In this document: positions 1-64,000 of the stretch, piece by piece
Layout: each line of letters opens with the position of its first letter
Position numbering within the stretch: the first letter of the stretch is position 1
Origin: an uncultured Bacilli bacterium
GTDB lineage: Bacteria; Bacillota_I; Bacilli_A; RF39; UBA660
Direction of reading: 5' to 3'
NCBI GenBank assembly: GCA_934101795.1
Contig: CAKORY010000002.1
Coordinates: forward strand, 25,200-89,199
DNA length: 64,000 nucleotides
Notes under the pieces: generated by a model
What the model was told of the DNA's origin: nothing
The model's input: the letters and a program-made list of their open reading frames with translations, nothing else
Databases searched by the model: none
Made by a program: the position numbers and the translations under genes

Positions 1-41
1 ATAAATAAAATAGAAGTTGAATAAGGAAGGAAGATAAATTT

Positions 42-338
42 ATGAATATGCAACAAATAATGCAACAAGCACAAAGAATGCAAAGAGATATTACTAAGAA
101 AAAAGAAGAAATTGATGCTATGGAATTTACTGGCAAATCAGAATGGGTTGAAATAGTTTTTAACGGAAAAAAAGAAATTAAAGCATTTAAATTATTAAAT
201 GAGGGAACTATTGATGCTGATGATAAAGATATGCTTGAAGATATGATTATGTTAGCAATTAAAGATGCATTTACAAAAATTGATAAAGAAACTGAAAGTA
301 AACTTGGAAGTTATGCATCTATGAGTGGACTTTTCTAA
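42..338 (+). CDS. ybaB: Nucleoid-associated protein YbaB/EbfC
   Basis: 98 aa, Gln-rich N-terminus (MNMQQIMQQAQRMQ) and ~100 aa size typical of YbaB family; lies next to recR as in conserved dnaX-ybaB-recR synteny. Confidence 0.8.
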   Translation: MNMQQIMQQAQRMQRDITKKKEEIDAMEFTGKSEWVEIVFNGKKEIKAFKLLNEGTIDADDKDMLEDMIMLAIKDAFTKIDKETESKLGSYASMSGLF

Positions 339-339
339 A

Positions 340-939
340 ATGATATATCCTGAGTCATTAGAAAAATTAATTAATTATTATAAGAAATTACCTGGTATTG
401 GTGAAAAGAATGCTGAAAGACTTGCTCTTGCAACTTTGAATTTCAAAGAAGAAGATTTAGATAAGTTTTCTGACGCTATTAAAAATATAAAAAAGATTCA
501 CAAATGCAGTATTTGTGGACATTTAACAGAAGATGATATTTGCAATATTTGTGCAGATCCATCACGTGATAAGAATTTAATATGTGTTATTGAAGATTAT
601 AAAAGTGTATTTTCTTTTGAAAAAGCTGGTAATTTTCGAGGAGTTTATCATGTTTTAAATGGACTTATTAGTCCAGCTGATAATATTGGTCCTGATAATA
701 TTAATTTATCTAGTTTAGTTAAAAGGGTTGAAGAATCAAAGAAACCTGAACTAATACTAGCATTAAAATCAACTGTTGAAGGCGAAACAACAACGCTTTA
801 TATAAAGAAAATATTTGAAAAGAAAAATGTGCTTATATCTAGGCTTTCTTATGGAATACCTATGGGTGCTGAGATAGATTATTTAGATATAATTACTTTA
901 GATAAAGCTTTAGAAGATAGAAAAAAAATAAGTGATTAA
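340..939 (+). CDS. recR: Recombination protein RecR
   Basis: C4 zinc finger (CSICGHLTEDDICNICAD) followed by Toprim-like region; start moved to ATG (MIYPESLEK) just after ybaB stop; ORF track start at 325 is GTG inside ybaB stop. Confidence 0.9.
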   Translation: MIYPESLEKLINYYKKLPGIGEKNAERLALATLNFKEEDLDKFSDAIKNIKKIHKCSICGHLTEDDICNICADPSRDKNLICVIEDYKSVFSFEKAGNFRGVYHVLNGLISPADNIGPDNINLSSLVKRVEESKKPELILALKSTVEGETTTLYIKKIFEKKNVLISRLSYGIPMGAEIDYLDIITLDKALEDRKKISD

Positions 940-977
940 AAAATTATTTTTTCATATAGTTTTATTGGGAGAAACTT

Positions 978-1166
978 ATGAAAAAAGTAATATTTATTAT
1001 AGTAAAAAAAATAGTTCTTGCAATATGCTTAGTATATGCTTTTAATTTACTAGCATCTGGGTTAAAAGTGTTTATTCCAATTAATGTTATAACAGTAAGC
1101 GTTGTTGCATCTCTTGGAATGAGTGGACTTTTGGCTTTAGTGGCAATATATTTTGTTTTACTCTAG
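978..1166 (+). CDS. Small hydrophobic membrane protein (BofA-like position after recR)
   Basis: 62 aa, two predicted TM helices; position equivalent to yaaL/bofA in Bacillus; no motif certainty. Confidence 0.3.
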   Translation: MKKVIFIIVKKIVLAICLVYAFNLLASGLKVFIPINVITVSVVASLGMSGLLALVAIYFVLL

Positions 1167-1175
1167 GAGGCAGAA

Positions 1176-2045
1176 GTGGAAGCAAAAGCATTAGAAAAAT
1201 TAGTAAAATATTATCATGAGAATAAATTATCTCATGCTTATTTGCTTGAAACAAATAATTTAGAAAAATGCTTTTTAGAGCTTAAAACAGTTATAAAACA
1301 ATTATTTTGTCAAGATGAATATAGTGAAAAATGTTCTAAATGTAATTTATGTAATTTGGTAGAGCAAAATTATTTGCCATCACTTGTTATAATTGAACCA
1401 GATGGAATGAATATAAAAAAAGAACAAGTACTTGAATTAAAAAAACAATTTAGTATGGTACCAATTTATACAAAAGATAATATTTATGTTATTAAAAATG
1501 CTGAAAAGCTAAATGGAGCTTCGGCAAATACTATGCTTAAGTTTTTGGAAGAACCAGAACCAAATATTATTGGTTTTTTTATAACTGACAATGCAAATAA
1601 TGTTATATCTACGATTAAAAGTAGATGTGAAACTGTAAAAGTTTATTATAATAATCTTGAACTTGATATTAATTCGATTAATAATGATACTTATAAAAAT
1701 TACACAGATGTAGCAATTAATTATTTATTTAAATTAGAAGTAGAAAAAAAAGATGTAATAATGTATAATAAAGATGTAATTTTGTGTAAGTTTAAAGAAA
1801 GAGAAGAAATTAAAACTATTTTTAAAATAATTCTTATTATTTATGAAGAATTACTAAATAAAGTAATGGGATTTGAAAATAAGTTTAGTTTTGATAATTT
1901 GATTAGCTTATGTAAATTAGATTATAAAGATATATTAAAAAGAATAAATTTAGTCATTAAATTTATTGATGATATAGATAGTAATGTTAATATTGAATTG
2001 TTACTTGATAGATTTGTTATAGAATTAGGTGATTATAGTGAATAA
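1176..2045 (+). CDS. holB: DNA polymerase III delta' subunit
   Basis: GTG start 6 nt after GGAGG; AAA+ clamp-loader sensor motif region '...ASANTMLKFLEEPEP' typical of HolB; conserved position before yaaT. Confidence 0.8.
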   Translation: MEAKALEKLVKYYHENKLSHAYLLETNNLEKCFLELKTVIKQLFCQDEYSEKCSKCNLCNLVEQNYLPSLVIIEPDGMNIKKEQVLELKKQFSMVPIYTKDNIYVIKNAEKLNGASANTMLKFLEEPEPNIIGFFITDNANNVISTIKSRCETVKVYYNNLELDINSINNDTYKNYTDVAINYLFKLEVEKKDVIMYNKDVILCKFKEREEIKTIFKIILIIYEELLNKVMGFENKFSFDNLISLCKLDYKDILKRINLVIKFIDDIDSNVNIELLLDRFVIELGDYSE

Positions 2046-2811
2046 AATTTATGGTGTAGTGTTTAATGGTTTAAATAAAAAGTATTATTATGAAAGTGAA
2101 AAAGATTTAGCGCTAGATACACTTGTAATTGTTAATACTGAAAGAGGTCTTCAACTTGTTAAAGTTGTTGAAGTTTTGGATAAAAAATTGGAAGAAAACT
2201 TAGAAAGGATAAAAAGAGTTGCAACTGATGAAGAATATGAAACTTATTTAAATAATTTGAAAGATGCAGATAGAGCTTTAAAAAAGTGTAACGAGTTTGT
2301 ACGTGAACTTGAACTTGATATGAATGTTGTTAATGCTCAATTTAATTTAGATAGAAGTCAGCTTTTATTTAATTTTACAGCCGATGCCAGAGTTGATTTT
2401 AGAGAGCTTGCTAAAAGACTTGCTTCAATATATCATACAAGAATTGAATTAAGACAAATCGGAGCACGTGATAAAGCTAAAGAAATTGGAGGTATTGGTG
2501 TTTGTGGCGGAGAATTATGTTGCCTTAGATTTTTGAAAAAAATTGATACAATAAGCATGAATATGGCAAAAGATCAAAATATTGCATTAAATCCATCAAA
2601 GATAAATGGTGCGTGTGGAAGACTTTTATGTTGTCTTCTTTATGAGGATGAAGCTTATATTGAAGCAGCTAAGAAATTACCTAAAGTTGGTGAAAAAATT
2701 AAAACTAGAAATGGTGAGGCTCAAGTTGTTAGTGTAGATATTATAAATCATCGTGGAAAGATTATGATTAATGGAGAAAAAATAGATTATGATTTTGAAA
2801 GTGAAGAATGA
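2029..2811 (+). CDS. ricT: PSP1-domain protein RicT/YaaT (stage 0 sporulation protein YaaT-like)
   Basis: Cys-rich C-terminal PSP1-type region (GVCGGELCCLRF...GACGRLLCCLLYE), conserved holB-yaaT order. Confidence 0.75.
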   Translation: MIIVNKIYGVVFNGLNKKYYYESEKDLALDTLVIVNTERGLQLVKVVEVLDKKLEENLERIKRVATDEEYETYLNNLKDADRALKKCNEFVRELELDMNVVNAQFNLDRSQLLFNFTADARVDFRELAKRLASIYHTRIELRQIGARDKAKEIGGIGVCGGELCCLRFLKKIDTISMNMAKDQNIALNPSKINGACGRLLCCLLYEDEAYIEAAKKLPKVGEKIKTRNGEAQVVSVDIINHRGKIMINGEKIDYDFESEE

Positions 2812-3511
2812 TTTATTTGATTATCCGAATAGATACATTATGCAAATTAAAGATGGGTTTAAGTTTTCCTTGGACTCACTTTTACTCGCGGAATTTATAA
2901 GTTTACGCCAAAGTGATAAATTAATTTTAGATATGTGTACTGGTAATGCTCCGGTTCCTTTAGTTTTGAGTTTAAAAACAGATGCTAAAATTATTGGCTT
3001 TGAATTACAAAAAGATATAGCAGAACTTGCCTTAGAGTCTATATCTATAAATGGACTTGATAAACAAATAAAAGTAATTAATGATGATGTTAAAAATATT
3101 GATGAATTTTTTAAACCTAATTCATTTGATGTAATAACTTGTAACCCACCTTATTTTAAAGTAAATGATGATAAAAGCAAAAATAAAAATGATTATTTAA
3201 CACTTGCAAGACATGAAATTGCTATAGATTTAGAAACTATTTTTAAGCTTGTTAATAGATTTTTAAAAGATAATGGTAATTTTTATATGGTGCATAGGTC
3301 TGAAAGGCTTGACGAAATTATAATTTTTGCAAATAAATATAGGTTAAATGTTAAAGAAATTCAGTTTATTTCAACTAAAACGAATAATAATCCTAATACT
3401 ATTTTAGTAAAGTGCGTTAAAAATAGTAAGTTGGGTGTTAAAATAAAAAAAGAAATTTGTGTTGATAACATAAGCACTTATCAACATATATTTGAAGGGA
3501 GTAGTAAATAA
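2789..3511 (+). CDS. SAM-dependent N6-adenine methyltransferase (tRNA1(Val) m6A37 TrmN6/YabB-like)
   Basis: NPPY catalytic motif (CNPPYFK), glycine-rich SAM motif (LDMCTGNAPVPL); conserved position after yaaT. Confidence 0.7.
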   Translation: MILKVKNDLFDYPNRYIMQIKDGFKFSLDSLLLAEFISLRQSDKLILDMCTGNAPVPLVLSLKTDAKIIGFELQKDIAELALESISINGLDKQIKVINDDVKNIDEFFKPNSFDVITCNPPYFKVNDDKSKNKNDYLTLARHEIAIDLETIFKLVNRFLKDNGNFYMVHRSERLDEIIIFANKYRLNVKEIQFISTKTNNNPNTILVKCVKNSKLGVKIKKEICVDNISTYQHIFEGSSK

Positions 3512-4062
3512 TGAAACTTATTGTTGGACTTGGAAATCCTGGTAAAGAATATGAAAATACTAGACATAATGTTGGTTTTATGATTTTAGATGATTATTTA
3601 GGAAATGTTAAATGGTCAAATAAATTTAATGCTTTATATTATGAATGCTTTATTAGTATTGAAAAAGTAATATTTGTAAAACCCTTAACTTATATGAATA
3701 ATTCTGGTAATGCAGTTGGAGAATTTGTTAGATATTATAATATTGAGGTAAAAGACATTTTAATTATTCAGGACGATTTAGATGAAGAAATAGGTTTATA
3801 TAAACTAAAATTAAATTCATCTAGTGGTGGTCATAATGGTATTAAATCAATTATTAGTTCTCTTGGAACTCAAAGTTTTCCTAGATTAAAGGTAGGAATT
3901 GGAAGTGTTAAAAAAGATGAAGTTATAGATTATGTACTTGGAAAATTTAGTAAAAGGGAAATGGAAATATTAAATAATGAATTTAGCACTTTTAGAAAAA
4001 TAATTGAATCTTTTGTAAATGTAGGAATAGATAAAACAATGAATGTTTATAATACTAAATAA
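3511..4062 (+). CDS. pth: Peptidyl-tRNA hydrolase
   Basis: N-terminus MKLIVGLGNPGKEYENTRHNVGF is the canonical Pth signature; 183 aa. Confidence 0.92.
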   Translation: MKLIVGLGNPGKEYENTRHNVGFMILDDYLGNVKWSNKFNALYYECFISIEKVIFVKPLTYMNNSGNAVGEFVRYYNIEVKDILIIQDDLDEEIGLYKLKLNSSSGGHNGIKSIISSLGTQSFPRLKVGIGSVKKDEVIDYVLGKFSKREMEILNNEFSTFRKIIESFVNVGIDKTMNVYNTK

Positions 4063-4071
4063 AGAGGAAAT

Positions 4072-7000
4072 ATGAAGTTTTTAGATGATTATTTTAATTA
4101 TGAAATTGGAACGGAAATATCTGGTTTAACTAATGAGTTAAACGTTTTTTACATTGATAAATTAGGTGAAAAGTTTGATAGAAATATAATTGTTCTTACA
4201 AGTTCTTTGTTTGAAGCTAATAAAATATATGATAATTTAGTTAAAATGCATGATAATACTTTACTTTTTCCAATGGATGATTTTTTGTCATCTATGTTGG
4301 TGGCAAGTAGTCCCGAACTTAAGTATAAAAGACTTGAAACTTTAGATAAATTAAAAAGTGGTAATAAATATATTATAGTTACAAATTTAATGGGGTATTT
4401 AAAATATTTACCTAGTGCAAGTATTAAAAATTTTATTGATATTAAGAAAAATGATATTATTAAACGTGATGATTTAGTTAAAGAAATGGATGACTTAGGT
4501 TATCATCGTGAGTCTTTAGTAACAATGTCCGGAGAGTATGCTGTTCGTGGATTTATTTTAGACTTGTATCCGATTGATTATGATCATCCGATTAGAATTG
4601 AATTTGATGGTAATGTAATTGATAATATAAAATATTTTGATGAAAATACACAGATGTCAAATAATGATATTCATGATATTAAAATTAAGGCTATTGATGA
4701 AATTGTATCAAGTGATAAAAATTCGTTATTTGATTATGCAAATAATCCTTTGGTAGTTTATGTGGATAAATCTCAGATTGAAGCTTCATATTCTAAGTTA
4801 CTTGATGATATATCGGAATATAAAGAGTCAAATGAAATAACAAATGATTTAATGTATTCTTTAAATGATATTCATGATACTGATAGAATATATGTTAATT
4901 TATTTGCTAGTGAAGGTTTAAATTTGAACGCTCAAAGTATTATAAATTATAAGGAAAATTTTGAAAAATTATCTGCGGATTATGATGCTTGGATTAAAGC
5001 TGGAAAAATAGTATATTTTTATTTAAGTAAAGTAGAAGAAAAGAAAAAGTTACTTAAGATTATACCTAGTGCTCATATTGTAATGAAAGAATTATCTCAT
5101 GGTTTTATACTGGATAAGTATGTAGTTATTTCTGAAAATGATATTGAAGATGTAAAAGTAAGTAATGGAGTTTATAAAAATAATTTTCATGTTGGTAAAA
5201 GAATAAAGGATTTTAATCAACTCGAAAAAGGAGATTATGTTGTTCATATTTCTCATGGTATTGGTATTTATCAGGGAATTACCACGCTTTCTGTTCGCGG
5301 TGTTCAAAAAGATTTTTTAACAATATTTTATGAAGGATCTGATAAGATTTATGTGCCTGTTGAAAAAATAAATTTAATATATAAATATACTGGTAAAGAT
5401 GGAATAAAACCTAAACTTAATAAACTTGGAAGTACAAACTGGGAAAAAACTAAAAAATATATTTCTGAAAAAGTTAAAGATATTTCTAGAGAACTTATTA
5501 TTCTTTATAAAAAAAGATTAGAACTTAAGAAAAAACCTTATAAGGATTATCCTGAAGAAGATGTGTTTGCTAGTGAGTTTAAGTATGACCTTACGGTGGA
5601 TCAAGCTAAAGCAGTCGTAGAAATTAATAATGACTTGAAAAAAACTAATCCGATGGATAGGTTACTTTGTGGTGATGTAGGTTTTGGTAAAACTGAAGTT
5701 GCTATGAGAGCTATGTTTAAGGCTGTTTTAAATAATGAACAAGTACTTTATTTGTGTCCAACTACTATTCTTTCAAAACAACAATATAATGTTGCAAAAG
5801 AAAGATTTAAAAATTGGCCAATAGAAATAGCCCTTTTAAATAGACATGTAAGTGTTAAGAAAGCTAAAGAAATACTGGAAGATTTAAAGAATGGCAAAAT
5901 TGATATATTGTTTGGTACTCATAGGATACTTAGTGATGATATTGTTTGTAAAAATTTAGGCATGTTGGTAGTTGATGAAGAACAAAGATTTGGTGTTACT
6001 CATAAAGAAAAAATTAAAACCATGAAAAGTGATGTTAATGTTTTAACGCTTAGTGCCACTCCGATACCTAGAACATTAAAGATGGCTATGTCTGGTCTTA
6101 GAGATTTATCAGTTATCGATACACCACCAGTTAATAGATATCCAGTTCAGACTTATGTAGCAGTTGAAGATGATTTTTTAATTAAAGATGCTATTTATAA
6201 GGAATTAGCTAGAAAAGGACAAATATTTATTCTTTATAATAGAGTGGAAACAATTGAAAAATATATGAAACATATAAAAGATTTGATTCCAGATGCTAGA
6301 ATAAATTTTGCACATGGTAAAATGGAAAAAGATGAGCTTGATAGCATAATGACATCATTTATAAATAATGAATTTGATATTTTAATTTGTACAACAATAA
6401 TTGAAAGTGGAATTGATATTCCAAATGTTAATACTTTAATAATTCATGATGCAGATAATTTTGGCCTAAGTCAGCTTTATCAAATTCGTGGTCGTGTGGG
6501 TCGTAGTGATAAGGTTGCTTATGCTTATTTAATGTATGAAAAAAATAAAATGCTAAATGATATTGCTATTAAAAGGCTCAATACTATTAAGGAATTTACA
6601 GAACTTGGTAGTGGATATAGAATTGCTATGAGAGATTTAAGTTTACGGGGTGCAGGTGATGTATTTGGGGCTTCTCAGGCTGGTTTTGTGGATAGTGTTG
6701 GTATTTCCCTTTATATGAAAATGATTGAAGATGAAATTAAACGTCAACGCGGAGAGAAAGTGGAAGATGAAGATACTGAAACTCAAGCTTTAATTAATGT
6801 AAATACCCATATTAGTGATACATATGTAACTGATGAAGATATTAAAATTGAAATACATCAAAAGATTAATGAAATTGATTCTTATGAAAAATTATTAGAA
6901 ATAAAAGGTGAACTTGAAGATAGATTTGGTAAAGTTACTCAAGATATGCTAGTTTATATGTATGAAGAATGGTTTGAAAAACTTGCTAAAAAATATAATA

Positions 7001-7221
7001 TAAAACAAGTAGTCCAAACGGATAGAAGCATTGAAATAACCTTACCTGAGGATGTATCAAGTAATATTAAAGGTGATAAGCTTTTAATTGAAGCAATGAA
7101 CTTATCAAGAAGCTTTAATATAAAGTATGTTAATAAAAAAATTAGTATTTTACTTTATACTAAAGATTTACCTAAACACTTTATATTTTATATAGTAACT
7201 TTACTTGAAAAGATACTTTAA
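4072..7221 (+). CDS. mfd: Transcription-repair coupling factor Mfd
   Basis: 1049 aa; UvrB-homology N-term, CarD/RNAP-interacting domain, SF2 helicase motifs (GDVGFGKTEVA, DEEQRFGV, QLYQIRGRVGRS), conserved pth-mfd-spoVT order. Confidence 0.95.
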   Translation: MKFLDDYFNYEIGTEISGLTNELNVFYIDKLGEKFDRNIIVLTSSLFEANKIYDNLVKMHDNTLLFPMDDFLSSMLVASSPELKYKRLETLDKLKSGNKYIIVTNLMGYLKYLPSASIKNFIDIKKNDIIKRDDLVKEMDDLGYHRESLVTMSGEYAVRGFILDLYPIDYDHPIRIEFDGNVIDNIKYFDENTQMSNNDIHDIKIKAIDEIVSSDKNSLFDYANNPLVVYVDKSQIEASYSKLLDDISEYKESNEITNDLMYSLNDIHDTDRIYVNLFASEGLNLNAQSIINYKENFEKLSADYDAWIKAGKIVYFYLSKVEEKKKLLKIIPSAHIVMKELSHGFILDKYVVISENDIEDVKVSNGVYKNNFHVGKRIKDFNQLEKGDYVVHISHGIGIYQGITTLSVRGVQKDFLTIFYEGSDKIYVPVEKINLIYKYTGKDGIKPKLNKLGSTNWEKTKKYISEKVKDISRELIILYKKRLELKKKPYKDYPEEDVFASEFKYDLTVDQAKAVVEINNDLKKTNPMDRLLCGDVGFGKTEVAMRAMFKAVLNNEQVLYLCPTTILSKQQYNVAKERFKNWPIEIALLNRHVSVKKAKEILEDLKNGKIDILFGTHRILSDDIVCKNLGMLVVDEEQRFGVTHKEKIKTMKSDVNVLTLSATPIPRTLKMAMSGLRDLSVIDTPPVNRYPVQTYVAVEDDFLIKDAIYKELARKGQIFILYNRVETIEKYMKHIKDLIPDARINFAHGKMEKDELDSIMTSFINNEFDILICTTIIESGIDIPNVNTLIIHDADNFGLSQLYQIRGRVGRSDKVAYAYLMYEKNKMLNDIAIKRLNTIKEFTELGSGYRIAMRDLSLRGAGDVFGASQAGFVDSVGISLYMKMIEDEIKRQRGEKVEDEDTETQALINVNTHISDTYVTDEDIKIEIHQKINEIDSYEKLLEIKGELEDRFGKVTQDMLVYMYEEWFEKLAKKYNIKQVVQTDRSIEITLPEDVSSNIKGDKLLIEAMNLSRSFNIKYVNKKISILLYTKDLPKHFIFYIVTLLEKIL

Positions 7222-7240
7222 TACATAAAAATTTTAATTT

Positions 7241-7278
7241 GCTCCACAATAAGTAATGAAGTGGAGTGAATTTTTTTG
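7241..7278 (+). terminator. Rho-independent terminator after mfd (stem gctccac/gtggag + T7), overlapping spoVT RBS/start
   Basis: hairpin gctccacaataagtaatgaagtggag followed by ttttttt; the TTG start of spoVT is the end of the T-tract. Confidence 0.5.
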
Positions 7279-7788
7279 AAACAAACTGGTGTAACAAGAA
7301 AAATAGATGAACTTGGAAGAATAGTTATTCCAAAGGAAATTAGAAAGAACTTAGGTATTAGAGATGGTGAAGCTCTAGAGATATTTACTAGTGAAGATAG
7401 CATTATATTAAAAAAATATTTTGAGGTAAGAAGGTATGAAGATTTAAGTAGTAAATTATGTGAACTTATTAAAAATATTTATAATGTTGATTTAGTAATT
7501 ACAGATAGAGAAAAGGTTATTACTTCTTCGAATAAGGATATTGTGGAAAACTCTAAACTTAATAACAAATTTTTGGAACTTATTGATAACAGAGAAATGT
7601 TTATAACTAAAGAGTTATCAACAATAAATTTAGGTGTTGATATAAGTGGATATTTTACTTTGATACCCATTATTGCATCAAGTGATTCTTTGGGGCTTGT
7701 TATTATTATAAGTGATAAAATAAATGATTATAGTTCTTTGGGAAAATTACTTGCAAAAATTATTGCTGATAAAATTGATATATTTTAA
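7276..7788 (+). CDS. spoVT: Stage V sporulation protein T (AbrB-type N-domain + GAF-like C-domain)
   Basis: TTG start; N-terminus KQTGVTRKIDELGRIVIPKEIRKNLGIRDGEALEIF matches the SpoVT/AbrB swapped-hairpin domain; 170 aa; directly downstream of mfd as in Bacillus. Confidence 0.8.
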   Translation: MKQTGVTRKIDELGRIVIPKEIRKNLGIRDGEALEIFTSEDSIILKKYFEVRRYEDLSSKLCELIKNIYNVDLVITDREKVITSSNKDIVENSKLNNKFLELIDNREMFITKELSTINLGVDISGYFTLIPIIASSDSLGLVIIISDKINDYSSLGKLLAKIIADKIDIF

Positions 7789-7789
7789 C

Positions 7790-8034
7790 TTGAATTAAAC
7801 TAAGATTTATGATAAACTAGTTTTAATTAACGAAGAAGGAAAGAGTAGATATCATTCGTTTCATAGAGATTTTTTGGTTGGTGGAAAAGAAAAGATGAAG
7901 ATATTCGAACATGGCTCTGGAGTTAAAAGCGGGTAATTACGTTATAAATTTTAAGTTGCATGATAAATCATGAATTAAGGTGGTACCGCGGGTTATACTC
8001 GTCCTTAGTTTGTGGTTTTTTTATTGGAGGAAAT
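7790..8034 (+). promoter_or_regulatory. T-box riboswitch-like leader (candidate Met specifier) upstream of dut-metG
   Basis: near-consensus T-box sequence aattaaGGTGGTACCGCGGg at ~7972-7991 (consensus AATTAGGGTGGNACCGCGG), followed by T-run; AUGA candidates in the upstream region. Confidence 0.55.
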
Positions 8035-8532
8035 ATGAGAAAGTTTGAAAAAATAAGTTATCCTGAATTTGTTAAAGTTTTTGGAGATAATAAGACTTTA
8101 TATGATGATTATATGCTCCCTTTAAGAGGGACAAAATGTAGTGCAGGTTATGATTTTTTTGCCATAAAAGATTATGTTATTAAACCAAATGAGATTGTTA
8201 AGATACCAACTGGTTATAAGGCTACTTTTGAAAGTGATGAAATGCTTATGATCGTGGTAAGAAGTAGCATGGGTTTTAAATACAATATAAGACTTACTAA
8301 TCAAGTGGGAATTATTGAAAGTGATTACTATAATAATTCAGATAATGAAGGCCACATGTGGGTATGTTTACAAAATCATGGTGATAAGGAATATATAATA
8401 AATAAGGGAGATGCTTATGCCCAAGGGATTTTTGTTAAGTTTTTGATAACTGATGATGATAAAGCTGATACAATTAGAACTGGTGGTATAGGTAGTACAA
8501 ATAAAAAGAAAGAAGGAAATGAAAATGAATAA
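8035..8532 (+). CDS. dut: dUTP diphosphatase (trimeric dUTPase family)
   Basis: dUTPase motifs SAGYDFFA, GIIESDYY, RTGGIGSTN; start placed at ATG 8 nt after GGAGG (ORF track start 7960 lies inside the leader). Confidence 0.75.
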   Translation: MRKFEKISYPEFVKVFGDNKTLYDDYMLPLRGTKCSAGYDFFAIKDYVIKPNEIVKIPTGYKATFESDEMLMIVVRSSMGFKYNIRLTNQVGIIESDYYNNSDNEGHMWVCLQNHGDKEYIINKGDAYAQGIFVKFLITDDDKADTIRTGGIGSTNKKKEGNENE

Positions 8533-10057
8533 AAAATATTACATAACAACACCAATATATTATCCAAGTGCGAATTTTCATATTGGTCATTGTTATACAA
8601 CTATAATAGCTGATGCTATTGCAAGATATAAAAGATTAAATGGATATGATGTGTTTTTCCAAACTGGAACAGATGAACATGGTGCAAAAATTGAACAAAA
8701 AGCAAAGGAAGCTGGTGTTACTCCGAAAGAATATGTTGATGAAATAATATTAAATGCAAAAGATTTATGGAAAAGCTTAAATATTTCATATGATTATTTT
8801 ATTAGAACAACTGATGAACATCACGTAAAAGCAGTACAAAAAATATTTAAAAAATTGTATGATAAAGGTGATATTTACAAGGGCTCTTATGAAGGATTGT
8901 ATTGTGTTCCATGTGAGTCTTTTTGGACTGAAACTCAACTTGTAGATGGTAAATGTCCAGATTGTGGAAGAGATGTTAAAACTGTTACTGAAGAAGCATA
9001 CTTTTTTAAGTTATCTAAGTATCAAGATGCCTTAATCAAATTATATGATGAAAATCCTGAATTTATTTTACCTGTTTCAAGAAAGAATGAACTTGTAAAT
9101 AACTTTATTAAACCAGGACTTGAAGATTTATGTGTTTCAAGAACTTCAGTTAAATGGGGAATTCCTGTAGATTTTGATCCAAAGCATGTAATTTATGTAT
9201 GGATTGATGCTTTATCAAACTATATTACATCTTTAGGTTATCCAGATGAAAATGCTCCATTATTTAAAAAATATTGGCCTGCTGATTTACACTTAGTTGG
9301 TAAGGAAATAACAAGATTTCATGCTATTATTTGGCCAGCACTTCTTATGGCTTTAGATTTACCACTTCCAAAGCAAGTATTTGGTCATGGATGGCTTGTT
9401 ATAAATGGTGGTAAGATTTCTAAGTCACTTGGAAATTATAAAGATCCTAGAGAATATATTGATGCTTATGGTGTTGATGCAGTTAGATATTTTGCTTTAA
9501 GGGAAGTATCTTTTGGAAGTGATGGTGCTTTTTCTGAAGAAGCTTTAATTAATAGAACAAATGCAGATTTGGTAAATAACTTAGGTAATTTAGTTAATAG
9601 AACAATAAGTATGAGTCATAAATATTTTGATGGTGTGGTAGAAAATCCAAGAGTAAATGAAGAAATTGATAATGATTTAATTAGTGCTGTTACAAGTTTA
9701 AAAGCAAAAGTTGATGAAAAAATGGATGGTTTAAAGGTTAATGAAGCTTTAGAAGAAATATTTGAAGTTTTAAAAAGATGTAATAAATATATTGATGAAA
9801 CAACTCCATGGATACTTGCTAAAGATGAAACTAAACAAGATAGATTAAAAACTGTTTTATATAATATTTTAGAAAGTATCAGAGTATGTGCAATACTTCT
9901 TGAACCATTTATCAATATAACAAGTGAAAAAATATTAAATGAAATTAATACTAATGAAAGAAATATTGAAAGTATAAGTAAGTTTGGTAATTTAGAATGT
10001 GGAATTACATTAAATAAACCAGAAATTTTATTTAATAGGATTGAAATAAATGAATAA
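8519..10057 (+). CDS. metG: Methionyl-tRNA synthetase (short form lacking C-terminal tRNA-binding domain)
   Basis: HIGH motif (NFHIGHCYT), Zn knuckle CVPCE...CPDCG, KMSKS motif (KISKSLGN); 512 aa. Confidence 0.95.
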   Translation: MKMNKKYYITTPIYYPSANFHIGHCYTTIIADAIARYKRLNGYDVFFQTGTDEHGAKIEQKAKEAGVTPKEYVDEIILNAKDLWKSLNISYDYFIRTTDEHHVKAVQKIFKKLYDKGDIYKGSYEGLYCVPCESFWTETQLVDGKCPDCGRDVKTVTEEAYFFKLSKYQDALIKLYDENPEFILPVSRKNELVNNFIKPGLEDLCVSRTSVKWGIPVDFDPKHVIYVWIDALSNYITSLGYPDENAPLFKKYWPADLHLVGKEITRFHAIIWPALLMALDLPLPKQVFGHGWLVINGGKISKSLGNYKDPREYIDAYGVDAVRYFALREVSFGSDGAFSEEALINRTNADLVNNLGNLVNRTISMSHKYFDGVVENPRVNEEIDNDLISAVTSLKAKVDEKMDGLKVNEALEEIFEVLKRCNKYIDETTPWILAKDETKQDRLKTVLYNILESIRVCAILLEPFINITSEKILNEINTNERNIESISKFGNLECGITLNKPEILFNRIEINE

Positions 10058-10820
10058 TTATTTTGTAGATACGCATTGTCATATATTTAAATCTGATTAT
10101 GAAAATATTGATGACGTATTAAAAGATGCCAGTAATAACTGTATAAAATATTTTATTAATAATGGTAGTAATGATAAATACAATAAAGAAGTACTTGAAC
10201 TTATAGAAAAATATCCATGTATGTATGGCGCAATTGGTATTCATCCAGAAGATGTAGATAGTTATTCTTTAGATGATATAAAATTTATTGAAAATAATAT
10301 TTCTAATAAAAAAATTGTTGCTATTGGTGAAATTGGTTTAGATTATCATTATACAAAAGAAAATAAAGATGAACAGATTAAATTATTTGAAATGCAACTT
10401 TCTTTAGCTGAAAAGTATAATATGCCTGTTATTGTGCATTCAAGAGATGCTACGGAAGATACAATTAATTCTTTAAAAAAATTTAATTGTAAAGGTGTAA
10501 TTCATTCATTTTCGGGAAGTTTAGAAACTGCGAGAATATACATTAAAATGGGATATATGATAGGTGTTAATGGGGTTATAACTTTTAAAAACGCTAAAAT
10601 TAAAGACGTTATTAAAGAAGTAGGACTTGAACATATTGTTCTAGAAACTGATAGTCCATATCTTACACCAGAGCCTTTTAGAGGAAAACAAAATAATCCT
10701 GGACATGTGTTAGAGGTAGCTAAATTTGTAGCTAATTTGTATGGCATTTCTCTAGAAGAACTTGCTGTTCAAACTAATAAAAATGTTACAAATATGTATA
10801 AAAAGATGAAGTTAGATTAA
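10050..10820 (+). CDS. tatD: TatD family metal-dependent DNase
   Basis: N-terminal FVDTHCH metal-binding motif, 256 aa, conserved metG-tatD adjacency. Confidence 0.88.
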   Translation: MNNYFVDTHCHIFKSDYENIDDVLKDASNNCIKYFINNGSNDKYNKEVLELIEKYPCMYGAIGIHPEDVDSYSLDDIKFIENNISNKKIVAIGEIGLDYHYTKENKDEQIKLFEMQLSLAEKYNMPVIVHSRDATEDTINSLKKFNCKGVIHSFSGSLETARIYIKMGYMIGVNGVITFKNAKIKDVIKEVGLEHIVLETDSPYLTPEPFRGKQNNPGHVLEVAKFVANLYGISLEELAVQTNKNVTNMYKKMKLD

Positions 10821-10841
10821 TTTTAACTTCATCTTTTTTTG
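10804..10841 (+). terminator. Rho-independent terminator after tatD
   Basis: stem agatgaagtt/aacttcatct with T7 run; tatD stop codon lies in loop. Confidence 0.7.
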
Positions 10842-10986
10842 ACTAATTTAAAGTGGTACCCCTTGAATAATTTAAAATTACTTGTATGTTATTAATATTA
10901 CAAAATAAATATGTAAAATATTGTCAATTGCTTTATTAGAATATTAATGTTATAATTTAGATATCCAAGAAGGAGTGGATATCTAT

Positions 10987-11514
10987 ATGAAAGTAGTAAA
11001 TTACTTTATTAGAATGTCAATTGTTATATTTATGTTTATAGTTGCTAAAAGTAGTTCTGATATTAAAATTGCTACAGTTGAAAATAATAATGTTAATAAA
11101 ACAGTTAATTTAACTACGATGGCTATGAAAATAATTGAAGTTGAAGATAATATAAAATATAGTCCAATTGCTACATATACAGGTGATTTAACTGGTTATG
11201 CTTATAATTGTCCATTATGTAATGGTACTTTAGGATGTATGCCAAAGTATAACATTAAAGATGGCACAACAACTTATAAAGATTATGAATATGGTGAAGT
11301 TAAAATTGTTGCTTCAAGTAATAATATAGCTTGTGGTTCAATAATTAGGTTTAAAAGTGATAGAGTTGGTGAAGGGGAACAATTTGCTATAGTTCTAGAC
11401 CGTGGTGTTGGTGGCTATGCACTTGATTTACTTACACCAAGTGAAGATTATGCATCCAAATATATTGGAAGAAGTAAAATAACATATGATGTTTTAAGGA
11501 GCGGGTGGGAATAA
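10987..11514 (+). CDS. Secreted 3D-domain protein (YabE/RlpA-like)
   Basis: signal/TM N-terminus, C-terminal 3D-like region with conserved Asp (GSIIRFKSD...AIVLDRGVGGYALDLL); occupies yabE position between tatD and rsmA. Confidence 0.6.
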   Translation: MKVVNYFIRMSIVIFMFIVAKSSSDIKIATVENNNVNKTVNLTTMAMKIIEVEDNIKYSPIATYTGDLTGYAYNCPLCNGTLGCMPKYNIKDGTTTYKDYEYGEVKIVASSNNIACGSIIRFKSDRVGEGEQFAIVLDRGVGGYALDLLTPSEDYASKYIGRSKITYDVLRSGWE

Positions 11515-11534
11515 AACCCTACCCGAATTTTTTT

Positions 11535-12314
11535 ATGAAGGCAAAGAAGAGTTTAGGACAAAATTTTTTAATTGATAACAATATAATAAATAAAATTGTT
11601 GATGAAGTTTCAGCGTGTGAAGATGATTTAATTATTGAAATCGGGCCTGGAAGAGGAGCCCTTACAAGTAAACTTAAGAAAAAAGGTTGTAATTTAATTG
11701 CTTACGAACTTGATAGAGATTTAAGTAATATACTAAGTAAATTAGAAGATGAAAAATTGCATGTAATTTATGGTGATTTTTTAAAAAGTGATATAAAGGA
11801 AGATATAAAAAATATTAAATATGATAATTTGTATTTAGTTGGTAACCTTCCTTATTATATAACTACACCAATAATTGAACATATTATTGATGAAAATATA
11901 GATTTTAGTAAGTTTACAATTATGATACAAAAAGAAGTTGCAGATAGATTTATGGCTGTTGCAGGTACTAAAGATTATGGTTATATTACCTTAGTGCTTA
12001 AATATTATTTTAATATTAGTAAAGTTTGTGATGTATCTAAATATTCTTTTAATCCTGTACCAAAAGTTGAAAGTAGTGTTGTAAGTTTTGTGCCACGAAA
12101 AGATAAGTTAGATGTTGATGCTGATGGTTACTTTAAGTTTTTGAAAAATGCTTTTAGACAAAAAAGAAAAAATTTGAGAAATAATCTATATGGATTATAT
12201 AATTTGGATATTGTCTTGCAAGTGTTAAGTAAATATGATTTAGATTTAAGTGTTAGAGCGGAAAGTTTAAGTGAAGAAATATTAGTAGATATCTATAAAA
12301 GTGTTACCCGATGA
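11535..12314 (+). CDS. rsmA: 16S rRNA (adenine1518/1519-N6)-dimethyltransferase
   Basis: KKSLGQNFLID N-terminal signature, NLPY motif (GNLPYYITTP); start set at ATG MKAKK. Confidence 0.9.
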   Translation: MKAKKSLGQNFLIDNNIINKIVDEVSACEDDLIIEIGPGRGALTSKLKKKGCNLIAYELDRDLSNILSKLEDEKLHVIYGDFLKSDIKEDIKNIKYDNLYLVGNLPYYITTPIIEHIIDENIDFSKFTIMIQKEVADRFMAVAGTKDYGYITLVLKYYFNISKVCDVSKYSFNPVPKVESSVVSFVPRKDKLDVDADGYFKFLKNAFRQKRKNLRNNLYGLYNLDIVLQVLSKYDLDLSVRAESLSEEILVDIYKSVTR

Positions 12315-13141
12315 GGGTAATTTTTTTTTGGCAATTTTCATATACTTTATTGGTGATAATTATTTTGAATATAGAAAAAGGTGATTATGTAACTAGAAAT
12401 AGTTATGGTAATGATACCGTATTTAGAGTTATTAATATAAAAGATGGAATATATTATTTAAAAGGTGTGGAGGTTAGATTGGTAGCGGATGCAGAAGTTT
12501 TAGATTTAAGAAAAGAAGAGAATATCAAATCAGATGATTTACTAGATGATATTGATTTATTAGATGATAATTTAGATCGGGGGGAGTTTTTTTACTTGCC
12601 TGCGAAGGCTTTGCATATTGATTCTGATGAAGAATATCTATCAAGATGCCTAAAGTTTTACAAAAGAAATGGCATAATGGCTGTTGGCAAAAAAATAAAT
12701 GAAAAAAATGTTTATGAACAGCTTCCCATGCTTTTAAAAGAGTTTAGACCTGATATTGTGGTTATTACTGGACATGATGCTTATTATAGAAAAAAGGGAG
12801 ATGCTAAAGATATCAAGAATTATAAAAATTCGGCATATTTTGTTAAAGCAGTAAAAGCAGCAAGAAATTATGAAAAAAGCCATGATAAATTAGTTATAAT
12901 TGCTGGTGCTTGTCAAAGTGATTATGAAGAATTAATTAAGGCTGGTGCTAATTTTGCATCAAGTCCTAAGAGAGTTAATATTCATGCTTTAGATCCAGCT
13001 ATTATTGCAAGTACTGTTGCTCTTACTGAGAGAAATAAAGAAATCGATTTAAAAAAATTACTTGATAAAACAAAATATAAAGAAGATGGGATGGGAGGTC
13101 TTATATGTAATGGTCTTATGTATGTAGGTTATCCTAGATAA
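12311..13141 (+). CDS. yabG: Sporulation-specific protease YabG
   Basis: conserved rsmA-yabG-veg order; YabG-like central region (VVITGHDAY...IIAGACQSDYE); true start probably internal to the 276-aa ORF. Confidence 0.7.
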   Translation: MRVIFFWQFSYTLLVIIILNIEKGDYVTRNSYGNDTVFRVINIKDGIYYLKGVEVRLVADAEVLDLRKEENIKSDDLLDDIDLLDDNLDRGEFFYLPAKALHIDSDEEYLSRCLKFYKRNGIMAVGKKINEKNVYEQLPMLLKEFRPDIVVITGHDAYYRKKGDAKDIKNYKNSAYFVKAVKAARNYEKSHDKLVIIAGACQSDYEELIKAGANFASSPKRVNIHALDPAIIASTVALTERNKEIDLKKLLDKTKYKEDGMGGLICNGLMYVGYPR

Positions 13142-13150
13142 GGAGGAATA

Positions 13151-13363
13151 ATGAATATTAATTTAATAAAAGAAGAAATAAGTAAAAAGCTTAATAGTAA
13201 AGTGCTTGTGTCTGTTTATGGTATGCGTAATAGAGTTAATAAAATGGTGGGAATACTTTATAAAATTTATCCAAATTTGTTTACTGTTATGGTAGATGGA
13301 GAAGAGAAAAGTTTTTGTTATAGAGATGTAATAACTGGTGATGTCAAAATAAAATATTTATAA
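13151..13363 (+). CDS. veg: Veg protein
   Basis: 70 aa; directly after yabG as in Bacillus; size/composition typical of Veg. Confidence 0.8.
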   Translation: MNINLIKEEISKKLNSKVLVSVYGMRNRVNKMVGILYKIYPNLFTVMVDGEEKSFCYRDVITGDVKIKYL

Positions 13364-13441
13364 AATATCAAAAAGATATTGCAAAATATTTGATTATGCT
13401 TTAAAATGAAATTATGTAATACATCATAAGGAGGTAATGTT

Positions 13442-13714
13442 ATGGAAATTACAAAAATAGAAATTTATAGGAGAGAAAAAGAAGGGTCAAGATTAAAAGC
13501 TTTTGTTGATTTTACTTTAGATGATTGCTTAGCTATTCGTGGCGCTAAGATTATTGATGGTAATTCAAGAATGTTTGTTTCTATGCCAGGAAAATTGAAT
13601 AAGGCTGGTAAAGAAGAAAATGTTGTTTTTCCAACAAATAAAGCAACAAGAGATAAATTTGAAAAAGCTATTCTTGATGCATATAATAAGAAAGTTGAAG
13701 AAGATGAAGCTTAA
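13442..13714 (+). CDS. spoVG: Septation protein SpoVG
   Basis: 90 aa, MEITKIEIYRREKEGSRLKAFVDFTLDDCLAIRGAKIIDG is highly characteristic of SpoVG. Confidence 0.9.
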   Translation: MEITKIEIYRREKEGSRLKAFVDFTLDDCLAIRGAKIIDGNSRMFVSMPGKLNKAGKEENVVFPTNKATRDKFEKAILDAYNKKVEEDEA

Positions 13715-13729
13715 TAAGCTTCTTTTTTG
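13705..13729 (+). terminator. Rho-independent terminator after spoVG
   Basis: gaagctt aat aagcttc + tttttt. Confidence 0.65.
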
Positions 13730-13826
13730 ATAAAATTCATAAAATTATTCAATAAAAAGGTTATCTTGACATATTATGAATATGTGGTATAATTAGAAAA
13801 CGTCGCTTAAAAAGGAGTGAATTTAA

Positions 13827-14309
13827 ATGTTATACAATATTCAATATGTTTACGGTAAAAATAAAAATGATGAAAAAACTTTAATTGGTGCTAAGGTTTT
13901 AGAATTTGATGGAGAAAAAACTTATGTTCAAGAAATATATATTGGTTTAGAATTCTCTTTAGAAGATATACTTGAAAATAAAATAAATGCAGATGCTATT
14001 GGTATTACAAATACTGATATTTTAAAAACTAGATATAAAAATTTAAATGCTGCAGGTATTGTTTATTTTCCTGAATTAGAACGTTATGAGTTTCTTGAAG
14101 AAGGAGATTTAGTTATTCCTTGGATATCAACAGAATTAGTTGCTAATTCATTAGAAGATGCTTTACAACCTTATAGAAACAAAGCGACAGATATGGTTGT
14201 AAAAGAAAAAATAGCTGCTAAAAAAGCTTATGTTGAAAGTTTAGATCCTGCAGATCCAATGGTTGAACTTAATGGTTTATCTTTACGTAGACGTGTTTCG
14301 AACAGATAG
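13827..14309 (+). CDS. Hypothetical protein (160 aa) between spoVG and yabP
   Basis: ORF preceded by TTGACA-16-TGgTATAAT promoter-like sequence at ~13767-13794 and AAGGAG RBS; no recognisable motif. Confidence 0.4.
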   Translation: MLYNIQYVYGKNKNDEKTLIGAKVLEFDGEKTYVQEIYIGLEFSLEDILENKINADAIGITNTDILKTRYKNLNAAGIVYFPELERYEFLEEGDLVIPWISTELVANSLEDALQPYRNKATDMVVKEKIAAKKAYVESLDPADPMVELNGLSLRRRVSNR

Positions 14310-14352
14310 TTATAAATTATCTGTTTTTTTCATATAATTAATTGGTGATATT

Positions 14353-14628
14353 ATGGATAATACTTATGGTACTCAAGAAGTAAAAATTATTGATAGAAGT
14401 AGTATTAGTTTAAATGGGGTTAATAAAATAGTAAGTTTTGATGATGAAGAATTCTTAATGGAAACAGTAATGGGGAATTTAAGAATACTTGGTAGTGGAC
14501 TTGAGCTTTTAAAACTTGACACTATTGATGGAAATGTAAAGATAAAAGGAAAGATTAATTCATTTATGTACATTGATGGTAAAACTAAAAATAAGGAAGA
14601 TAGCATTATAAGTAAATTGTTTAAATGA
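14353..14628 (+). CDS. yabP: Sporulation protein YabP
   Basis: 91 aa; LNGVNKIVSFDDEEFLMETVMGNL core matches YabP family; followed by yabQ-divIC as in Bacillus. Confidence 0.75.
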   Translation: MDNTYGTQEVKIIDRSSISLNGVNKIVSFDDEEFLMETVMGNLRILGSGLELLKLDTIDGNVKIKGKINSFMYIDGKTKNKEDSIISKLFK

Positions 14629-14924
14629 ATAGTTATGTTCAAGTATTTTCTTTCTTAGTATCTTTTATTTATGGTGTGTTATTTTATTTGTTTGCAAGAT
14701 TTAATAGATTTATGATTAGTAATAAAAATAATGCTATTAAGTTAATCGTAACACTTGTTTTTGTAATAGATATGGTTATTTTATATATTTATTTAATGTA
14801 TAGAATTAATTTTGGAATTATTCATCCATATTTTGTAATTGTAGTTGTCTTAGGTTTTTTGTTTATGATGAAAATGTATAATAAATGTAAAAATTGTGTA
14901 AAAAAAATAAAATTTCTAAAATAA
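14625..14924 (+). CDS. yabQ: Spore cortex biosynthesis membrane protein YabQ-like
   Basis: 99 aa multi-TM hydrophobic protein overlapping yabP stop; conserved position. Confidence 0.5.
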   Translation: MNSYVQVFSFLVSFIYGVLFYLFARFNRFMISNKNNAIKLIVTLVFVIDMVILYIYLMYRINFGIIHPYFVIVVVLGFLFMMKMYNKCKNCVKKIKFLK

Positions 14925-14984
14925 TGGTTTATGTTTTAGAAATTTTTTTGTATAATTTTTGTTGAAGAATGAGGAGGATCCGGT

Positions 14985-15269
14985 ATGAAGAAAACAAAAA
15001 AAGAAAAAAAACGGCTTTTTGTAATATCTGCCGTGATTATACTACTTATTGTTTCTTTAGTTAGTTCTGTTACAGGAGATTGGACTAAAATTATGGAAAA
15101 TAAAAGTAAAATTACAAGTTTGAATAAAAAATATAATAACTTATTGGGTGAAGAAGAAAAGTTGGTTAGTGAAGTTACTAAATTACAAGATGATGATTAT
15201 GTCCTTAGATATGCAAAAGAGAAGTTTTTGTATTCTGAAGATGGAGAAGTTATAATTAGAATGAACTAG
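14985..15269 (+). CDS. divIC: Septum formation initiator DivIC/FtsB-like
   Basis: 94 aa, N-terminal TM, coiled-coil region ([25 protein letters not shown]); conserved yabQ-divIC order. Confidence 0.55.
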
Positions 15270-15287
15270 AATTCATTCTTTTTTATT
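15258..15287. terminator. Bidirectional terminator shared by divIC (+) and clpP (-)
   Basis: agaatgaa ctagaa ttcattct flanked by A/T runs on both strands; both stop codons within hairpin. Confidence 0.55.
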
Positions 15288-15844
15288 ATATCATCAACTA
15301 GCCCATATTCTTTAGCTTCAATGGCATTTAAAAAATTATCTCTTTCTGTATCTTCATATATTTTTTCTAGTGGTTGATGTGTGTTATCCGCTAAAATTCT
15401 GTTTAGTTTTTCTTTTAGTTTTATGATGCGTTCAGCAGCTATTTTAATATCTGTTGCCTGTCCTTGAGCACCTCCGAGTGGTTGGTGGATCATGACTTCG
15501 GCATTTGGAAGAATATATCTTTCATCACCACTTGAAAGTAAAAATGCTGCCATGCTAGCACACATTCCAACTCCGATTGTTATAACTTTACTTTCAATAA
15601 ATCTCATTGTGTCATATATACCCATTCCTGAGGTTATGGCACCACCCGGAGAATTTATATATAAATAGATATTCTCATGATTTATATTATCTAAATAGAG
15701 AAGTTCACTTATAATGATATTAGCCATAGTGTCATCTATTTCACCAGTTAAAAATATAATTCTGTCTTGAAGTAGTCTAGAATATAAATCATAAGCATAT
15801 TCTTTATTATTACTCTTTGTAATTACTGTTGGAATTATGTTCAA
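15266..15844 (-). CDS. clpP: ATP-dependent Clp protease proteolytic subunit
   Basis: 192 aa, catalytic region [22 protein letters not shown]; canonical ClpP. Confidence 0.95.
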
Positions 15845-15940
15845 AATATATCACCTACATAAATAATAGTAAAATGTGTTATTTTTTATTCACAAATGAT
15901 AAAAAAATTGATATAATTAATAAGAATAGAGGGAGATTAG

Positions 15941-17587
15941 ATGGATATAGTCAAAGTTACATTTAATGATAATACTGTTCACGAGTACAGAAAAGGTACT
16001 TTGTTTTATGATGCAAGTAAAGACTTTGATATGGAAAATATTGTTGGTTATAAAATAAATAATGAAGTATTTTCTTTAGATAATAAAATTCTTGAAGATG
16101 TAAAAATAGATTTTATAAATACAAATGATTTGATTGGAAATAGAATTTATAAAGCAGGCTTAAAATTTTTGTTTTTAGTGGCATTGCAAGAAGTTTTTAA
16201 TGGTTTTGATGTTTCGTTTGAACATAGTGTTCCAAGAGGAATGTTAGGAATTATTGAAGGGACTCGTATACTTACTCAAGAAGATATTTCTCTTATTAAA
16301 GAAAAAATGTGTAAAATAATTAGTGACAATGAAATAATTACTAAGTTAAATGTATCTCCGAAAGATGCAATTAAGTATTATAGAGATAAAAAAGAGTATG
16401 AAAAAGCAAATAATATACAAAATATAAGTGATAAGGTTGTTAATTTATATAAACTTAAAAATAAACTTAATTATTTTTATTCGTTAATGCCTTATAGTAC
16501 AGGAGTTTTAAATAAGTTTGAACTAGTTTATTTGGGAAATAATAGGGTAATACTTTTGTTTCCTACGACTAGAAGCAACGGAAATGTTCCTGAGTATGTT
16601 CATTATGATAAGATTATTGATAGTTTTGCAAGTGGAAAAAAATGGCTTGAAAAGTTAAATATGCCATATGTTACTGATTTAAATAAAGATGTTGGTAATG
16701 GAAAAATAATTAACTTTATTAAATCTAGCGAACTTGTATTTAATTTAAATATTGCCGGGGCTTGTAAAGAAATAGAACAAAATAAAGATATTAAGTTTAT
16801 ACTTATTGCGGGGCCTTCATCAAGTGGAAAAACTACTACAACAAGTAGGTTAGCATCATATTTTGAAGCTTTAGGTTATAATCCAATTAGTATTAGTTTA
16901 GATGATTATTTTGTAAATAGAGATGATACTCCAAAAGATGAAAATGGTAATTTTGATTTTGAATGTTTAGAGGCATTAGATGTTAAATTGTTTAACGAAA
17001 ATTTAAAAAGATTACTGGCGGGTGAAAGTGTTAAGTTTCCTAAATATAACTTTATGACAGGTCTTAGAGAATACTATAAAGATGAAGTTAAAATGACTGA
17101 TAAAAGTGTTTTCTTAATTGAAGGGTTGCATGCGTTAAATGATGAACTTACAAAAGATGTTGATGCTAAGTATAAATATAAAATTTATTTGAGTCCATTT
17201 ATTCCTTTGAGTATAGATAAATACAATTATGTATCAACGCTTGATTTACGGTTGCTTAGAAGAATAGTTAGGGATAATAGAACACGTGGATATGATGCTT
17301 TAAAAACTATTGATAATTGGCAAAGTGTAAGAAATGGAGAAGAAAAATATATATTTCCGTATATACATCAAGCTAATACAATAATTAATACAGCCCTTCC
17401 ATATGAAGTTGGGGTTTTGAAGGTTTATGTAGAGCCGCTTCTTTTATCAGTAAGTGTGGATAACATTTATTATGAGGAAGCTAGAAGATTAGTGGATTTT
17501 TTAAAACAATTTTTTCCAATACCGGGAGAATATGTTAATGATGAATCAATATTGCGTGAATTTATAGGAGGAAGATATAATGATTAA
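15941..17587 (+). CDS. TGS-domain/uridine-kinase-family fusion protein (ThrRS-like N-domain + P-loop nucleoside kinase)
   Basis: N-terminal TGS-like region; Walker A IAGPSSSGKTTT; PRK/uridine kinase-like C-terminal region; 548 aa. Confidence 0.65.
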   Translation: MDIVKVTFNDNTVHEYRKGTLFYDASKDFDMENIVGYKINNEVFSLDNKILEDVKIDFINTNDLIGNRIYKAGLKFLFLVALQEVFNGFDVSFEHSVPRGMLGIIEGTRILTQEDISLIKEKMCKIISDNEIITKLNVSPKDAIKYYRDKKEYEKANNIQNISDKVVNLYKLKNKLNYFYSLMPYSTGVLNKFELVYLGNNRVILLFPTTRSNGNVPEYVHYDKIIDSFASGKKWLEKLNMPYVTDLNKDVGNGKIINFIKSSELVFNLNIAGACKEIEQNKDIKFILIAGPSSSGKTTTTSRLASYFEALGYNPISISLDDYFVNRDDTPKDENGNFDFECLEALDVKLFNENLKRLLAGESVKFPKYNFMTGLREYYKDEVKMTDKSVFLIEGLHALNDELTKDVDAKYKYKIYLSPFIPLSIDKYNYVSTLDLRLLRRIVRDNRTRGYDALKTIDNWQSVRNGEEKYIFPYIHQANTIINTALPYEVGVLKVYVEPLLLSVSVDNIYYEEARRLVDFLKQFFPIPGEYVNDESILREFIGGRYND

Positions 17588-18584
17588 AGTAGCAATTAAT
17601 GGTTTTGGTAGAATAGGTAGACTTGCTTTTAGGCAAATAGTTACACAAACAGATTTTGATATAGTAGCTATTAATGATTTAACAAGTGCAGAGGATTTAG
17701 CTTATTTAGTTAAATATGATACAGTGCATGGTTCTTTTCATGAAGATGAAATTAAAGCAGAAGGTAATGAAATAGTAGTGGCAGGTGTTAAGAGAATTAA
17801 GGTTTTTAGTGAAACTGATCCAGCTAATTTACCTTGGGGTGAACTTGGAGTTGATTTAGTACTTGAATGTACTGGTAAGTTTACTCAAAAAGAAGATGCA
17901 ATGAAACATATTACTGCAGGCGCTAAAAAGGTACTAATTAGTGCACCTGGTAAAGGTGATATGAAGACAATTGTTTACAATGTTAATGATAATATTTTAA
18001 CAAATGATGATGTTATAGTAAGTGCAGCGAGTTGTACAACAAATTGTTTAGCACCAGTTGTTAATATTTTACAAAAGAATATTGGTATTAAAAAAGGTTT
18101 TATGACTACTATTCATGCTTATACAAATGATCAAGCAACTCTAGATATAGCACATAAAAAGGGTATTAAATCAAGACGTGGTAGAGCTTGTGCTCAAAAT
18201 ATTGTTCCATCTAGTACAGGAGCTGCTAAAGCAATTGGTTTAGTTATTCCTGAACTTCTTGGTAAATTAGATGGTAGTGCATTAAGAGTTCCTACTGCTG
18301 ATGGTTCTGTTGTGGATTTAACATTAGAACTAAACAGAAATACAAGTGTGGAAGAAATTAATAAATTATTTAGTGAAAATCAAAATGAAACAATTAAATT
18401 TACAATGGATCCAATCGTTTCAAGTGATTGTCTAGACAAAAAGGTTGGGGCAATAGTTGATGGACTTTCTACAAGTACTCTAGAATCTGATGGTTCTCAA
18501 CTTGTTAAAGTACTTGCTTGGTATGACAATGAATATGGTTATACTGCTCAAATGCTTAGAACTGCTAAAAAAATGTTTCAATAA
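17580..18584 (+). CDS. gap: Glyceraldehyde-3-phosphate dehydrogenase
   Basis: INGFGRIGR NAD-binding motif, active-site SAASCTTNCLAP; 334 aa. Confidence 0.95.
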   Translation: MIKVAINGFGRIGRLAFRQIVTQTDFDIVAINDLTSAEDLAYLVKYDTVHGSFHEDEIKAEGNEIVVAGVKRIKVFSETDPANLPWGELGVDLVLECTGKFTQKEDAMKHITAGAKKVLISAPGKGDMKTIVYNVNDNILTNDDVIVSAASCTTNCLAPVVNILQKNIGIKKGFMTTIHAYTNDQATLDIAHKKGIKSRRGRACAQNIVPSSTGAAKAIGLVIPELLGKLDGSALRVPTADGSVVDLTLELNRNTSVEEINKLFSENQNETIKFTMDPIVSSDCLDKKVGAIVDGLSTSTLESDGSQLVKVLAWYDNEYGYTAQMLRTAKKMFQ

Positions 18585-18589
18585 AAATA

Positions 18590-18616
18590 AACTCTCAATA
18601 ATTTGAGAGTTTTTGT
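18590..18616 (+). terminator. Rho-independent terminator after gap
   Basis: aactctcaa taatt ttgagagtt ttt. Confidence 0.7.
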
Positions 18617-18700
18617 GTGTCTTTAAAAAGTTAATAAAACTTCTTTTAATAATGATTTTATTACAGCTATTTGCCATTTTTGTGTTAGTTATAAAATAAA

Positions 18701-18790
18701 AAACGCATCTAAATCAACGGGGGTGATTTAGATGCACCAAAACAAATTGATAGCATCCAATCTCTGAAAAAACTGGATGTTACTTTTTCT
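18701..18790 (+). ncRNA. Conserved two-hairpin intergenic element, copy A (candidate sRNA / REP-like repeat)
   Basis: ~90 nt with 12-bp perfect stem gcatctaaatca/tgatttagatgc and second stem catcca/tggatg + U-run; near-identical copy at 48921-49010. Confidence 0.45.
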
Positions 18791-20405
18791 ATTTTTTTAT
18801 TTTTTTATTAAATTTATTTAATAATCTATCTCCGAGGAGTTTGTTAAGTAAGTCTTTATTCATTAAATAATAAAGTATTAGACAAATAAGACCTATAAAT
18901 CCTAGAGCTAGTAACATATAGAATTTACCATTAATATGATTAAATATAACTGGTTTAATAATTAGACATATTGCTATTAATATTGCTATTGTTAATATAA
19001 GTTTTGGTATTGATTTAACTGTTTCTTTATAACTAAAGTTGTATTTATGATGTAATGTATAAAGCGGAATTATTAATGATAATATATAACCAATCGTAGT
19101 TGCGAGTATTGCTCCGTAGAACGGATATATACCAATTTTATTAAATAATAATATCAATGGAATATCTAATATTGTTTTGGTAATTAATCCGGTTCCACAA
19201 GATATATAAATTAGTTTTGTTTTCGACAAACCTTGTAGAGCACTGCATATCATTATGTAAGCGGAATCTAATATTGCAAGTAATATTGTATATTTGAATA
19301 TTAATGGACCATAGAAGCTTTTACCATAAAATATTGTCCAAACTTCTTTTGAAAAGATGCTTAAGAATATTGAAAGTGGTAATATTACATATAATAGCAC
19401 TTGAAGTGTTTTATTAAATTGTGAGTTTACTTCTTTCATATCTTTTTTTGTGTAAGACTCCACAATTGTGGGAATTAGGCTTATTACAAGTCCTGTTGCA
19501 ATTGCAGTTACTACACTTACAAGTTTACTTCCCCAGGTGGTAAATACTGAGGAAATTGTTTCAATATCCCCAGCTGGGTAACCTATCCAATTTAAACCTT
19601 TGATAACTAGTATCATATCTACAGTATTATAAATACTATTGGCAACGTTGATAACAATAAATGGTATACAATAACCAATTAGTTTTTTAAATATTGTTTT
19701 CTTTTCATCTTTGGATACTTCTTCATATGGTACAAATAAATCTTTTTTTACTTTGTTTGTTTTAATAAGTAGGTAAAGATATGAAACTAGAGCACCTGCG
19801 CATGCTCCGAATACAGCAATACCAACAGCCTCTGCAATTGATAAATGGAATACTTTAAGTGCTAAGTAAGAACCGACAATAATTACTAGAACTCTTACAA
19901 ATTGTTCAATTACTTGTCCAATGGATGGGGCAGCGATATAATGGTGTCCTTGTAAGTAACCTCTGAAGATACTTAAAAGTGGTACAACTAAAATGGCAAA
20001 TGATACACATCTGATTACAAATGCAACATCCGATACTGTGTTTCCTCCAGTTAAATCACCAACTATAGCATTTGCTATTAAATTTGCTCCAAAGAAACAA
20101 ATACAAAACGATACAATTGAGAATATTCTTATAATTTTTTGCGAATATTTAAACATGTAAGTTTTTTCTTTCATTTTACCCAATGTGTTGTATTCGCTTG
20201 TGATTTTACTTATTGCAAGTGGAATACCTGCGGATGATATAATTAAAAAGAAATTGTATATATTGTATGCATAACCATATAAGGAACCACCATTTTCACC
20301 AATAATATTATAAAATGGAATTACATAAAGAACTCCGAGTATTTTGGATAAAATTATGGCTATGGTTGCTATAAGAGCACCTTCGATAAATTCGTTTTTT
20401 TTCAA
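18789..20405 (-). CDS. MOP-superfamily polysaccharide/lipid-linked oligosaccharide flippase (SpoVB/MurJ-like)
   Basis: 538 aa, ~14 TM segments, basic C-terminal tail; family-level call only. Confidence 0.55.
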   Translation of the reverse strand: MKKNEFIEGALIATIAIILSKILGVLYVIPFYNIIGENGGSLYGYAYNIYNFFLIISSAGIPLAISKITSEYNTLGKMKEKTYMFKYSQKIIRIFSIVSFCICFFGANLIANAIVGDLTGGNTVSDVAFVIRCVSFAILVVPLLSIFRGYLQGHHYIAAPSIGQVIEQFVRVLVIIVGSYLALKVFHLSIAEAVGIAVFGACAGALVSYLYLLIKTNKVKKDLFVPYEEVSKDEKKTIFKKLIGYCIPFIVINVANSIYNTVDMILVIKGLNWIGYPAGDIETISSVFTTWGSKLVSVVTAIATGLVISLIPTIVESYTKKDMKEVNSQFNKTLQVLLYVILPLSIFLSIFSKEVWTIFYGKSFYGPLIFKYTILLAILDSAYIMICSALQGLSKTKLIYISCGTGLITKTILDIPLILLFNKIGIYPFYGAILATTIGYILSLIIPLYTLHHKYNFSYKETVKSIPKLILTIAILIAICLIIKPVIFNHINGKFYMLLALGFIGLICLILYYLMNKDLLNKLLGDRLLNKFNKKIKK

Positions 20406-20545
20406 AAAATATCATCTCCGTATGTAGTTATTATATTAAAATTATGTACGTGTTTCAAGTAAACATGAGTTAAATCTGTGTAAATTACATAAATTTGGCA
20501 TTTATTTGAGGCAAAAATCATGGTATAATTATGATGGAGGACCAT

Positions 20546-21247
20546 ATGAAGTTTATAGAATTAAAAAATGTTAATAAAACTTATAAAAATGGAATTACTG
20601 CGGTTGCAGATATGACAGTTAGTGTAGCTAAGGGTGAATTTGTTTTTGTTATTGGTCTAACTGCAAGTGGTAAATCAACATTTATTAAGATGCTTTATAG
20701 AGAAGAAAAACCAACAAGTGGTACTGTTTTTGTTGGTGGTTTAAATGTTGGAAAACTTAGAAATAGAAAAGTTTATAAATTAAGAAGAAAAGTTGGTATT
20801 GTATTTCAAGACTTTAAATTATTACCTAGGCTTACAGTGTATGAGAATGTAGCATTTGCTTTGGAGTGTATTGGTATGAAAGGTTCTGAAATAAGACCTA
20901 AAGTTTTGAATGCTTTAGAAAGAGTTGGACTTAAAGAAAAGGTACGTTCTTTTCCTGGAGAACTTTCTGGTGGAGAACAACAAAGAGTTTGTATTGCTAG
21001 AGCAATTGTTAATGAACCAAAATTATTAATTTGTGATGAACCAACAGGAAATTTAGACCCTGAAACTAGTAAAGAAATAATGAAAGTTATTGAAAATATT
21101 AATAAAGAATTGGGAACCACTATAATTATGGCTACTCATGACAAAGAGATTGTTGATAGAATGAAGAAAAGAGTTCTAGTTATTAATCATGGTGTTTTGA
21201 CTCATGATTATGCGAAAGGAAGTTATAAGACAAATGAGGGCATGTAG
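20546..21247 (+). CDS. ftsE: Cell division ABC ATPase FtsE
   Basis: MKFIELKNVNKTY start, Walker A GLTASGKST, signature LSGGEQQRV, Walker B LLICDEPTGNLD; followed by ftsX. Confidence 0.9.
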   Translation: MKFIELKNVNKTYKNGITAVADMTVSVAKGEFVFVIGLTASGKSTFIKMLYREEKPTSGTVFVGGLNVGKLRNRKVYKLRRKVGIVFQDFKLLPRLTVYENVAFALECIGMKGSEIRPKVLNALERVGLKEKVRSFPGELSGGEQQRVCIARAIVNEPKLLICDEPTGNLDPETSKEIMKVIENINKELGTTIIMATHDKEIVDRMKKRVLVINHGVLTHDYAKGSYKTNEGM

Positions 21248-22127
21248 AATATTTTTTAGAAGTATAAGAGATGCTTTCAAAAGCGTCGTTAGAAATTTTT
21301 CTTTGAGTTTTGCATCAATTATGTGTACAACAATTACTCTTATTTTGGTGGCTGTTGCTATTGTGGCTGCTGCTAATGTTCAAAATGCAACTAAGTTAAT
21401 TGAAGATGAACTTACAATTGTTACATATCTTAAAAAAGATGTAACTGAAGAACAAATTGAAAATATAAAAACTGAGTTGAAAAGTTATAGATATATTGAT
21501 GAAGTAGTATTTAAAAGCAAAGATGAATGGAAGCTTGAAATGAGTAATTATGATGACTCATTTAAGACAGTTCTGGATTATTTAGATGAAAATCCTTTGA
21601 AAGACTCTTTTGTATTGAAGGTAAATGATGTTAAAAAATTAAGTGAAACAAGTGAATATGTTAAGGCCATAACTGGAGTTGATACTGTTAAGTATGGTGA
21701 AGGTATGGTTGAACAAGTAATATCTGTATTTGACGTTGTTCAAAAAATTGTTGTAGTTGTTGTAATAGCTTTAATTTTAGTAACGGGTTTTTTAATTAGT
21801 AACACGATTAAACTTACAATATTTAGTAGAAGAAGTGAAATTGAAATTATGAGGCTTGTTGGTGCTAGTAATATTACTATTAAACTTCCTTTCTTATTTG
21901 AAGGGTTAATTATTGGCTTGATTGGTTCTGTTATTCCAATATGTGTTACTATTTATGGATACGTTATTCTTTACTCAAGACTTCATGGCAAATTATTTTC
22001 AAATATGATTATGCTTATTAAGCCTTATCCATTTGTGTTCTATGTATCATTTATTGTAGTTGCAATTGGAGCTTTGGTTGGTATGTATGGCAGTATTAAA
22101 GCTGTTAGAAAGTACTTGAAGGTGTAA
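21235..22127 (+). CDS. ftsX: Cell division permease FtsX
   Basis: four TM segments with large extracytoplasmic loop; overlaps ftsE stop; start chosen at ATG MRACRIFF. Confidence 0.8.
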
Positions 22128-22129
22128 AT

Positions 22130-23368
22130 ATGAGTGTAAAAAAATTAAGTGGATATTTTGTTAGATATATTTTAGCAATATTTATATTTGTTTCATGTTT
22201 TATTTTTAAACCTGCGGATACTTATGCTAAAGCAAATACTTTTGGAGAATTAAAACAGGAACTTGCTGATTTAAAAGCTAAACAACAAGCTAATAATAAT
22301 AAAAAGAATTTGACTAAAAATCAAATTGCATCTAAGAATAATGATATTAATAATGCTGAAAAAGAAATTGATAATGGAAGACAAAAGATTGAAGAAGCTA
22401 AACAATTAATTAATGATACTCAGGTAAAGATACAAGAACTTGAAGAAAAAACTAATCAGTTAATGGAAGCTTATCAAGTTATGATGAGCAATAATTCATA
22501 TATCGAATTTGTTACTAGTTCTTCATCAATGACCGATTTAATCATGAGAATTGATGCTGTTAAAGAGTTATCTAATTATAATAAAGATAAATTAACTGAA
22601 TTTGAGGAATTAATTAATACTAATAAACAAACTCAAGTTGATTTAGCTAATTATGAAAAAACTTTGGAAGCTAATATAGAAACATATAAAAATAATATTC
22701 AGTCTCTTCAAAATGATTTAGCAAGTCTTAATGAAATAGGAATGGATTTAGTCGATGAGATTAATTCTAAACAACAACTTGTTGACTATTATAATAAAAT
22801 AGGTTGTAAAAGTGAACAAACTTTAGAGGATTGTTCTAGAATTGCTGGTAATGATGCGTGGCTTAAACCTTTAAATAAAGGTAGGGTTAATAGTAAATTT
22901 GGACAAAGAATTGACCCAATTAGTGGTAAACTTAAAATACATAAAGCTGTTGATTTGGGTGGTAATGCAGAAGGTACAAATGTATATTCTATTGGTAATG
23001 GTGTTGTTGTTGGCATTGTTGATGCTAAAAAAACCATGGCTAGAACTGGTAGAAAAGTGTGTGGTGGTAATCAAGTTTATATTCAGTATGTTATTAAGGG
23101 TGAATATTATACTATTTTATATGCTCATTTGCTTACTTTAAATGTTTCAGTATCTCAGAAAGTAACTTCAGAAACTGTAATTGGAAAACAAGGCGGAGGT
23201 ACACAAACTAGATCTTGGGAAAGCTGTTCAACTGGCACACATTTGCATTTTCAAGTAAGTAAACACCAATATGAAGGTTATAATACATTTATGGCTTATA
23301 GTATTGTGCCACCAGGATATCCGGGAGGAGGAGGCTGGTTCTATTCAAGAACTCAGTACTTTAATTAA
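22130..23368 (+). CDS. Coiled-coil M23 peptidase (PcsB/EnvC-like FtsEX-associated peptidoglycan hydrolase)
   Basis: signal peptide, ~230 aa coiled coil, C-terminal LytM/M23 motifs (HKAVDLGG, THLHFQV); immediately downstream of ftsEX. Confidence 0.8.
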   Translation: MSVKKLSGYFVRYILAIFIFVSCFIFKPADTYAKANTFGELKQELADLKAKQQANNNKKNLTKNQIASKNNDINNAEKEIDNGRQKIEEAKQLINDTQVKIQELEEKTNQLMEAYQVMMSNNSYIEFVTSSSSMTDLIMRIDAVKELSNYNKDKLTEFEELINTNKQTQVDLANYEKTLEANIETYKNNIQSLQNDLASLNEIGMDLVDEINSKQQLVDYYNKIGCKSEQTLEDCSRIAGNDAWLKPLNKGRVNSKFGQRIDPISGKLKIHKAVDLGGNAEGTNVYSIGNGVVVGIVDAKKTMARTGRKVCGGNQVYIQYVIKGEYYTILYAHLLTLNVSVSQKVTSETVIGKQGGGTQTRSWESCSTGTHLHFQVSKHQYEGYNTFMAYSIVPPGYPGGGGWFYSRTQYFN

Positions 23369-23369
23369 T

Positions 23370-23867
23370 ATGAAGATAGATATATTAGTTGTTGGTTCTT
23401 TGCAAGAAAATTGTTATGTTGTAACTATTGGAAATAATTCATTTATTGTTGATCCAGGTGATGAAGCAGAAAGAATAATTAATGCTTGCAAAGATAAAAA
23501 TATAAAAGAAATACTTGTTACTCATCATCATTTTGATCATGTTGGAGCTTTAAAAGAGGTTGAAGAATATTTTGGATTAAAAGAAAATGTTAAAAGTGGT
23601 TTATTTGATTATGAAGTAATTAAAACACCGGGACATACAGTTGATAGTTTAACTTATTATTTTTCAAATGAAAAAGTAATGTTTACTGGCGATTTTCTCT
23701 TTTATCATACAATTGGTAGATGTGATTTACCAACTGGAAGTGAAGAAGATATGATGAAAAGTCTTGAGTTAATAAGCAAGTATCCAGATAATATTGAAAT
23801 ATATCCTGGACATGGACCTAAGACAAGTTTAGGTAAAGAAAAACAAAACTTTAAATATTATTTTTGA
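23370..23867 (+). CDS. MBL-fold metallo-hydrolase
   Basis: HxHxDH motif (VTHHHFDHVGAL), later His/Asp ligands (TPGHT, YPGHG); start at ATG MKIDIL. Confidence 0.75.
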   Translation: MKIDILVVGSLQENCYVVTIGNNSFIVDPGDEAERIINACKDKNIKEILVTHHHFDHVGALKEVEEYFGLKENVKSGLFDYEVIKTPGHTVDSLTYYFSNEKVMFTGDFLFYHTIGRCDLPTGSEEDMMKSLELISKYPDNIEIYPGHGPKTSLGKEKQNFKYYF

Positions 23868-23963
23868 ATATGTAAAAGACACGTTGTGTCTTTTTTAGTA
23901 TTGACATGTATATTTTTTTATGATATATCTATTTTAGATATAAATAGGAAAAGGTGAAGATGA

Positions 23964-24608
23964 GTGAAGAAAAAAGTTGATTTTAAAGTTATTCAAATTA
24001 GTTTGTTGATTGTGATAATAGTATTGCTTTTAATATTGTGTTTTATGAACTTAAAACATAAAAAAAATGAAAATATAGATGGAACATCAAAGTTGTGGGA
24101 TATATATGATTTAAATTTAACTGAAATGAAATATAATCTGGATAAAACAATGGATAAACCGAAGGAAAATGTCACTTGTGGTAATTTAAAAGGAATAACA
24201 TTAAAAAATGACTCTTATGAAGCTTTGCTTAATAATTTAGGGTGTTATATTACTTTATATTATTATGGATTAATTGAATATAATGAAACCTATCATAATC
24301 CTATAGCTGATTATAGAAATAAGCATGAAGTTACAAAAAAAGATATTTTAGATTTAAAGCATAATTTGAAAAGCGATACAAGTTTATACTCTAATTTAAA
24401 AGGTATGTTAACGTTAAAAATGGATAAGGAAGGTTCTGGAAATGATTTATATAATGTCGTATCTGAATTTATAAATAAATTTGATGTTTCATTTTATGAT
24501 GGTAATAAAACATATCAAGAAATTTTTTCTTATAAACTTTCTGAGATTTCTTATGTTACTTATTTATCTGATTGGTTAAAAAATGAATATTATAATCTAG
24601 TGAAATAA
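23964..24608 (+). CDS. Hypothetical membrane-anchored protein
   Basis: GTG start after AAGGTGA RBS; single N-terminal TM; no recognisable domain. Confidence 0.35.
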   Translation: MKKKVDFKVIQISLLIVIIVLLLILCFMNLKHKKNENIDGTSKLWDIYDLNLTEMKYNLDKTMDKPKENVTCGNLKGITLKNDSYEALLNNLGCYITLYYYGLIEYNETYHNPIADYRNKHEVTKKDILDLKHNLKSDTSLYSNLKGMLTLKMDKEGSGNDLYNVVSEFINKFDVSFYDGNKTYQEIFSYKLSEISYVTYLSDWLKNEYYNLVK

Positions 24609-24617
24609 TAAAAAAAT

Positions 24618-24650
24618 ACCTCTGCAAAATTGATTGCTGCAGAGGTTTTA
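24618..24650 (+). terminator. Rho-independent terminator
   Basis: acctctgca ... tgcagaggt ttt. Confidence 0.65.
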
Positions 24651-24855
24651 AAATAGCTGAATATCCTAGTTATCGACATAAAATTGATGCAAATATAGTA
24701 AAATATGTCGATAACTGGCAATTTCAAGCCGATTTATTAAGAGATTATATAATGGTTAATGATTAAAATTAATGTTAATGCTGAAGTTTCTTATAATGAA
24801 AAATTACATAAATTTAAATTGATAAAACATCGACATTAAAATTGTCGATGTTTTC

Positions 24856-25224
24856 TTAGTATGTTTTTTCTGAGAAACTGTGAGAATAGATAATTGGTTC
24901 CATGAACTCAACATAGTTTAAATAAATTATTCTAATTAAGTACCAAAGGTTATTTGTGTTATCTCTAATTATAAGATGATCTCTGCCGGCTTCTTCAATT
25001 ATACCTTCATATACTTTGTTTTGCCATGCACTACTGTCTGGGTAAGAAACATAAGCTTTAATCTTTCTTCCTTTGTTAAGTCTTAGAATATTTTCTATAT
25101 AACTTTGTTCTTCTGGCAATTTATTATTTACCTCAGTTACTGACATATTTCCTGGTGGTGTTTGAAAACTTTGACTAGGAAATGTTGGATTTTGATAGAA
25201 ATTACCATTCATTTTTAAATTCAC
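24856..25224 (-). CDS. gerQ: Spore coat protein GerQ-like
   Basis: Q/P-rich N-terminus then conserved YIENILRLNKGRKIKAYVSY core typical of GerQ (YwdL) family; 122 aa. Confidence 0.6.
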   Translation of the reverse strand: MNLKMNGNFYQNPTFPSQSFQTPPGNMSVTEVNNKLPEEQSYIENILRLNKGRKIKAYVSYPDSSAWQNKVYEGIIEEAGRDHLIIRDNTNNLWYLIRIIYLNYVEFMEPIIYSHSFSEKTY

Positions 25225-25310
25225 CTCTAAAACAATATATGTTTTTTATATTAATAATTGCTAAAAAGTTGTTAATCGTTTATAATTGATATAGAAAAGT
25301 GGTTGGAAAA

Positions 25311-26186
25311 ATGGAAAAGATAAATTATAAAGAAATTATATTAGATGGATGTTCTTTGGTTTTTGGGTTATTCTTTTATGCTCTTTGTTTTAATTTGTTT
25401 TTAACTCCGAATGATTTAGTTGTATCTGGTTTTAGTGGTATTGCGATTGTTATGCAAAAATTATTTGGGTGGACACCATCAATATTCTTATTATGTGCAA
25501 ATGTAATTTTACTTATTATTTGCTATATATTTTTAGGATGGGGTACAACGAAGAAAAATATAGTTGGTTCATTACTTTATCCCATTATGGTTACAATTTC
25601 ACTTCCAGTGTCAACTTTCTTAAGTAAGTACCTTATTACTGAAGATTTTTATTTAACTTTGTTATTTGCTCTTATTTTGTATGGCGTAAGTAGTGGATTT
25701 GTTTATAGAAGCGGATTTACTGCGGGTGGTTCTGATATTATAATGCAAATTATTAATAAATATTGTAAAGTTAGTGAATCAAAAGCAATGATATTTGCTA
25801 ATGGTTTAATTATTGTTTCAGGTATGTTTGTATTTGGGTTTACTAAAGGTGTTTATTCATTTATTATTTTGTATTGTTCAACATTCTTTGTTGATAAAAT
25901 TATGTTTGGTATTTCTGACAGTAAGTTATTTTATATTTACACTAGAAAAACTAGAAAAATAAAAAAATTAATTTTAGAAGAATTTCAAACTGGTTTTACT
26001 ACAATACCTGGAACTGGTGGATATTCACATAAAAAGGGACTTATGATTATGTGTGCTGTATCTAATAATGATTATTATAATTTAAAGAAAAGAATTTTAG
26101 AAATAGACCCTAGTGCTTTTATGATTATTGATAAATGTTATGAAGTTAATGGAGGAGTTAAGCGAAGTAATATTCCATTTTTGTAA
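25311..26186 (+). CDS. YitT-family membrane protein (DUF161/DUF2179)
   Basis: 5-6 TM N-terminal region with soluble C-terminal domain, typical YitT architecture. Confidence 0.55.
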   Translation: MEKINYKEIILDGCSLVFGLFFYALCFNLFLTPNDLVVSGFSGIAIVMQKLFGWTPSIFLLCANVILLIICYIFLGWGTTKKNIVGSLLYPIMVTISLPVSTFLSKYLITEDFYLTLLFALILYGVSSGFVYRSGFTAGGSDIIMQIINKYCKVSESKAMIFANGLIIVSGMFVFGFTKGVYSFIILYCSTFFVDKIMFGISDSKLFYIYTRKTRKIKKLILEEFQTGFTTIPGTGGYSHKKGLMIMCAVSNNDYYNLKKRILEIDPSAFMIIDKCYEVNGGVKRSNIPFL

Positions 26187-26217
26187 TATTTGTGATATAG
26201 TTATTATGTGATAAATT

Positions 26218-27174
26218 ATGAAGAAAATTGTTATATTTGGTGGAGGAAGTGGTCTTTCTCAACTTTTAAAAGGTATTAAACTTTTTCCCGTAGAAATAAC
26301 TGCGGTTGTTTCTGTTGCAGATAATGGAGGAAGTACAGGTTTACTTAGAAGAGAACTTAATATTCCCGCGGTTGGTGATATTACGAAAGTTATGCTTAGT
26401 ATGGCTGATACTAATCAAGATGTTATAGATTTAATGAATTATAGATTTACTAAGTCTAAATCTTTGGGTATTCATTCTGTTAAAAATTTGCTTTTAATTG
26501 CTTTGATGGATTTGAAGGGTAGTTTTGCTGGGGCTATGCCAGTTATGGAAAAATTACTTGATGTTAGAGGCAATGTTTTGCCTTTAACTGAAGATAATGT
26601 TAATTTGGTGGGAATTACTTCAAGTGGTAAAAAAGTGTATGGAGAGCATCAATTAACTAAGTGTGCAAATAAAATTGTAGAAGTTAAATATGATAAAGAA
26701 ATTGAGGTAAATCCTAAGGTTATTCATGCAGTCGAAGAAGCTGATTTGATTATTTTTTCATCTGGTAGTTTACTTACAAGCATTGTACCACATTTAATTA
26801 ATAAAAAGTTAGTTAATACAATTAATAAAGCTAAGGCTGATAAAGTATATATTTGTAATTTGTTTACTCAACCGGGAGAAACAGATGATTTTACTGTAAA
26901 AGATCATGTTGATTATTTAGAAAAATATTTAGGTAAAGGTAGTATAGATGTTGTTATTGCTAATAATGAAGTTATTAGTAGTGACTTAGCAAATAAATAT
27001 GCAACAGAAGAACAAAAAGATCCGGTTATTTTAGATATGCATGAACTTGATGAAAAAGATATTTATGTTATTCAAGATAAATTATTTACAATTGAAGATG
27101 GTTGGTATAGACATGATGCGCTCAAAACTGGATATTTACTTTTCTCATATTTAATGGATGGTAAGAGAAAATGA
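26218..27174 (+). CDS. yvcK: Gluconeogenesis factor YvcK (UPF0052/CofD-like)
   Basis: MKKIVIFGGGSGLSQLLKGIK N-terminus is YvcK signature; followed by whiA. Confidence 0.85.
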   Translation: MKKIVIFGGGSGLSQLLKGIKLFPVEITAVVSVADNGGSTGLLRRELNIPAVGDITKVMLSMADTNQDVIDLMNYRFTKSKSLGIHSVKNLLLIALMDLKGSFAGAMPVMEKLLDVRGNVLPLTEDNVNLVGITSSGKKVYGEHQLTKCANKIVEVKYDKEIEVNPKVIHAVEEADLIIFSSGSLLTSIVPHLINKKLVNTINKAKADKVYICNLFTQPGETDDFTVKDHVDYLEKYLGKGSIDVVIANNEVISSDLANKYATEEQKDPVILDMHELDEKDIYVIQDKLFTIEDGWYRHDALKTGYLLFSYLMDGKRK

Positions 27175-28097
27175 CATTTACTACGAGTTTAAAAGAGGAA
27201 ATAACTAAAAATAATATTAATTCTATGGAAGCTAGATATGAATTAATAGCATTTTTAAATAGTGTTGCTAAGTTTAATAAAGAAGAAATTAGTATAACTT
27301 TAGAGAATGCTAGTATTGCTAGAAGAATTTATAAAGAAATAAAAGAAATATATGGTGTTAATCCTAGTATCGTTATAAGAATGCAGAAAAGATTTAAAGT
27401 AAAACAAATATATATTCTTAATATTAAAGAAAAAGTTGATTTTATTAAAAAAGATATTAGTGTTGGAATAAAAATAGAAGTTGACGATTTGGTTAGTGAT
27501 GAGGAAAAAATAGCTTTTTTGGAAGGTGCTTTTCTTGCGGTTGGGAATGTTTCTAATCCAAGTACAAGTGGTTATCATTTAGAATTTATTTTTACTAAGG
27601 AAAGATTAGCTAAACAAGTTCTTAATTTACTTATATATTTTAAACTAAATGCTAAGCTTATTAAAAGAGGTTATAAAACTGTTGTTTATATTAAGGCTAG
27701 TGAAGATATAAGTGATTTAATTAAAAGATTTAAAGCTACTAATTCGTTATTTTATTTTGAAGATATAAGGATATATAGAGATCATAAGAATATGGTTAAT
27801 AGATTAAATAATTGCGAAATTGCTAATCAAGAAAAGACTTTTAGAACAGGACAGATGCAACTGGAAAATATTGATTATTTGAAAAATTATGATTTATATG
27901 GATTACTTGATGAAAACACTAGAATTGTTGCGGATGCAAGAGTTAAGTATCCTGAAGTTTCTATGCAAGAACTTGCAGATATTGTAACGCTTGAAAATGG
28001 TTATAAAATAGGTAAATCTGGGGTTAATCATCATTTTATTAAGATAAAAAACCTAGTTAATAGACATAAAGAAAGAAGTGAAGATTATGATAGTTAG
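27171..28097 (+). CDS. whiA: Sporulation/cell-division transcriptional regulator WhiA
   Basis: 308 aa; LAGLIDG-type degenerate homing-endonuclease-like N-domain and C-terminal HTH; conserved yvcK-whiA pairing. Confidence 0.85.
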   Translation: MTFTTSLKEEITKNNINSMEARYELIAFLNSVAKFNKEEISITLENASIARRIYKEIKEIYGVNPSIVIRMQKRFKVKQIYILNIKEKVDFIKKDISVGIKIEVDDLVSDEEKIAFLEGAFLAVGNVSNPSTSGYHLEFIFTKERLAKQVLNLLIYFKLNAKLIKRGYKTVVYIKASEDISDLIKRFKATNSLFYFEDIRIYRDHKNMVNRLNNCEIANQEKTFRTGQMQLENIDYLKNYDLYGLLDENTRIVADARVKYPEVSMQELADIVTLENGYKIGKSGVNHHFIKIKNLVNRHKERSEDYDS

Positions 28098-28584
28098 ACT
28101 TGCTGCAGATATTCAACCTGATAGTATTTTAGATGGTTCTGGTATTAGAACTGTAATTTGGTTTCAAGGCTGTTTGCATAAGTGTGAAGGATGTCAAAAT
28201 CCTGAGACTCATGATATGAATGGTGGATTTGAAATCGATACTAAAGATATTTGTGAAAAATTAAAAAATTTAAAGTATCAAACAGGTATTACATTATCTG
28301 GTGGAGATCCTTTTTTTCAAGCTAAAGGAGCTTTGGAAATAGCTAAATTTGCTAAAAGTATTGGACTTAACGTTTGGGCTTATACTGGTTTTACATATGA
28401 GGCATTGCTTGCTGGTGATAAAGATAGATTAGAACTTTTAAAAAATGTAGATGTTTTAGTAGATGGTAAATTTGTACTTGCTAAAAAGAGTTTAAATTGT
28501 AAGTTTAGGGGTAGTACTAATCAAAGACTTATTGATGTAAAAAGAAGCATGGAAGAAGGAGATATTGTTTTATATGGAGTTTAG
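28078..28584 (+). CDS. Radical-SAM activating enzyme, anaerobic RNR activase NrdG-like
   Basis: CxxxCxxC cluster motif (GCLHKCEGCQNPETH) near N-terminus, 168 aa; start could be ATG at 28087. Confidence 0.6.
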   Translation: MKIMIVRLAADIQPDSILDGSGIRTVIWFQGCLHKCEGCQNPETHDMNGGFEIDTKDICEKLKNLKYQTGITLSGGDPFFQAKGALEIAKFAKSIGLNVWAYTGFTYEALLAGDKDRLELLKNVDVLVDGKFVLAKKSLNCKFRGSTNQRLIDVKRSMEEGDIVLYGV

Positions 28585-29047
28585 TAATAATGTAAATTAT
28601 GTTATTCTTTCAAATAATGCTGATAAAAAGTTTATGTCTATGTTTGGTATGTATCAAGTAATTGATGTATTATCGTTTGAAAAACTTAAAAATACTTTAG
28701 AAATGTTTCCAAGTAAAAGAGTAGTATTTAATGAAAGTTTAAGTGTATTAAGTAATAAGGAAAAAAAAGAAATATTTGATTTATTAGATAAACAAAATAT
28801 TAATTATGTGAATATTACAAGTAATATAGAAGAATCTTTATTTGGTGATTATGTAATAGTATATGATGAAGATTCTAAAGTTCTTGAAGGTAATAGAGAT
28901 GTTGTTTTAAAGAATGAAAAAATACTTAAGAAACTAGGCTTTGGTGTACCTTTTGTGGTGGATTTATCTATACAACTTATGTATTATGATATTTTAGATA
29001 AAGTTTACTATGATGTTGATAACTTGTTGGAGGCTTTATGGAATTAA
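28565..29047 (+). CDS. Hypothetical protein
   Basis: 160 aa ORF, no motifs; occupies ecfA position upstream of truA. Confidence 0.3.
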   Translation: MFYMEFSNNVNYVILSNNADKKFMSMFGMYQVIDVLSFEKLKNTLEMFPSKRVVFNESLSVLSNKEKKEIFDLLDKQNINYVNITSNIEESLFGDYVIVYDEDSKVLEGNRDVVLKNEKILKKLGFGVPFVVDLSIQLMYYDILDKVYYDVDNLLEALWN

Positions 29048-29592
29048 GTGGTTTAAAGGGAAATATTATCGGAGTAATTAGTAAGGATTACATAGAAGAT
29101 GATTATAGCGGAAAACTTGTTAAGGATATTGTTTTAAATAAAGCAAGTGATGCTTTGAAAATGGTTGGGCTTAATGAAAATACACTTGAATGTAATTTTG
29201 ATGATTTGAGTCATGGTAATAAAAATAGAGTAATACTTGCTAGTAAACTTCAAGATAAATGTATTATTTTAAATAATTTTAGTATTGGATTAACAAGTAA
29301 AGATATAGAATTTTTTAAAAAATTATTTAAAAGAATAACTAGTTATGGAAGAAAAATAATTTTAGTAGATGTAAATAGTAATTTGTTTTTTAATCTTGTG
29401 GATAAAGTGTATGTTATAAGCGATGAAAAAATTTATGAAACAAGTAATATGTTTGATAAAACTTTGGGTGAATATATTGATTTACCAAATTTAGTGGAGT
29501 TTACTAGCCTTAGTGAAAATAAAGGAATTAAAATAAATCATTATAAAGAATTAGATGAACTTTTAAAGGCTATTTATAGGATTAAGTCATGA
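29038..29592 (+). CDS. Degenerate ABC-ATPase-like protein (catalytically dead NBD relic)
   Basis: ABC signature-like LSHGNKNRVILASKL and Walker-B-like IILNNFSIGL with D/E replaced by N; no Walker A in this or preceding ORF. Confidence 0.45.
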   Translation: MELSGLKGNIIGVISKDYIEDDYSGKLVKDIVLNKASDALKMVGLNENTLECNFDDLSHGNKNRVILASKLQDKCIILNNFSIGLTSKDIEFFKKLFKRITSYGRKIILVDVNSNLFFNLVDKVYVISDEKIYETSNMFDKTLGEYIDLPNLVEFTSLSENKGIKINHYKELDELLKAIYRIKS

Positions 29593-30308
29593 GATATTTA
29601 ATTAGATTTAGTTATGATGGAACATTATTTCATGGTTTTCAAAGGCAAAATGATGTTAAAAGTGTGCAAAAAACTTTGGAAGATGCTTTAAGTAAACTTT
29701 TGAGTGTGGAAATAGTTATAAAGGGTAGTGGAAGAACTGATGCTGGTGTTCATGCTTTGGATCAATGTGCTCATTTTGATTATGATGGTAAAATTACTAA
29801 TAAAGAAATTTTTAAATTAAATGAAATATTAAATGATGAAATAGTAATAAAGAATTGTAAAAAAGTACCTAATGATTTTCATGCTAGACATAATGTGAAG
29901 AAAAAGACTTATGTTTATAAAATAAATAATGGTATGTATAAAAAATGTTATGATGGTTATTATTTTCAAATTAAATATTCTTTGGATATAAAAAAAATGA
30001 AAAAAGCAAGTAAGTTGTTTGTTGGAGTTCATGATTTTCATAATTTTGTAAGTGGATTTAGAGTTGATTATACTACTTGTATATACAAGATTAATATTAA
30101 AAGACGTGGAGATATTGTTCTTGTGAAGTTCGTGGGTGCAGGTTTTTATCGTTATATGGTTCGTCATTTAGTTGGTGCTTTACTTGATGTTGGTAGAGGT
30201 AAGGTAGACATTAATGTGATAGAAAATATGCTTTTAAATGAAAATTTAAATAAAAAGCTTAGTATAGTGCCAGCGGATGGACTTTATTTGGTTGAGGTAG
30301 ATTATTAG
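29589..30308 (+). CDS. truA: tRNA pseudouridine(38-40) synthase
   Basis: N-terminal LIRFSYDGTLFHGFQRQ and catalytic RTDAGVHA motif. Confidence 0.92.
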   Translation: MRYLIRFSYDGTLFHGFQRQNDVKSVQKTLEDALSKLLSVEIVIKGSGRTDAGVHALDQCAHFDYDGKITNKEIFKLNEILNDEIVIKNCKKVPNDFHARHNVKKKTYVYKINNGMYKKCYDGYYFQIKYSLDIKKMKKASKLFVGVHDFHNFVSGFRVDYTTCIYKINIKRRGDIVLVKFVGAGFYRYMVRHLVGALLDVGRGKVDINVIENMLLNENLNKKLSIVPADGLYLVEVDY

Positions 30309-30378
30309 TTTCTTAATCGTTGACATTATTACTTTATCGGAGTAAAATAACAACTTGTGATGAAGGAGATATAAGGTT

Positions 30379-30948
30379 ATGAATAGAATTAAAAACGGAA
30401 TAAAATATAAAGTTAAGAAAATAAGTAAAAATAATAATTTTAAACTTAGAGAAACAGCGTTAGAAATGGGAACAGTTATATTTATAAATCGAGCTTTGAA
30501 ATGCCAAAATGCATATGATCAAGCTCTTTTTGCGAGTGCTGCTGCGGGAATGTGCGCTAGTACCTTGTTTTTTAGTACTTTTATAATTGAGTTAAAGAAA
30601 TATATTAAGAAATATGATTATTTAGAAAATTATTTACAAAGAATGTCATTTGATAAAGCTATAAAATATTGTGATCGTAAATTTAGTAAGACTAATATTA
30701 ATGAAAATAAAGTTTCTCAATTAGTTGGAATTGAAATTGTTTTTGGTTTATTGATGTTATTTGCTACAAGGTTTTTAAAAATAGATAATTGTGCTGAATT
30801 TATAAAAAGTATTATAATTATATTTAGTTCTTTGTTACTTGTTGATGGTGTTAATAATATTTTTAAATCACTTTTTTTAATGAAAGAAATGTATTATTAT
30901 CAAAATAAATCTAAAGATTTGGAAAATGTTAGAAATTTGAAAAAATAA
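30379..30948 (+). CDS. Hypothetical membrane protein
   Basis: 189 aa with 3-4 predicted TM segments; no motif. Confidence 0.35.
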   Translation: MNRIKNGIKYKVKKISKNNNFKLRETALEMGTVIFINRALKCQNAYDQALFASAAAGMCASTLFFSTFIIELKKYIKKYDYLENYLQRMSFDKAIKYCDRKFSKTNINENKVSQLVGIEIVFGLLMLFATRFLKIDNCAEFIKSIIIIFSSLLLVDGVNNIFKSLFLMKEMYYYQNKSKDLENVRNLKK

Positions 30949-30956
30949 GGATAGAT

Positions 30957-30985
30957 TTGACATTTGGTGTGGAATAATGTACAAT
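30957..30985 (+). promoter_or_regulatory. Sigma-A-type promoter TTGACA-17-TACAAT
   Basis: ttgaca tttggtgtggaataatg tacaat. Confidence 0.5.
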
Positions 30986-31398
30986 ATTTCGTAACAAATT
31001 GGGGCTTGTTATGAAATATATAAATTTTCTTCGCGTGAGTATGTTGTTAAAAATATTAAACATTGTAAGTGGGGTATTTTAAGTAAAGTTTATTATAACT
31101 TTATGAAGTTAGCTACATTTTCATCTGTTAGTACAATGTTTTTATGGGACTTTATTCACAACTTGCAATGATGAAGAATGTAGATGAGTTGAGATATAAG
31201 AGATTATATAAATGAATTTGCTCTTAGATGTCAAACTAAAGAGAATTTAGCAATGAACTTGTATTAAGAGAAGTTGTTGATGATACTATTTTAGAAAAAA
31301 ATAAGTTACAAACAATGAAAGATATGAGAGAATTGCTTAATAAAATAGTGCAAATTTAAAGAAATTTGTAAAAATATAGAGAAAATGGCTAAAAACGT

Positions 31399-31427
31399 TT
31401 GACTTTTGGTCATTTTTTTCATATAAT
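31399..31427 (+). promoter_or_regulatory. Sigma-A-type promoter TTGACT-17-TATAAT upstream of rplM
   Basis: ttgact tttggtcatttttttca tataat; 80 nt upstream of rplM start. Confidence 0.6.
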
Positions 31428-31506
31428 TTTAATCGGTACATTTTATTTATGTGATTTGTTTAGTCGTGGGAAAATTAAACAGAAAACATGATGAAAGGAT
31501 TAGTAT

Positions 31507-31938
31507 ATGAAAACATTTATGCAAAAAAAAGAAAATATCGAAAGAAATTGGTATGTTATTGATGCTGAAGGTCAAACTTTAGGTCGTTTAGCTACTAAAG
31601 CTGCTCACGTTTTACGTGGAAAACACAAAGTTACTTACACTCCATATGTTGATTGTGGTGACTATGTAATCATTGTTAATGCTGAAAAGGTTGTTTTAAC
31701 TGGAAATAAGCTAGAAGATAAGAAATATTATAATCATAGTGGTTTCCCAGGAGGACTTAGAGAAAGAACTGCTAAAGAAATGATTAATAATTATCCAGAA
31801 GAAATGGTTGAAAGAGCTGTTAAAGGAATGCTTCCTCATAATAGATTAGGAAGAGCTATGGGTAAGAAATTATTTGTTTATAGCGGACCTGATCATAAAC
31901 ATGAAGCTCAAAAGCCAAAAGCTTTGGAAGTTAAATAG
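31507..31938 (+). CDS. rplM: 50S ribosomal protein L13
   Basis: 143 aa, N-terminal ...[18 protein letters not shown] is the L13 signature. Confidence 0.95.
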
Positions 31939-31946
31939 GAGGAATT

Positions 31947-32366
31947 ATGGCTAAGAAACAAGAATGGACAGCAACTGGTAGAAGAAAAAGAAGTGTAGCA
32001 AGAGTTAGACTTGTTGGTGGTACTGGTAATATTACTGTTAATGGTGTTGATGTTAATGAATATATGCCATTTGCAACACTAGTTATGGATTTAAAACAAC
32101 CATTAGTTGCAACAGGTAATGAAAACAGATTTGACATTGATGTTAATGTAACTGGTGGTGGATTTTCAGGACAAACTGGAGCAATTCGTTTAGGTATTAC
32201 TAGAGCATTACTTGCATTTGATGCTAATACAGATCAAACTAGAGAAGATAGTTATAGACATATTCTTAAGAATGCTGGATTTGTTACAAGAGATCCAAGA
32301 GTTAAAGAACGTAAGAAATATGGTCTTAAGAAAGCAAGAAGAGCTCCACAATTTAGTAAACGTTAG
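31947..32366 (+). CDS. rpsI: 30S ribosomal protein S9
   Basis: [15 protein letters not shown]... and C-terminal [12 protein letters not shown]. Confidence 0.95.
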
Positions 32367-32385
32367 TAGATATTTTGATTTTAAT

Positions 32386-32417
32386 CCTCATGAACCTTTG
32401 GTTTGTGAGGTTTTTTG
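32386..32417 (+). terminator. Rho-independent terminator after rpsI
   Basis: cctcatgaacc ttt ggtttgtgagg tttttt. Confidence 0.8.
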
Positions 32418-32478
32418 ATGACATTTACTTAGAAATTTGGTAAAATATTTATGAAATAGCTGAGATAGGTGGTTAGTC

Positions 32479-33345
32479 ATGAGAATTAGTAATGAATGGA
32501 AAGATTATGAATGTTTGGATGCTGGTAATGGTGAGAAATTAGAACGTTGGGGTAATATTGCGTTAAGAAGACCAGAACCTCTTGCTATGTGGCCAATTGA
32601 AATGGATAATGCTTGGAAAAAAGTTGATGGAGTTTATTATAGGTTTGTTGATGGAGGAGGACACTGGGAATTTAATAAAAAATTACCTGATTTTTGGACT
32701 ATAAATTATAAAAATTTAAAGTTTAAAGTTAGTCCAACTAATTTTAAGCATACTGGTTTATTTCCTGAACAAGCTTGTAATTGGGATTTTATGATGGATA
32801 AAATTAAAAATGCTAATAGACCTATAAAAGTTCTTAATTTATTTGGTTACACAGGTGGTGCAACTGTTGCATGTAGTAAAGCTGGTGCAGAACTTGTTGT
32901 TCATGTTGATGCGGCTCGTGGAATGGTTGAGTGGGCAAAAGAAAATGCTAAACTTTCAGGAATAGAAAATAATTATATTAGATTTTTAGTAGATGATTGT
33001 TTAAAGTTTGTTGAAAGAGAAATTAGACGTGGTAATAAGTATGATGCTATTGTTATGGACCCTCCGTCTTATGGAAGAGGACCAAGTGGTGAAGTATGGA
33101 AACTTGAAAAGAATTTGGAAGAACTTGTTAGTAGATGTACTTTTCTTTTAAGTGATAAACCTTTATTTTTCCTTATTAATGCTTATACTACCGGTGTTTC
33201 TAGTACTGTTTTACATAACATATTAAAATTAACAGTTGGTAAAACTTATGGCGGTGTTGTTGATGCTGGGGAAATTGGCCTTCCAATAAGTAAGAATGAT
33301 TTGGTTCTTCCATGCGGTATTTATGGTAGATGGCAAGATGAATAA
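32479..33345 (+). CDS. Class I SAM-dependent RNA methyltransferase (RlmI/COG1092-like, PUA-less)
   Basis: SAM-binding GYTGG motif and catalytic DPPSY motif. Confidence 0.6.
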   Translation: MRISNEWKDYECLDAGNGEKLERWGNIALRRPEPLAMWPIEMDNAWKKVDGVYYRFVDGGGHWEFNKKLPDFWTINYKNLKFKVSPTNFKHTGLFPEQACNWDFMMDKIKNANRPIKVLNLFGYTGGATVACSKAGAELVVHVDAARGMVEWAKENAKLSGIENNYIRFLVDDCLKFVEREIRRGNKYDAIVMDPPSYGRGPSGEVWKLEKNLEELVSRCTFLLSDKPLFFLINAYTTGVSSTVLHNILKLTVGKTYGGVVDAGEIGLPISKNDLVLPCGIYGRWQDE

Positions 33346-34003
33346 AATTATTTATGAAGATAATCATTTATTGGTGGTAGAAAAACCTCAGAACGTACTT
33401 GTGCAAGCTGATAATACTAATGATTTGGATTTACTTACTAGTTTAAAAAAATATATTAAAGAAAAATATAATAAACCTGGTGAAGTTTATTTGGGGCTAG
33501 TGCATAGACTTGATAGACCTGTTGGTGGTGTTATGGTTTTTGCAAGGACTAGTAAATCTGCATCAAGACTAAGTAACATGATAAGAATTGACGAATTTGA
33601 AAAAAATTATTTAGCTATTGCCCGTGGTATGCTTCCAGAAGAAGGTGTATTTGAAGATTATTTGTTAAAACTAGAAAATGAAAATAGAACTATTGTAGAT
33701 AAGAATGGAAAGTATTCTAAATTAAGTTATAAATTATTAGGTTTTAAAGATGGACTTAGTTTAGTTAAAATTAAACTTGAAACTGGAAGATCTCATCAGA
33801 TTAGGGTACAATTCTCATCTCGTGGATACGCATTGTGGGGGGATCAAAAATATAATTCTAAGGCGAAAGTAGGAGAACAAATTGCTTTGTGGGCTTATGA
33901 ACTTAGATTTAAACATCCTGTGCGTGATGAAATAATGGATTTTAAATGTAATCCACCACTTAAATATCCCTGGACTTTATTTGGAGATGTAATTCATGAC
34001 TAA
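33338..34003 (+). CDS. RluA-family pseudouridine synthase
   Basis: catalytic motif LVHRLDRPVGGVMVFART; start chosen at ATG MNKIIYEDNHLLVV. Confidence 0.8.
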   Translation: MNKIIYEDNHLLVVEKPQNVLVQADNTNDLDLLTSLKKYIKEKYNKPGEVYLGLVHRLDRPVGGVMVFARTSKSASRLSNMIRIDEFEKNYLAIARGMLPEEGVFEDYLLKLENENRTIVDKNGKYSKLSYKLLGFKDGLSLVKIKLETGRSHQIRVQFSSRGYALWGDQKYNSKAKVGEQIALWAYELRFKHPVRDEIMDFKCNPPLKYPWTLFGDVIHD

Positions 34004-34730
34004 TGAAGAAATATTTATGGAATATGTTCGTAGCTTTGATGTTTCTTGTAAATCAATAAATAGAAAAATAAATCATAGTCTTAGAGTAAGCGAAATTTGT
34101 AAAAAAATAGCTATATCATTAAATTTGAATGATGAACTTATTGAGGTAGCTGCCTTTATTGGTTTAGTTCATGATATTGGCAGATTTAAACAGTGGGAAA
34201 TATATCATACATATAATGATTTAAAAAGTGTTGATCATGCTATGGTTGGAATTAAGATTTTATTTGATAATAATTTTATTAAAAAATTTATTGTTGATAA
34301 TAAATATTATGATATTATATTAAATGCAATTAAGTGCCATAATGAATATATTCTTGATTGTGAGCTTGATGAAAACAGTTTAATTATGTCTAAAATACTA
34401 AGAGATGCTGATAAAATCGATATCCTTTATATGATTGTAAACGGCGATGTAGAAATTGAGAAACCTAGTTTTGATATTACTCAAGAAGTAATTTCTGAAT
34501 TTTTACAAAAAAAGTGTATTAAAAATAAATATTTAAATACAGACTCTGATAAAATCTTACTTAGATTTGCATTAGTATTTGATTTAAATTATTCCTTTAG
34601 TTTAAACTATATTTTAAATAATAATTATTTAAAACTGATTTATAAAAGATTGGAAAATAAAAAAGTAATAAAACCTTATTATGAATTTGCTCAAAAATAT
34701 TTAGAGGAGGGGTGCTATGGAAAAATATAA
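33996..34730 (+). CDS. HD-domain phosphohydrolase
   Basis: H...HD motif (LVHDIGRF) and downstream D (DADKIDIL). Confidence 0.6.
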   Translation: MTNEEIFMEYVRSFDVSCKSINRKINHSLRVSEICKKIAISLNLNDELIEVAAFIGLVHDIGRFKQWEIYHTYNDLKSVDHAMVGIKILFDNNFIKKFIVDNKYYDIILNAIKCHNEYILDCELDENSLIMSKILRDADKIDILYMIVNGDVEIEKPSFDITQEVISEFLQKKCIKNKYLNTDSDKILLRFALVFDLNYSFSLNYILNNNYLKLIYKRLENKKVIKPYYEFAQKYLEEGCYGKI

Positions 34731-35544
34731 AGAAATAGAAAGAAGTATTATAAAAAGATTTAGAAAAGAAATATGGGCTAAGTTTGTAAATGCTGTTAAG
34801 GATTATCGCCTTATTAATGAAGGTGATAAAGTTATGGTATGTATTTCCGGAGGTAAAGATTCTTTTTTGCTTGCTAAGTGTGTGGAAGAATTAAAAAGAC
34901 ATGGCGGAGTAAATTTTGATGTTTGTTATGTTTGTATGAATCCTGGATATAATGAAATAAATAAACAAATGATACTTAAAAATGCTAATTTGTTGAATAT
35001 TAATTTAGAAATGTTTGATAGTGATATATTTGAAGTTGCTAATACTTTAAATGAGAAAAGTCCTTGTTATATGTGTGCAAGAATGAGAAGAGGACATCTT
35101 TATAATAAAGCAAAAGAACTTGGATGTAATAAAATTGCTTTGGGTCATCATTTTGATGATGTTATTGAAACAACACTTTTATCTATGTTTTATGGTAGTG
35201 AAGTTAAAACTATGCTTCCTAAGTTACATAGTGAAAATTTTGAAGGTGTAGAGCTTATTAGACCACTTTATTTAGTAAAAGAAGCAAATGTTCTGGCTTG
35301 GTGTAAATATAATAATTTAACTTTTATTAATTGCGCATGTAAGTTTACTGATAAAGTAAGTAAAAGTGATGAACATATTAGTAAGAGAAAAGAAATGAAA
35401 GAACTTATTAAGAATCTTAGAGAAATGAATCCTGATATTGATTATAATATATTTAAATCTATGGATAATGTTAATTTGAATTGTGTCCTTGGCACTAGAA
35501 AAGATGGAGTTCATAAAAGTTTTATGGAAGATTATGATAAATAA
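34717..35544 (+). CDS. ttcA: PP-loop ATP pyrophosphatase, tRNA 2-thiocytidine TtcA family
   Basis: PP-loop SGGKDS (MVCISGGKDSF), Cys motifs CYMCARMRRG and CxxC later. Confidence 0.7.
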   Translation: MEKYKEIERSIIKRFRKEIWAKFVNAVKDYRLINEGDKVMVCISGGKDSFLLAKCVEELKRHGGVNFDVCYVCMNPGYNEINKQMILKNANLLNINLEMFDSDIFEVANTLNEKSPCYMCARMRRGHLYNKAKELGCNKIALGHHFDDVIETTLLSMFYGSEVKTMLPKLHSENFEGVELIRPLYLVKEANVLAWCKYNNLTFINCACKFTDKVSKSDEHISKRKEMKELIKNLREMNPDIDYNIFKSMDNVNLNCVLGTRKDGVHKSFMEDYDK

Positions 35545-35572
35545 TTCTTCTTTTTTTATAATATAATATATT

Positions 35573-36223
35573 ATGAAAAATTATTATGTTAAAATTATGT
35601 TCCTTTTTTTAGGTTTATTTATTCTGATGTATGGATATCCGGTTAGGGCTGATTTACCCCTTCAAGGCAAAGTTATTGTTGTTGATAGTGGTCATGGTGG
35701 TCTTGATCCTGGTGCTCTTTATAATGATATTTATGAAAAAGATATAACACTTGCAATTGGTAAATATTTGGAATACGACTTAAGTAAAATGGGCGCTACA
35801 GTTATTATGACAAGAAGTGATGATAATGATTTGAGTAATGGGGTTAAAAATCATCGTAAAAAGGCTGATTTTGATGAAAGAATTAAAATCATTAATCAGA
35901 AGTTTGTTGATATGTATGTATCTATTCATTTAAATTATTTAACTGATTCTAGGTATTATGGAGCTCAAGTTTTTTATAATAATGATAATAAAAGGTTAGC
36001 TGAAAGTGTACAAGAATATTTAAATAAAAATACAAATGGTGATAGAAAGGTAAAAAAAATACCTACTTCAACATATATGTATGATAAGTTAAAAACTAAA
36101 GGCATTTTAGTTGAATGTGGTTTTTTGTCAAACTCTATGGAAAGAAGTAAGCTGGTAATAAAAGAATATCAAATGGAATTTGCTCGGGTTTTATCCGAAG
36201 CTATAAGTCATTATTATAATTAA
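35573..36223 (+). CDS. cwlD: Germination-specific N-acetylmuramoyl-L-alanine amidase CwlD-like (Amidase_3)
   Basis: signal/TM N-terminus, Amidase_3 motifs VIVVDSGHGGLDPGA ... SIHLN ... ECGFLSN; 216 aa. Confidence 0.7.
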   Translation: MKNYYVKIMFLFLGLFILMYGYPVRADLPLQGKVIVVDSGHGGLDPGALYNDIYEKDITLAIGKYLEYDLSKMGATVIMTRSDDNDLSNGVKNHRKKADFDERIKIINQKFVDMYVSIHLNYLTDSRYYGAQVFYNNDNKRLAESVQEYLNKNTNGDRKVKKIPTSTYMYDKLKTKGILVECGFLSNSMERSKLVIKEYQMEFARVLSEAISHYYN

Positions 36224-36331
36224 GTTAATATTTCACTTTTTTTTCACAAGTTTTTTACATTATATCCATTAATTAGGTATATATTTATTTTGTCAGTTGT
36301 GATATAATGTTTAAAGTAAAGGCGGTATAGT

Positions 36332-37267
36332 GTGAAATCAAAAACATTTAAAACATTAGATGAACAAATTGACATACTAACTAAAAAAGGTTTAGTGGTT
36401 GAAGATTTTGAAACTGCTAAAACTGTTTTGCTTAGAGAAAATTACTTTTTCTTAAGTGGTTACCGTCATTTATTTATGAGACCCGATGATAACAAAACTT
36501 ATCTTGAAGGTACAACATTTAATGAATTGTATTCAATGTTTCTTTTTGATAGACAAATAAGAAATATAATTTTTAAAAATATTTTAATAGTAGAAAATAA
36601 TTTAAAAAGTATACTTGCTTATATTATGAGTAAAAATCATGGATTTAAAGAAAATAATTATTTAAATCCAAATAACTTTGTAAGAGATTCAAGAAGAAAT
36701 AGACAAATTAATGATTTAATCAGAAAAATGAAAAGACAAATAAGTGTTAATGGTAAACAACATAGTGCAACAGCTCATTACATCATTAATTATGGTTATA
36801 TTCCTTTGTGGGTTGTTGTTAAAGTTTTATCGTTTGGAATAGTTGGTGAACTTTATACAATACTACAGTATCAAGACCAAAAGGAAATTGCTGATGTTTT
36901 TGGGGTTAGTATTGATAGTATGGTTGATTATTTACCAATTGTTGCTAATTATCGTAATTTGTGTGCTCATGAAGATATTTGTTATATTAATAGAACTCAA
37001 AAAGCTATTGATGATACAAAATATCATAAACTATTGTATATTCCTAAGATAAATGAAGAATATATATATGGAAAGAATGATTTGTTTGCACTCATAATTA
37101 TTTTGAAACAATTATTAGATGAAGATAATTTTAACTTATTTATTAGTGAGATAAGTTATGAACTTGATAGGCTTTCAGGTAAATTAAAGGTAATTAAAGT
37201 AGAAAAAGTATTACATGAAATGGGATTTCCAAATAATTTTAAAGAAATAGTGAGGTTAGAAAAATGA
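36332..37267 (+). CDS. Abi_2 family abortive-infection protein (AbiD/AbiF-like, HEPN superfamily)
   Basis: N-terminus KTLDEQIDILTKKGLVVEDFETAKTVLLRENYFFLSGYRHLF matches Abi_2 signature (sIdEQIelLksRGL...A...L..inYYrLsgY); own extended -10 promoter (TGaTATAAT ~36298-36308); 4-nt overlap ATGA with htrA. Confidence 0.7.
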   Translation: MKSKTFKTLDEQIDILTKKGLVVEDFETAKTVLLRENYFFLSGYRHLFMRPDDNKTYLEGTTFNELYSMFLFDRQIRNIIFKNILIVENNLKSILAYIMSKNHGFKENNYLNPNNFVRDSRRNRQINDLIRKMKRQISVNGKQHSATAHYIINYGYIPLWVVVKVLSFGIVGELYTILQYQDQKEIADVFGVSIDSMVDYLPIVANYRNLCAHEDICYINRTQKAIDDTKYHKLLYIPKINEEYIYGKNDLFALIIILKQLLDEDNFNLFISEISYELDRLSGKLKVIKVEKVLHEMGFPNNFKEIVRLEK

Positions 37268-38376
37268 ATGAAGAACAAAACAAACAAAGAAAAAAAATAG
37301 TCTATTATTTAATTGCATTTTTTGTGGGATGCTTAGCTATGTATGCTGTTGTGTACTTTTTTCCAACAAGCATAACAGAAAGTATTACTAAACTAGAAAA
37401 AGATGTAACTGTTACTGATACTGGTATAGCTGATGCTGTTGAAAAGGTCTATGATGCGGTGGTGGTTGTATCTACTTATAAAGATCAAACTTTGATATCA
37501 TCGGGTACAGGATTTGTATATAAAAAGGAAGGTAATAAATATTATATTTTAACAAATCATCATGTTGTTGATGGTGGAAATAAAGTTACCGTTACATTTA
37601 CAAGTAAAGATGTTAAAGAAACTAAAATTGTTGGTTCAGATCAATATGCTGATATAGCTGTATTAAGTTTAGAAAGTTCAAAAGATTTAACTGTTGCTGA
37701 GCTTGGAAAGAGTGAAAATTTAAGAGTTGGTGATACAGCGTTTGCGGTAGGAGCACCACTTGATACTGCCTATTCTTGGACTGTTACAAGAGGCATAGTA
37801 TCAGGTAAAGAAAGAGAAGTGGCTGTTTCTCTTAATAATTCTAGAAGTAATGATTACGTTATGAAAGTATTACAAACTGATGCAGCAATTAATTCAGGTA
37901 ATAGTGGTGGACCTTTATGTAATAGTAATGGTGAAGTGATTGGTATTACATCACTTAAACTTGTAAGTAATGGTGTTGAAGGTATGGGATTTGCTATTCC
38001 AATTGAAAATGCTGTTACTAAAGCTGAACAAATAATAAGTGGTGATTCATATGAATATCCATATTTAGGTATTCAAATGCTAGATATTACAGATGCTTAT
38101 AGTTTATATCAATATTATGATTTAATTAAATCTTCTGGTCTTTCTAGTGGTGTTCTTGTTGCAAGTATAGAAAAAGGTAGTCCAGCTAGTAAAGCTAAAT
38201 TTGAAAAAAATGATATAATTACTAAAATAGATGGTAATGATATTAAGAATCTAGCTTATTTAAGATATTATTTATATCAACATAAAGTTGGAGATACTAT
38301 TAAAGTTACAGTTTATAGAGATGGAAAAACTAAAGAACTTAGTGTTACTTTAGGAACAAATAAGCAAACAACATAG
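37264..38376 (+). CDS. htrA: HtrA/DegP-family serine protease with PDZ domain
   Basis: N-terminal TM, trypsin-like catalytic triad motifs (HHVV, DIAVL, GNSGGPL), C-terminal PDZ. Confidence 0.9.
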   Translation: MNEEQNKQRKKIVYYLIAFFVGCLAMYAVVYFFPTSITESITKLEKDVTVTDTGIADAVEKVYDAVVVVSTYKDQTLISSGTGFVYKKEGNKYYILTNHHVVDGGNKVTVTFTSKDVKETKIVGSDQYADIAVLSLESSKDLTVAELGKSENLRVGDTAFAVGAPLDTAYSWTVTRGIVSGKEREVAVSLNNSRSNDYVMKVLQTDAAINSGNSGGPLCNSNGEVIGITSLKLVSNGVEGMGFAIPIENAVTKAEQIISGDSYEYPYLGIQMLDITDAYSLYQYYDLIKSSGLSSGVLVASIEKGSPASKAKFEKNDIITKIDGNDIKNLAYLRYYLYQHKVGDTIKVTVYRDGKTKELSVTLGTNKQTT

Positions 38377-38404
38377 TTTGCTTATTTAACTCTTTGGAGG
38401 GTAT

Positions 38405-39016
38405 ATGAGATTTAAAAGATTTGTTGCATATATAATTGATGTTTTACTTGTTGGATTTATTGCATCAGCTATTGCAAGTATTGATGTAATAAATCCTTAC
38501 TATGATAATTATTTAGATGCATATGAAAATTTTAATGAAACTATGGATAGCATAGATGAAAGTAATGTAATAGAAATTGTTACAAGTAATGATTTTATTT
38601 ATGAATATAGAAGTGTTTTAAAATATGGAGCATGTGTATCTATTATTTCTGTTTCTTGTTATTTGCTTTATTTTGTTGGTTTCCAAAAATGGAATAAAAA
38701 TCAAACCATTGGTAAGAAACTTATGAAAATTAAAGTTGTTAATAAAGATGATAGTGATAGTGTAAGTGTTTGGAGATATATTGCAAGAACAATATTTGCT
38801 TATAATTTATTTTTTAATAGTTTAGGCATATGCATAGCATTTTATTTAAGTGGAAAATCATTTTTAATTACATTTGGGGTTGTTAGTTTACTTGGATATT
38901 TAATCACTTATGCAGGTTATTTAATGATTTTATTTAAGAAAGATGGAAGAGGTATTCATGACATAGTTGGTGGTACTAAAGTTGTGGAGGTAGAAAATGT
39001 CACTTGTGAAAGTTAG
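38405..39016 (+). CDS. RDD-family membrane protein
   Basis: N-terminal RFxAYIIDVLLVGF pattern and multi-TM layout typical of RDD family. Confidence 0.55.
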   Translation: MRFKRFVAYIIDVLLVGFIASAIASIDVINPYYDNYLDAYENFNETMDSIDESNVIEIVTSNDFIYEYRSVLKYGACVSIISVSCYLLYFVGFQKWNKNQTIGKKLMKIKVVNKDDSDSVSVWRYIARTIFAYNLFFNSLGICIAFYLSGKSFLITFGVVSLLGYLITYAGYLMILFKKDGRGIHDIVGGTKVVEVENVTCES

Positions 39017-39458
39017 GGAATATTTAAAACAATATGGAAAAGATAAAGAAATAATAGAATTTAATGAATCGAGTGCAACGGTTAGTGAAGCTGCTCATGC
39101 TATTGGTTGTGATGAAGCTGATATTGCAAAAACTTTATCATATATAGTTGATGGTAAACCAATTTTAATTGTCATGGCTGGTGATAAGAGATGTGATAAC
39201 CATAAATATAAAGCATATTTTCACGAAAAAGCTCATATGATACCAAAAGAAAATTTAGTTGAATTAGTAGGTCATGAAGCTGGTGGTGTATGTCCATTCG
39301 GAGTAAATGGAAATGTGGATATATATCTTGATGTATCTTTGAAGGAACATGAATTTGTGTATCCTGCTTGTGGAAGTACTAATAGTGCTATTAAACTTTC
39401 TATTCAAGAATTGGAAAGGCTATCTAATTATAAAGAATGGATTGATGTTACAAATTAG
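38997..39458 (+). CDS. YbaK/ProX-type aminoacyl-tRNA deacylase
   Basis: 153 aa, YbaK-like core with GHEAGGVCPFG motif. Confidence 0.7.
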   Translation: MSLVKVREYLKQYGKDKEIIEFNESSATVSEAAHAIGCDEADIAKTLSYIVDGKPILIVMAGDKRCDNHKYKAYFHEKAHMIPKENLVELVGHEAGGVCPFGVNGNVDIYLDVSLKEHEFVYPACGSTNSAIKLSIQELERLSNYKEWIDVTN

Positions 39459-39473
39459 AATTAACTTTTATAG

Positions 39474-39686
39474 TTAGTTCTTTTTTTCATTTATAATTTC
39501 GATAAGTTCACCTAGAGCACAGTTTAAATATTTACAAAATTCTTCAATGTACTTAAATGATATAGATGTTATATATCCATTTATTATTCTATTTAAATTT
39601 CTTGATGTTATGTTCATTTTTTGACATAGCTAATATTCTGTTTTACTATTTTTCTTAAGTAATTCAGTTGTATTTAATTTTATCAT
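39474..39686 (-). pseudogene. XRE-family HTH regulator interrupted by in-frame TAG (amber) at codon 19
   Basis: AGGGAG RBS then MIKLNTTELLKKNSKTEY-TAG-LCQKMNITSRNLNRIINGYITSISFKYIEEFCKYLNCALGELIEIINEKKN; full-length reading is a typical Cro/C1-type HTH; divergent from Hint-domain gene. Confidence 0.5.
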
Positions 39687-39794
39687 AGTATATTCTCCCT
39701 ATAACTTAATTTATCTAATAAGAAAAGTATAAATATGATACTTGTATTACTCCTATTTTGGGGTTATAATTATAATCAAGATAGGAGTCTGTAT

Positions 39795-41252
39795 ATGAAA
39801 AAGAAATTATTTTTAATTTTTAGTTTAGTCATTGTACTTTGTGTTGGAATATTAATTTGTATATTAAAAAATTCGAATGATGTGTATGAAGAAAGCACAA
39901 TTAAAAGCTTTAAAAAAAATGAAAATATGCTTTCTATGATGCTTGAAACGAAACCTGAGAGTGGAAATTATGAAATGACCATCAGAGATAGTTGGCCAAC
40001 AAGTGGATATAAATTTAATTCAATATTATCTAAATGTGAAAATGGCGGAGAAATTAGCTGGGATGATGAAAATAAAAGAGTTTTGATGTCTGGTAATGTT
40101 TCAGATAAATGTTATGTGTATTTTGATTTAATTGTTAAGACTCAAATAAACATAAATGATACTTTATTGGAAAAGTTAAGTGAGAAAAGTTCATATGATT
40201 TTGTGAAAAGGTGTTGGTCTTCTGATTCACCACGTAATTTAACTATTACTATTGATAAAAATTATAAAGTTAATTATTTTGATTTGTTTGAATATATTAA
40301 CACTAATTATTCAGATACTATTTCATATGATTTTAATACTTATTTTTTTACTATGAATTCAATTAATTTACCTGATAGTTATTGTGAAGTTGCAGATACA
40401 TTATGTCTTTCTAGTAATATATCTGATCTGAATTTTACTACTAAATATTATTATGCACCAGATTCCAGTAGTTCAGGTTCGGGAATCGAATTAAATCCTG
40501 ACTCTGATTACCTTTCTAATATGTTTTATGATGGTCAAAATTTAATTGTGAATGGTGCTTCTGCAGCACATGCATTTGCTATACAATTTATTGAAGAGGG
40601 AAAAACTCCAAGTGATTGGTATAAAATATTTTTATGTTCATATTGTTTATCAGAAAATACCGAGGTGTATGTTTATGACAAAAAGAAAAAGAAGTTTAAA
40701 AAGAAGAAAATTAGTGAAGTTGATTATGATGATGAAATATTATGTTGGGACTTTGATAATGGTGAATTTGCTATAGCTAAACCTATTTGGATTAAAAAGT
40801 GTGAACAAACAAATAAATATAACTTACTTAAATTTAGTGATGGAAGTAGTTTAGAAACAATTAATCAACACAGAATATTTAATGTAGAAAAAGGTATGTT
40901 TACTTATCCAATGAGTGATGATACACCGATTGGAACAACAACATTTAATAGTAAAGGCGAATATGTTAAATTGGTAAGTAAAGAAGTAATTGAAAAACCA
41001 ATAGATTATTATAATGTAATGACAGAATATCATATTAATTTATTTGCAAATGATATACTTACATCCTGTAGATTAAGTAATATGTATAAGGTTAAGAATA
41101 TGAAATATGAATATAATAACAAAAGAAATAATGAATATGATTTATCTAAATATGATGAAAAGTTAGTAAACGGACTTAGATTAAGAGAGCAAGATATAGA
41201 AGAAAGTAAATTGAAAACTTATGTTGATAATATGCTTAGATTAATGAAATAA
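39795..41252 (+). CDS. Membrane-anchored extracytoplasmic protein with C-terminal Hint/bacterial-intein-like (BIL) autoprocessing domain and 60-aa tail
   Basis: TAGGAG RBS, MKKKLFLIFSLVIVLCVGILICIL TM anchor; Ser-rich linker SSSSGSG; Hint block A CLSENTEVYVYD (Cys at nt 40644), block B-like LETINQHRIF, C-terminal block NLFANDILTSC (nt ~41040-41069); lysine tract inside Hint. Confidence 0.55.
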   Translation: MKKKLFLIFSLVIVLCVGILICILKNSNDVYEESTIKSFKKNENMLSMMLETKPESGNYEMTIRDSWPTSGYKFNSILSKCENGGEISWDDENKRVLMSGNVSDKCYVYFDLIVKTQININDTLLEKLSEKSSYDFVKRCWSSDSPRNLTITIDKNYKVNYFDLFEYINTNYSDTISYDFNTYFFTMNSINLPDSYCEVADTLCLSSNISDLNFTTKYYYAPDSSSSGSGIELNPDSDYLSNMFYDGQNLIVNGASAAHAFAIQFIEEGKTPSDWYKIFLCSYCLSENTEVYVYDKKKKKFKKKKISEVDYDDEILCWDFDNGEFAIAKPIWIKKCEQTNKYNLLKFSDGSSLETINQHRIFNVEKGMFTYPMSDDTPIGTTTFNSKGEYVKLVSKEVIEKPIDYYNVMTEYHINLFANDILTSCRLSNMYKVKNMKYEYNNKRNNEYDLSKYDEKLVNGLRLREQDIEESKLKTYVDNMLRLMK

Positions 41253-41266
41253 TAAAACCAGCAAGT

Positions 41267-41830
41267 TTAAATGCTTGCTGGTTTTAGTCTTATTCTTGCT
41301 TTACCTAGTTCTTCGTCAGGTGTTTTTAATGTGTAATCCAAATGTGCATCATTTAATGCATAGCTAAATCTGTTTTTAAGTACATTTACCATGTTTGTGT
41401 ATACTTGAATAGCATTTTCATAACGATTTTGCTTAATTAAATCATAGCATGGAAGTATGTAATTGTGTGCTAAAATAATGGAATCAATTATTGGGCAATT
41501 TGCTAATTCATGACTTATTACGGGCCCAATAATGTCATATTCTTGAAGTAATGCTCTTCCTTCTTTTGTTTTCTTTAAATAATTTTCTCTGATAAATCTT
41601 AATGTTTGTAATACCTCGCAATTGTCTTCGTATCCAAGAATTTCACATACTATTGTAGTTATAAAACAACCAGATGGTGTGTATCCTCCTTCAAGTTTTT
41701 TTACGTAGCTATAGCATGCTTTTTCACTTGCATCTTTATATTTGCAAGTTTCTGTACAGTAACACCTATCTCCCCAATATTCTTTTTGATTTTTGTCAAA
41801 ATGTGCGCAATTTCCGCAGTAATCTGCCAT
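41267..41830 (-). CDS. Cys-rich hypothetical protein (zinc-ribbon-like N-terminus, CFITTIVC motif)
   Basis: 187 aa; nine Cys in first 71 aa (CGNCAHFD...CYCTETC...C...GCFITTIVCEILGYEDNC); convergent with Hint gene; own promoter region shared divergently with marR. Confidence 0.4.
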   Translation of the reverse strand: MADYCGNCAHFDKNQKEYWGDRCYCTETCKYKDASEKACYSYVKKLEGGYTPSGCFITTIVCEILGYEDNCEVLQTLRFIRENYLKKTKEGRALLQEYDIIGPVISHELANCPIIDSIILAHNYILPCYDLIKQNRYENAIQVYTNMVNVLKNRFSYALNDAHLDYTLKTPDEELGKARIRLKPASI

Positions 41831-41942
41831 TTTATTATTCCCCCTTTTTTTGAGTAATATATATTATAGTCATTTTTTAAAAAAAGTCAAGCTTTTTTAT
41901 TGTAAGGCACTTGACAATTTTTATTTAATGTATTAATATTGT

Positions 41943-42410
41943 ATGGCGGTGGTAGAAATGGAAGATAAATTACTTTATAATTTACATTTGTTAAATAAGC
42001 TTATTGCAAGAGAATTTATTTGTAATAATAAAGATTTATTTTGTGGTGATCCAAGTGCAACACAGATGATTATTATGAATTATATTTTAAATCATCAAAA
42101 TGAAGATATTTATCAAAAAGATTTAGAAGAAGCACTTCATTTAAGAAGAGCCACTGTTTCTGGAGTCCTTCAAACCATGGAAAAGCATGAGTTAATTGAA
42201 AGAGTTTTGTGTGATAATGATGTTAGATGTAAGAAAATTATTTTAAAAGAAAAAGCTAAGAAAATGTTTGATGTTAAAAAAATGGAATTTTTTAAATTAG
42301 AGGAAGTTATTAAAAAAGGTTTAAGTGATGAAGAAATTGAAATATTTTGTCATATAATAGAGAGTATGCAAAATAATATAAATGAGTATGCAAAGAGAAG
42401 AAAGGATTAA
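41943..42410 (+). CDS. MarR-family transcriptional regulator
   Basis: 155 aa, winged-HTH region (LEEALHLRRATVSGVLQTMEKHELIER); promoter TTGACA-17-TAATAT upstream. Confidence 0.8.
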   Translation: MAVVEMEDKLLYNLHLLNKLIAREFICNNKDLFCGDPSATQMIIMNYILNHQNEDIYQKDLEEALHLRRATVSGVLQTMEKHELIERVLCDNDVRCKKIILKEKAKKMFDVKKMEFFKLEEVIKKGLSDEEIEIFCHIIESMQNNINEYAKRRKD

Positions 42411-42412
42411 TT

Positions 42413-44176
42413 ATGTTTAAATTATTAAAAAGTTTTAGAAAAAAAGAATGGTTAATTACTATAGTTAGTGTTTGTTTAATAGTTATGCAAGTGTGGCTTG
42501 AATTAAAGATGCCTGATTATATGTCAAAAGTTACTATTTTAGTGCAAACTGAAGGTAGTAAAATGTCTGATATTTTAATAAATGGTGGATATATGCTTTT
42601 ATGTGCTTTTGGAAGTTTAGTTGGTGCTGTTATTGTTGGATATTCAATTGCGTTGTTGTCAGCTGGATTTTCTAAGAAACTTAGAGGTAAACTGTTTAGA
42701 AAAGTAGAAGAAATGTCTATGAGTGAAGTAAAAGGTTTTTCTACGAATAGTTTGATTACGAGAACTACGAATGATATTACACAAGTTGAAATGTTTGTAG
42801 GCTTTGGGTTGCAATTATTAATTAAAGCTCCAGTTACGGCGGTTTGGGCTATAACTAAAATTCTTAATAAAAGTTGGGAATGGAGTGTGGTAACATCTGT
42901 TGCTGTAGTTATTTTACTTGTTGTAATTGGCATTTTAACTATTATTGTGCTACCTAAATTTAAGATTGTACAAAAGTTAACAGATAAATTAAATGAAGTT
43001 ACAAGAGAAAATTTAACTGGTATAAGAGTAGTTAGAGCATTTAATGCGGAAGACTATCAAGAAAAGAAATTTAAAAATGTAAATGATGATTTAACTAATT
43101 TACAATTGTTTAATCAAAAATCAATGTCAATTATGTCGCCGGTTATGTATTTAATTATGTATATGTTAACACTTGTTATATATTTTATTGGGGCTTATCT
43201 TATTAAGGATGCCATGATGGCTGATAAAATAGCATTATTTGGTGATATGGTAGTTTTTTCATCTTATGCAATGCAGATTATAATGTCATTCTTGATGCTT
43301 GCTATGATATTTATGATTTTGCCAAGAGCAGAGGTTTCTGCATCTAGAATTAATGAAGTTCTTGATACTGATATAAGTGTTAAGGATGGTGATGCTCAAA
43401 CTAAAAGTGAAGTTGGTACAATTGAATTTAAAAATGTTTCGTTTAAGTATCCTGATGCCGAAGAGTATGTTTTAAGAAATATATCGTTTAAGGCAAATAA
43501 AGGAGATACTGTGGCATTTATTGGTTCTACTGGTTCAGGTAAATCGACTTTGATTAATTTAATTGTAAGATTTTATGATGTGACTGAAGGCGAAATACTT
43601 ATTGATGGTAGAAATATTAAGGATTATAAGCTTGAGTATTTATATAAGTTAATTGGTTATGTTCCTCAGAAAGCAGTTATGTTTAATGGAACAGTAAATT
43701 CTAATATTGCTTATGGTGATGCTAAAAAAGTAATATCTGATAATGAAATAAAGGAAGCAGCAAGAGTTGCACAGGCTGATGATTTTGTGTCAAAAATGGA
43801 TAATGGGTATGAATCTCATATAGCTCAAGGTGGTACGAATGTTTCTGGGGGTCAAAAACAAAGACTTGCAATTGCACGTGCTATAGCTAAAAATCCTGAA
43901 ATATATATTTTTGATGACTCATTTTCTGCTTTAGATTATAAAACTGATGCTGTTCTTCGTGAAGAATTAAAGAAATACACAAAGGATGCAACTAGTTTAA
44001 TAGTTGCTCAAAGGATTGGTACAATAATGAATGCTGATAAAATAATAGTTCTAGATAATGGAACATCTGTAGGTGTTGGTACACATGAAGAATTATTAAA
44101 AAATTGTGAAGTTTATAAAGAAATTGCTTTATCACAACTTTCAAAGGAGGAATTAGATAATGCCAAGACCAAATAG
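42413..44176 (+). CDS. ABC exporter half-transporter (TMD-NBD), heterodimer partner 1
   Basis: 6 TM + NBD: Walker A GSTGSGKST, signature VSGGQKQRLAIARA, Walker B IYIFDDSFSALD. Confidence 0.9.
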   Translation: MFKLLKSFRKKEWLITIVSVCLIVMQVWLELKMPDYMSKVTILVQTEGSKMSDILINGGYMLLCAFGSLVGAVIVGYSIALLSAGFSKKLRGKLFRKVEEMSMSEVKGFSTNSLITRTTNDITQVEMFVGFGLQLLIKAPVTAVWAITKILNKSWEWSVVTSVAVVILLVVIGILTIIVLPKFKIVQKLTDKLNEVTRENLTGIRVVRAFNAEDYQEKKFKNVNDDLTNLQLFNQKSMSIMSPVMYLIMYMLTLVIYFIGAYLIKDAMMADKIALFGDMVVFSSYAMQIIMSFLMLAMIFMILPRAEVSASRINEVLDTDISVKDGDAQTKSEVGTIEFKNVSFKYPDAEEYVLRNISFKANKGDTVAFIGSTGSGKSTLINLIVRFYDVTEGEILIDGRNIKDYKLEYLYKLIGYVPQKAVMFNGTVNSNIAYGDAKKVISDNEIKEAARVAQADDFVSKMDNGYESHIAQGGTNVSGGQKQRLAIARAIAKNPEIYIFDDSFSALDYKTDAVLREELKKYTKDATSLIVAQRIGTIMNADKIIVLDNGTSVGVGTHEELLKNCEVYKEIALSQLSKEELDNAKTK

Positions 44177-46424
44177 AGAAGTAGAAAAAGCTAAAGATTT
44201 TAAGGGCGCTATTAAAAGGTTAATTAATGAATTGTCAGGTTTTAAAAAATTAACTGTAGTTGCGTTAGTTCTAGCAGCTTTAGGTTCTATTCTTACTATA
44301 GTAACACCTGATATTTTGTCTAATTTAACTGATGAAATATCAAATGGTTTAGTTATGAATAAAGATAATTTTGAAAAAATTACAAAAGAAGTAACTGGTA
44401 GTTTAAATGAAGAAAATATTAATAAAGTTGTTAAAATAGACTTTAGTGAAAAAAATATAACAAGTATTATGATGGATAATGGTATTTCTTCAGAAGATAA
44501 GGAAAGTTTTCGTAAATTACTAGGAGAAATGCAAAGTGATTCTGGTAATAAAGTTAAGTTAATTGCTAATATTCCAGATAGTATTTTACATAAACTTGTT
44601 GTAAGCAATAAGGAAGATACCATTAAATTTATTAAGAGCTTAAATGGAAATGTTGAAATCCCAGATAGTATTGCTAAAGAAATATTTAAAGAATTTGAAA
44701 TTGATGGTGTTAAAATAAGTGTAAGTGATCAGAGGAAATTTTTGAAAATAGTTAGTGGTATGAATGAAAATATGGATGCAACTAGTATATATGCAAAAGT
44801 AGATGAAATGCCTAGTTCTATAAAAGAATTAGTTGAACCATATATGAATATTGATAAAATAGAAAATATAGCTATATTTTTGGTTACTATTTACTTGATT
44901 AGTGCAATATTTACTTATTTTGAGTCAATACTTATGTGTGATGTTTCAAATAATTTTGCTAGAAAACTACGTGGTAATATTTCAAGTAAAATAAATAGGT
45001 TGCCACTTAAATATTTTGACAAACATGCAATTGGTGATACTTTATCAAGAGTAACAAATGATGTTGATACAATTGCTCAATCTATGAATCAATCATTATC
45101 AACTTTGGTTAGTGCAATTACATTATTCGTGGGAACTACAATTATGATGTTTGTAACGAACTGGGTTATGGCTATTACAGCAATACTTGCAAGTTTATTC
45201 GGGTTTGCATTTATGGCAGTTATTTTAGGTAAATCTCAAAAATACTTTGTGGCTAAACAAAAAGAACTTGGTAATTTAAATGGACATATTGAAGAAGTAT
45301 ATTCAGGACTTAATGTAGTTAAAACATATAATGGTCAAAAAATATCAAATGAAAAGTTTGATGAATTAAATGATAAATTATATAAAGCTAATTGGAAGAG
45401 TGGTTTTTTATCTGGGCTTATGATGCCTATGATGAATTTTATTGGTAACTTTGGTTATGTTGCAGTATGCGTTGTTGGGGCACTACTTGCCTTAAATGGT
45501 TATATTAGTTTTGGAGTAATCGTTGCATTTATTGTTTATGTTAGATTATTTGTTTCTCCGCTTTCTCAAATAGCTCAAGCTATGACTAGCTTACAATCAA
45601 CTGCAGCAGCTAGTGAAAGGGTATTTGAATTTTTAGATGAAAAAGAAATGCTTGATGAAAGCAAATTAATAAAAATCTTAGATAAAAAAGAAGTAAAAGG
45701 TAATATTGAATTTAAAAATGTTGAATTTAAATATGATGGTAATGAAACTCCAACAATTAAGAATTTTAGTGCTAAAGCAAAAGCTGGCCAAAAAATAGCT
45801 ATTGTTGGACCTACAGGTGCTGGTAAGACTACGATGGTAAATTTACTTATGAAGTTCTATGATATTAATAGTGGAGAAATACTTATTGATGGTGTTTCTA
45901 CCAAAGAATTAACAAGGAATAATATTCATAGGTTGTTTACTATGGTTCTTCAAGATACTTGGGTATTTAATGGTACTGTTAGGGATAATATTGTTTATAA
46001 TGCTGAAAATATAACTGATGAAGAAGTTGAAACTGTTTGTAAAACTGTTGGACTTGACCATTTCATTAAAACGTTACCTGATGGATATAATACTATATTA
46101 AGTGATAATGATTCCATTTCTGCAGGTCAAAGACAACTTTTAACTATTGCCCGAGGTATGTTGCAAGATGCACCATTCTTAATTTTGGATGAAGCTACTA
46201 GTAATGTTGATACAAGAACTGAAGAATTAGTGCAAAAGGCAATGGATAAATTAACTCATGGTAAAACTTCATTTATTATTGCCCACAGATTATCAACAAT
46301 AAAAAATGCTGATTTAATACTTGTTATGAATAATGGTAATATAATTGAGCAAGGAAATCACGAGGATCTTATGAAACAAAAAGGTTTTTATGCCGATTTG
46401 TATAATTCACAATTTAAGTTATAA
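44160..46424 (+). CDS. ABC exporter half-transporter (TMD-NBD) with ~170-aa extracytoplasmic insertion between TM1 and TM2
   Basis: Walker A GPTGAGKTT, signature ISAGQRQLLTIARG, Walker B FLILDEATSNVD; 754 aa, long soluble segment after first TM. Confidence 0.88.
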   Translation: MPRPNREVEKAKDFKGAIKRLINELSGFKKLTVVALVLAALGSILTIVTPDILSNLTDEISNGLVMNKDNFEKITKEVTGSLNEENINKVVKIDFSEKNITSIMMDNGISSEDKESFRKLLGEMQSDSGNKVKLIANIPDSILHKLVVSNKEDTIKFIKSLNGNVEIPDSIAKEIFKEFEIDGVKISVSDQRKFLKIVSGMNENMDATSIYAKVDEMPSSIKELVEPYMNIDKIENIAIFLVTIYLISAIFTYFESILMCDVSNNFARKLRGNISSKINRLPLKYFDKHAIGDTLSRVTNDVDTIAQSMNQSLSTLVSAITLFVGTTIMMFVTNWVMAITAILASLFGFAFMAVILGKSQKYFVAKQKELGNLNGHIEEVYSGLNVVKTYNGQKISNEKFDELNDKLYKANWKSGFLSGLMMPMMNFIGNFGYVAVCVVGALLALNGYISFGVIVAFIVYVRLFVSPLSQIAQAMTSLQSTAAASERVFEFLDEKEMLDESKLIKILDKKEVKGNIEFKNVEFKYDGNETPTIKNFSAKAKAGQKIAIVGPTGAGKTTMVNLLMKFYDINSGEILIDGVSTKELTRNNIHRLFTMVLQDTWVFNGTVRDNIVYNAENITDEEVETVCKTVGLDHFIKTLPDGYNTILSDNDSISAGQRQLLTIARGMLQDAPFLILDEATSNVDTRTEELVQKAMDKLTHGKTSFIIAHRLSTIKNADLILVMNNGNIIEQGNHEDLMKQKGFYADLYNSQFKL

Positions 46425-46587
46425 AGAGTGCTTAGGCATTCTTTTTTTGAAAATGTAATAATTTATTTTTTTTACATAATGAAAGCATTTAAAACTAAGT
46501 ATTTTTATGATATACTGGAGTTGAATTTAAATTTGAAAAAACTATATATAGGTGTTATAATAATTCCTGATTTAGGAGGTGACTTTT

Positions 46588-47289
46588 TTGCATAATAAAA
46601 TTTTGGTAGCAGAAGATGATACGGATATAGTAGAACTTCTTAAACTTTATTTAGAAAGTAATGGTTTTGAAGTGACATCAACATACGATGGATTTGAAGC
46701 TTTGGATGCTTTTAAAAAAGGTAATTATGATATTATAATTGCAGATTTAATGATGCCCGGCTTAAATGGTTATGAACTTATTAAAATTGTAAGAGAAACT
46801 AGTAATATTCCTATAATTATTGTATCTGCTAAAAATATGGATAGTGATAAAGTTCTGGGACTTGATATCGGTGCTGATGCTTATATAACTAAACCATTTA
46901 ATCCTTTGGAGTTAGTTGCTTATGTTAAAGCACTTCTTCGTAGATATTATGAGTTTAAAAGTTTAAATAATGAAATTAATACCTTAAATGTTGGTGAACT
47001 TTCTCTTGATTTAAGTAAATATATTTTTATGAAAAATAATAAAATTGTGCCCCTTACATCAACTGAAATTAAAATACTTGCAATGATGATGAAGTCACCT
47101 GGTAAAGTATTTACAAGGAGCCAAATTTATGAATGTATAAATGGTAATTTTTATGATACTGATGATAATACCATGATGGTTCATATTTCAAATATAAGGG
47201 GGAAAATTGAGGATAATCCTGCAAAACCAGAGTATATAAAAACAGTTAGGGGGTTAGGTTATAAACTTGAAAATAAAGAAGAATTATAG
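46588..47289 (+). CDS. OmpR-family response regulator
   Basis: receiver domain (ILVAEDD...D...IADLMMPGLNG...K) plus winged-helix C-terminus (GYKLE); likely TTG start 10 nt after GGAGG (ORF track GTG at 46579). Confidence 0.85.
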   Translation: MHNKILVAEDDTDIVELLKLYLESNGFEVTSTYDGFEALDAFKKGNYDIIIADLMMPGLNGYELIKIVRETSNIPIIIVSAKNMDSDKVLGLDIGADAYITKPFNPLELVAYVKALLRRYYEFKSLNNEINTLNVGELSLDLSKYIFMKNNKIVPLTSTEIKILAMMMKSPGKVFTRSQIYECINGNFYDTDDNTMMVHISNIRGKIEDNPAKPEYIKTVRGLGYKLENKEEL

Positions 47290-48841
47290 TTTTAGCAAAT
47301 ATATTATTATTCAATTTGCTATTTACACATTAATTATTTTAGGGGTTGCTTTATTAACATATTTATCAATTAATTGGAGGCTTAATAATAGTTTCTTAGT
47401 ATTGGATGATTTTCTTCTTTATAAAGAAAAACTTGAGTATGAAGATTATGATGGTATTCCAATGTCTAAGTTTCCTGGCTGCGATTTTGCCATATATGAT
47501 GAAAATAATGAACTTATTTTTACAACTGATGGTGATGTAAATGATATTGTTGAAGGTGATGACTTAGAGTTTGTTAACGATTATAGTGGAACTTATTATT
47601 ATAATATTTTTAATTACAAAGAAAAAAATAGAGATAAAATATATAAAATATATAAAACCACATATGATGCTGAAATTGATGAAGAAATAGTTATTGGTAA
47701 TGCTAAATTAAATGAAGACTTGGAAATAGTTGATGGCAATCTTTTTAATGAGAAAAATAGCTTAACTGAAAGAGAACTTAATTTACTAAATGGTTATTAT
47801 AATGATGAACAAATGGTAGAAAAGTATGAATATGTAACATCTGGTAATGGATTAAAGAGAACTTTGCTTTTTATGTCACCGACATTTACTGCGGAAAGCT
47901 ATGATTCTGCGGTTTCTGATTCTAGTAACGTGTGGTTTATTTCTATTCCAATTTTGATAATTATTATTATAATTGAAACTTATATATTTAATCGTAGAGT
48001 TAAAAAAATCTTAAAAGAATTAAATAAAGTTATTTCATCTTATGAAAATGAAGAAATTATTGTAAATGATACGAATTTACCAAAGGAATTTGATGAAGTT
48101 GCAGAAAGTTTTGAAAATTTAATGGAAAAATTAAAAAAATCAAATGCAGAAAAAATTAAAATTTATGAAGATAAACAAAAATCTATTGCTAATTTATCTC
48201 ATGATTTAAAAACCCCCCTTACTGTTATTAGTGGGTACTCAAAAGCATTTTTAGATGATTTGGTTCCTGATAATAAGAAAAGACAATATATGGAGAGTAT
48301 CAATAAGAAAGCGTGCGTTGCAACAGATGCTATTGATTCATTGTTTTTATATACACATATGAATAATTCAGAGTATAGTTTATGTAGAGAAAAAATAGAT
48401 ATAGTAACATTTACTAAAGAATATTTAGCGGAAAAATATAATGAAATTGAATCTGCTGGTATGTATTTAGAAGTAGATATTAAAGTGAATAAAATAATGT
48501 TTGATGCTGATAAAAATGCTTTCAGAAGAATATATGAGAATATAATAAATAATTCTATTAAATATAATAAAAAAGGAACTAAGATATATTTTAAAATGTG
48601 GAAAGATAAAACGTTAAATATAGTAATCGGAGATGATGGCATTGGAATTGATAAAGAAATAAAAGATAGATTATTTGAACCATTTGTTACAAGTAATAAA
48701 GCTAGGACATCTGGTGAAGGTACTGGACTGGGACTTGCAATTGTTAAAAACTTTGTAGAACTTCATGATGGTGAAATAGTTTTAGTAAGTAAAGCACATA
48801 GAAAAATGAAGACCGAGTTTTTAATGAAATTTAAAATTTAA
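47267..48841 (+). CDS. Sensor histidine kinase with ~170-aa extracytoplasmic sensor domain
   Basis: two TM segments flanking periplasmic-type domain; H-box LSHDLKTPLT; HATPase motifs GDDGIGI, GTGLGLAIV. Confidence 0.85.
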   Translation: MKIKKNYSFSKYIIIQFAIYTLIILGVALLTYLSINWRLNNSFLVLDDFLLYKEKLEYEDYDGIPMSKFPGCDFAIYDENNELIFTTDGDVNDIVEGDDLEFVNDYSGTYYYNIFNYKEKNRDKIYKIYKTTYDAEIDEEIVIGNAKLNEDLEIVDGNLFNEKNSLTERELNLLNGYYNDEQMVEKYEYVTSGNGLKRTLLFMSPTFTAESYDSAVSDSSNVWFISIPILIIIIIIETYIFNRRVKKILKELNKVISSYENEEIIVNDTNLPKEFDEVAESFENLMEKLKKSNAEKIKIYEDKQKSIANLSHDLKTPLTVISGYSKAFLDDLVPDNKKRQYMESINKKACVATDAIDSLFLYTHMNNSEYSLCREKIDIVTFTKEYLAEKYNEIESAGMYLEVDIKVNKIMFDADKNAFRRIYENIINNSIKYNKKGTKIYFKMWKDKTLNIVIGDDGIGIDKEIKDRLFEPFVTSNKARTSGEGTGLGLAIVKNFVELHDGEIVLVSKAHRKMKTEFLMKFKI

Positions 48842-48920
48842 TAAGTAATTTGTTGCTAAAATAAAACAAGTATATACATGTATATACTTGTTTTTATGCT
48901 GTAATAAATAACAATATAAG

Positions 48921-49010
48921 AAAAGCATCTAAATCAACGGGGTTGGTTTAGATGCAAACCACTAAATTGGTAGCATCCAATCTCGACAAAAACTGGATGT
49001 TCCTTTTATT
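48921..49010 (+). ncRNA. Conserved two-hairpin intergenic element, copy B (in leader of Dlt-like cluster)
   Basis: ~85% identical to 18701-18790 with same two stems (gcatctaaa.../...tttagatgc; catcca/tggatg) and U-rich 3' end; located after HK terminator hairpin (48860-48895). Confidence 0.45.
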
Positions 49011-49148
49011 ATATGCAAATCTTCTTTGCTAAATACATAAATAACATAAATGTGGCTAAAAGTCAAATTCAATTTCTTAATAAAAATTAAGATTTGGTTA
49101 AGAAATAATTTATTATATTAATGTATAATTGTTTTGAGGTAAAAATGT

Positions 49149-50633
49149 ATGAAAAGCGTATTAGAATATTTAGAAAATATTAGTAATGATAATAAAGTAA
49201 TTGATAAAAATGGAAGTATTACTTATAAAGACTTGCAAGTGGTTAGTAAAAAAATAGGTAGTGGACTTGCAAAGTATGTTAAAAATAATGCCCCCGTTCC
49301 AGTTTATATGGAAAAAGGAATTTCTTGTCTTGAAGTTTTTATGGGAAGTTTGTATGCTGGTGGCTTTTATAGTTTACTTAATGCTGGACTTCCAAAAATG
49401 AGGCTTGAACAAATAATTAATGTTTTAGATGTAGATTATGTAGTAACTGATAAAGAACATTTGGAAAATGCTAAAGAATTTTTTCCTGATAAGGAGTTAA
49501 TACTTTATGAAGACTTGGTTGATAGTGAAATAGATGATGAATCGCTTTCTAATATTAGAGCTAGAAAACTTGATGTTGATCCTGTTTATGCAAATTTTAC
49601 AAGTGGTTCAACAGGTGTACCTAAAGGAGTTGTGGTTGGAAATCGTTCAATAATTGATTTTATAGATAATTTTACAAGTACCTTTGGGATTAATGAAACT
49701 GATATTATTGCTAATCAAGCCCCATTTGATTTTGATGTTTCTGTTAAAGATATATATCCAGCTTTAAAAACAGGAGCAACACTTGTTATTGTTCCTAAAG
49801 AATTATTTTCAAGACCTGCGGAGCTTATTGATTTTTTGGTAGAACATAAAGTTACAACGATGACTTGGGCAGTGTCTGCACTTTGCTTAATTTCGACATT
49901 TCATGGTTTAGATTATAAAGTGCCTGAAACAGTTAAAAGAGTTATGTTTAGTGGTGAAGTTATGCCAATGAAACATTTAAAAGAATGGATGAAACACTTA
50001 CCAAATGCAACTTTTGTTAATTTGTACGGGCCCACTGAAATTACATGTAATTGTACTTATCATATTATTGATAGAAATCGTGAATATGAAAAAATACCTG
50101 TTGGTATACCATTTAATAATGAAGATGTTTTCTTGTTAGATGAAAATAATAAATTGGTTGAAATTAGCGGAATAAAAGGGGAAATATGTGTTAGAGGCAG
50201 TGCACTTGCACTTGGTTATTATAAAAATAAAGAACAAACTGATAGAGCATTTGTTAGAAATCCATTAAATGATAAGTATATAGAATATATTTATAGAACT
50301 GGAGATCTAGGTTATTATGAAAATAATGATTTGTATTTTGGAGGAAGAAAAGATTTTCAAATAAAATATATGGGACATAGAATTGAGCTAGAAGAAATAG
50401 ATAAAGCTATTGGTAGTTTTGATGGTGTAGAAAGAGTTTGTTCTATATTTAAAGAAGAAAAAAGTAAACTTTATGCCTTTTATATTGGTGACATTGAAGT
50501 AAAAGAATTACATGAAAAGTTATCTAAAGAGTTACCAGTATTTATGATACCTAGTAAATTTGTTAAATTAGAACAAATGCCTTTAACTAAGAATGGTAAG
50601 ATTGATAGAAAGAAATTGGAGGAATTTATATGA
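49149..50633 (+). CDS. DltA-like carrier-protein ligase (stand-alone adenylation domain, ANL superfamily)
   Basis: adenylation core motifs FTSGSTGVPKGV, YGPTE, GEICVRGSALALGYY, YRTGD, GRKDFQIKYMGHRIELEEID, LTKNGKIDRKKL; 494 aa like DltA. Confidence 0.8.
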   Translation: MKSVLEYLENISNDNKVIDKNGSITYKDLQVVSKKIGSGLAKYVKNNAPVPVYMEKGISCLEVFMGSLYAGGFYSLLNAGLPKMRLEQIINVLDVDYVVTDKEHLENAKEFFPDKELILYEDLVDSEIDDESLSNIRARKLDVDPVYANFTSGSTGVPKGVVVGNRSIIDFIDNFTSTFGINETDIIANQAPFDFDVSVKDIYPALKTGATLVIVPKELFSRPAELIDFLVEHKVTTMTWAVSALCLISTFHGLDYKVPETVKRVMFSGEVMPMKHLKEWMKHLPNATFVNLYGPTEITCNCTYHIIDRNREYEKIPVGIPFNNEDVFLLDENNKLVEISGIKGEICVRGSALALGYYKNKEQTDRAFVRNPLNDKYIEYIYRTGDLGYYENNDLYFGGRKDFQIKYMGHRIELEEIDKAIGSFDGVERVCSIFKEEKSKLYAFYIGDIEVKELHEKLSKELPVFMIPSKFVKLEQMPLTKNGKIDRKKLEEFI

Positions 50634-51808
50634 TAGATAGTAAAACTATTGAAAGTATTGGAACACCATTTTATGTATTTGATATTGATGTTTTGAAAAA
50701 CAGAATAAATTATCTTAAAAGTATGTTGCCAGAAAATGTTCATTTATGTTTTGCAATGAAAGCTAATCCTTTTGTAGTTAAAGAAATAGAGGATACTATA
50801 GAAAAGTATGAAATATGTTCTTATGGTGAATGGAATATTGCAAATGAGCTTGGAGTTACACATGAAAAAATGGTTATATCAGGTGTTTATAAAGATGAAA
50901 CTAGCATGATAGATATAATTAATCATTATAAACATGGTGAAGTTATTACAATTGAATCATTAAATCAAATAAAATTAGTTGATAAAATAACTAAAGATAA
51001 AAATGTTGTCGTGGATGTAATTTTAAGACTTACAAGTGGTAATCAATTTGGTATGAGTGAAGAAGAAATAATATCCATTTTGGAAAATAGATCAAAATAT
51101 AATATGTTAAATATTATGGGTATTCAATATTTTTCGGGAACTCAAAAAAAATTATCAAGAAGAATTATAAAAGAACTTGAATATGTTGATGACTTTGTTC
51201 AAAAATTAAAAAATGAATTAGGTTTTGTAACTGAAGAATTAGAGTTTGGTCCTGGTTTTCCCGTTATGTATTTTGAAGCAGAAACTGATTTTGATGAAAA
51301 TACATACTTAATGGAAATTGCTGATAAGATAAAAAATTTGAAATATCAAGGTCATATTACAATGGAACTTGGAAGAAGTATTGCGGCATCATGTGGAAGT
51401 TATTATACTAAAGTTGTTGATAAAAAAACAAATAAAGAAGGAAATTTTGCTATTTTAGATGGTGGTATGCATCATATTGTGTATTATGGTCAAATGATGG
51501 CAATGAAAAAACCGATGTTGGATATAATTCCTAGAAGAAGTGGAAATGAAGAAAATTGGAACTTAGTTGGAGCATTATGTACAATTAATGATTTAATTGT
51601 TAAAGGATTACCTGTTAAAAGTTTAGAACTTGGTGATGTTTTTGTTTTTAAAAACACTGGTGCTTATGCTATGACTGAAGGAATTAGTTTATTCTTAAGT
51701 CGTGATTTACCTAAAGTTTTATTTGTTAAAGATGGTAAAATAGAAGTGGTTAGAAGTAATATTCAAACTTATAAATTAAATATGCCATTTAAAGGAGGTG
51801 AAAATTAA
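50630..51808 (+). CDS. Fold-type III PLP-dependent decarboxylase (Orn/DAP/Arg decarboxylase family, LysA-like)
   Basis: GTPFYVFDIDVL... FAMKANPF (PLP-Lys), CSYGE, D-GGM..., ELGRS (EPGR-like), C-terminal GALCTINDLIV (CESGD-like) motifs. Confidence 0.7.
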   Translation: MIDSKTIESIGTPFYVFDIDVLKNRINYLKSMLPENVHLCFAMKANPFVVKEIEDTIEKYEICSYGEWNIANELGVTHEKMVISGVYKDETSMIDIINHYKHGEVITIESLNQIKLVDKITKDKNVVVDVILRLTSGNQFGMSEEEIISILENRSKYNMLNIMGIQYFSGTQKKLSRRIIKELEYVDDFVQKLKNELGFVTEELEFGPGFPVMYFEAETDFDENTYLMEIADKIKNLKYQGHITMELGRSIAASCGSYYTKVVDKKTNKEGNFAILDGGMHHIVYYGQMMAMKKPMLDIIPRRSGNEENWNLVGALCTINDLIVKGLPVKSLELGDVFVFKNTGAYAMTEGISLFLSRDLPKVLFVKDGKIEVVRSNIQTYKLNMPFKGGEN

Positions 51809-52038
51809 TGGAAAAATTAATAGAAATATTAGAAGATTTAAATCCAGAAGTTGATTATAATACATGTACTAATTTAATAGATGGACATTATTTAGACTCA
51901 CTTGCAATTTTATCACTTGTTGCTGAAATTGAAGAAGAATTTGATGTTGTAATTCCAACAGTTGAAATAATTCCTAGTAATTTTAACTCAGCTCAAAGTT
52001 TATGGAGCCTAATTGAAAGATTAAAGGAAGAAGATTAG
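51808..52038 (+). CDS. DltC-like acyl/peptidyl carrier protein
   Basis: 76 aa; phosphopantetheine attachment motif YLDSLAILSLVAEIEEEF closely parallels DltC LLDSFGTVELLLAIENRF. Confidence 0.75.
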   Translation: MEKLIEILEDLNPEVDYNTCTNLIDGHYLDSLAILSLVAEIEEEFDVVIPTVEIIPSNFNSAQSLWSLIERLKEED

Positions 52039-52039
52039 T

Positions 52040-53626
52040 ATGCAATATTGTAGTTTAGTTTATTTGGTTGCTTTTTTGCCAATTACACTATTAATATATG
52101 CTTTAACTAATAAGAAGAAAAGATGGCTTGTTTTACTTATGGCAAGCTATATTTTCTTTTTATCTTTAAGTGGTAAGTTAATTGTGTATTTACTATTTTC
52201 TACACTTTCAATTCATCATTTTGGATTATGGCTTGATAGATTAAATAAAGATAGAGATAAAGAAGTAGAGTTAAATAAGGAAAATAAAAAAGAAATAAAA
52301 GAATTATATAAGAAAAGAATGGGGAGAGTAGTGTTTCTTGCAGTACTTATTCATATTGGTTTGTTAGTATGTTTAAAATATACAGGCTTTTTTGGTGAAA
52401 ATATTAATAATTTATTAGAAATTTTAAATTTTGATTTTAGATTTAAGATACCTAAAATATTAATACCTATTGGTATATCTTTTTATACTTTGCAAGGACT
52501 TTCTTATATATTTGATGTTTACAAAGGGAAAATTGATGCTGATTTTAATTTAGGTAGACTTGCTTTATTTATGTCATTTTTTCCATGTATTATGGAAGGG
52601 CCAATTTGTAGATATAGCGATACTGCAACTAAACTTTATGATGGTGAAGATTTAACTTACAAAAATTTGGCTTTTGGTTCTCAAAGAATACTATGGGGAT
52701 TATTTAAGAAAATGATTATTGCTGATAGGCTTAACCCTTTTATAGAAAAAATATTTTGTGAATATAATTCCTTGGATGGTGGAGTAATACTTTTGGGGGC
52801 AATATTTTATACAATTCAGCTTTATGCAGATTTTTCTGGTACAATTGATGTTGTAATAGGTTCTGGTGAACTGTTTGGAATATCTTTGCCTGAAAATTTT
52901 AGACAACCATTCTTTAGTAAGAATATATCTGATTTTTGGACAAGATGGCATATTACTTTGGGAACTTGGTTTAGGGATTATATCTTTTATCCAGTTTCGC
53001 TTTCTAAACCTATGAAGAAAATGACCCTTAATTTAAGAAAAATTTTAGGTAATCATTTTGGACCTTTGGTAGCTGGAAGTGTAGCACTTTTATGTGTTTG
53101 GCTTTCAAATGGATTATGGCATGGAGCAGCATGGACTTTTGTTTTCTTCGGTATATATCATTTTATACTTATTGTTTTAGGTAATATTTTTACACCACTT
53201 ATTATTAATATTTGTAAAAGATGGCATATTACTAGAACTAGTAAGCCATATGTGATTATGCAAATATTTAAAACTAGTATTTTAGTTGTATTTGGAGAGC
53301 TTTTCTTTAGAGCAACTACTTTATCAAGTGGTTTTGCAATGTTCAAAAAAATATTTACTGATTTTAGTTTTAATTCATTAAAAACTGGTTCAATTTTTAA
53401 ACTTGGATGTGATAGAGCCGATTTTACAATTATTTTACTTGCTTTAGTTATTATATTTATGGTTGGATTACTTAAAGAAAAAGGCTTTAATGTAAGGGAA
53501 TTAGTTGCAAAGCAAAATATATTTGTTAGATGGACTTTGTATTATTTGCTAATTATTGCTATTGTAATTTTTGGAGCTTATGGGTTTGGTTATGCACCAG
53601 TTGACCCAATATATGCTAATTTTTAG
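52040..53626 (+). CDS. MBOAT-family membrane-bound acyl/aminoacyl transferase (DltB/AlgI-like)
   Basis: 528 aa multi-TM; MBOAT His motifs FWTRWHITLGTWFRDYIFYP and NGLWHGAAW. Confidence 0.85.
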   Translation: MQYCSLVYLVAFLPITLLIYALTNKKKRWLVLLMASYIFFLSLSGKLIVYLLFSTLSIHHFGLWLDRLNKDRDKEVELNKENKKEIKELYKKRMGRVVFLAVLIHIGLLVCLKYTGFFGENINNLLEILNFDFRFKIPKILIPIGISFYTLQGLSYIFDVYKGKIDADFNLGRLALFMSFFPCIMEGPICRYSDTATKLYDGEDLTYKNLAFGSQRILWGLFKKMIIADRLNPFIEKIFCEYNSLDGGVILLGAIFYTIQLYADFSGTIDVVIGSGELFGISLPENFRQPFFSKNISDFWTRWHITLGTWFRDYIFYPVSLSKPMKKMTLNLRKILGNHFGPLVAGSVALLCVWLSNGLWHGAAWTFVFFGIYHFILIVLGNIFTPLIINICKRWHITRTSKPYVIMQIFKTSILVVFGELFFRATTLSSGFAMFKKIFTDFSFNSLKTGSIFKLGCDRADFTIILLALVIIFMVGLLKEKGFNVRELVAKQNIFVRWTLYYLLIIAIVIFGAYGFGYAPVDPIYANF

Positions 53627-53635
53627 GGAGGTATT

Positions 53636-54604
53636 ATGAAGGAAGGTTATAAACCAATAGTTTTCGTTATTATTCTATTTTTTATACTGCTTGGAATTTC
53701 ACATTTTTTTGTTCCTAAAAGTAATGCTAAAGGTAATGGTATTCATGAAGCTCGTGCAAATGGTGTTTTTGGTGAAGCAAAAGATACTATTGATGTTTTA
53801 GTAATTGGAGATAGTGAGTCTTTTACAAGTATTTCTCCATTACCTATTTGGAATAAATATGGTTTTACTATGTATAATGGTGGTGTTTCAAGACAATATT
53901 TGGTTGATACATATGATTATTTAAATAAAGTTTTAAAAAATCAAAGTCCAAAGGTTGTACTTCTTGAAGCAAATGCTATTTATAGAAAAATGAATGTTAA
54001 TAACGTGTTATCAACAAAAAGTCAAAGCATTTTACCAATTTTTCAATATCATGATAGATGGAAGAGTATGACAAGTAATGATTTTACTAAAAAAATAAAA
54101 TATACATGGACTGATGAATTAAAAGGTTTTTATTATAATATAAGTGTTGTTCCACCAAAAAGTGTAGGAGATTATATGAAAAATAATAAAAAAAGAACCG
54201 GTATAAGTTCTATTAATAAATACTATTTAGATAAAATAATTGATAAATGTCATCAAAAAAATATTAAAATAATTTTATACACTGTTCCTAGTACCCTTAA
54301 TTGGAATGAAAAAAGAGATGAAGAAGTTACAAAATATGCCAAAAGTAAAAATATTGAATATTTAGATTTAAATTTATTGGTTAATGAACTGGGAATAGAT
54401 TGGAATCAGGATTCTCGTGATGGTGGGGACCATTTAAATTATTATGGTGCTGTTAAAGTTACGGAATTTATGGGTAAATATTTATATGATTTAAATATAC
54501 TTCCAAATCATAAAGGTGATGCTAAATATGATAGTTGGAATAAAGCCTATGAAAAATATGAAAATAAGATACTTAGTAAAAGTATAAGTGTAACTAATAT
54601 TTAA
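53636..54604 (+). CDS. SGNH/DHHW-like extracytoplasmic transferase (DltD/AlgX-N-like partner of MBOAT)
   Basis: N-terminal TM anchor; SGNH block I VLVIGDSESF, QYHDRW (DHHW-like), block V DGGDHLN. Confidence 0.6.
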   Translation: MKEGYKPIVFVIILFFILLGISHFFVPKSNAKGNGIHEARANGVFGEAKDTIDVLVIGDSESFTSISPLPIWNKYGFTMYNGGVSRQYLVDTYDYLNKVLKNQSPKVVLLEANAIYRKMNVNNVLSTKSQSILPIFQYHDRWKSMTSNDFTKKIKYTWTDELKGFYYNISVVPPKSVGDYMKNNKKRTGISSINKYYLDKIIDKCHQKNIKIILYTVPSTLNWNEKRDEEVTKYAKSKNIEYLDLNLLVNELGIDWNQDSRDGGDHLNYYGAVKVTEFMGKYLYDLNILPNHKGDAKYDSWNKAYEKYENKILSKSISVTNI

Positions 54605-54672
54605 TAAGAAAATTTGTTGTATAATTATTTTGGTATATGAAAAGAGATGTTTTGTTCTCACATGTCTTCACA

Positions 54673-54707
54673 AATTTCTTATCAGTAATTGATAAGAAAT
54701 TTTTTTG
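54673..54707 (+). terminator. AT-rich perfect palindrome + T-run (terminator or operator)
   Basis: aaatttcttatca gtaat tgataagaaattt tttt; 13-bp arms. Confidence 0.4.
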
Positions 54708-54886
54708 ATGAATAATCATCGTAATAAATGCGCTTTTTTAGAACAAAATTACATCGTGGCGTAATAAATTAGTTTGAAAGATTTATTATTTTAATGTAAT
54801 CATGGTATAAAATTATTTAAATTATTAAAATATGTAAATTAATCACTTATTATTATATATTTCATAATATATTTTAGGTGATAAAC

Positions 54887-56086
54887 ATGGATGAAAGAGC
54901 TATAAAAAAGGTGGTTTTGGATAGTGGTCATGGTGGGGAAGATCCAGGTACTATAGCTAATGGAATAACTGAAAAAGATTATACTCTTAAGATTAGTGAA
55001 TATATTCATAAAAGATTGGATGAAATGGGTGTGCCCAATAAAATGACTAGAACTAGTGATGTTACTCTGACACCTAGTGAAAGGCCTAAGAAGGTACAAA
55101 GTTTTTATGGTAATGGCAGTGATGTAATTGTTGTGTCTAATCATATAAATGCAGGTGGTGGCGATGGTGCTGAAATTATTTATGCCCTTAGAAATAATGA
55201 TACATTTGCTAGAAAAATAGCAAATGAATTTGAAAATGCTGGCCAAAATGTTAGAAAATATTATCAAAGAAGACTTCCTAGTAATCCTGCTAAAGATTAT
55301 TATTATATAATGCGTGATACTCCAAATAATGAAACTGTTATTGTAGAATATGGTTTTGCTGATTCTACAGGTGATGATATTTCTCAACTTAAAAATAATT
55401 GGGAAAAATTAGCGGAAGCAGTAACTAAAGCAATTGTGGAATATGCTGGGGGAAAATATGTTGCTCCGCTTGATTCTAATTATTATACTGTTAAAAGTGG
55501 TGATAGTTTATGGAGTATTTCTAGAAAATTTGGTATTACTGTTGATGAGCTTAAAAATGCAAATAATTTATCTAGTAATTTACTTAGTGTAGATCAAAAT
55601 TTAATTATTCCTGGAAAAGATCTTGATGCTATTGGTGAAGAATATGTTGTTAAAAAGGGAGATACTTTATATAGTATAGCTAGAAAATATAATACGAGTG
55701 TTGATAACCTTAAATCTATCAACAATATAATAACTGATTCACTTGCAATTGGTCAAATAATTAAGTTGCCATCAACAAGTAATGTTGCAAGTGATACATA
55801 TATTGTAAAAAAAGGAGATAGTTTATATAGTATTGCAAGAACTTATAATACAAGTGTCGATAAGTTAAAAGAAATTAATAATTTAACTTCAAATGCCTTG
55901 GCTATTGGGCAAGTTCTTAAGCTACCTAGCAGTAATGCAAGTGGAAATGTAGTATATACTGTTAAAAAAGGAGATAGCCTTTATAGTATTGCAAGAGAAT
56001 ATGGAACTACTGTTGATGCAATAAAAAAACTTAATAATATAACATCTAATACTCTTAGTATAGGACAAAAACTATTGTTACCTTAA
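54887..56086 (+). CDS. N-acetylmuramoyl-L-alanine amidase (Amidase_3) with four C-terminal LysM repeats
   Basis: VVLDSGHGGEDPGT Amidase_3 motif; four ~45-aa LysM repeats (YTVK[KS]GD[ST]L[WY]SIAR...). Confidence 0.85.
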   Translation: MDERAIKKVVLDSGHGGEDPGTIANGITEKDYTLKISEYIHKRLDEMGVPNKMTRTSDVTLTPSERPKKVQSFYGNGSDVIVVSNHINAGGGDGAEIIYALRNNDTFARKIANEFENAGQNVRKYYQRRLPSNPAKDYYYIMRDTPNNETVIVEYGFADSTGDDISQLKNNWEKLAEAVTKAIVEYAGGKYVAPLDSNYYTVKSGDSLWSISRKFGITVDELKNANNLSSNLLSVDQNLIIPGKDLDAIGEEYVVKKGDTLYSIARKYNTSVDNLKSINNIITDSLAIGQIIKLPSTSNVASDTYIVKKGDSLYSIARTYNTSVDKLKEINNLTSNALAIGQVLKLPSSNASGNVVYTVKKGDSLYSIAREYGTTVDAIKKLNNITSNTLSIGQKLLLP

Positions 56087-56161
56087 CAATAGTTTTTTGA
56101 TAAATGCCAGATTTTCACCAGAAAATACCATTAAACGGTATTTTCTAGTGAAATTATGCTA

Positions 56162-56803
56162 TTATTTTATTTTTTTCTTTCTATTTAAATTAGGAAAAGC
56201 TTTTAGTATTCTTTCGTAAACATATAAGTCATTTTTAATAAATTTAGAAATGGCTTTTTTTATATCAATCGTTGAGTCTTTCTTGTCTTTGGCAACTAGT
56301 TTTATTTTAAATACTATAATTAAAGAAATTACAATGTCTACGATAAAAATTGTGATTAAAATTATTGATATTATAAGTATTACTTTTAAAGAAAAATTAT
56401 TCATAACATTTATAAGATATGGTGTTACATATTTTATGGCAAGAGCTCCGAGTATTGAAAATGGGGTCATTGTTTCAAGACATATTCTACCATTAAGGTT
56501 ATATTTCATGTTTGTATAATCCCACCACCTTAATTTAAATATTTTTTCCATGATATAGCTAGTAGTATATTCTAGTAAAGAACAAATGAACATTGTTAAA
56601 ATAAATAATACTATAAAATTATTAGTATAACTTTTTAAAAGAAAATATAAAAGTAATGAACCAAAGCCATATATTGGACAACATGGACCAAGTAAAAAGC
56701 CTCGATTGACAAATTTATGTTCATTATAAAGACTTAAGATTACTTCCATAAGCCAACCTAAAAAGGAATAAATAAAAAATAATATAGAATAAGTATAGAA
56801 CAT
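56162..56803 (-). CDS. Membrane protein of putative ABC-transporter type IV (CmpB-like) family
   Basis: N-terminal FIYSFLGWLMEVI...NRGFLLGPCCPIYGFG pattern typical of PF06541-type proteins; 213 aa. Confidence 0.45.
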   Translation of the reverse strand: MFYTYSILFFIYSFLGWLMEVILSLYNEHKFVNRGFLLGPCCPIYGFGSLLLYFLLKSYTNNFIVLFILTMFICSLLEYTTSYIMEKIFKLRWWDYTNMKYNLNGRICLETMTPFSILGALAIKYVTPYLINVMNNFSLKVILIISIILITIFIVDIVISLIIVFKIKLVAKDKKDSTIDIKKAISKFIKNDLYVYERILKAFPNLNRKKKIK

Positions 56804-56854
56804 AATATCCTCCTTGATACTTATTATACATTATTTTAAAAAATATTCTATATT

Positions 56855-57277
56855 TTAATGAATTTTTTTGCAAACTCCAGGGTCGGGATTATAGAAACAA
56901 TGACTTTTGTAGCTTCCTGCTAGGTCTTGATTATACCAAGTTTGTTTGCATGATGCACCTTTTGTAGGTGAATAAAACCATAAAGCATTAGTAGCTGGAT
57001 GATAGTATTCACCTCGGACTATTCTTTTTGCTAGTTGTTTTTCAAGAGTAGTTGATTCAGCATTAAATAATGATGAAGTAGCCCCAGTAAATTGATTTTT
57101 TTGATAAATAACATCACGAATATTGTTTACATTTTTAAAAGTTAAACAATCTGCTAAAACTCTATTGGCCACAACGTTTCCAACCATTAACATTCCAAGG
57201 TTTCCTTCGCCGAGTGCCTCAGCCCGCATTATTCTTGCCAGTAAATCCAGTTCTCGATCTGTATAAGTAAAAAGCAT
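56855..57277 (-). CDS. cwlJ: Spore cortex-lytic cell wall hydrolase, CwlJ/SleB catalytic-domain family (Hydrolase_2)
   Basis: 140 aa; DLLARIMRAEALGEG...MVGNVVANRV...NQFT core of Hydrolase_2 domain. Confidence 0.7.
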   Translation of the reverse strand: MLFTYTDRELDLLARIMRAEALGEGNLGMLMVGNVVANRVLADCLTFKNVNNIRDVIYQKNQFTGATSSLFNAESTTLEKQLAKRIVRGEYYHPATNALWFYSPTKGASCKQTWYNQDLAGSYKSHCFYNPDPGVCKKIH

Positions 57278-57383
57278 AATATCACCTAATGTAGTTTATG
57301 AAAAAATAAAAATGTTGTTAAAATTTTGGATTTACATATAATTATTTTAGTGTTATAATATTTTTCCATTTTCAGAAAGGGGA

Positions 57384-57863
57384 ATGTATATGAAAATGAA
57401 TGATGCAATATTAAATCAATATGTTTTTTTACCAAATGTTAAGTTGTCGTTATTAATTGATTGTAAGCTTATGGAGTTTTATACTTATAAAAAAGCAGCA
57501 GAAATTGCTGAACAGGTTTTGATTCAAAATGGATATCCTGGAGTTATTAATATTTATTTTGGTGATAAAGAAAATGAAATACAAAAACTACTTTGTTTAG
57601 CTAAGCTTAGAAGTGTTTCTGTAAATGTTACCATGGATAATGTGAATGTTACAATTGATGATGTAGTTAGAGTTATTGAAGACGTTTATAGAAAAACACT
57701 TGCATTAATTACTGATGTAGATTATGATCCTTATAGTGAAATGGGTATAAGTAAATGCAGTAAAGAATCTGTTATAGCTGAACTTAGTAAAGATGTATCT
57801 AGAATAATTGATAGTTTAAAAACGGATGATATTGTGTTACAAAGAAATATGAAGATTTCATAA
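57384..57863 (+). CDS. Hypothetical protein
   Basis: 159 aa, no recognisable motif. Confidence 0.35.
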   Translation: MYMKMNDAILNQYVFLPNVKLSLLIDCKLMEFYTYKKAAEIAEQVLIQNGYPGVINIYFGDKENEIQKLLCLAKLRSVSVNVTMDNVNVTIDDVVRVIEDVYRKTLALITDVDYDPYSEMGISKCSKESVIAELSKDVSRIIDSLKTDDIVLQRNMKIS

Positions 57864-57931
57864 AAATATGAAGTCTTTTTCTTTGCAATGAAATAATTTA
57901 ATGGTATAATTAATTAAGATAGAGGTGTTAT

Positions 57932-58654
57932 ATGAAAAAGATAATAATTATTTTAGTTAGTTTATTAATGGTAACTGGATGTGTGAAAAAGGATGAGAAT
58001 CAGTTAATTATGGTTACTGAAGCTGGTTTTGCTCCGTATGAATATTATGAAAATGGAGAAGTTGTTGGTGTCGATGTTGATATTGCTAGGGAAATTGCAA
58101 AATATTTAGGTAAGACACTAGTTGTAAAAGATATCGCTTTTGATTCAATTATTAATGAAGTTAGGACTGGTAAAGCTGATTTTGGAGCTGCTGGTATTAG
58201 TTATAGTGAGGACAGAGCTAAGAATGTTGATTTTTCTATTAATTATGCTGTTAGTAAACAAGTGGTAATTGTAAATAATAATAGTAGTATTACAAATGTA
58301 AATGAGATAAGTAATAAAAAAATTGCTGTTCAACTTGGTAGTATAGCGGATACTTTTGTTACTGAAAGACATAAAAATGCAAATGTGGTAAGACAAAAGA
58401 AGTATTTGGCAGCGATTGAAGATTTGAAAACTGGTAAAGTGGATTGTGTTGTTATGGATGAGCTTCCTGCTAAAGAAATTGTTTCAAAAAATGAAGGTAT
58501 TAAGATACTTGATGGTAGTTTAACTAATGATTCTTATGGAATGATTGTTAAAAAAGGCAATAAAGAATTGTTAGATGCAATTAATACTGTGTTACAAAAT
58601 TTAAAAGATGAAGGTAAAATTGATGAATTTATTATAAAACATACAGAAAAGTAG
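57932..58654 (+). CDS. Amino-acid ABC transporter substrate-binding lipoprotein (SBP_bac_3)
   Basis: lipobox LMVTGC, family 3 SBP layout. Confidence 0.85.
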   Translation: MKKIIIILVSLLMVTGCVKKDENQLIMVTEAGFAPYEYYENGEVVGVDVDIAREIAKYLGKTLVVKDIAFDSIINEVRTGKADFGAAGISYSEDRAKNVDFSINYAVSKQVVIVNNNSSITNVNEISNKKIAVQLGSIADTFVTERHKNANVVRQKKYLAAIEDLKTGKVDCVVMDELPAKEIVSKNEGIKILDGSLTNDSYGMIVKKGNKELLDAINTVLQNLKDEGKIDEFIIKHTEK

Positions 58655-58663
58655 AGGTTTTAA

Positions 58664-59356
58664 ATGTTTAAAGATATTTATAATAGTTTTTATGATAGTG
58701 TTATTTATGATGACAGATATAAATTTATTTTGGAAGGGTTATTTAATACATTAATTATTGCTTTATTTGCGGTTTTTATTGGCTTTATTATTGGCATAAT
58801 TATTGCTATCATTCGTCATAATCATGATACAAATGGTAAATTAAAGATTTTTAATAAAATTGTTGTTTGGTATGTAAACATAATAAGGGGTACACCAGTT
58901 TTACTCCAACTTATGATAATTTATTATGTTATTTTTAAATCTAGTAATATTAGTGTTGTTATTGTTGGTATTCTTGCCTTTGGTCTTAATTCTGGAGCTT
59001 ATGTATCTGAAATTATTAGGTCTGGTTTAAATGCTATAGATAAAGGGCAAATGGAGGCTGGACTTGCTCTTGGTTTTAATTATGCAAAAACTATGAGATA
59101 TATTATTATGCCTCAAGGAGTAAGAAATGTTTTGCCAGCACTTGGTAATGAATTTATTACTTTAATTAAAGAAACTTCTACTGGAGCTTATATTGGTATT
59201 ATGGAACTTACCAAAGCTAGTGATATTATAGCATCAAGAACTTATGATTATTTTTTCCCGTTAATTATGATTGCTTGTATTTATTTACTTATTACTTTGG
59301 GACTTACTAATCTGGTAAATAAAATGGAGGTGAAACTTTCTAATGCTAAGTGTTAA
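58664..59356 (+). CDS. Amino-acid ABC transporter permease (His/Gln/Arg type)
   Basis: 5 TM, EAA-like loop (EAGLALGFNYAKTMRYIIMPQG). Confidence 0.85.
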   Translation: MFKDIYNSFYDSVIYDDRYKFILEGLFNTLIIALFAVFIGFIIGIIIAIIRHNHDTNGKLKIFNKIVVWYVNIIRGTPVLLQLMIIYYVIFKSSNISVVIVGILAFGLNSGAYVSEIIRSGLNAIDKGQMEAGLALGFNYAKTMRYIIMPQGVRNVLPALGNEFITLIKETSTGAYIGIMELTKASDIIASRTYDYFFPLIMIACIYLLITLGLTNLVNKMEVKLSNAKC

Positions 59357-60065
59357 ACATTTAAAGAAAAAATTTGATAAAATAAGTGTATTAAAAGATA
59401 TAAGTTTTGATGTAGAAAAAGGAGATATTTTAGCAATAGTTGGACCTTCAGGAAGTGGGAAAAGTACACTTCTTAGATGTTTAAATATGTTAGAAACACC
59501 AACAAGTGGAAAGATTGTTTTTGAAGGCGTTAATCTTACAAGTAAAGATGCTAATTTACCTTTAGTAAGAGAAAAAATGGGAATGGTTTTTCAACAATTT
59601 AATTTGTTCAATCATTTAACAGTTATGGAAAATCTTACTTTAGCTCCGATTAAACTTAAGGTTATGGGTGAAGGCAGTAGTAAAAGAAAAGCAACTGAAC
59701 TTTTGAAAATGATTGATTTATACGATAAAGCAAATAGTTATCCAAGTTCTTTATCGGGAGGGCAAAAACAAAGAATTGCAATTATTAGAACACTTATGAT
59801 GAATCCAGATATTATACTTTTTGATGAACCTACGAGTGCGTTAGATCCATTGATGGTTGGAGAAGTACTTGATTTAATAAAAAGACTTGCAAATGATAAT
59901 AAAACAATGATTATTGTATCTCATGAACTTAATTTCGTTAAAAACATTGCAAGCAAGGTGTTATTCTTGGATGATGGAAAAGTTAAATTTTATGGAAGTA
60001 ATAAAGAATTTTTTGCTAGTAAAAATAAAGATATAAAAGAATTTCTAGATAAAGTCAATAATTGA
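59343..60065 (+). CDS. Amino-acid ABC transporter ATP-binding protein (GlnQ-like)
   Basis: Walker A GPSGSGKST, signature LSGGQKQRIAIIRT, Walker B ILFDEPTSALD. Confidence 0.9.
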   Translation: MLSVKHLKKKFDKISVLKDISFDVEKGDILAIVGPSGSGKSTLLRCLNMLETPTSGKIVFEGVNLTSKDANLPLVREKMGMVFQQFNLFNHLTVMENLTLAPIKLKVMGEGSSKRKATELLKMIDLYDKANSYPSSLSGGQKQRIAIIRTLMMNPDIILFDEPTSALDPLMVGEVLDLIKRLANDNKTMIIVSHELNFVKNIASKVLFLDDGKVKFYGSNKEFFASKNKDIKEFLDKVNN

Positions 60066-60119
60066 TTGAAAATATAAAATTAGTCTGTTATAATTAAGGT
60101 AGAATAAGGAGAGGATTAA

Positions 60120-62435
60120 ATGAATGCAATTAATGTAAGAAGTGAAATTGGACCACTTAAAAAAGTACTTTTGCATAGACCTGGTAATGAACTTTTAAAT
60201 TTAACACCAGATTCTTTGGGTAGATTACTTTTTGATGATATACCTTTTTTACCTGATGCTCAAGCTGAACATGATGAGTTTGCTAGAGTATTAAAAGAAA
60301 ATGGTATTGAAGTAGTATATCTTGAAGATTTAATGGCTAGTGTACTTGAATTAAGTGGAGATATTGAAGATAAATTTATTAGACAATTTATCTATGAAGC
60401 GGGGATAACTACTCCGAAGTATAAAAATTTAGTATATAGTTATCTAAAGAGTTTTAATAATAAAAAAGAACTTGTTTTAAAAACTATGGAAGGGATAAAA
60501 CTTGAAGAAATTAGTAGAGCTAAAAGAGAAGTTGAAAAGTCTTTAGTTGACTTAGTTAGTGAAGAATCAGATTTTTTAGCAGATCCGATGCCAAACCTTT
60601 ATTTTACAAGAGATCCATTTGCTAGTGCTGGTAATGGAGTAATTTTAAATAAAATGTATTCTGTTACTAGAAGTAGAGAAACTATTTATGCTGAATATAT
60701 CTTTAATTATCATCCAGATTTTAAAGATAGTTTAGATAAATATTATGATAGATATTTACCATATCATATTGAAGGTGGAGATGTCTTAAATTTAAATAGT
60801 CATATTTTAGCTGTTGGTATTTCTCAAAGAACTGAAGCTGCAGCAATAGATGAACTAGCTAAGAATTGTTTTAGAGATCCTAATTGTAAGATTGATACAA
60901 TACTTGCATTTAATATACCTGAGTCAAGAGCTTTCATGCACTTAGATACTGTATTTACTCAAATTGATTATGATAAATTTACATATCATCCAGGTATTAT
61001 GGATACACTTCAAGTTTTTGAAATTACTGAAGGGGATATTCCTGATTCTGATGAAGATTTAAATGTTAAAGAAGTAAATGGTAGTTTGGAAGAAATTCTT
61101 GAAAAATACTTAGGTAGAGAAATTGAAGTTATTCCATGTGCTGGTGGGGAAAAGATTTCATCAGAAAGAGAACAATGGAATGATGGAACAAATACTTTAT
61201 GTATTGCTCCGGGTGTTGTAGTTGTTTATGATAGAAACAATATTACTAATAATATTTTAAGAGAACATGGTCTTAAAGTAATTGAAGTAAGTAGTGCTGA
61301 ACTTTCGCGTGGTAGAGGTGGCCCTAGATGTATGAGTATGCCACTTATTCGTGAAGATATTGAAGAATTAGAACCTAATAAAGAAGAAATGCTTGAAACT
61401 ATAAAGATTGAAGATTTTATAAAGGTTCAAAATATAAATAAAATTGATTTGAGAGGTAGAAATTTCCTAAAACTTCTTGATTATACACCAGAAGAAATAA
61501 GATATTTACTTGATTTATCTAAAGATTTAAAAGATAAAAAGAGAAGAGGTATTGAACATAGATACTTAAGTGGTAAAAATATTGTTTTACTTTTTGAAAA
61601 AACTTCAACTAGAACTAGATGTGCTTTTGAAGTTGCTGGTATGGATTTGGGTATGGGTGTAACTTACTTAGATCCTGGAGCTTCTCAAATGGGTAAAAAA
61701 GAATCAATTAGTGATACTGCGAAAGTTCTTGGTAGAATGTATGATGGTATTGAATATCGTGGATATGACCAAGCTATTGTGGAAGAACTTGCTGAAAATG
61801 CTGGTGTTCCTGTTTGGAATGGTTTAACTACTGAATTCCATCCAACACAAATGCTTGCTGATATTTTAACTGTTGAAGAAAATTTTGGACATTTAAAAGG
61901 CATTAAACTTGTTTTTATGGGTGATGCTAGAAATAATGTTGCTAATTCACTTATGGTTGTATGTAGTAAGATGGGAATGCATTTTGTTGCTTGTGGACCT
62001 AAGAGCTTATGGCCAAATGAAGAATTAATTGAAGAATGCAAGGAAATTTGTAAGACAACTGGTGGATTAATCGAAATGAATGAAAACGTTTTAGAAGCTA
62101 CCCGTGATGCTGATGTTATTTATACTGATGTTTGGGTTTCTATGGGAGAACCTGATGATGTATGGAATGAAAGAATCAATTTACTTAAACCTTATCAAGT
62201 AAATATGGATGTTATGAATAATGCAAGACCTGATGCTATATTCTTACATTGTCTTCCATCATTCCACAATTTAAAAACAACTATTGGTAAAGATATATAT
62301 AGTAAATTTGGTTTAAAAGAAATGGAAGTAACTGATGAAGTATTTAATTTACCTTGTTCTAAAGTATTTGATCAAGCTGAAAATAGATTACATACTATTA
62401 AAGCTGTCGTTTATGCAACAATGAGGGAAGATTAA
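60120..62435 (+). CDS. arcAB: Fused arginine deiminase (ArcA) - catabolic ornithine carbamoyltransferase (ArcB), single 771-aa ORF
   Basis: N-part: ADI motifs incl. C-terminal catalytic GGPRCMSMP; ~26-aa linker; C-part: OTC STRTR carbamoyl-phosphate motif, HPTQ, HCLP; no stop between domains. Confidence 0.8.
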
Positions 62436-63371
62436 ATGAGTAAAATAGTTATTGCCTTAGGTGGTAATGCCTTAGGTAAAAATCCTAAAGAACAAATGAA
62501 TTTACTTCAAAATGTTTCTAAAATAATTGTGAAACTTGTTAAAGATGGTAATGATGTTGTTATAACGCATGGGAATGGTCCTCAAGTAGGGCAAATAGCA
62601 CTTGCTATGGAGTATGCAGCTTCAAATGGAGCTGGTACTCCTTATATGCCATTTCCTGAGTGTGGGAGTATGAGTCAAGGTTATATTGGTTATGGTTTAG
62701 AACAATGCCTTTTAAATGAGATGAAAAAGGAAAACGTTCAAAAAAAATGCGTAGCCTTAATAACACAGGTTCTAGTTGATGCAAAAGATAGTGCTTTTTC
62801 TAATCCAACTAAACCAATTGGAATGTTTTATAGTAAGGAAGAGGCTATAAAGCAGGAAAAAGAAAAAGGTTATACTTTTGTAGAAGATGCTGGACGTGGG
62901 TATCGAAGAGTTGTGCCATCTCCGATGCCAATAGATATCATTGAAAAAGAAACTATTAAAGAACTTTTTCAAAATGGTTCACTTGTAATTGCTGCTGGTG
63001 GTGGGGGTATTCCCGTTATAAAAGATGGGGATAACTTAAAAGGTGTAGAAGCTGTTATTGATAAAGATAAAACTGCTGCATTACTCGCTAAGTTAATTGG
63101 TGCTGATACGCTTCTTATTTTAACTAGTGTTGATAAAGTGTCAATACATTACAATACTGATTTTCAAATTGATTTGGATGTGTTAAATGTTCAAGAAGCT
63201 TTGAAGTATATTTCTAATAATGAGTTTGCTAAAGGAAGTATGCTTCCTAAAATAGAAGCTTGTTTAGATTTTGTTAAGGGTACTAATAATAGAGCAATTA
63301 TAGGTTCGCTAGAAAAAGCAGTTGATGCTATAAATGGTGATTCTGGCACAATTATAAAGGAGGAAAAATAA
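62436..63371 (+). CDS. arcC: Carbamate kinase
   Basis: MSKIVIALGGNALG N-terminus, 311 aa. Confidence 0.9.
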   Translation: MSKIVIALGGNALGKNPKEQMNLLQNVSKIIVKLVKDGNDVVITHGNGPQVGQIALAMEYAASNGAGTPYMPFPECGSMSQGYIGYGLEQCLLNEMKKENVQKKCVALITQVLVDAKDSAFSNPTKPIGMFYSKEEAIKQEKEKGYTFVEDAGRGYRRVVPSPMPIDIIEKETIKELFQNGSLVIAAGGGGIPVIKDGDNLKGVEAVIDKDKTAALLAKLIGADTLLILTSVDKVSIHYNTDFQIDLDVLNVQEALKYISNNEFAKGSMLPKIEACLDFVKGTNNRAIIGSLEKAVDAINGDSGTIIKEEK

Positions 63372-63374
63372 AAT

Positions 63375-64000
63375 GGCAAAGGCTAAGAAAAAGGCTAAAC
63401 AAATGTTATCGTCTTTTTCAATAATAATGATTTTAATATTTGGCCTTGGAATATTATCTCATTTACTTCCAAATGCTAAGTTTGTTGGTGATACTTTAGT
63501 TGATGGAAGTGGTACTGTTGGAGCAACTCTTTCTCAAGTTTTAATGTCTCCGATTCAAGGTTTTGAAAATGCTATAGATGTTAGTATTTTCATTATGATG
63601 CTGGGTGGTATGCTTGCGGTTATTAATAAAACTGGGGCATTAGAAACTGGTATCAAAGTTTTAGTTCATAAACTAAAAGGTAAAGAAATTTGGTTGATTC
63701 CAATTCTTATGACAGTATTTTCTGTTTGTGGTACAACTTATGGTATGCTTGAAGAAACTGTTGGATTTTATGTTTTATTATCTGCTACTATGATGGCTGC
63801 TGGTATGGATCCACTTGTTGGTTCTGCGGTTATTCTTCTTGGGGCTGGTAGTGGATGTTTGGGTTCAACAATTAACCCATTTGCAACAGGTGTTGCTTTA
63901 AGTGCTCTTCCAAAAGGGATAACAGCTGATAATGGTTTTGTTATTCTAATTGCAACATTCTTATGGCTTACAACATTAATAGTATCTATTCTATTTGTTA
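63375..64000 (+). CDS. YfcC/DcuC-family membrane transporter (putative arginine/ornithine antiporter of ADI locus), 3'-truncated by window end
   Basis: multi-TM protein following arcC; family-level resemblance only; ORF runs off window. Confidence 0.5.

Follow-up and report, generated by a model that had tools for sequence, protein, structure and literature searches.

The window analysed here, a 64-kb stretch of DNA, carries a gene for a 485-aa protein that is predicted to be a surface protein precursor anchored in the membrane, with an N-terminal passenger followed by a Hint domain and a short C-terminal extension, the Hint-tail module (Table 1). Its frame in the program-made list of open reading frames spans positions 39735 to 41252; the ATG at 39795, chosen in the original prediction, is the likely start codon, since an AGGAG sequence lies 7 nt 5' of it and the homologues begin with MKK. 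The N-terminal membrane anchor that had been proposed was recovered as a hydrophobic helix in the full-length model. This helix is predicted to be a signal anchor with a putative N-in/C-out topology; neither a lipobox nor an AXA site was seen in the N-terminal sequence of the protein.

The neighbouring genes were as originally described: a TAG-interrupted XRE regulator, a Cys-rich 187-aa ORF, MarR and two ABC exporters. The terminator search found 2 terminator-like sites, compared with 0.2 expected. The Cys-rich neighbour was considered as a partner of the module and was rejected, since it has no Pfam match and is present also at a locus without the module.

Table 1. Features of the gene and its immediate surroundings (positions in the window; aa, residues of the 485-aa protein)
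Feature	Position	Strand	Basis or remarks
Shine-Dalgarno-like AGGAG	39783..39787	+	Read in the sequence; equivalent Met starts homologues
Entire gene for the 485-aa precursor, made up of passenger and Hint-tail module	39795..41252	+	Stop codon included
N-terminal hydrophobic helix, aa 2-25, start MKKK	39798..39869	+	AF2 full-length model
N-terminal beta domain of passenger, aa 45-112 (LSMMLET...CENGG...CYVYFD), conserved	39927..40130	+	Homologues and AF2
Middle region of passenger, aa 113-261, differs between strains	40131..40577	+	DNA comparison with L001 and L083
End of passenger, aa 262-283, conserved (AIQFIEEGKTPSDWYKIFLCSY), up to predicted scissile bond Tyr283-Cys284	40578..40643	+	Homology with L001 and L083
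Hint-fold domain, aa 284-425	40644..41069	+	Cys284, His359, block F/G-like YYN407...H413.N415.F...ILT423-S424-C425
Lys-rich stretch KKKKKFKKKK, aa 296-305, in first beta-hairpin of Hint fold	40680..40709	+	Models
C-terminal extension, aa 426-485, 60 aa, conserved	41070..41249	+	Predicted beta-hairpin 432-439, helices 455-460 and 470-482; invariant R426, N429, Y431, R462, E465
Bidirectional terminator hairpin between gene and convergent Cys-rich ORF	41253..41286	.	Terminator search; kept in L001 and L083

The passenger and an allele without the module

The beta domain of the passenger (AF2 strands 46 to 112, pLDDT ~80) is common to a large paralogous family: residues 1 to 277 gave 1855 matches, and the Hint module was present in 0 of the 107 matches listed for this region beyond the homologues already retrieved. 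The homologue search also recovered a 99% identical protein (P0001) and many further homologues. At the DNA level, the middle of the passenger has no homology with the L001 and L083 alleles, and the regions on either side are 91 to 95% identical; homology with L001 begins again at position 40578.

At L083, a syntenic locus in a related strain (flanks 91 to 93% identical), the orthologous gene lacks the module. Its protein ends in ...SDWYVLNFWFDQD*, where the window counterpart reads ...SDWYKIFLCSY and continues into Cys284; it keeps the motif at the end of the passenger and stops 2 aa past the predicted cleavage site. Since this allele stops at the junction, a natural protein is known that matches what cleavage is predicted to yield. 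The junction has neither repeats nor a target-site signature, except for a 7-bp AGATTAA sequence shared near the stop codons. This was the single allele pair with and without the module that was found; a second pair was not found for an alphaproteobacterial pilin-like passenger, which had two relatives, both with the module. Such a pair in near-identical gut strains makes the role of the module directly testable.

The Hint domain and its C-terminal extension

The original prediction had proposed a Hint domain of the autoprocessing type, and the predicted structure of the C-terminal region bears this out: the Hint beta-core was modelled with high confidence, together with the Cys and block-B His expected of such a domain, and BIL2 was the best match of the module in the structure comparison. 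A single-sequence query had no match in Pfam, NCBIfam, PHROG or PDB sequences; some family members had Hint or intein matches, all of them sub-threshold.

Residue conservation was assessed in 311 distinct homologues, with counts out of 305 or 307 sequences. The block A Cys had been placed correctly at position 40644 (Cys284, TGT, 40644-40646) and was kept in 305/305 homologues, as was His359 (codon 40869-40871); Thr355 was kept in 282/305. The proposed block B, LETINQHRIF, contains His359, and its conserved Thr stands at -4 from the His compared with the -3 expected. N407, H413, N415, T423 and S424 of the block F/G-like motif were invariant or nearly so, with Thr-Ser at 423-424 in 305/307 sequences, and the residue preceding Cys284 varied. 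Strong conservation was also seen at WDFD 318-321 and HRIFNxExGxFTYPMTDDTPIGTTTFN 359-385. When the family was aligned with the Npu DnaE intein by hhalign, Cys284 and His359 paired with Cys1 and the block-B His (E 0.0095). The dN/dS values (0.12 to 0.16 for the Hint domain and 0.16 to 0.57 for the tail) indicate purifying selection on the module. Because conservation at WDFD, at 359-385 and in the tail lies far above the needs of self-cleavage, it points to a further function, unexplained by plain hydrolysis.

The poly-Lys insert was indeed located inside the Hint fold, where the strands of the first beta-hairpin are residues 290-295 and 300-305 in the models. It is a subfamily-specific lengthening of this hairpin: a five-residue insertion is present in 72/120 close homologues and absent in 48/120, and K304 is invariant.

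At the end of the domain, NDILTS is directly followed by Cys425 (TGT, 41067-41069), after which 60 residues lead to the stop codon at 41250; the block itself is as had been reported, but it is followed by one Cys, not two. Cys425 had been read as a +1 nucleophile, and this assignment was not supported. The motif match with the Npu DnaE intein (...NGFIASN then C) and the predicted last strand, residues 421-424, suggest that Cys425 occupies the site of the intein's terminal Asn rather than the +1 position. There is no terminal Asn at this point: the last strand closes with T423-S424, and position 425 is replaceable (Cys in 239, Ser in 20, Asn in 12, Met in 9, Leu in 8 and Arg in 5 of 307 sequences). 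It is followed at position 426 by an invariant Arg, a residue that cannot serve as a nucleophile.

The ~7 kDa tail had also been suggested to be a released peptide. It was found, however, in 331/338 family members; R426, N429, Y431, R462 and E465 are as invariant as the catalytic residues; and the tail was modelled with the Hint domain as one unit (tail pLDDT ~89-95, pTM 0.87). Its conservation, the purifying selection on it and its place in the modelled unit make the tail a part of the Hint module, and its release as cargo is not supported.

The module family and its relation to known Hint systems

The Hint-tail module family (~200 aa) comprised 790 cluster representatives at E<=1e-30, from bacteria of several phyla and from viral contigs, including those of giant viruses. 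The module was at the extreme C-terminus in 309/331 members, after unrelated passengers; since it is the N-terminal parts that vary, behind which the tail stays constant, the original view that this is not a polymorphic-toxin arrangement was upheld. Carriers included signal-anchored proteins, pilin-like proteins, adhesins and fibre-like proteins on viral contigs, and the classifiable passengers were extracellular or on virions (prepilin-like N-termini; Ig-like, Big_2, Kelch or EGF domains; collagen- or FN3-like virus fibres). Relatives L006, L007 and L015-L028 have GFTLTE or GRSMVEMLGVL-type N-termini, and a prepilin N-terminal methylation motif is present in some (N_methyl, PF07963, in P0037; 21.3 bits against a cut-off of 21.2); the protein encoded in the window has a plain signal anchor and no prepilin N-terminus. 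Two apparent stand-alone modules, L012 and L078, were rejected as such: each has a pilin-like or fibre-like ORF before it, either immediately upstream or in a different frame, and they are probably split genes. Modules grouped by host lineage rather than mixing, and recent horizontal spread was rejected on this ground.

The module was rightly supposed to be uncharacterised: no Pfam or NCBIfam model covers the family, and no description of it was found in the literature on bacterial intein-like, hedgehog-type autoprocessing, fibre, pilin, giant-virus or HAD proteins. Among 33 members, the commonest sub-threshold Pfam match was the hedgehog Hint model PF01079 (11/33, best E 1.3e-4), which scored 19.4 bits against P0075, with a cut-off of 29.7, and covered profile positions 10-91 alone. 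TIGR01445 (intein_Nterm) matched 10/33 weakly, Hint_2 (PF13403) 4/33 with E values of at least 0.032, below threshold, and PT-HINT (PF07591) 3/33 weakly. The module was not found by tblastn in 50,697 GenBank phage records, so that the viral relatives are contigs of uncultivated viruses, in part giant viruses. Pfam searches of the neighbours of viral loci were mostly empty and gave no type for these viruses.

On viral contigs, a HAD_SAK_2 gene adjoins the module in 25/82 loci, coming after it, and in 4 proteins the two are fused, with the HAD domain joined to the tail. The HAD fold is not known to include nucleases. The window itself contains no HAD_SAK_2 homologue, and bacterial loci had no conserved gene downstream of the module.

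[quoted passage not shown] Inteins keep short conserved blocks only. The module resembles them in having Cys1, a block-B His, a block A-like CLxxxT and block F/G-like motifs; however, it has no C-extein, terminal Asn, +1 nucleophile or homing endonuclease, and it is terminal rather than inserted in a conserved host protein.

BILs have been described in variable, non-conserved secreted or surface proteins, and the defining mark of type A is a His-Asn pair conserved at the C-terminal end (PMC7765530). The module likewise occurs in variable secreted or surface proteins, but it has Thr-Ser where type A has His-Asn. Its motif pattern is compatible with type B, which also lacks the intein C-terminal motif, but the type B model Hint_2 matched only the 4/33 members noted above, below threshold. 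Unlike BILs, which are usually internal and flanked on both sides, the module is terminal with its own conserved extension, and its family is conserved in sequence to a degree far above that commonly seen among BILs. The closest structural match was the BIL2 of ciliates (BUBL locus), which forms an isopeptide bond with Lys residues in its targets (PMC8616854).

A Hog domain consists of a Hint domain and an SRR/ARR extension (PMC2362128, PMC7765530). The module shares this architecture, in that it is C-terminal after an exported passenger, has the block-B His, lacks a terminal Asn and carries a conserved extension of ~60 aa. Its last strand also ends in Ser-Cys (ILTSC, compared with AASC in Drosophila Hh), a likeness seen by eye and not in a significant alignment. 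By hhalign, Cys284 and His359 paired with C258 and H329 of hedgehog (sequence verified against 6td6 and 1at0), with a nonsignificant E of 0.12 for the N-terminal half of Drosophila Hh-C; the tail gave an E of 0.44 with the SRR over 11 columns, also not significant. The hedgehog-like reading is thus drawn from architecture and not from tail homology. The differences are that PF01079 was reached below threshold (19 bits compared with 29.7), that the tail is highly charged and without detectable kinship to the hydrophobic SRR, that the residue before the module's Cys is not Gly, and that the hosts are bacteria and viruses whereas those of Hog domains are eukaryotes.

Peptidase_S74-type intramolecular chaperones are conserved C-terminal units of phage tail spikes and fibres that are self-cleaved after their job. 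The likeness to the module is one of function alone, as a conserved C-terminal unit on fibre proteins: Peptidase_S74 has a Ser-Lys dyad and another fold, compared with a Cys thioester in the module, and no sequence or structural match was found. Polymorphic toxins with PT-HINT differ in having a variable C-terminal toxin and an adjacent immunity gene; bacterial loci of the module have no conserved downstream gene. The module is a well-delimited fifth clade of Hint domains, hedgehog-like or BIL-like and unusually strongly conserved. Its hedgehog-like architecture extends over several bacterial phyla and to viruses, among them giant viruses, and the module may bear on the origin of the eukaryotic Hog domain.

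Proposed processing of the passenger and alternative readings

The C-terminal 202 residues probably act as one unit, a Hint autoprocessing domain with its 60-aa extension, from which the passenger would be freed by self-cleavage, most likely hydrolysis. Since all 305 homologues keep Cys284 and His359, self-cleavage before Cys284 is the likely chemistry of the module. By analogy with hedgehog, inteins and BILs, after export the Hint domain would shift the Tyr283-Cys284 bond onto the Cys284 thiol in an N-to-S acyl shift, with the help of His359, and the thioester would then be resolved, most simply by water. Cleavage, its site and water as acceptor are our proposal from the comparisons above. 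The mature protein would be the passenger (residues ~1-283), which would remain cell-bound when a Hint-tail unit of ~23 kDa leaves; the tail is part of the module in the way that the sterol/adduct recognition region is part of the Hog domain. With no terminal Asn and no C-extein, neither splicing nor tail release is expected. Four observations sit less easily with this scheme: the Thr of block B at -4, the conservation in excess of what cleavage demands, the association with HAD_SAK_2 genes on viral contigs, and the recovery of one allele pair only. The module would offer a handle on the maturation of pilin-like proteins, adhesins and virus fibres.

Alternatively, the thioester may not be passed to water. 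It can be envisioned that a specific nucleophile, such as the hydroxyl of a lipid or glycan or an amine of a protein or of peptidoglycan, attacks it as in hedgehog or BIL2, with the tail and the Hint surface positioning the acceptor, so that the C-terminus of the passenger becomes covalently attached without ATP or sortase. We consider this unlikely, although several observations are consistent with it: the Hog architecture without a terminal Asn (PMC2362128, PMC7765530), the isopeptide chemistry of the best structural match (PMC8616854), the standing of the hedgehog model as the commonest sub-threshold match, the surface location of all classifiable passengers, and the invariant noncatalytic residues in the Hint domain and tail, which suggest a conserved ligand. 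Speculatively, the HAD-type enzyme fused or adjacent on viral contigs could make or process the acceptor. However, the charged tail does not resemble a sterol-recognition region and has no significant match to the SRR, the residue before Cys284 is not conserved, and the allele without the module shows that the passenger can do without an adduct. The fuller proposal, that the Hint-tail is a prokaryotic and viral counterpart of Hog or of ciliate BIL2 that conjugates pilins, adhesins and virion fibres, independently of ATP and sortase, to one particular acceptor (lipid, glycan, or an amine of the cell wall or of a target surface) selected by the tail and Hint surface, with the virus-linked HAD protein acting on that acceptor, is doubtful. 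If the thioester does pass to an acceptor, the module would represent a novel way to attach proteins covalently to surfaces, and a small tool for protein engineering.

Presence/absence polymorphism exactly at the junction in syntenic strains, the occurrence of one module behind passengers of no common origin, both on viral contigs and in several phyla, and the cassette-like pairing with a following gene that starts within the stop of the first might indicate a selfish or neutral hitch-hiker, that is, a Hint-tail cassette (with HAD in viruses) that joins genes at their 3' ends and survives there because it cuts itself off, with no benefit to the host protein. This is quite improbable, because modules cluster by host lineage, purifying selection is strong across 200 aa, noncatalytic positions included, unlike in inteins, no endonuclease or recombinase is associated with the module, and the junction bears no signature beyond the 7-bp sequence.

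Even less probable is a module that stays uncleaved and merely uses the Hint fold as a stable distal tip domain, the ligand-binding or adhesive end of pili or fibres. The very high conservation of surface-like motifs and the C-terminal position, usually the distal end in fibres, would suit such a role; however, a Cys that opens the fold together with a block-B His, both in 305/305, is the signature of an acyl shift, the Hint-less allele exists, and a 23 kDa C-terminal domain on a type IV pilin-like subunit would be hard to fit into a pilus.

An intein-, BIL-A- or polymorphic-toxin-like scheme, in which Cys425 is the +1 nucleophile, the 60-aa tail is freed as a peptide or mini-toxin and the downstream gene encodes immunity, is scarcely credible: the frequent Cys after the last Hint strand (239/307), the gene immediately downstream on viral contigs and the weak PT-HINT matches fit it, but the domain lacks a terminal Asn or His-Asn, position 425 tolerates other residues and precedes an invariant Arg, constant tails with variable N-terminal parts are the reverse of polymorphic toxins, the window has no candidate immunity gene (the next gene is convergent and present also at the module-less locus), the tail was modelled packed with the Hint domain, and HAD is fused to that tail in 4 proteins.

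Gene model and predicted Hint fold

The ORF caller placed the reading frame at 39735..41252 (505 aa); an AGGAG sequence lies 7 nt 5' of the ATG at 39795, and the homologues share that Met as their start. The protein is therefore 485 aa long, and the start codon of the original prediction is upheld. The elements listed there (the N-terminus, Cys284, LETINQHRIF, KKKKKFKKKK, NDILTS-Cys425 and the 60-aa end) were all found, and its neighbours, namely the TAG-interrupted XRE gene, the Cys-rich ORF, MarR and two ABC exporters, were confirmed.

With the window protein alone as the query, there was no match in Pfam, NCBIfam, PHROGs or the PDB sequences. An AlphaFold2 model of aa 277 to 485, built from an alignment of 33 diverse C-terminal regions (A1), had a mean pLDDT of 92.6 and a pTM of 0.87. 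Foldseek searches of the PDB with this model matched Hint domains almost exclusively: BIL2 from the Tetrahymena BUBL1 locus came with E = 7e-10, and the others included the BIL domain of C. thermocellum, numerous inteins and the autoprocessing domain of hedgehog. Structure prediction was decisive in assigning a Hint fold to the C-terminal region, as originally proposed; sequence profiles were sub-threshold at best. Such Pfam matches among the 33 members were to Hint (PF01079; 11), Intein_splicing (6), Hom_end_hint (5), Hint_2 (4) and PT-HINT (3), and NCBIfam intein_Nterm was touched by 10 of the 33, also below threshold; none of the 33 reached the curated cut-off of a Pfam or NCBIfam Hint/intein model. 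These signals point the same way.

Features of the window protein, its surroundings and homologous loci
Feature	Nucleotides (strand)	Residues	Description
N-terminus		2-25 (helix)	MKKK + hydrophobic; full-length structure model
N-terminal beta domain	39927-40130	45-112	LSMMLET..SGNYE..WP..GY.FN..LSKCENGG.LSWD...SDKCYVYFD
Cys284	40644	284	
Lys-rich stretch		296-305	KKKKKFKKKK
His359		359	within LETINQHRIF
End of Hint region		425	NDILTS-Cys425, then 60 more residues to stop
Segment with borderline YdcD match	~41025-41162	~411-456	
Last tail helix	~41208-41240	472-482	KLKTYVDNMLR
Terminator	41253-41286		bidirectional; 3' end of gene
Variable islet	39507-41237		XRE gene + surface-protein gene
XRE/HTH_26 gene	39474-39686 (-)		in-frame TAG
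Cys-rich ORF	41267-41830 (-)		187 aa; CGNC...C.C..C...C, then CFITT.VCE
Abi_2 and HtrA-type genes	36332-38376		
Module-less orthologue, L083	5001-5957		318 aa
Apparent stand-alone Hint-tail ORFs	L012 1230-3450; L078 5326-6555		
HAD_SAK_2 fused after tail	L038 5347-7038		also P0237, P0243, P0255
HAD_SAK_2 next to module gene			L013, L033, L034, L045-L048, L051-L056, L060, L062, L063, L065-L071, L081, L082

Catalytic residues and the end of the Hint domain

Conservation was counted over 311 distinct family sequences. Cys284 and His359 were each present in 305 of 305; N407, N415, T423, S424, N429, Y431, R462 and E465 were invariant or near-invariant, and H413 and R426 were each kept in 296 sequences. 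By hhalign, Cys284 and His359 paired with Cys1 and the block-B His of the Npu DnaE intein (E = 0.0095) and with C258 and H329 of Drosophila hedgehog (E = 0.12), the hedgehog query having been verified against 6td6 and 1at0. The block-B Thr is off register by one residue (T-x-x-x-H).

Cys425 had originally been proposed as a +1 nucleophile. The last Hint strand in the model is ILTS (aa 421 to 424), and the register with ...NGFIASN/C of Npu DnaE would align Cys425 with the terminal Asn of the intein and not with +1. Position 425 holds Cys in 239 of 307 sequences, and also Ser (20), Asn (12), Met (9), Leu (8) or Arg (5); an Arg follows it invariantly. There is therefore no support for C-terminal cleavage driven by Asn, for splicing or for a +1 nucleophile.

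The Hint-tail module (aa 284 to 485) differs from inteins in having no Asn, no +1 nucleophile and no C-extein, and from type A BIL domains in having no His-Asn; its matches to the Pfam models of Hog, Hint_2 and PT-HINT stay below threshold. We class it as a variant within the Hint superfamily, and by analogy it may work much as a Hog or BIL domain does. The family is large, widespread and without a curated model; it is new to annotation, and no description of it was found in the literature searched.

Passengers and alleles with and without the module

The passenger of the window protein (aa ~1 to 283) is signal-anchored and shares its first ~110 residues with a large paralogous family (1855 matches); the module occurred in none of the 107 listed matches that were new beyond the module-homologue search. 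The beta domain stands at the head of a very numerous family of surface proteins (400 to 430 aa) from related gut bacteria, some with DUF6273 (PF19789); Pfam has no model for the domain itself. Other bacterial passengers have prepilin-type N-termini of the GFTLTE and GRSMVEMLGVL types (with N_methyl at threshold in one homologue, P0037), SipW-type signal peptides, or Ig-like, Big_2, Flg_new, Kelch and EGF domains; those on viral contigs, of up to 1900 aa, are collagen-like, FN3-like, PT-linker or tail-fibre-like. By a rough count, 32 N-termini are prepilin-like, 82 are otherwise hydrophobic and 198 proteins lack a hydrophobic N-terminus, the last class taking in some signal peptides below the threshold used. 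The common theme of the passengers is a location outside the cell or on the virion.

The ENA contig behind the homologue P0260 (locus L083; ERZ15610057 NODE_116) is syntenic with the window, with flanking DNA 91 to 93% identical: as in the window, amidase, Abi_2, HtrA, RDD and tRNA-editing genes lie upstream and the Cys-rich ORF, MarR and ABC genes downstream. Its orthologue is without the Hint-tail module, as is that of locus L084. It ends in ...FPGKIASDWYVLNFWFDQD, the window counterpart being ...EEGKTPSDWYKIFLCSY directly before C284; the stop lies two residues past the predicted scissile bond and is followed directly by the shared terminator. A third allele, at locus L001 (556 aa), combines another middle region with this module, the DNA being 95.5% identical from nt 40578 on, and makes a three-way polymorphism at one locus. 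From the L083 allele it is clear that the module is an optional addition here; a protein matching the predicted cleavage product occurs in nature, which fits the passenger as mature product. The allele pair with and without the module makes the question of self-processing testable.

The XRE gene of the window (MIKLNTTELLKKNSKTEY-stop-LCQKMNITSR...) is probably a pseudogene, or an internal Met is used; since L083 has another XRE, intact and 79 aa long, in the corresponding position, the regulator is part of the variable islet. The convergent Cys-rich ORF, with no Pfam match, is syntenic with or without a neighbouring Hint module and is therefore probably unrelated to it. The stop of the Abi_2 (abortive-infection-like) gene overlaps the start of the HtrA-type protease gene, and both are kept in syntenic strains.

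Proposed self-cleavage, its alternatives and the tail

Self-cleavage, with the passenger retained and the Hint-tail unit released after thioester resolution, is the most likely reading, and we consider it probable. The protein would be exported by way of its N-terminal anchor, an acyl shift would take place at Tyr283-Cys284 with His359 assisting, and resolution of the thioester, with water as acceptor, would leave the passenger in place and free a 23-kDa Hint-tail unit. The analysis itself shows the fold, the residues, where the module sits, its conservation and the allele without it; that cleavage occurs, with water as the acceptor, is inferred. The main rival is transfer to a specific acceptor in the manner of hedgehog or BIL2, a reading that would account for the extra conservation and the tail and that we judge rather unlikely.

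HAD_SAK_2 (PF18143; E = 1e-15 to 1e-19; ~150 to 170 aa) is encoded directly downstream of the module gene in 25 of 82 loci, of which 24 are viral and the other is L013; its start often overlaps that gene's stop, and in four proteins it is fused after the tail. There is none in the window. Most of these copies have FLDHxGV in place of the usual DxDG motif. The association suggests a viral partner, either for the freed Hint-tail unit or for its chemistry.

It is improbable that the module is a selfish add-on. Modules cluster according to host lineage, which gives the family the look of something old and under constraint, not of a recent spread.

An exhaustive HMM search was run over 1.84 billion cluster representatives; 790 of them matched at E <= 1e-30, and relaxing the limit to 1e-10 raised this to 1568. 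A word-indexed search found 2260. Genome matches were to the window's own species or one closely related to it ('uncultured Tenericutes bacterium UMGS1410', 98%), to Firmicutes CAG:460 and to further Bacilli and Clostridia, and, at 43 to 55% identity over the best aligned segment, to MAGs labelled Alphaproteobacteria, Gastranaerophilaceae, Burkholderiales, Neisseriaceae and others. IMG/VR yielded 50 loci, among them two giant-virus MAGs and contigs of 350 to 570 kb; the isolated phages of GenBank yielded none. The best match among predicted viral structures was a Gaeavirus protein (48% identity; TM 0.89 over the whole module), named 'Hedgehog/Intein (Hint) domain-containing protein' in UniProt. 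Two apparent stand-alone Hint-tail ORFs have a pilin-like or fibre-like ORF upstream, in another frame or across a short gap, and are probably frameshifted or split genes, not free modules.

An uncleaved tip domain is harder still to credit, and release of a tail peptide or toxin is the least credible. The block common to the homologues (aa ~284 to 485, a single unit by BLAST and HMM coordinates) stands at the very end of proteins with unrelated N-terminal parts. The tail is present in 331 of 338 module-bearing proteins, and 309 of those 331 end no more than 25 residues past it; some of its residues match the catalytic ones in invariance, and its dN/dS is 0.16 to 0.57, versus 0.12 to 0.16 for the Hint part. 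It is confidently modelled as a hairpin and two helices, and the pTM of 0.87 implies a fixed placement relative to the Hint domain. The tail is therefore neither variable cargo nor the freed 7-kDa peptide once envisaged.

In the segment spanning the Hint end and tail start, the family profile gave a borderline match (E = 0.031) to PDB 8wj5, 'Uncharacterized protein YdcD', pairing FFNDILYSVRLKNISKLENMEF with LFANDILTSCRLSNMYKVKNMKY; the match could be fortuitous, or what is left of a shared Hint end and tail start. The last tail helix was paired by hhalign with GIHWYANALYK of the hedgehog sterol-recognition region (11 columns; E = 0.44, not significant). In the Lys-rich stretch the first hairpin is lengthened, and the five-residue insertion there is absent from 48 of 120 close relatives; distant members have xDGxxK at this position, resembling intein block A.

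Follow-up and report, generated by a model that had tools for sequence, protein, structure and literature searches.

The question raised by this locus is which acyl group is made, and where it is placed, by a five-gene cassette that follows the logic of the Dlt system yet carries a PLP decarboxylase between its adenylation and carrier genes. The cassette lies in a 64,000-nucleotide stretch of contig CAKORY010000002.1 from an uncultured Bacilli bacterium (the window). We propose, with a probability of roughly 0.6, that it is a self-contained operon aminoacylating a cell-envelope polymer via aspartate or glutamate edited on the carrier.

All five genes described in an earlier note on this DNA were found on the + strand at 49149-54604: an adenylation enzyme (A; 49149-50633, 494 aa; AMP-binding) with specificity code D-V-K-T-M-S-L-C-N-K, a BtrK-type fold-III PLP decarboxylase (DC; 50630-51808, 392 aa; Orn_Arg_deC_N and Orn_DAP_Arg_deC), a carrier protein (CP; 51808-52038, 76 aa; PP-binding), a DltB-related MBOAT (52040-53626, 528 aa) and ORF5, a membrane-anchored extracytoplasmic protein with an SGNH fold according to a fold model (53636-54604, 322 aa). 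Pfam domains were recovered for the first four, and ORF5 gave only a sub-threshold match to Lipase_GDSL_2. The motifs quoted earlier were also located: RWHITL and GLWHG in the MBOAT, and GDSESF, YHDRW and DGGDH in ORF5. The genes are co-directional and neighbours overlap or abut, with overlaps of 4 nt (ATGA) between A and DC and 1 nt between DC and CP. Terminator-like hairpins flank the cassette on both sides. The upstream one, a perfect 32-nt AT-rich palindrome followed by a T-rich stretch (48863-48894, + strand; fold of -12.8 kcal/mol), is probably a terminator dividing two-component genes from the cassette, and the downstream one (54672-54706, + strand), where folding of the spacer 54605-54877 gave a stem of 13 bp and then TTTTTTT, is the probable terminator of the five-gene operon.

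Upstream, on the same strand, lie an OmpR-family response regulator (46579-47289; Response_reg and Trans_reg_C in Pfam) and a histidine kinase (47267-48841; HisKA and HATPase_c), whose two TM segments (hydrophobic stretches at 9-37 and 215-245) flank an extracytoplasmic loop of ~180 aa. In 32 loci a response-regulator homologue adjoins the cassette, in the same or in divergent orientation, and a kinase or regulator homologue lies <3 kb from it in 35 of the 63 loci with enough upstream DNA. This two-component system therefore recurs with the cassette, as the earlier note supposed, and probably controls its expression. Two ABC half-transporters further upstream (42413-46424) had likewise been called dedicated; however, the exporter has a MarR gene of its own, in what looks like a separate operon, and recurs at only 17/63 loci, which makes a role dedicated to the cassette improbable.

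The five-gene set was complete in all 80 related genome loci inspected, each from a distinct species genome, and the order A-DC-CP-MBOAT-SGNH was kept in nearly all complete loci, with pairwise identities down to 29-50%. Because all five genes recur in 80/80 loci in nearly constant order, the arrangement is far beyond chance, and the adenylase-decarboxylase-carrier-MBOAT order for which the earlier note had proposed a neighbourhood survey recurs across these loci. Their hosts are Clostridia, Erysipelotrichales-like Bacilli, Streptococcus suis (locus L068) and Coriobacteriia. A relative was present in at least 588 species genomes; the cassette is a conserved module of hundreds of gut Gram-positive species.

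By its profile matches, A is a stand-alone amino-acid adenylation enzyme of the ANL/NRPS A-domain type (AMP-binding, 204 bits in Pfam; TIGR01733, 308 bits), scoring 284-299 bits on DltA models, below their cut-offs of 476-560. We mapped its specificity code against GrsA and DltA, with both sequences verified in the PDB. D-Ala-contacting residues of DltA have been listed (PMC11253843), and the DltA code of B. subtilis and B. cereus is DLMTMCTVAK, whereas the cassette pocket is DVKT[LM]SLCNK or, over 76 homologues, an invariant DVK[TVAS][LM]SLCNK. Six of ten specificity positions are thus changed, with Ser in place of Cys269 and Lys in place of Met200 among them, which bears out the suggestion that this is not a D-Ala operon; judging by its pocket, the cassette is not a D-alanine system. 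The pocket lysine, Lys239, is invariant in the 76 homologues and is also used by Glu-activating NRPS domains; this speaks for an acidic substrate.

The carrier exceeds the Pfam PP-binding cut-off only barely (21.7 bits), and among solved structures it is closest to type II PCPs and DltC. The predicted phosphopantetheine attachment site is Ser31 in LDSL. The earlier note had made its proposal depend on conservation of this serine in the 76-aa ORF, and it proved invariant in 78 homologues.

The closest solved relative of DC is BtrK (E = 4e-32), an L-glutamyl-[BtrI ACP] decarboxylase that acts on carrier-tethered glutamate; it is ahead of DAP decarboxylases (6e-21) by 11 orders of magnitude. The two proteins align over their full length and share DGGMHH and LCT, whereas the corresponding motifs of the H. 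pylori DAP decarboxylase are DAGMND and CES. Lys44, Cys317 and a GAY motif are invariant among DC homologues, the best NCBIfam match is TIGR03099, and remoter plasmid-borne relatives also adjoin carrier proteins. Both decarboxylase domains are present, in agreement with the earlier preference for a decarboxylase over a racemase, and DC probably decarboxylates its amino acid while carrier-bound. Taken together, the acid-type pocket of A and the BtrK-like DC point to Asp or Glu being decarboxylated on the carrier, which would yield a beta-alanyl or 4-aminobutyryl group, and they disfavour the diamino acid that had been suggested as the product or substrate of the decarboxylase.

The MBOAT matches its Pfam family at 53.5 bits and the DltB model TIGR04091 at 158 bits (cut-off 375). 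It had been thought closer to AlgI than to DltB, but its solved and NCBIfam relatives are DltB only (8jem and 6bug, E = 4e-24, in the PDB); its AlgI-like length is accounted for by extra C-terminal helices that bear an acyl-shuttle motif. His304, His361, Tyr525 and Phe528 are ≥97% conserved among homologues, and the protein ends in DPIYANF-COOH, which includes Tyr525. Of the 76 MBOAT ORFs that are full-length in the loci, 73 have a P-x-Y-A-x-F tail (P[IML]YAxF), and the remaining three end in F-V-Y-M-Q-F or a terminal Tyr. Acyl-shuttle tyrosine motifs have been described in DltX and PatA (PMC12148441), and by its motif the tail is a fused shuttle tyrosine with DltX function built in. The absence of dltX remarked on earlier thus holds for the gene, which is explained by fusion of the shuttle motif to the MBOAT C-terminus, but not for the function.

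ORF5 is confidently predicted to have an SGNH fold, with catalytic-type residues in the canonical Ser...His order (Ser60 in GDSE and His266 in GDH); the Ser and His are conserved and an N-terminal membrane anchor is present. Contrary to the DHHW-like label of the earlier note, its matches included no Pfam family, neither DHHW nor DltD. We propose ORF5 as the final acyltransferase.

From the observed gene content, homologies, conserved catalytic residues and synteny we infer the order of steps, the amino acid and the acceptor. A would activate an acidic amino acid, most likely Asp and secondarily Glu, and join it by its side-chain carboxyl to the phosphopantetheine arm on Ser31 of CP. DC would then strip the free alpha-carboxylate on the carrier, giving beta-alanyl-S-carrier from Asp or 4-aminobutyryl-S-carrier from Glu. 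Since a 4-aminobutyryl thioester lactamises easily, which the Btr system avoids by capping it with another glutamyl residue, and the cassette has no second ligase for such protection, beta-alanyl is favoured. The MBOAT, through His304, would pick up the acyl group from CP at the cytoplasmic face and move it to its own C-terminal Tyr525 at the outer face, as a built-in DltX equivalent. Finally, the SGNH protein would take the acyl group on Ser60 and hand it on to a hydroxyl group in an envelope polymer, with teichoic acid, peptidoglycan and wall polysaccharide as candidates, leaving a free primary amine, and hence positive charge, on the polymer.

One part of this scheme meets contrary signs in A itself: Asp235 is retained, the one-residue shortening of the beta13-beta14 loop that marks VinN-type beta-amino-acid enzymes is missing, and Cys330/Asn331 stand where VinN-type enzymes have Lys/Arg. 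These features count against the scheme, as does the equal compatibility of Lys239 with ordinary alpha-carboxyl activation of Asp or Glu, which would leave no substrate for an alpha-decarboxylase.

The proposed logic, from adenylation through carrier thioester and MBOAT to an extracytoplasmic transferase, is that recognized in the earlier note. The cassette shares with DltABCD/DltX its stand-alone adenylation enzyme and small carrier, an MBOAT homologous to DltB with the catalytic His, acyl shuttling by a tyrosine and, at the end, an SGNH transferase anchored in the membrane; as in Dlt, its product would bear a free amine. It differs from Dlt in its pocket, in the decarboxylase gene between those for adenylation and carrier, in having P-x-Y-A-x-F on the MBOAT in place of a separate dltX, in an SGNH protein outside all Pfam families, DltD's included, and in scores under all Dlt equivalog cut-offs. 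Trios of ligase, carrier and fold-III PLP decarboxylase are known from BtrJ/BtrI/BtrK (butirosin), FlvN/L/O (fluvirucin), VinN/L/O (vicenistatin) and CtaD/E/F (closthioamide), whose ATP-dependent ligase attaches Asp or Glu through its side-chain carboxyl to a stand-alone carrier and whose decarboxylase then converts it to a beta-alanyl or GABA thioester (PMC11350588, PMC11284099). DC is a homologue of BtrK, but the cassette continues to an MBOAT/SGNH export pair rather than to a PKS, NRPS or aminoglycoside acyltransferase, its ligase, an A domain resembling those of NRPS and DltA, has neither the loop deletion of VinN-type enzymes nor their Lys330/Arg331, and the cassette lacks the second, amine-protecting ligase of Btr. 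PatA/PatB and AlgI/AlgJ/AlgX share the ~500-aa MBOAT, the C-terminal tyrosine shuttle hexapeptide (beginning with Phe, versus Pro in the cassette) and an extracytoplasmic SGNH-fold partner; unlike the cassette, these O-acetylation systems use acetyl-CoA as donor and have no carrier, adenylation enzyme or decarboxylase. An AMP-forming ligase is also paired with a fold-III decarboxylase in the exosortase A-associated TIGR03098/TIGR03099, but cassette scores are far below those cut-offs (182 versus 478 and 159 versus 592), its hosts are Gram-positive, and its annotated flanking genes included neither PEP-CTERM nor exosortase genes.

A diverged but ordinary dlt operon, D-alanylating teichoic acid with the fold-III enzyme as an alanine racemase, is highly improbable. 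Although the best NCBIfam matches include the models of DltA, DltB and DltC, and DC has a weak Ala_racemase_N match (31 bits), every Dlt model scores far under its cut-off, the six altered pocket positions include the D-Ala selector Cys269, DC has the decarboxylase C-terminal sheet domain as well as its full-length BtrK alignment, and Streptococcus suis, whose canonical dlt operon is known, also has the cassette. It is unlikely that DC acts instead on a free metabolite before adenylation, making L-Lys from meso-DAP as a LysA-like paralogue, or beta-Ala or GABA from free Asp or Glu, for A to load in a system that would lysylate or otherwise aminoacylate the envelope. Gene order alone does not fix reaction order, homologues are named 'diaminopimelate decarboxylase' and the lysA model TIGR01048 gives 167 bits on DC; however, that score is under the cut-off of 298, and the CES and DAGMND..RP..Y of the H. 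pylori enzyme are replaced by the BtrK versions. The invariant pocket lysine would repel Lys or Orn and would be partnerless if the substrate were already beta-Ala or GABA, and the A code is unlike the known beta-Ala code, VDWVISLADK.

On-carrier editing of another substrate (meso-diaminopimelate, attached by one carboxyl and decarboxylated at its distal centre to lysyl-S-carrier, or a further dicarboxylic amino acid such as aminoadipate or 3-methylaspartate) is very unlikely: the fold-III family does include the decarboxylase of the DAP distal centre, and Lys239 could hold a distal carboxylate, but DAP-specific motifs are missing from DC, the pocket (Lys239, Leu/Met299, Ser301, Leu322) looks shallow and free lysine is plentiful, so its synthesis on a carrier would bring no obvious benefit. 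The same machinery might serve a membrane glycolipid, lipid, secreted protein or small molecule in a lipid-modification or natural-product pathway, which we regard as quite unlikely. Teichoic-acid, peptidoglycan or polysaccharide genes were not consistently linked to the cassette among the flanking genes of the loci, and, outside such cassettes, the clade of carrier-linked decarboxylases is found in natural-product clusters. Against this, no PKS, NRPS, condensation or thioesterase gene lies within the operon, its presence in hundreds of species with variable flanks is that of a housekeeping-like envelope module, and envelope polymers are the acceptors for every characterized bacterial MBOAT that has a tyrosine shuttle (C-terminal or DltX-type) and works with an SGNH protein (PMC12148441).

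We therefore favour aminoacylation of an envelope polymer with a carrier-edited acidic amino acid. In the literature that we searched, wall polymers were nowhere described as carrying beta-alanyl or 4-aminobutyryl esters. If the favoured reading is true, the cassette would perform a cell-surface modification undescribed in that literature, most likely the formation of beta-alanyl or 4-aminobutyryl esters.

An ORF scan recovered, with exactly matching coordinates, all five forward-strand genes that an earlier note had proposed as a Dlt-like cluster at 49149–54604. They encode an adenylation enzyme (gene 1, 49149–50633), a decarboxylase (gene 2, 50630–51808), a carrier protein (gene 3, 51808–52038), an MBOAT protein (gene 4, 52040–53626) and an SGNH protein (gene 5, 53636–54604). 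Genes 1 and 2 overlap by 4 nt and genes 2 and 3 by 1 nt, and the remaining pairs are separated by 1 and 9 nt. Given this packing, together with a perfect 32-nt palindrome 3' of the upstream histidine kinase gene (48863–48894, + strand) and a hairpin with a T-run 3' of gene 5 (54672–54706, + strand), the five genes look like a single transcription unit. A promoter scan gave a result no better than shuffled sequence, and the 307-nt leader contained no T-box or riboswitch naming an amino acid, with Rfam searches at E-values up to 1 returning only spurious miRNA matches. No paralogue of any cassette gene was found in the window.

The window has a G+C content of ~27% and shows 96–98% protein identity to uncultured Bacilli of the gut and rumen that carry the label Erysipelotrichaceae or 'Tenericutes'; a public assembly carries an identical copy of the locus. 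Cell-wall enzymes lie directly downstream of the cassette (54878–57277), where an Amidase_3 with four LysM repeats is encoded on the + strand, and a CmpB-type putative ABC component and a SleB-like Hydrolase_2 on the − strand. These enzymes show that peptidoglycan exists in this 'Tenericutes'-labelled lineage. The Amidase_3 gene adjoins the cassette again in close relatives only.

Gene 1 matched the AMP-binding family at 204 bits and TIGR01733 at 308 bits (Pfam and NCBIfam), and its solved relatives in the PDB are NRPS A domains and DltA. Its scores fell below both DltA equivalog cut-offs (TIGR01734, 284 versus 560 bits; NF003417, 299 versus 476 bits). The specificity code was read from an alignment with GrsA-PheA (1amu) and the DltA proteins of B. 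subtilis and B. cereus, using PDB-verified reference fragments, at positions 235, 236, 239, 278, 299, 301, 322, 330, 331 and 517 (GrsA numbering). This gave D-V-K-T-M-S-L-C-N-K for gene 1 and D-L-M-T-M-C-T-V-A-K for DltA. In DltA, D-Ala is contacted by Leu198, Met200, Cys269 and Val301 (PMC11253843), at which gene 1 has Val, Lys, Ser and Cys. Only the Asp is thus kept among the D-Ala pocket residues (B. cereus Asp197, Leu198, Met200, Cys269 and Val301), and with four of the five replaced, the claim that this is not a D-Ala system was upheld. Because the code is unlike that of DltA and is retained as DVK[TVAS][LM]SLCNK, with almost no variation, in 76 homologues of gene 1 (median identity 58%), it points to one conserved substrate other than D-alanine.

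The lysine in this pocket is invariant, which suggests that the loaded substrate still bears a second carboxylate; Lys239 would suit ordinary alpha-activation of Asp or Glu equally well. Beta-amino-acid adenylation enzymes of the VinN/FlvN type have a beta13–beta14 loop that is one residue shorter and bind the free carboxylate through Lys330/Arg331 (PMC11253843). Neither feature is present in gene 1, which aligns without gaps to GrsA and DltA in this loop and has Cys330/Asn331, and its Val236 and Ser301 are compatible with the VinN/FlvN type, not diagnostic of it.

In gene 2, Pfam detected the two domains typical of Orn/DAP/Arg decarboxylases. The racemase N-barrel match was weak (31 bits) and the C-terminal domain is a decarboxylase sheet domain (50 bits), so a reading as alanine racemase was rejected. 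The closest solved relative is BtrK, the L-glutamyl-[BtrI ACP] decarboxylase of butirosin biosynthesis (E = 4e-32), followed at some distance by the best DAP decarboxylase (E = 6e-21). Among NCBIfam models the best match was TIGR03099 (exosortase-A-associated decarboxylase), ahead of lysA, both below cut-off; the TIGR03098/TIGR03099 pair scored 182 versus 478 bits and 159 versus 592 bits, and the lysA model TIGR01048 scored 167 versus 298 bits. In alignments, gene 2 and BtrK share DGGMHH and LCT where the Helicobacter DAP decarboxylase has DAGMND...RP..Y and CES, residues that bind the distal end of diaminopimelate. With the DAP-binding motifs CES and RPxxY replaced in gene 2 by CTI and HHIVYY, and TIGR01048 below its cut-off, the LysA reading was also rejected. 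The PLP lysine (Lys44), the catalytic Cys317 and a GAY motif are conserved across the family. Residue 166, an active-site His in related decarboxylases, is Gln in gene 2 (GIQYFSGTQ) and is ≥97% conserved as such among 81 cassette loci; it is His in BtrK (GIHVYTGTQ) and in the majority of an alignment of distant homologues. A search for Rosetta-stone fusions among long decarboxylase homologues yielded the 1,046-aa protein P0140, a decarboxylase joined to surface-protein domains, which is probably a miscall.

The 76-aa product of gene 3 is a carrier, as had been proposed, with its phosphopantetheine Ser31 (in LDSL) present and invariant in 78 homologues. Among solved structures it is related to type II peptidyl carriers and to DltC, and its DltC equivalog scores were below cut-off (29 versus 68 and 17 versus 52).

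For gene 4, DltB proteins were the only relatives in the PDB (E = 4e-24) and in NCBIfam (TIGR04091, 158 bits versus a cut-off of 375), and the family retains both His304 (in RWHITL) and His361. The protein is ~100 residues longer than DltB, with extra C-terminal hydrophobic segments terminating in DPIYANF-COOH. Nearly all full-length MBOAT ORFs in the loci (73 of 76) end in P[IML]YAxF-COOH, the other three ending in canonical FVYMQF (two) or PMYANY (one), and Tyr525 and Phe528 are ≥97% conserved. Dlt systems have the acyl-shuttle hexapeptide FxYxxF on the microprotein DltX, whereas PatA-type MBOATs have it at their own C-terminus, and its Tyr hands the acyl group on to the SGNH partner (PMC12148441). 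The tail of gene 4 matches this motif except at the first residue, which is Pro and not Phe. Judged from these residues, an acyl-shuttle motif is fused to the C-terminus of gene 4, which explains both its AlgI-like length and the missing dltX. Two statements of the earlier note are therefore right in part: dltX is absent as a separate gene, in that no small DltX-like (FxYxxF) ORF was found within or around the operon in the window, but its motif appears on gene 4; and the MBOAT is AlgI-like in length, but its PDB and NCBIfam relatives are DltB only and the extra length consists of the putative shuttle segments.

Gene 5 matched no Pfam or NCBIfam family, including those of DltD and DHHW, and GDSL-lipase matches, all sub-threshold, were obtained for 16 of 40 homologues. 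Ser60 (GDSE), Asp262, His266 (GDH) and an H139-x-R-W-K motif are invariant. The DHHW-like assignment made previously was rejected, since the Ser-then-His order is that of canonical SGNH enzymes and DHHW is not among the Pfam matches. Gene 5 is an extracytoplasmic SGNH partner with a catalytic-type Ser and His, as found in PatA/PatB-type systems, and falls outside the DltD family.

When one representative per 50%-identity cluster was searched, 284 clusters proved to be related to the decarboxylase at E ≤ 1e-30, and a scan of one genome per species detected relatives in at least 588 genomes. The proposed adenylase–decarboxylase–carrier–MBOAT arrangement recurs with few variants across the best 80 loci, and nearly all contigs of sufficient length have the full order, ending in the SGNH gene. 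Hosts among the best 80 loci include Agathobaculum, Flintibacter, Pseudoflavonifractor, Acetobacterium, Catenibacillus, Lachnospiraceae, Oscillospiraceae, Erysipelotrichales-like Bacilli, Streptococcus suis SSHP-D and the Coriobacteriia Collinsella and Gordonibacter. All hosts are Gram-positive except that of L058, a 20-kb Muribaculaceae MAG contig binned as Bacteroidota (CAZWKF010000012.1), which carries the first four genes and a two-component system and stops before the SGNH gene; its placement is probably a binning error and less likely a transfer.

Adenylation, decarboxylase and carrier genes follow one another in all complete loci except two from Oscillospiraceae/Clostridia (L038:305–8544 and L045:4535–12782), where the carrier lies 3' of the first of two MBOAT–SGNH pairs and the second pair follows it. 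This doubling suggests two different acceptors for a single acyl donor. The order is permuted in Longicatena sp. (L077:3740–9407) and [Eubacterium] hominis (L081:3737–9391), with the MBOAT and SGNH genes preceding the other three and a longer SGNH partner (376–382 aa) that is only weakly similar; the two MBOATs ending in FVYMQF likely belong to these loci. A Candidatus Onthomonas MAG has two tandem SGNH genes 3' of the MBOAT gene (L019:7776–9709). A search of plasmids for mobile copies returned only relatives at ≤31% identity, in natural-product-like clusters. A Bacillus mycoides conjugative plasmid (NZ_CP150649.1; L082:1–11619) has an ATP-grasp gene and, beyond intervening uvrB, uvrA and amidohydrolase genes, encodes a decarboxylase of the BtrK kind (31% identity), a protein like acyl-CoA dehydrogenases, a carrier and AcpS, a set reminiscent of the butirosin AHBA side-chain cassette.

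The two-component system noted beside the cassette proved recurrent: homologues of the window's OmpR-type regulator and histidine kinase genes adjoin it, co-directionally or divergently, in 35 of the 63 loci with enough upstream sequence. A dedicated ABC exporter had also been proposed. Of the 63 loci, however, only 17 have the half-transporters, and in the window their two genes (587 and 754 aa) abut and follow their own MarR-family regulator gene (41943–46424); for these reasons we leave them out of the system, and the three genes look like an independent efflux operon. The transmembrane domain of the 754-aa protein is preceded by an unusual insert of ~200 residues. Besides the two-component system and, less often, the ABC exporters, the flanks contained unrelated housekeeping genes and no conserved partner for acceptor synthesis.

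Precedents for the first three genes are the ligase/carrier/fold-III decarboxylase trios BtrJ/I/K (butirosin), FlvN/L/O (fluvirucin), VinN/L/O (vicenistatin) and CtaD/E/F (closthioamide), in which Glu, Asp or 3-methyl-Asp joins the carrier through its side-chain carboxyl and, once tethered, loses the alpha-carboxyl to leave a GABA, beta-alanyl or 3-aminoisobutyryl thioester (PMC11350588; PMC11284099). By analogy, gene 2 would decarboxylate thioester-tethered Asp or Glu rather than a free amino acid. Several observations fit such on-carrier logic: gene 2 is homologous to BtrK and lies between the genes for the adenylation enzyme and the carrier, the pocket lysine is invariant, and distant decarboxylase relatives also adjoin carrier proteins. 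From the carrier onward, a Dlt/PatAB mechanism is predicted, with transfer via His304 of the MBOAT, its C-terminal Tyr525 and Ser60 of the SGNH protein to a polymer hydroxyl. As the acyl group we favour beta-alanyl over 4-aminobutyryl: the pocket looks shallow, and a gamma-amino thioester or ester would lactamise readily, in an operon without the second, amine-protecting ligase that Btr and Vin have.

The most far-reaching reading, to which we give slightly less than an even chance (about 0.45), is that hundreds of gut- or animal-associated Gram-positive species, including some Streptococcus suis, place non-proteinogenic omega-amino acyl esters (beta-alanyl or 4-aminobutyryl) on an envelope polymer, using a donor obtained by decarboxylation of carrier-bound Asp or Glu, a DltB-like MBOAT with its own tyrosine shuttle, a new SGNH family and dedicated two-component control. 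Plain D-alanylation is essentially excluded, as every Dlt equivalog score is below cut-off and the D-Ala pocket is not retained. Less probably, the decarboxylase acts on a free metabolite; its BtrK-type motifs argue against this. A further, less likely rival keeps the carrier and has DAP converted to Lys on it, against which the replaced DAP-binding motifs speak. The acceptor, too, may less probably be something other than a polymer; the Dlt- and PatAB-like transfer machinery is consistent with a polymer, and the flanks name no acceptor pathway. The cassette resembles Dlt in operation and has homologous components, but departs from it in equivalog scores and D-Ala pocket, taking up the on-carrier decarboxylation module of the Btr/Vin/Flv/Cta systems and the fused MBOAT shuttle of the PatA type.

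In the full-text literature searched, outside which most subscription journals lie, neither this cassette nor any beta-alanyl or GABA ester of a wall polymer was described. The prediction is directly testable with four purified proteins and mass spectrometry. If true, it would extend carrier-dependent MBOAT chemistry beyond D-Ala, assign a function to an unannotated SGNH family and place on-carrier decarboxylation, to our knowledge known only from antibiotic biosynthesis, in primary envelope physiology. Cationic antimicrobial peptide resistance, autolysis and host interaction depend to a major extent on teichoic acid D-alanylation, which is also a drug target. Beside it and lysyl-phosphatidylglycerol, the cassette would add a second, chemically distinct charge-modification pathway. 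With such a parallel route, widespread and using another acyl group, the envelopes of many gut Firmicutes and Coriobacteriia that are uncultured or little studied would bear a modification that has gone unrecognised.

Follow-up and report, generated by a model that had tools for sequence, protein, structure and literature searches.

The arginine deiminase (ADI) pathway is the textbook three-enzyme route to fermentative ATP and acid tolerance, and its second step works against a strongly unfavourable equilibrium. Bacteria of the RF39/UBA660 type are uncultured, have reduced genomes and are abundant in the gut communities of humans and animals. Arginine-degradation genes of UBA660/CAG-460 (RF39) are expressed in vivo, as observed in metatranscriptomes (PMC13155120). 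The closest described systems are the canonical arcA-arcB-arcC(-arcD) operons of Pseudomonas aeruginosa, Streptococcus and Mycoplasma penetrans (PMC3474736). Assemblies of ornithine carbamoyltransferase (OTC) are trimer-based, and the dodecamer interface of the P. aeruginosa and M. penetrans catabolic OTC (cOTC) involves helix alpha1 and the termini (PMC3474736). Physical association of pathway enzymes is represented by the tethered core of CAD, which is hexameric (PMC8508918), and by an OTC-carbamate kinase channelling complex of Pyrococcus furiosus (Massant & Glansdorff 2004, as cited in PMC3474736).

The locus analysed here lies in a stretch of 64,000 nucleotides (the window) and encodes the three enzymes of the canonical operons in unchanged order. 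The stand-alone ADI and OTC of those operons are orthologous to the two domains described below, and carbamate kinase and a putative basic amino-acid exchanger also follow here. In contrast to the canonical operons, ArcA and ArcB are joined by a linker, of 25-45 aa among the fused genes compared, and arcB has kept neither its start codon nor its ribosome binding site (RBS). The candidate exchanger belongs to the YfcC/DcuC type, whereas the canonical one is the APC-family ArcD.

Domains of the fusion ORF and its neighbouring genes

The ORF listing showed that 60120..62435 (+) is one uninterrupted ORF with an ATG start, 771 aa and a TAA stop. The features of the locus are given below.

57932-58654, +: lipoprotein substrate-binding protein (SBP) of a polar amino-acid ABC importer (Pfam SBP_bac_3 and lipobox)
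58664-59356, +: permease of the polar amino-acid ABC importer (Pfam BPD_transp_1)
59343-60065, +: ATPase of the polar amino-acid ABC importer (Pfam ABC_tran)
60066..60094, +: putative promoter, TTGAAA-17 nt-TATAAT with extended TG, directly 5' of the fusion gene (11/12 consensus positions only)
60106..60114, +: Shine-Dalgarno (SD) sequence of the fused gene, AAGGAGAGG, read from the sequence (SD scoring: AAGGAG 8 nt before the ATG)
60120..62435, +: arcA-arcB fusion ORF, 771 aa, calculated mass 87.8 kDa, pI 4.9
60120..61361, +: ADI domain, aa 1-414 (Pfam ADI, TIGR01078, 4bof alignment)
61362..61445, +: inter-domain linker, aa 415-442 (bounded by the native termini of the PDB homologues)
61446..62435, +: OTC domain, aa 443-771, and TAA stop (Pfam OTCace_N/OTCace, TIGR00658, 3upd)
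62436..63371, +: arcC, carbamate kinase, 311 aa (TIGR00746, 374.6 bits against a cut-off of 358.25)
63373..64000, +: YfcC/DcuC-family membrane transporter, 5' part, running off the window end (Pfam DcuC PF03606, E=2.3e-32)

The Pfam ADI match (aa 35-411) covered 377/377 profile positions, and NCBIfam arcA TIGR01078, spanning aa 4-414, scored 516.5 bits, above its equivalog cut-off of 489.1. In the second part of the protein, Pfam located both carbamoyltransferase domains, OTCace_N at aa 447-587 and OTCace at aa 593-766, and the NCBIfam OTC model TIGR00658 was also above its equivalog cut-off (416 bits against 280.85). Models of other carbamoyltransferases (putrescine, aspartate, N-acetylornithine, YgeW) scored far under their cut-offs for this domain, for example 281 against 500 for the putrescine carbamoyltransferase model TIGR04384 and 131 against 237 for the ATCase model TIGR00670. 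The ADI part was aligned end to end with Streptococcus pyogenes ADI 4bof (E=1.3e-126), whose native C-terminus ...REDI corresponds to aa 414 of the fusion protein, and the OTC part shared its start point with Vibrio vulnificus OTC 3upd (E=4e-129). The domain ends set by these two homologues therefore leave aa 415-442 as a linker of 28 aa. Comparison of the OTC domain with catabolic 1dxh (1.4e-115) and anabolic 1akm (1.2e-112) showed that sequence does not separate the two roles; its context, fused to ADI and followed by arcC, points to the catabolic, ArcB-like role.

The ADI catalytic motifs were found as FTRD (D165), EGGD (E218), HLD (H274, D276) and GGPRC (C404, nt 61329-61331), the last of them as part of GGPRCMSMP at aa 400-408. 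The OTC motifs were STRTR (496-500), HPTQ (574-577), DxxxSMG (670-676) and HCLP (710-713). Motif residues of both domains were invariant in alignment A1 of 21 fused homologues. For D165, E218, H274, D276 and C404, we presume the catalytic roles assigned by the ADI structures 1rxx, 1lxy and 4bof of the guanidino-modifying superfamily. The window contained no second ADI or OTC copy. A model of the fusion by AlphaFold2, made with the 21-sequence alignment (86-99% identity), was unusable at a mean pLDDT of 38.9.

The three-gene ABC importer (57932..60065) is located directly upstream of the fusion, an arrangement repeated in independent contigs. Its SBP had the Lys/Arg/Orn SBP subfamily TIGR01096 as best NCBIfam match, at 122.8 bits and thus under the cut-off of 256. 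The ATG of arcC abuts the TAA of the fusion, and this contact suggests translational coupling. A full-length 481-aa orthologue of the transporter, in L084, matched NF008611 'putative basic amino acid antiporter YfcC' with 178.9 bits, under the cut-off of 500, and the YfcC-type carrier is a likely candidate for the arginine/ornithine exchanger. The gene order ABC-arcAB-arcC-yfcC was kept in independent contigs, with the transporter conserved downstream of arcC.

These results bore out the original prediction of arcA and arcB in one polypeptide: there is a single 771-aa ORF in which each domain is complete and exceeds its curated cut-off, and STRTR, HPTQ and HCLP of a complete OTC are where they had been placed. 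The ADI part had been described as ending with its catalytic motif before a linker of ~26 aa; the motif was confirmed as GGPRCMSMP, whereas the linker came out at 28 aa. The amino-acid ABC importer expected upstream and arcC and the YfcC-type transporter expected downstream were identified by Pfam/NCBIfam matches.

In the order RFN20, which is related to RF39, AGG>Met and CGG>Trp reassignments have been described, and UGA is a stop codon in RF39 (PMC8629427). An alternative genetic code of the fusion gene (AGG>Met, CGG>Trp or UGA reassignment) was considered and rejected, with AGG, CGG and CGA found at conserved Arg columns and no in-frame TGA. The codon usage indicates that the standard genetic code applies.

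Recurrence and origin of the fused gene

A search for other fused ADI-OTC proteins recovered the same architecture from hundreds of independent contigs, grouped into more than 120 protein clusters. The fused homologues (747-778 aa, 86-99% identity) came from NCBI, ENA, JGI and Logan, and one exact fused sequence (P0121) was indexed in 746 blocks. The window protein had no exact match in public assemblies, and near-identical proteins were used instead. The fused single ORF was present in 18 of the 80 closest species-level genomes; the other 62 had separate arcA and arcB, in agreement with the expectation that these genes are normally separate and adjacent. Recurrence across more than 120 clusters and 18 genomes is therefore far beyond chance or a single-assembly error. 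We found no description of a natural ADI-OTC fusion in the literature, and none already described was among the best matches in 1.84 billion protein representatives.

Several candidates outside this group were rejected. Distant matches in the genome scan (49-79% identity; Lentilactobacillus, Eubacteriaceae, Sphaerochaetaceae and others) appeared fused because tblastn joined two genes, which were in fact separated by a stop or in different frames. Among long proteins from the representative search, P0216 and P0221 were ADI with an N-terminal extension, P0220 was OTC with a 2OG-Fe dioxygenase, and P0198 was a chimera.

The junction was compared with that of unfused sister RF39-like genomes (L038-L040, L047, L052, L064 and others), whose ADI is 76-89% identical to the fusion ADI. 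Fused and unfused genes share the arcA terminus ...MSMPL.RED[IL] and the neighbourhood logic. In the unfused sisters, arcA ends 5-10 nt before the arcB ATG, and the arcB RBS AGGGAGGA lies inside the last arcA codons. In the fused genes, in contrast, the stop, RBS and start signals are gone and ~75-135 nt have been added. Both the arcB RBS and its ATG are lost, and the former Met1 of arcB is Ile442 (ATT) in the window and an Ile, Pro, Val or Phe codon across the fused genes. Among the fused genes compared, neither the linker nor the OTC start held a conserved start codon with an SD site. No stop or frameshift was present across 61340-61450 of the window or in the 19 fused genes.

The window linker is 43% charged, with a net charge of -4 and no Gly. 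A semi-conserved core, [IL][KR].E[DE].[IVK]K[VIK], was recognized among the linkers, which were 25-45 aa long and in frame in 19/19 fused genes; the gaps of 75, 84, 90, 96, 99 and 135 nt make six lengths, each divisible by 3. The dN/dS was 0.04-0.11 for ADI, 0.075-0.18 for OTC and ~0.45-1.6 for the linker. Both catalytic domains are under strong purifying selection, and the evolution of the linker is almost neutral. The likeness of SMCLIKQEDV to SMPLIREDI raised the idea that the linker is a duplicated arcA 3' end. This was rejected, as Smith-Waterman scores of each linker against its own protein were not above those of shuffles, and the best matches fell outside the ADI C-terminus. A blastn-short search of the window and 80 loci for the source of the linker DNA returned only orthologous linkers of close fused relatives, with no donor among them.

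Another group of relatives, the EXT clade (L042-L046, L048, L050, L053, L056, L059), has lost the canonical arcA stop as the fused genes have, and carries a charged tail of 12-36 aa after ...RED[IL]. The tail crosses the arcB start in another frame, and arcB keeps its ATG and an AAAGGA RBS, resulting in two overlapping genes. In the tree, the EXT clade was monophyletic (100%) and was sister to the fused clade in 0%. The fused genes grouped with L038-40 at 89% bootstrap and were monophyletic in the point estimate; monophyly of the full fused set had a bootstrap of 48.5%. A single origin in a gut lineage of RF39 (family UBA660-like) is the probable history, although at 48.5% bootstrap the genes may also have fused twice or, in some lineages, separated again. 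The fusion is conserved but evolutionarily young, and the fused genes differ by dS up to ~1-2. The ancestor would have had a tightly coupled arcA-stop/arcB-start junction. With the fusion event, the stop of arcA would have disappeared together with the RBS and ATG of arcB, and a charged tether of 25-45 aa would have remained. Tight coupling, an overlapping arcA extension and fusion, all in close relatives, give an unusually clear snapshot of a two-gene junction becoming a fusion.

A probable bifunctional enzyme and the alternatives

We interpret the ORF as a genuine bifunctional ADI-cOTC enzyme of the ADI pathway, and from the sequence evidence we assign this reading a probability of roughly 0.8. 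The N-terminal ADI domain would hydrolyse arginine to citrulline and ammonia, and the C-terminal catabolic OTC domain would convert citrulline to ornithine and carbamoyl phosphate by phosphorolysis. Carbamate kinase, whose gene arcC is probably coupled translationally to the fusion, would then produce ATP, and arginine would be exchanged for ornithine by the YfcC-type carrier encoded next. The protein is presumably made and kept as a single ~88-kDa chain with both activities.

The trivial explanation is a sequencing or assembly artefact, with an overlooked stop or frameshift, or a pseudogene in which one domain is dead. It has in its favour only the general prior that a single error can merge adjacent in-frame genes. 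We regard it as practically negligible: the fusion was assembled independently on hundreds of contigs, by different projects and with different assemblers, 18 species show six in-frame linker lengths, and purifying selection is strong on both domains, whose catalytic residues are invariant. It is also improbable, though to a lesser degree, that the continuous ORF yields two proteins by internal initiation (M405, M407, or an in-frame ATG/TTG near the junction) or by proteolysis of the linker, which is charged and probably exposed. An SD-like GAGGTG inside the ADI catalytic motif, 11 nt before ATG405 in most fused genes, makes M405 a weak candidate that could in principle give a separate OTC with a 38-aa leader. 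However, this context is present equally in unfused arcA genes because the codons of the universal RGRGGPRCM dictate the sequence, hence it is no evolved signal. Some genes have ATG424, or a TTG at F-L of GRNFL with GAGGT 9 nt upstream, but ATG424 has no SD site and is missing in L001-L003 and others, and TTG450 is missing in the window itself. Loss of the ancestral arcB ATG and its RBS would also be unexpected if separate translation of OTC were still needed.

A more serious possibility, towards which we nevertheless do not lean, is that the fusion is real but selectively neutral: stop and start signals would have been lost by chance where arcA and arcB are 5-10 nt apart, with no channelling or kinetic gain, and the fused state would have been kept only because OTC has lost its separate start. 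Such a history is conceivable because the linker evolves almost neutrally, close relatives use separate genes, and the frame is needed once the OTC start is gone. The linker varies freely in both length and sequence, separate genes are retained in sister lineages whose enzymes are 84-89% identical, and the independent loss of the arcA stop in the EXT clade without fusion indicates that the junction is mutationally labile. Established enzymology would also make channelling by a flexible tether weak in principle, as citrulline diffuses freely. On the other hand, the fusion has survived the divergence of at least 18 species-level genomes, whose dS values reach ~1-2, and the linker core K.E[DE]..K occurs in both subclades; neither point is decisive.

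If the ORF encodes a bifunctional enzyme as we propose, the pay-off would be that ADI and the cOTC step, which is thermodynamically unfavourable, are kept in one place at an obligatory 1:1 stoichiometry. The original prediction went further, to channelling of citrulline. The sequence shows covalent co-localisation and a 1:1 stoichiometry but does not support that claim. As OTC forms trimers and ADI usually dimers or tetramers, the chains may assemble into a higher cross-linked oligomer, by analogy for example a D3 hexamer resembling the CAD core (DHOase-linker-ATCase). A specific adaptive version, which we consider rather unlikely, is that ADI dimers and OTC trimers on the short charged tether would form a closed CAD-core-like particle (D3 hexamer or larger), where a high local concentration of ADI-released citrulline at the cOTC sites would help the unfavourable phosphorolysis and yield more ATP per arginine in the genome-reduced RF39 gut bacteria. 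If true, the ADI pathway would have a natural metabolon of a new architecture.

Comparison with known systems

A natural covalent ADI-cOTC is a ready-made test case for whether physical coupling helps an unfavourable step. In annotation pipelines, the protein should be named bifunctional, and a single-chain ADI-OTC could interest engineers of arginine-depleting or ammonia/ATP-generating modules. With respect to the canonical enzymes, the N-terminal fusion on OTC probably blocks formation of a dodecamer of the P. aeruginosa/M. penetrans cOTC type.

The core of CAD/URA2 (DHOase-linker-ATCase) resembles the fusion in having a C-terminal transcarbamoylase fold connected by a flexible linker to a self-oligomerising pathway enzyme. 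It differs in serving pyrimidine synthesis, in its partner domain and intermediate, and in stemming from a non-homologous fusion event, and the assembly state of ADI-OTC is hypothetical. The P. furiosus complex, as cited, is similar in that a physical coupling of consecutive carbamoyl-phosphate enzymes was proposed to hand over an intermediate. That complex, however, is non-covalent, couples steps 2 and 3, and protects the labile carbamoyl phosphate, whereas the fusion joins steps 1 and 2 covalently and the intermediate they share, citrulline, is stable.

The fused reading frame and its predicted product

A single open reading frame on the forward strand (60120..62435; ATG start, 771 codons, TAA stop) ran without interruption through arcA and arcB, and neither a stop codon nor a frame change was present in the raw window sequence of the junction region (61340-61450). 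Pfam placed a complete arginine deiminase (ADI) domain at aa 35-411 (377 of 377 profile positions), followed by both carbamoyltransferase domains, one at aa 447-587 and the other at aa 593-766. The curated cut-offs of the NCBIfam equivalogs were passed for both arcA (TIGR01078, 516.5 against 489.1) and ornithine carbamoyltransferase (OTC; TIGR00658, 416 against 280.85). The models for putrescine, aspartate, N-acetylornithine and YgeW carbamoyltransferases each scored far under their own cut-offs, and these identities were rejected. Residues 3-414 aligned end to end with the ADI of Streptococcus pyogenes (4bof, E=1.3e-126), whose native C-terminus, ...REDI, is identical to the end of the ADI part, and the alignment of residues 437-768 with the OTC of Vibrio vulnificus (3upd, E=4e-129) began at the native N-terminus of the latter. 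Because both parts reach the native ends of these homologues, the extra segment is aa 415-442. The fusion in one reading frame, the clean junction and the motifs named in the original prediction were all confirmed; the linker was also present, but its length from the structure alignments was 28 aa instead of about 26.

61362-61445 (+): linker, aa 415-442, between the native ends of the PDB homologues
aa 400-408: GGPRCMSMP, ADI motif
aa 496-500: STRTR, OTC motif
aa 574-577: HPTQ, OTC motif
aa 710-713: HCLP, OTC motif

The ADI catalytic residues (D165, E218, H274, D276 and C404) and the OTC motifs STRTR, HPTQ, SMG and HCLP were unchanged across 21 fused homologues. Each domain is an ordinary member of a well-known family, and it is the architecture that is unusual. 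Pairwise Nei-Gojobori comparison of the fused genes put dN/dS at 0.04-0.11 in the ADI part, at 0.075-0.18 in the OTC part and at about 0.45-1.6 in the linker, with dS 0.4-2. Both enzyme parts are under strong purifying selection, and the linker sequence is almost unconstrained. A short linker core was nevertheless retained in both subclades of fused genes (IK.EDFIKV in one, LIKQEDVKKI in the other), and the linkers were 39-54% charged with no glycine. Comparison of the linker with its own protein ruled out duplication and divergence of the arcA 3' end as its origin, and blastn-short against the window and 80 related loci detected no DNA donor.

An internal ribosome-binding site and start codon, giving separate products, had been named as a finding that would count against the fusion. 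When all 19 fused genes were scanned around the junction, neither the linker nor the OTC start was found to have a conserved start codon with a Shine-Dalgarno (SD)-like sequence before it, so the OTC domain relies on translation from the arcA start. The sole conserved candidate, a weak one, was ATG405/407 inside GGPRCMSMP, with GAGGTG 11 nt upstream; this context is forced by the codons of RGRGGPRCM, and is therefore also found in unfused arcA genes. Conservation of the frame establishes a need for the OTC domain and its expression via the fusion; by itself it does not prove that the fused state is advantageous.

Recurrence and origin of the fusion

The original prediction had called for a search for other fused proteins, and they were readily found. 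In a clustered-protein search of 5.8 billion proteins, all of the best 120 hits were 747-778 aa long with the same three Pfam domains and 86-99% identity, and came from NCBI, ENA, JGI and Logan assemblies, where the fused proteins stand without names. One cluster representative, P0121, an exact 773-aa variant, was recorded from over 500 contigs, including one longer than 1 Mb, and its 90% cluster had 630 members. Scanning a single genome for each of 185,579 species gave 340 related loci, the best 80 of which were kept. Since tblastn reported residues 1-771 as matched for nearly all of them, ORF continuity was checked locus by locus. Eighteen of the 80 were truly fused (L001-L015, L021, L024 and L031). 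In the other 62, continuity between arcA and arcB was broken by a stop codon, by a change of frame or by a large gap, in line with the expectation that they are usually separate neighbouring genes; all apparent tblastn fusions at 79% identity or less (Lentilactobacillus, Eubacteriaceae, Sphaerochaetaceae and others) belonged here. The fusion is no assembly artefact; the finding is robust, and fused genes are fairly widespread across gut metagenomes.

Three junction states were found among the relatives. In the commonest, arcA ends in ...MSMPL.RED[IL]-stop, the arcB ribosome-binding site (AGGGAGGA) is embedded in the final arcA codons, and the arcB ATG (MNL/MDL.GRNFL) lies 5-10 nt further on. 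In two loci (L016:7243-7251 and L017:7003-7011), arcA and arcB were in the same frame with one stop codon between them (TGA and TAA, respectively), followed by one codon and the arcB ATG (...REDI*RMDLYGRNF...); a linker-less fusion there would need one point mutation or stop-codon read-through. In the second state, seen in 10 genomes of a neighbouring clade (L042-L046, L048, L050, L053, L056 and L059), arcA has lost its stop and continues in a different frame over the arcB start for 12-36 charged residues, and arcB retains its ATG and an AAAGGA ribosome-binding site. The overlap was about 30-90 nt (for example, L043:7242-7350). The third state is the fusion, in which RED[IL] is followed by 25-45 residues and [IPVF]DLRGRNFL, the ancestral arcB Met codon having become an Ile, Pro, Val or Phe codon. 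The six domain-end spacings seen in fused genes (75, 84, 90, 96, 99 and 135 nt) were all multiples of three.

In a bootstrapped neighbour-joining tree of the concatenated ADI and OTC domains, the fused genes formed two adjacent subclades: B, which includes the window (100% bootstrap), and A (67.5%). Together with the unfused L038-L040 they formed a clade at 89%. The fused genes alone were monophyletic in the point estimate, and one origin of the fusion is the simplest reading. The bootstrap for that grouping was just 48.5%, however, and a reversal to separate genes or a second origin is possible. The overlapping-gene genomes formed their own clade at 100% and were never sister to the fused clade; that state therefore arose independently.

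The literature searched did not describe any naturally occurring ADI-OTC fusion. When 1.84 billion 50%-identity representatives were searched exhaustively with HMMER, not one of the best 150 hits combined ADI and OTC; a two-domain protein would outscore single-domain hits. The few long hits had other architectures. Two of the ADI homologues, P0216 (1005 aa) and P0221 (1067 aa), carried N-terminal extensions of about 540-790 aa, gave several partial ADI matches and had no OTC domain. Young fusions nested in unfused families may be hidden, since the fused family of the query itself has no fused sequence standing for it among the 50% representatives. These results fit ADI-OTC fusions being rare and recent, the best 150 of the 50% representatives being an incomplete census. 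Fusion of consecutive pathway enzymes is a common evolutionary theme, so this one is of moderate interest, not a surprise.

The arc locus and its host

The neighbours were as predicted, with an ABC importer before the fusion and arcC and a YfcC-type carrier after it.

57932..60065 (+): amino-acid ABC system, substrate-binding protein/permease/ATPase (Pfam)
60066-60094 (+): promoter-like TTGAAA-17-TGnTATAAT, consensus match upstream of the fusion
60106-60114 (+): strong SD sequence upstream of the fusion
62436..63371 (+): arcC, TIGR00746 374.6 against cut-off 358.25, starting directly after the fusion stop
63373 to beyond the window end (+): partial DcuC/YfcC-family ORF

The arcC ATG abuts the fusion TAA, which suggests translational coupling. 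Independent metagenome contigs had the order ABC importer, fusion, arcC, 481-aa YfcC-type carrier, pgk, tpi, spo0A and iPGM. The carrier scored well under the cut-off of NF008611, and is a plausible candidate arginine/ornithine exchanger. The fusion-bearing loci L081-L086 had a conserved ORF of 410-416 aa without a Pfam match on the opposite strand between the carrier and pgk, some 4.4-5.7 kb past the fusion on its downstream side (for example, L084:14844-16094, minus), and spo0A lay a few genes past it. These genome-reduced RF39 bacteria therefore keep the sporulation master regulator. Upstream of the ABC importer, between a LysM amidase and a CmpB-like gene, L084:4434-6552 and L085:3927-6046 carried an inserted segment encoding an AbiEii-type toxin (PF08843), and a serine recombinase took its place in L081 and L082; this site is a variable island beside the arc locus.

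The closest genomes were gut MAGs of uncultured "Bacilli/Tenericutes", among them Firmicutes bacterium CAG:460, Clostridium sp. CAG:609 and Firmicutes bacterium CAG:884. The genus CAG-460 belongs to family UBA660 of RF39, an order of genome-reduced Bacilli. Expression of arginine-degradation genes by UBA660 bacteria has been reported from chicken caecal metatranscriptomes (PMC13155120). The genetic code was examined because the related order RFN20 has sense-codon reassignments; UGA is reported as a stop in RF39 (PMC8629427). Conserved Arg columns of the fused genes carried AGG, CGG and CGA, and no in-frame TGA was present, which ruled out an alternative code, and Table 11 therefore fits. About 54 of the 61 window ORFs of at least 150 aa were on the plus strand, no tRNA gene was found in the 64 kb, and G+C was 27%, all consistent with a small Bacilli chromosome that has a strong strand bias. 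A T-box leader (RF00230; 7824-8009, plus strand; 106 bits, gathering score 93) lay at the beginning of ORFs 7960-8532 and 8519-10057.

Proposed working and assembly

ADI hydrolyses arginine to citrulline and NH3, from citrulline and Pi the catabolic OTC (cOTC) yields ornithine and carbamoyl phosphate, and carbamate kinase uses carbamoyl phosphate and ADP to form ATP, CO2 and NH3. The OTC equilibrium lies strongly toward citrulline synthesis. The fusion would make the enzymes of the first two steps equimolar and hold them near each other. ADIs are dimers or tetramers, as in the structures from M. arginini and P. aeruginosa. The OTC catalytic unit is a homotrimer, and some cOTCs form dodecamers through contacts of helix alpha1 and the termini (PMC3474736). 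Because of these contacts, an N-terminal ADI would probably block the dodecamer, and OTC trimers may instead be cross-linked via ADI dimers. We put forward such an assembly, and any citrulline channelling, as hypotheses; the proposed cross-linking resembles the hexameric core of CAD, in which dihydroorotase (DHOase) is joined through a linker to aspartate transcarbamoylase (ATCase) (PMC8508918).
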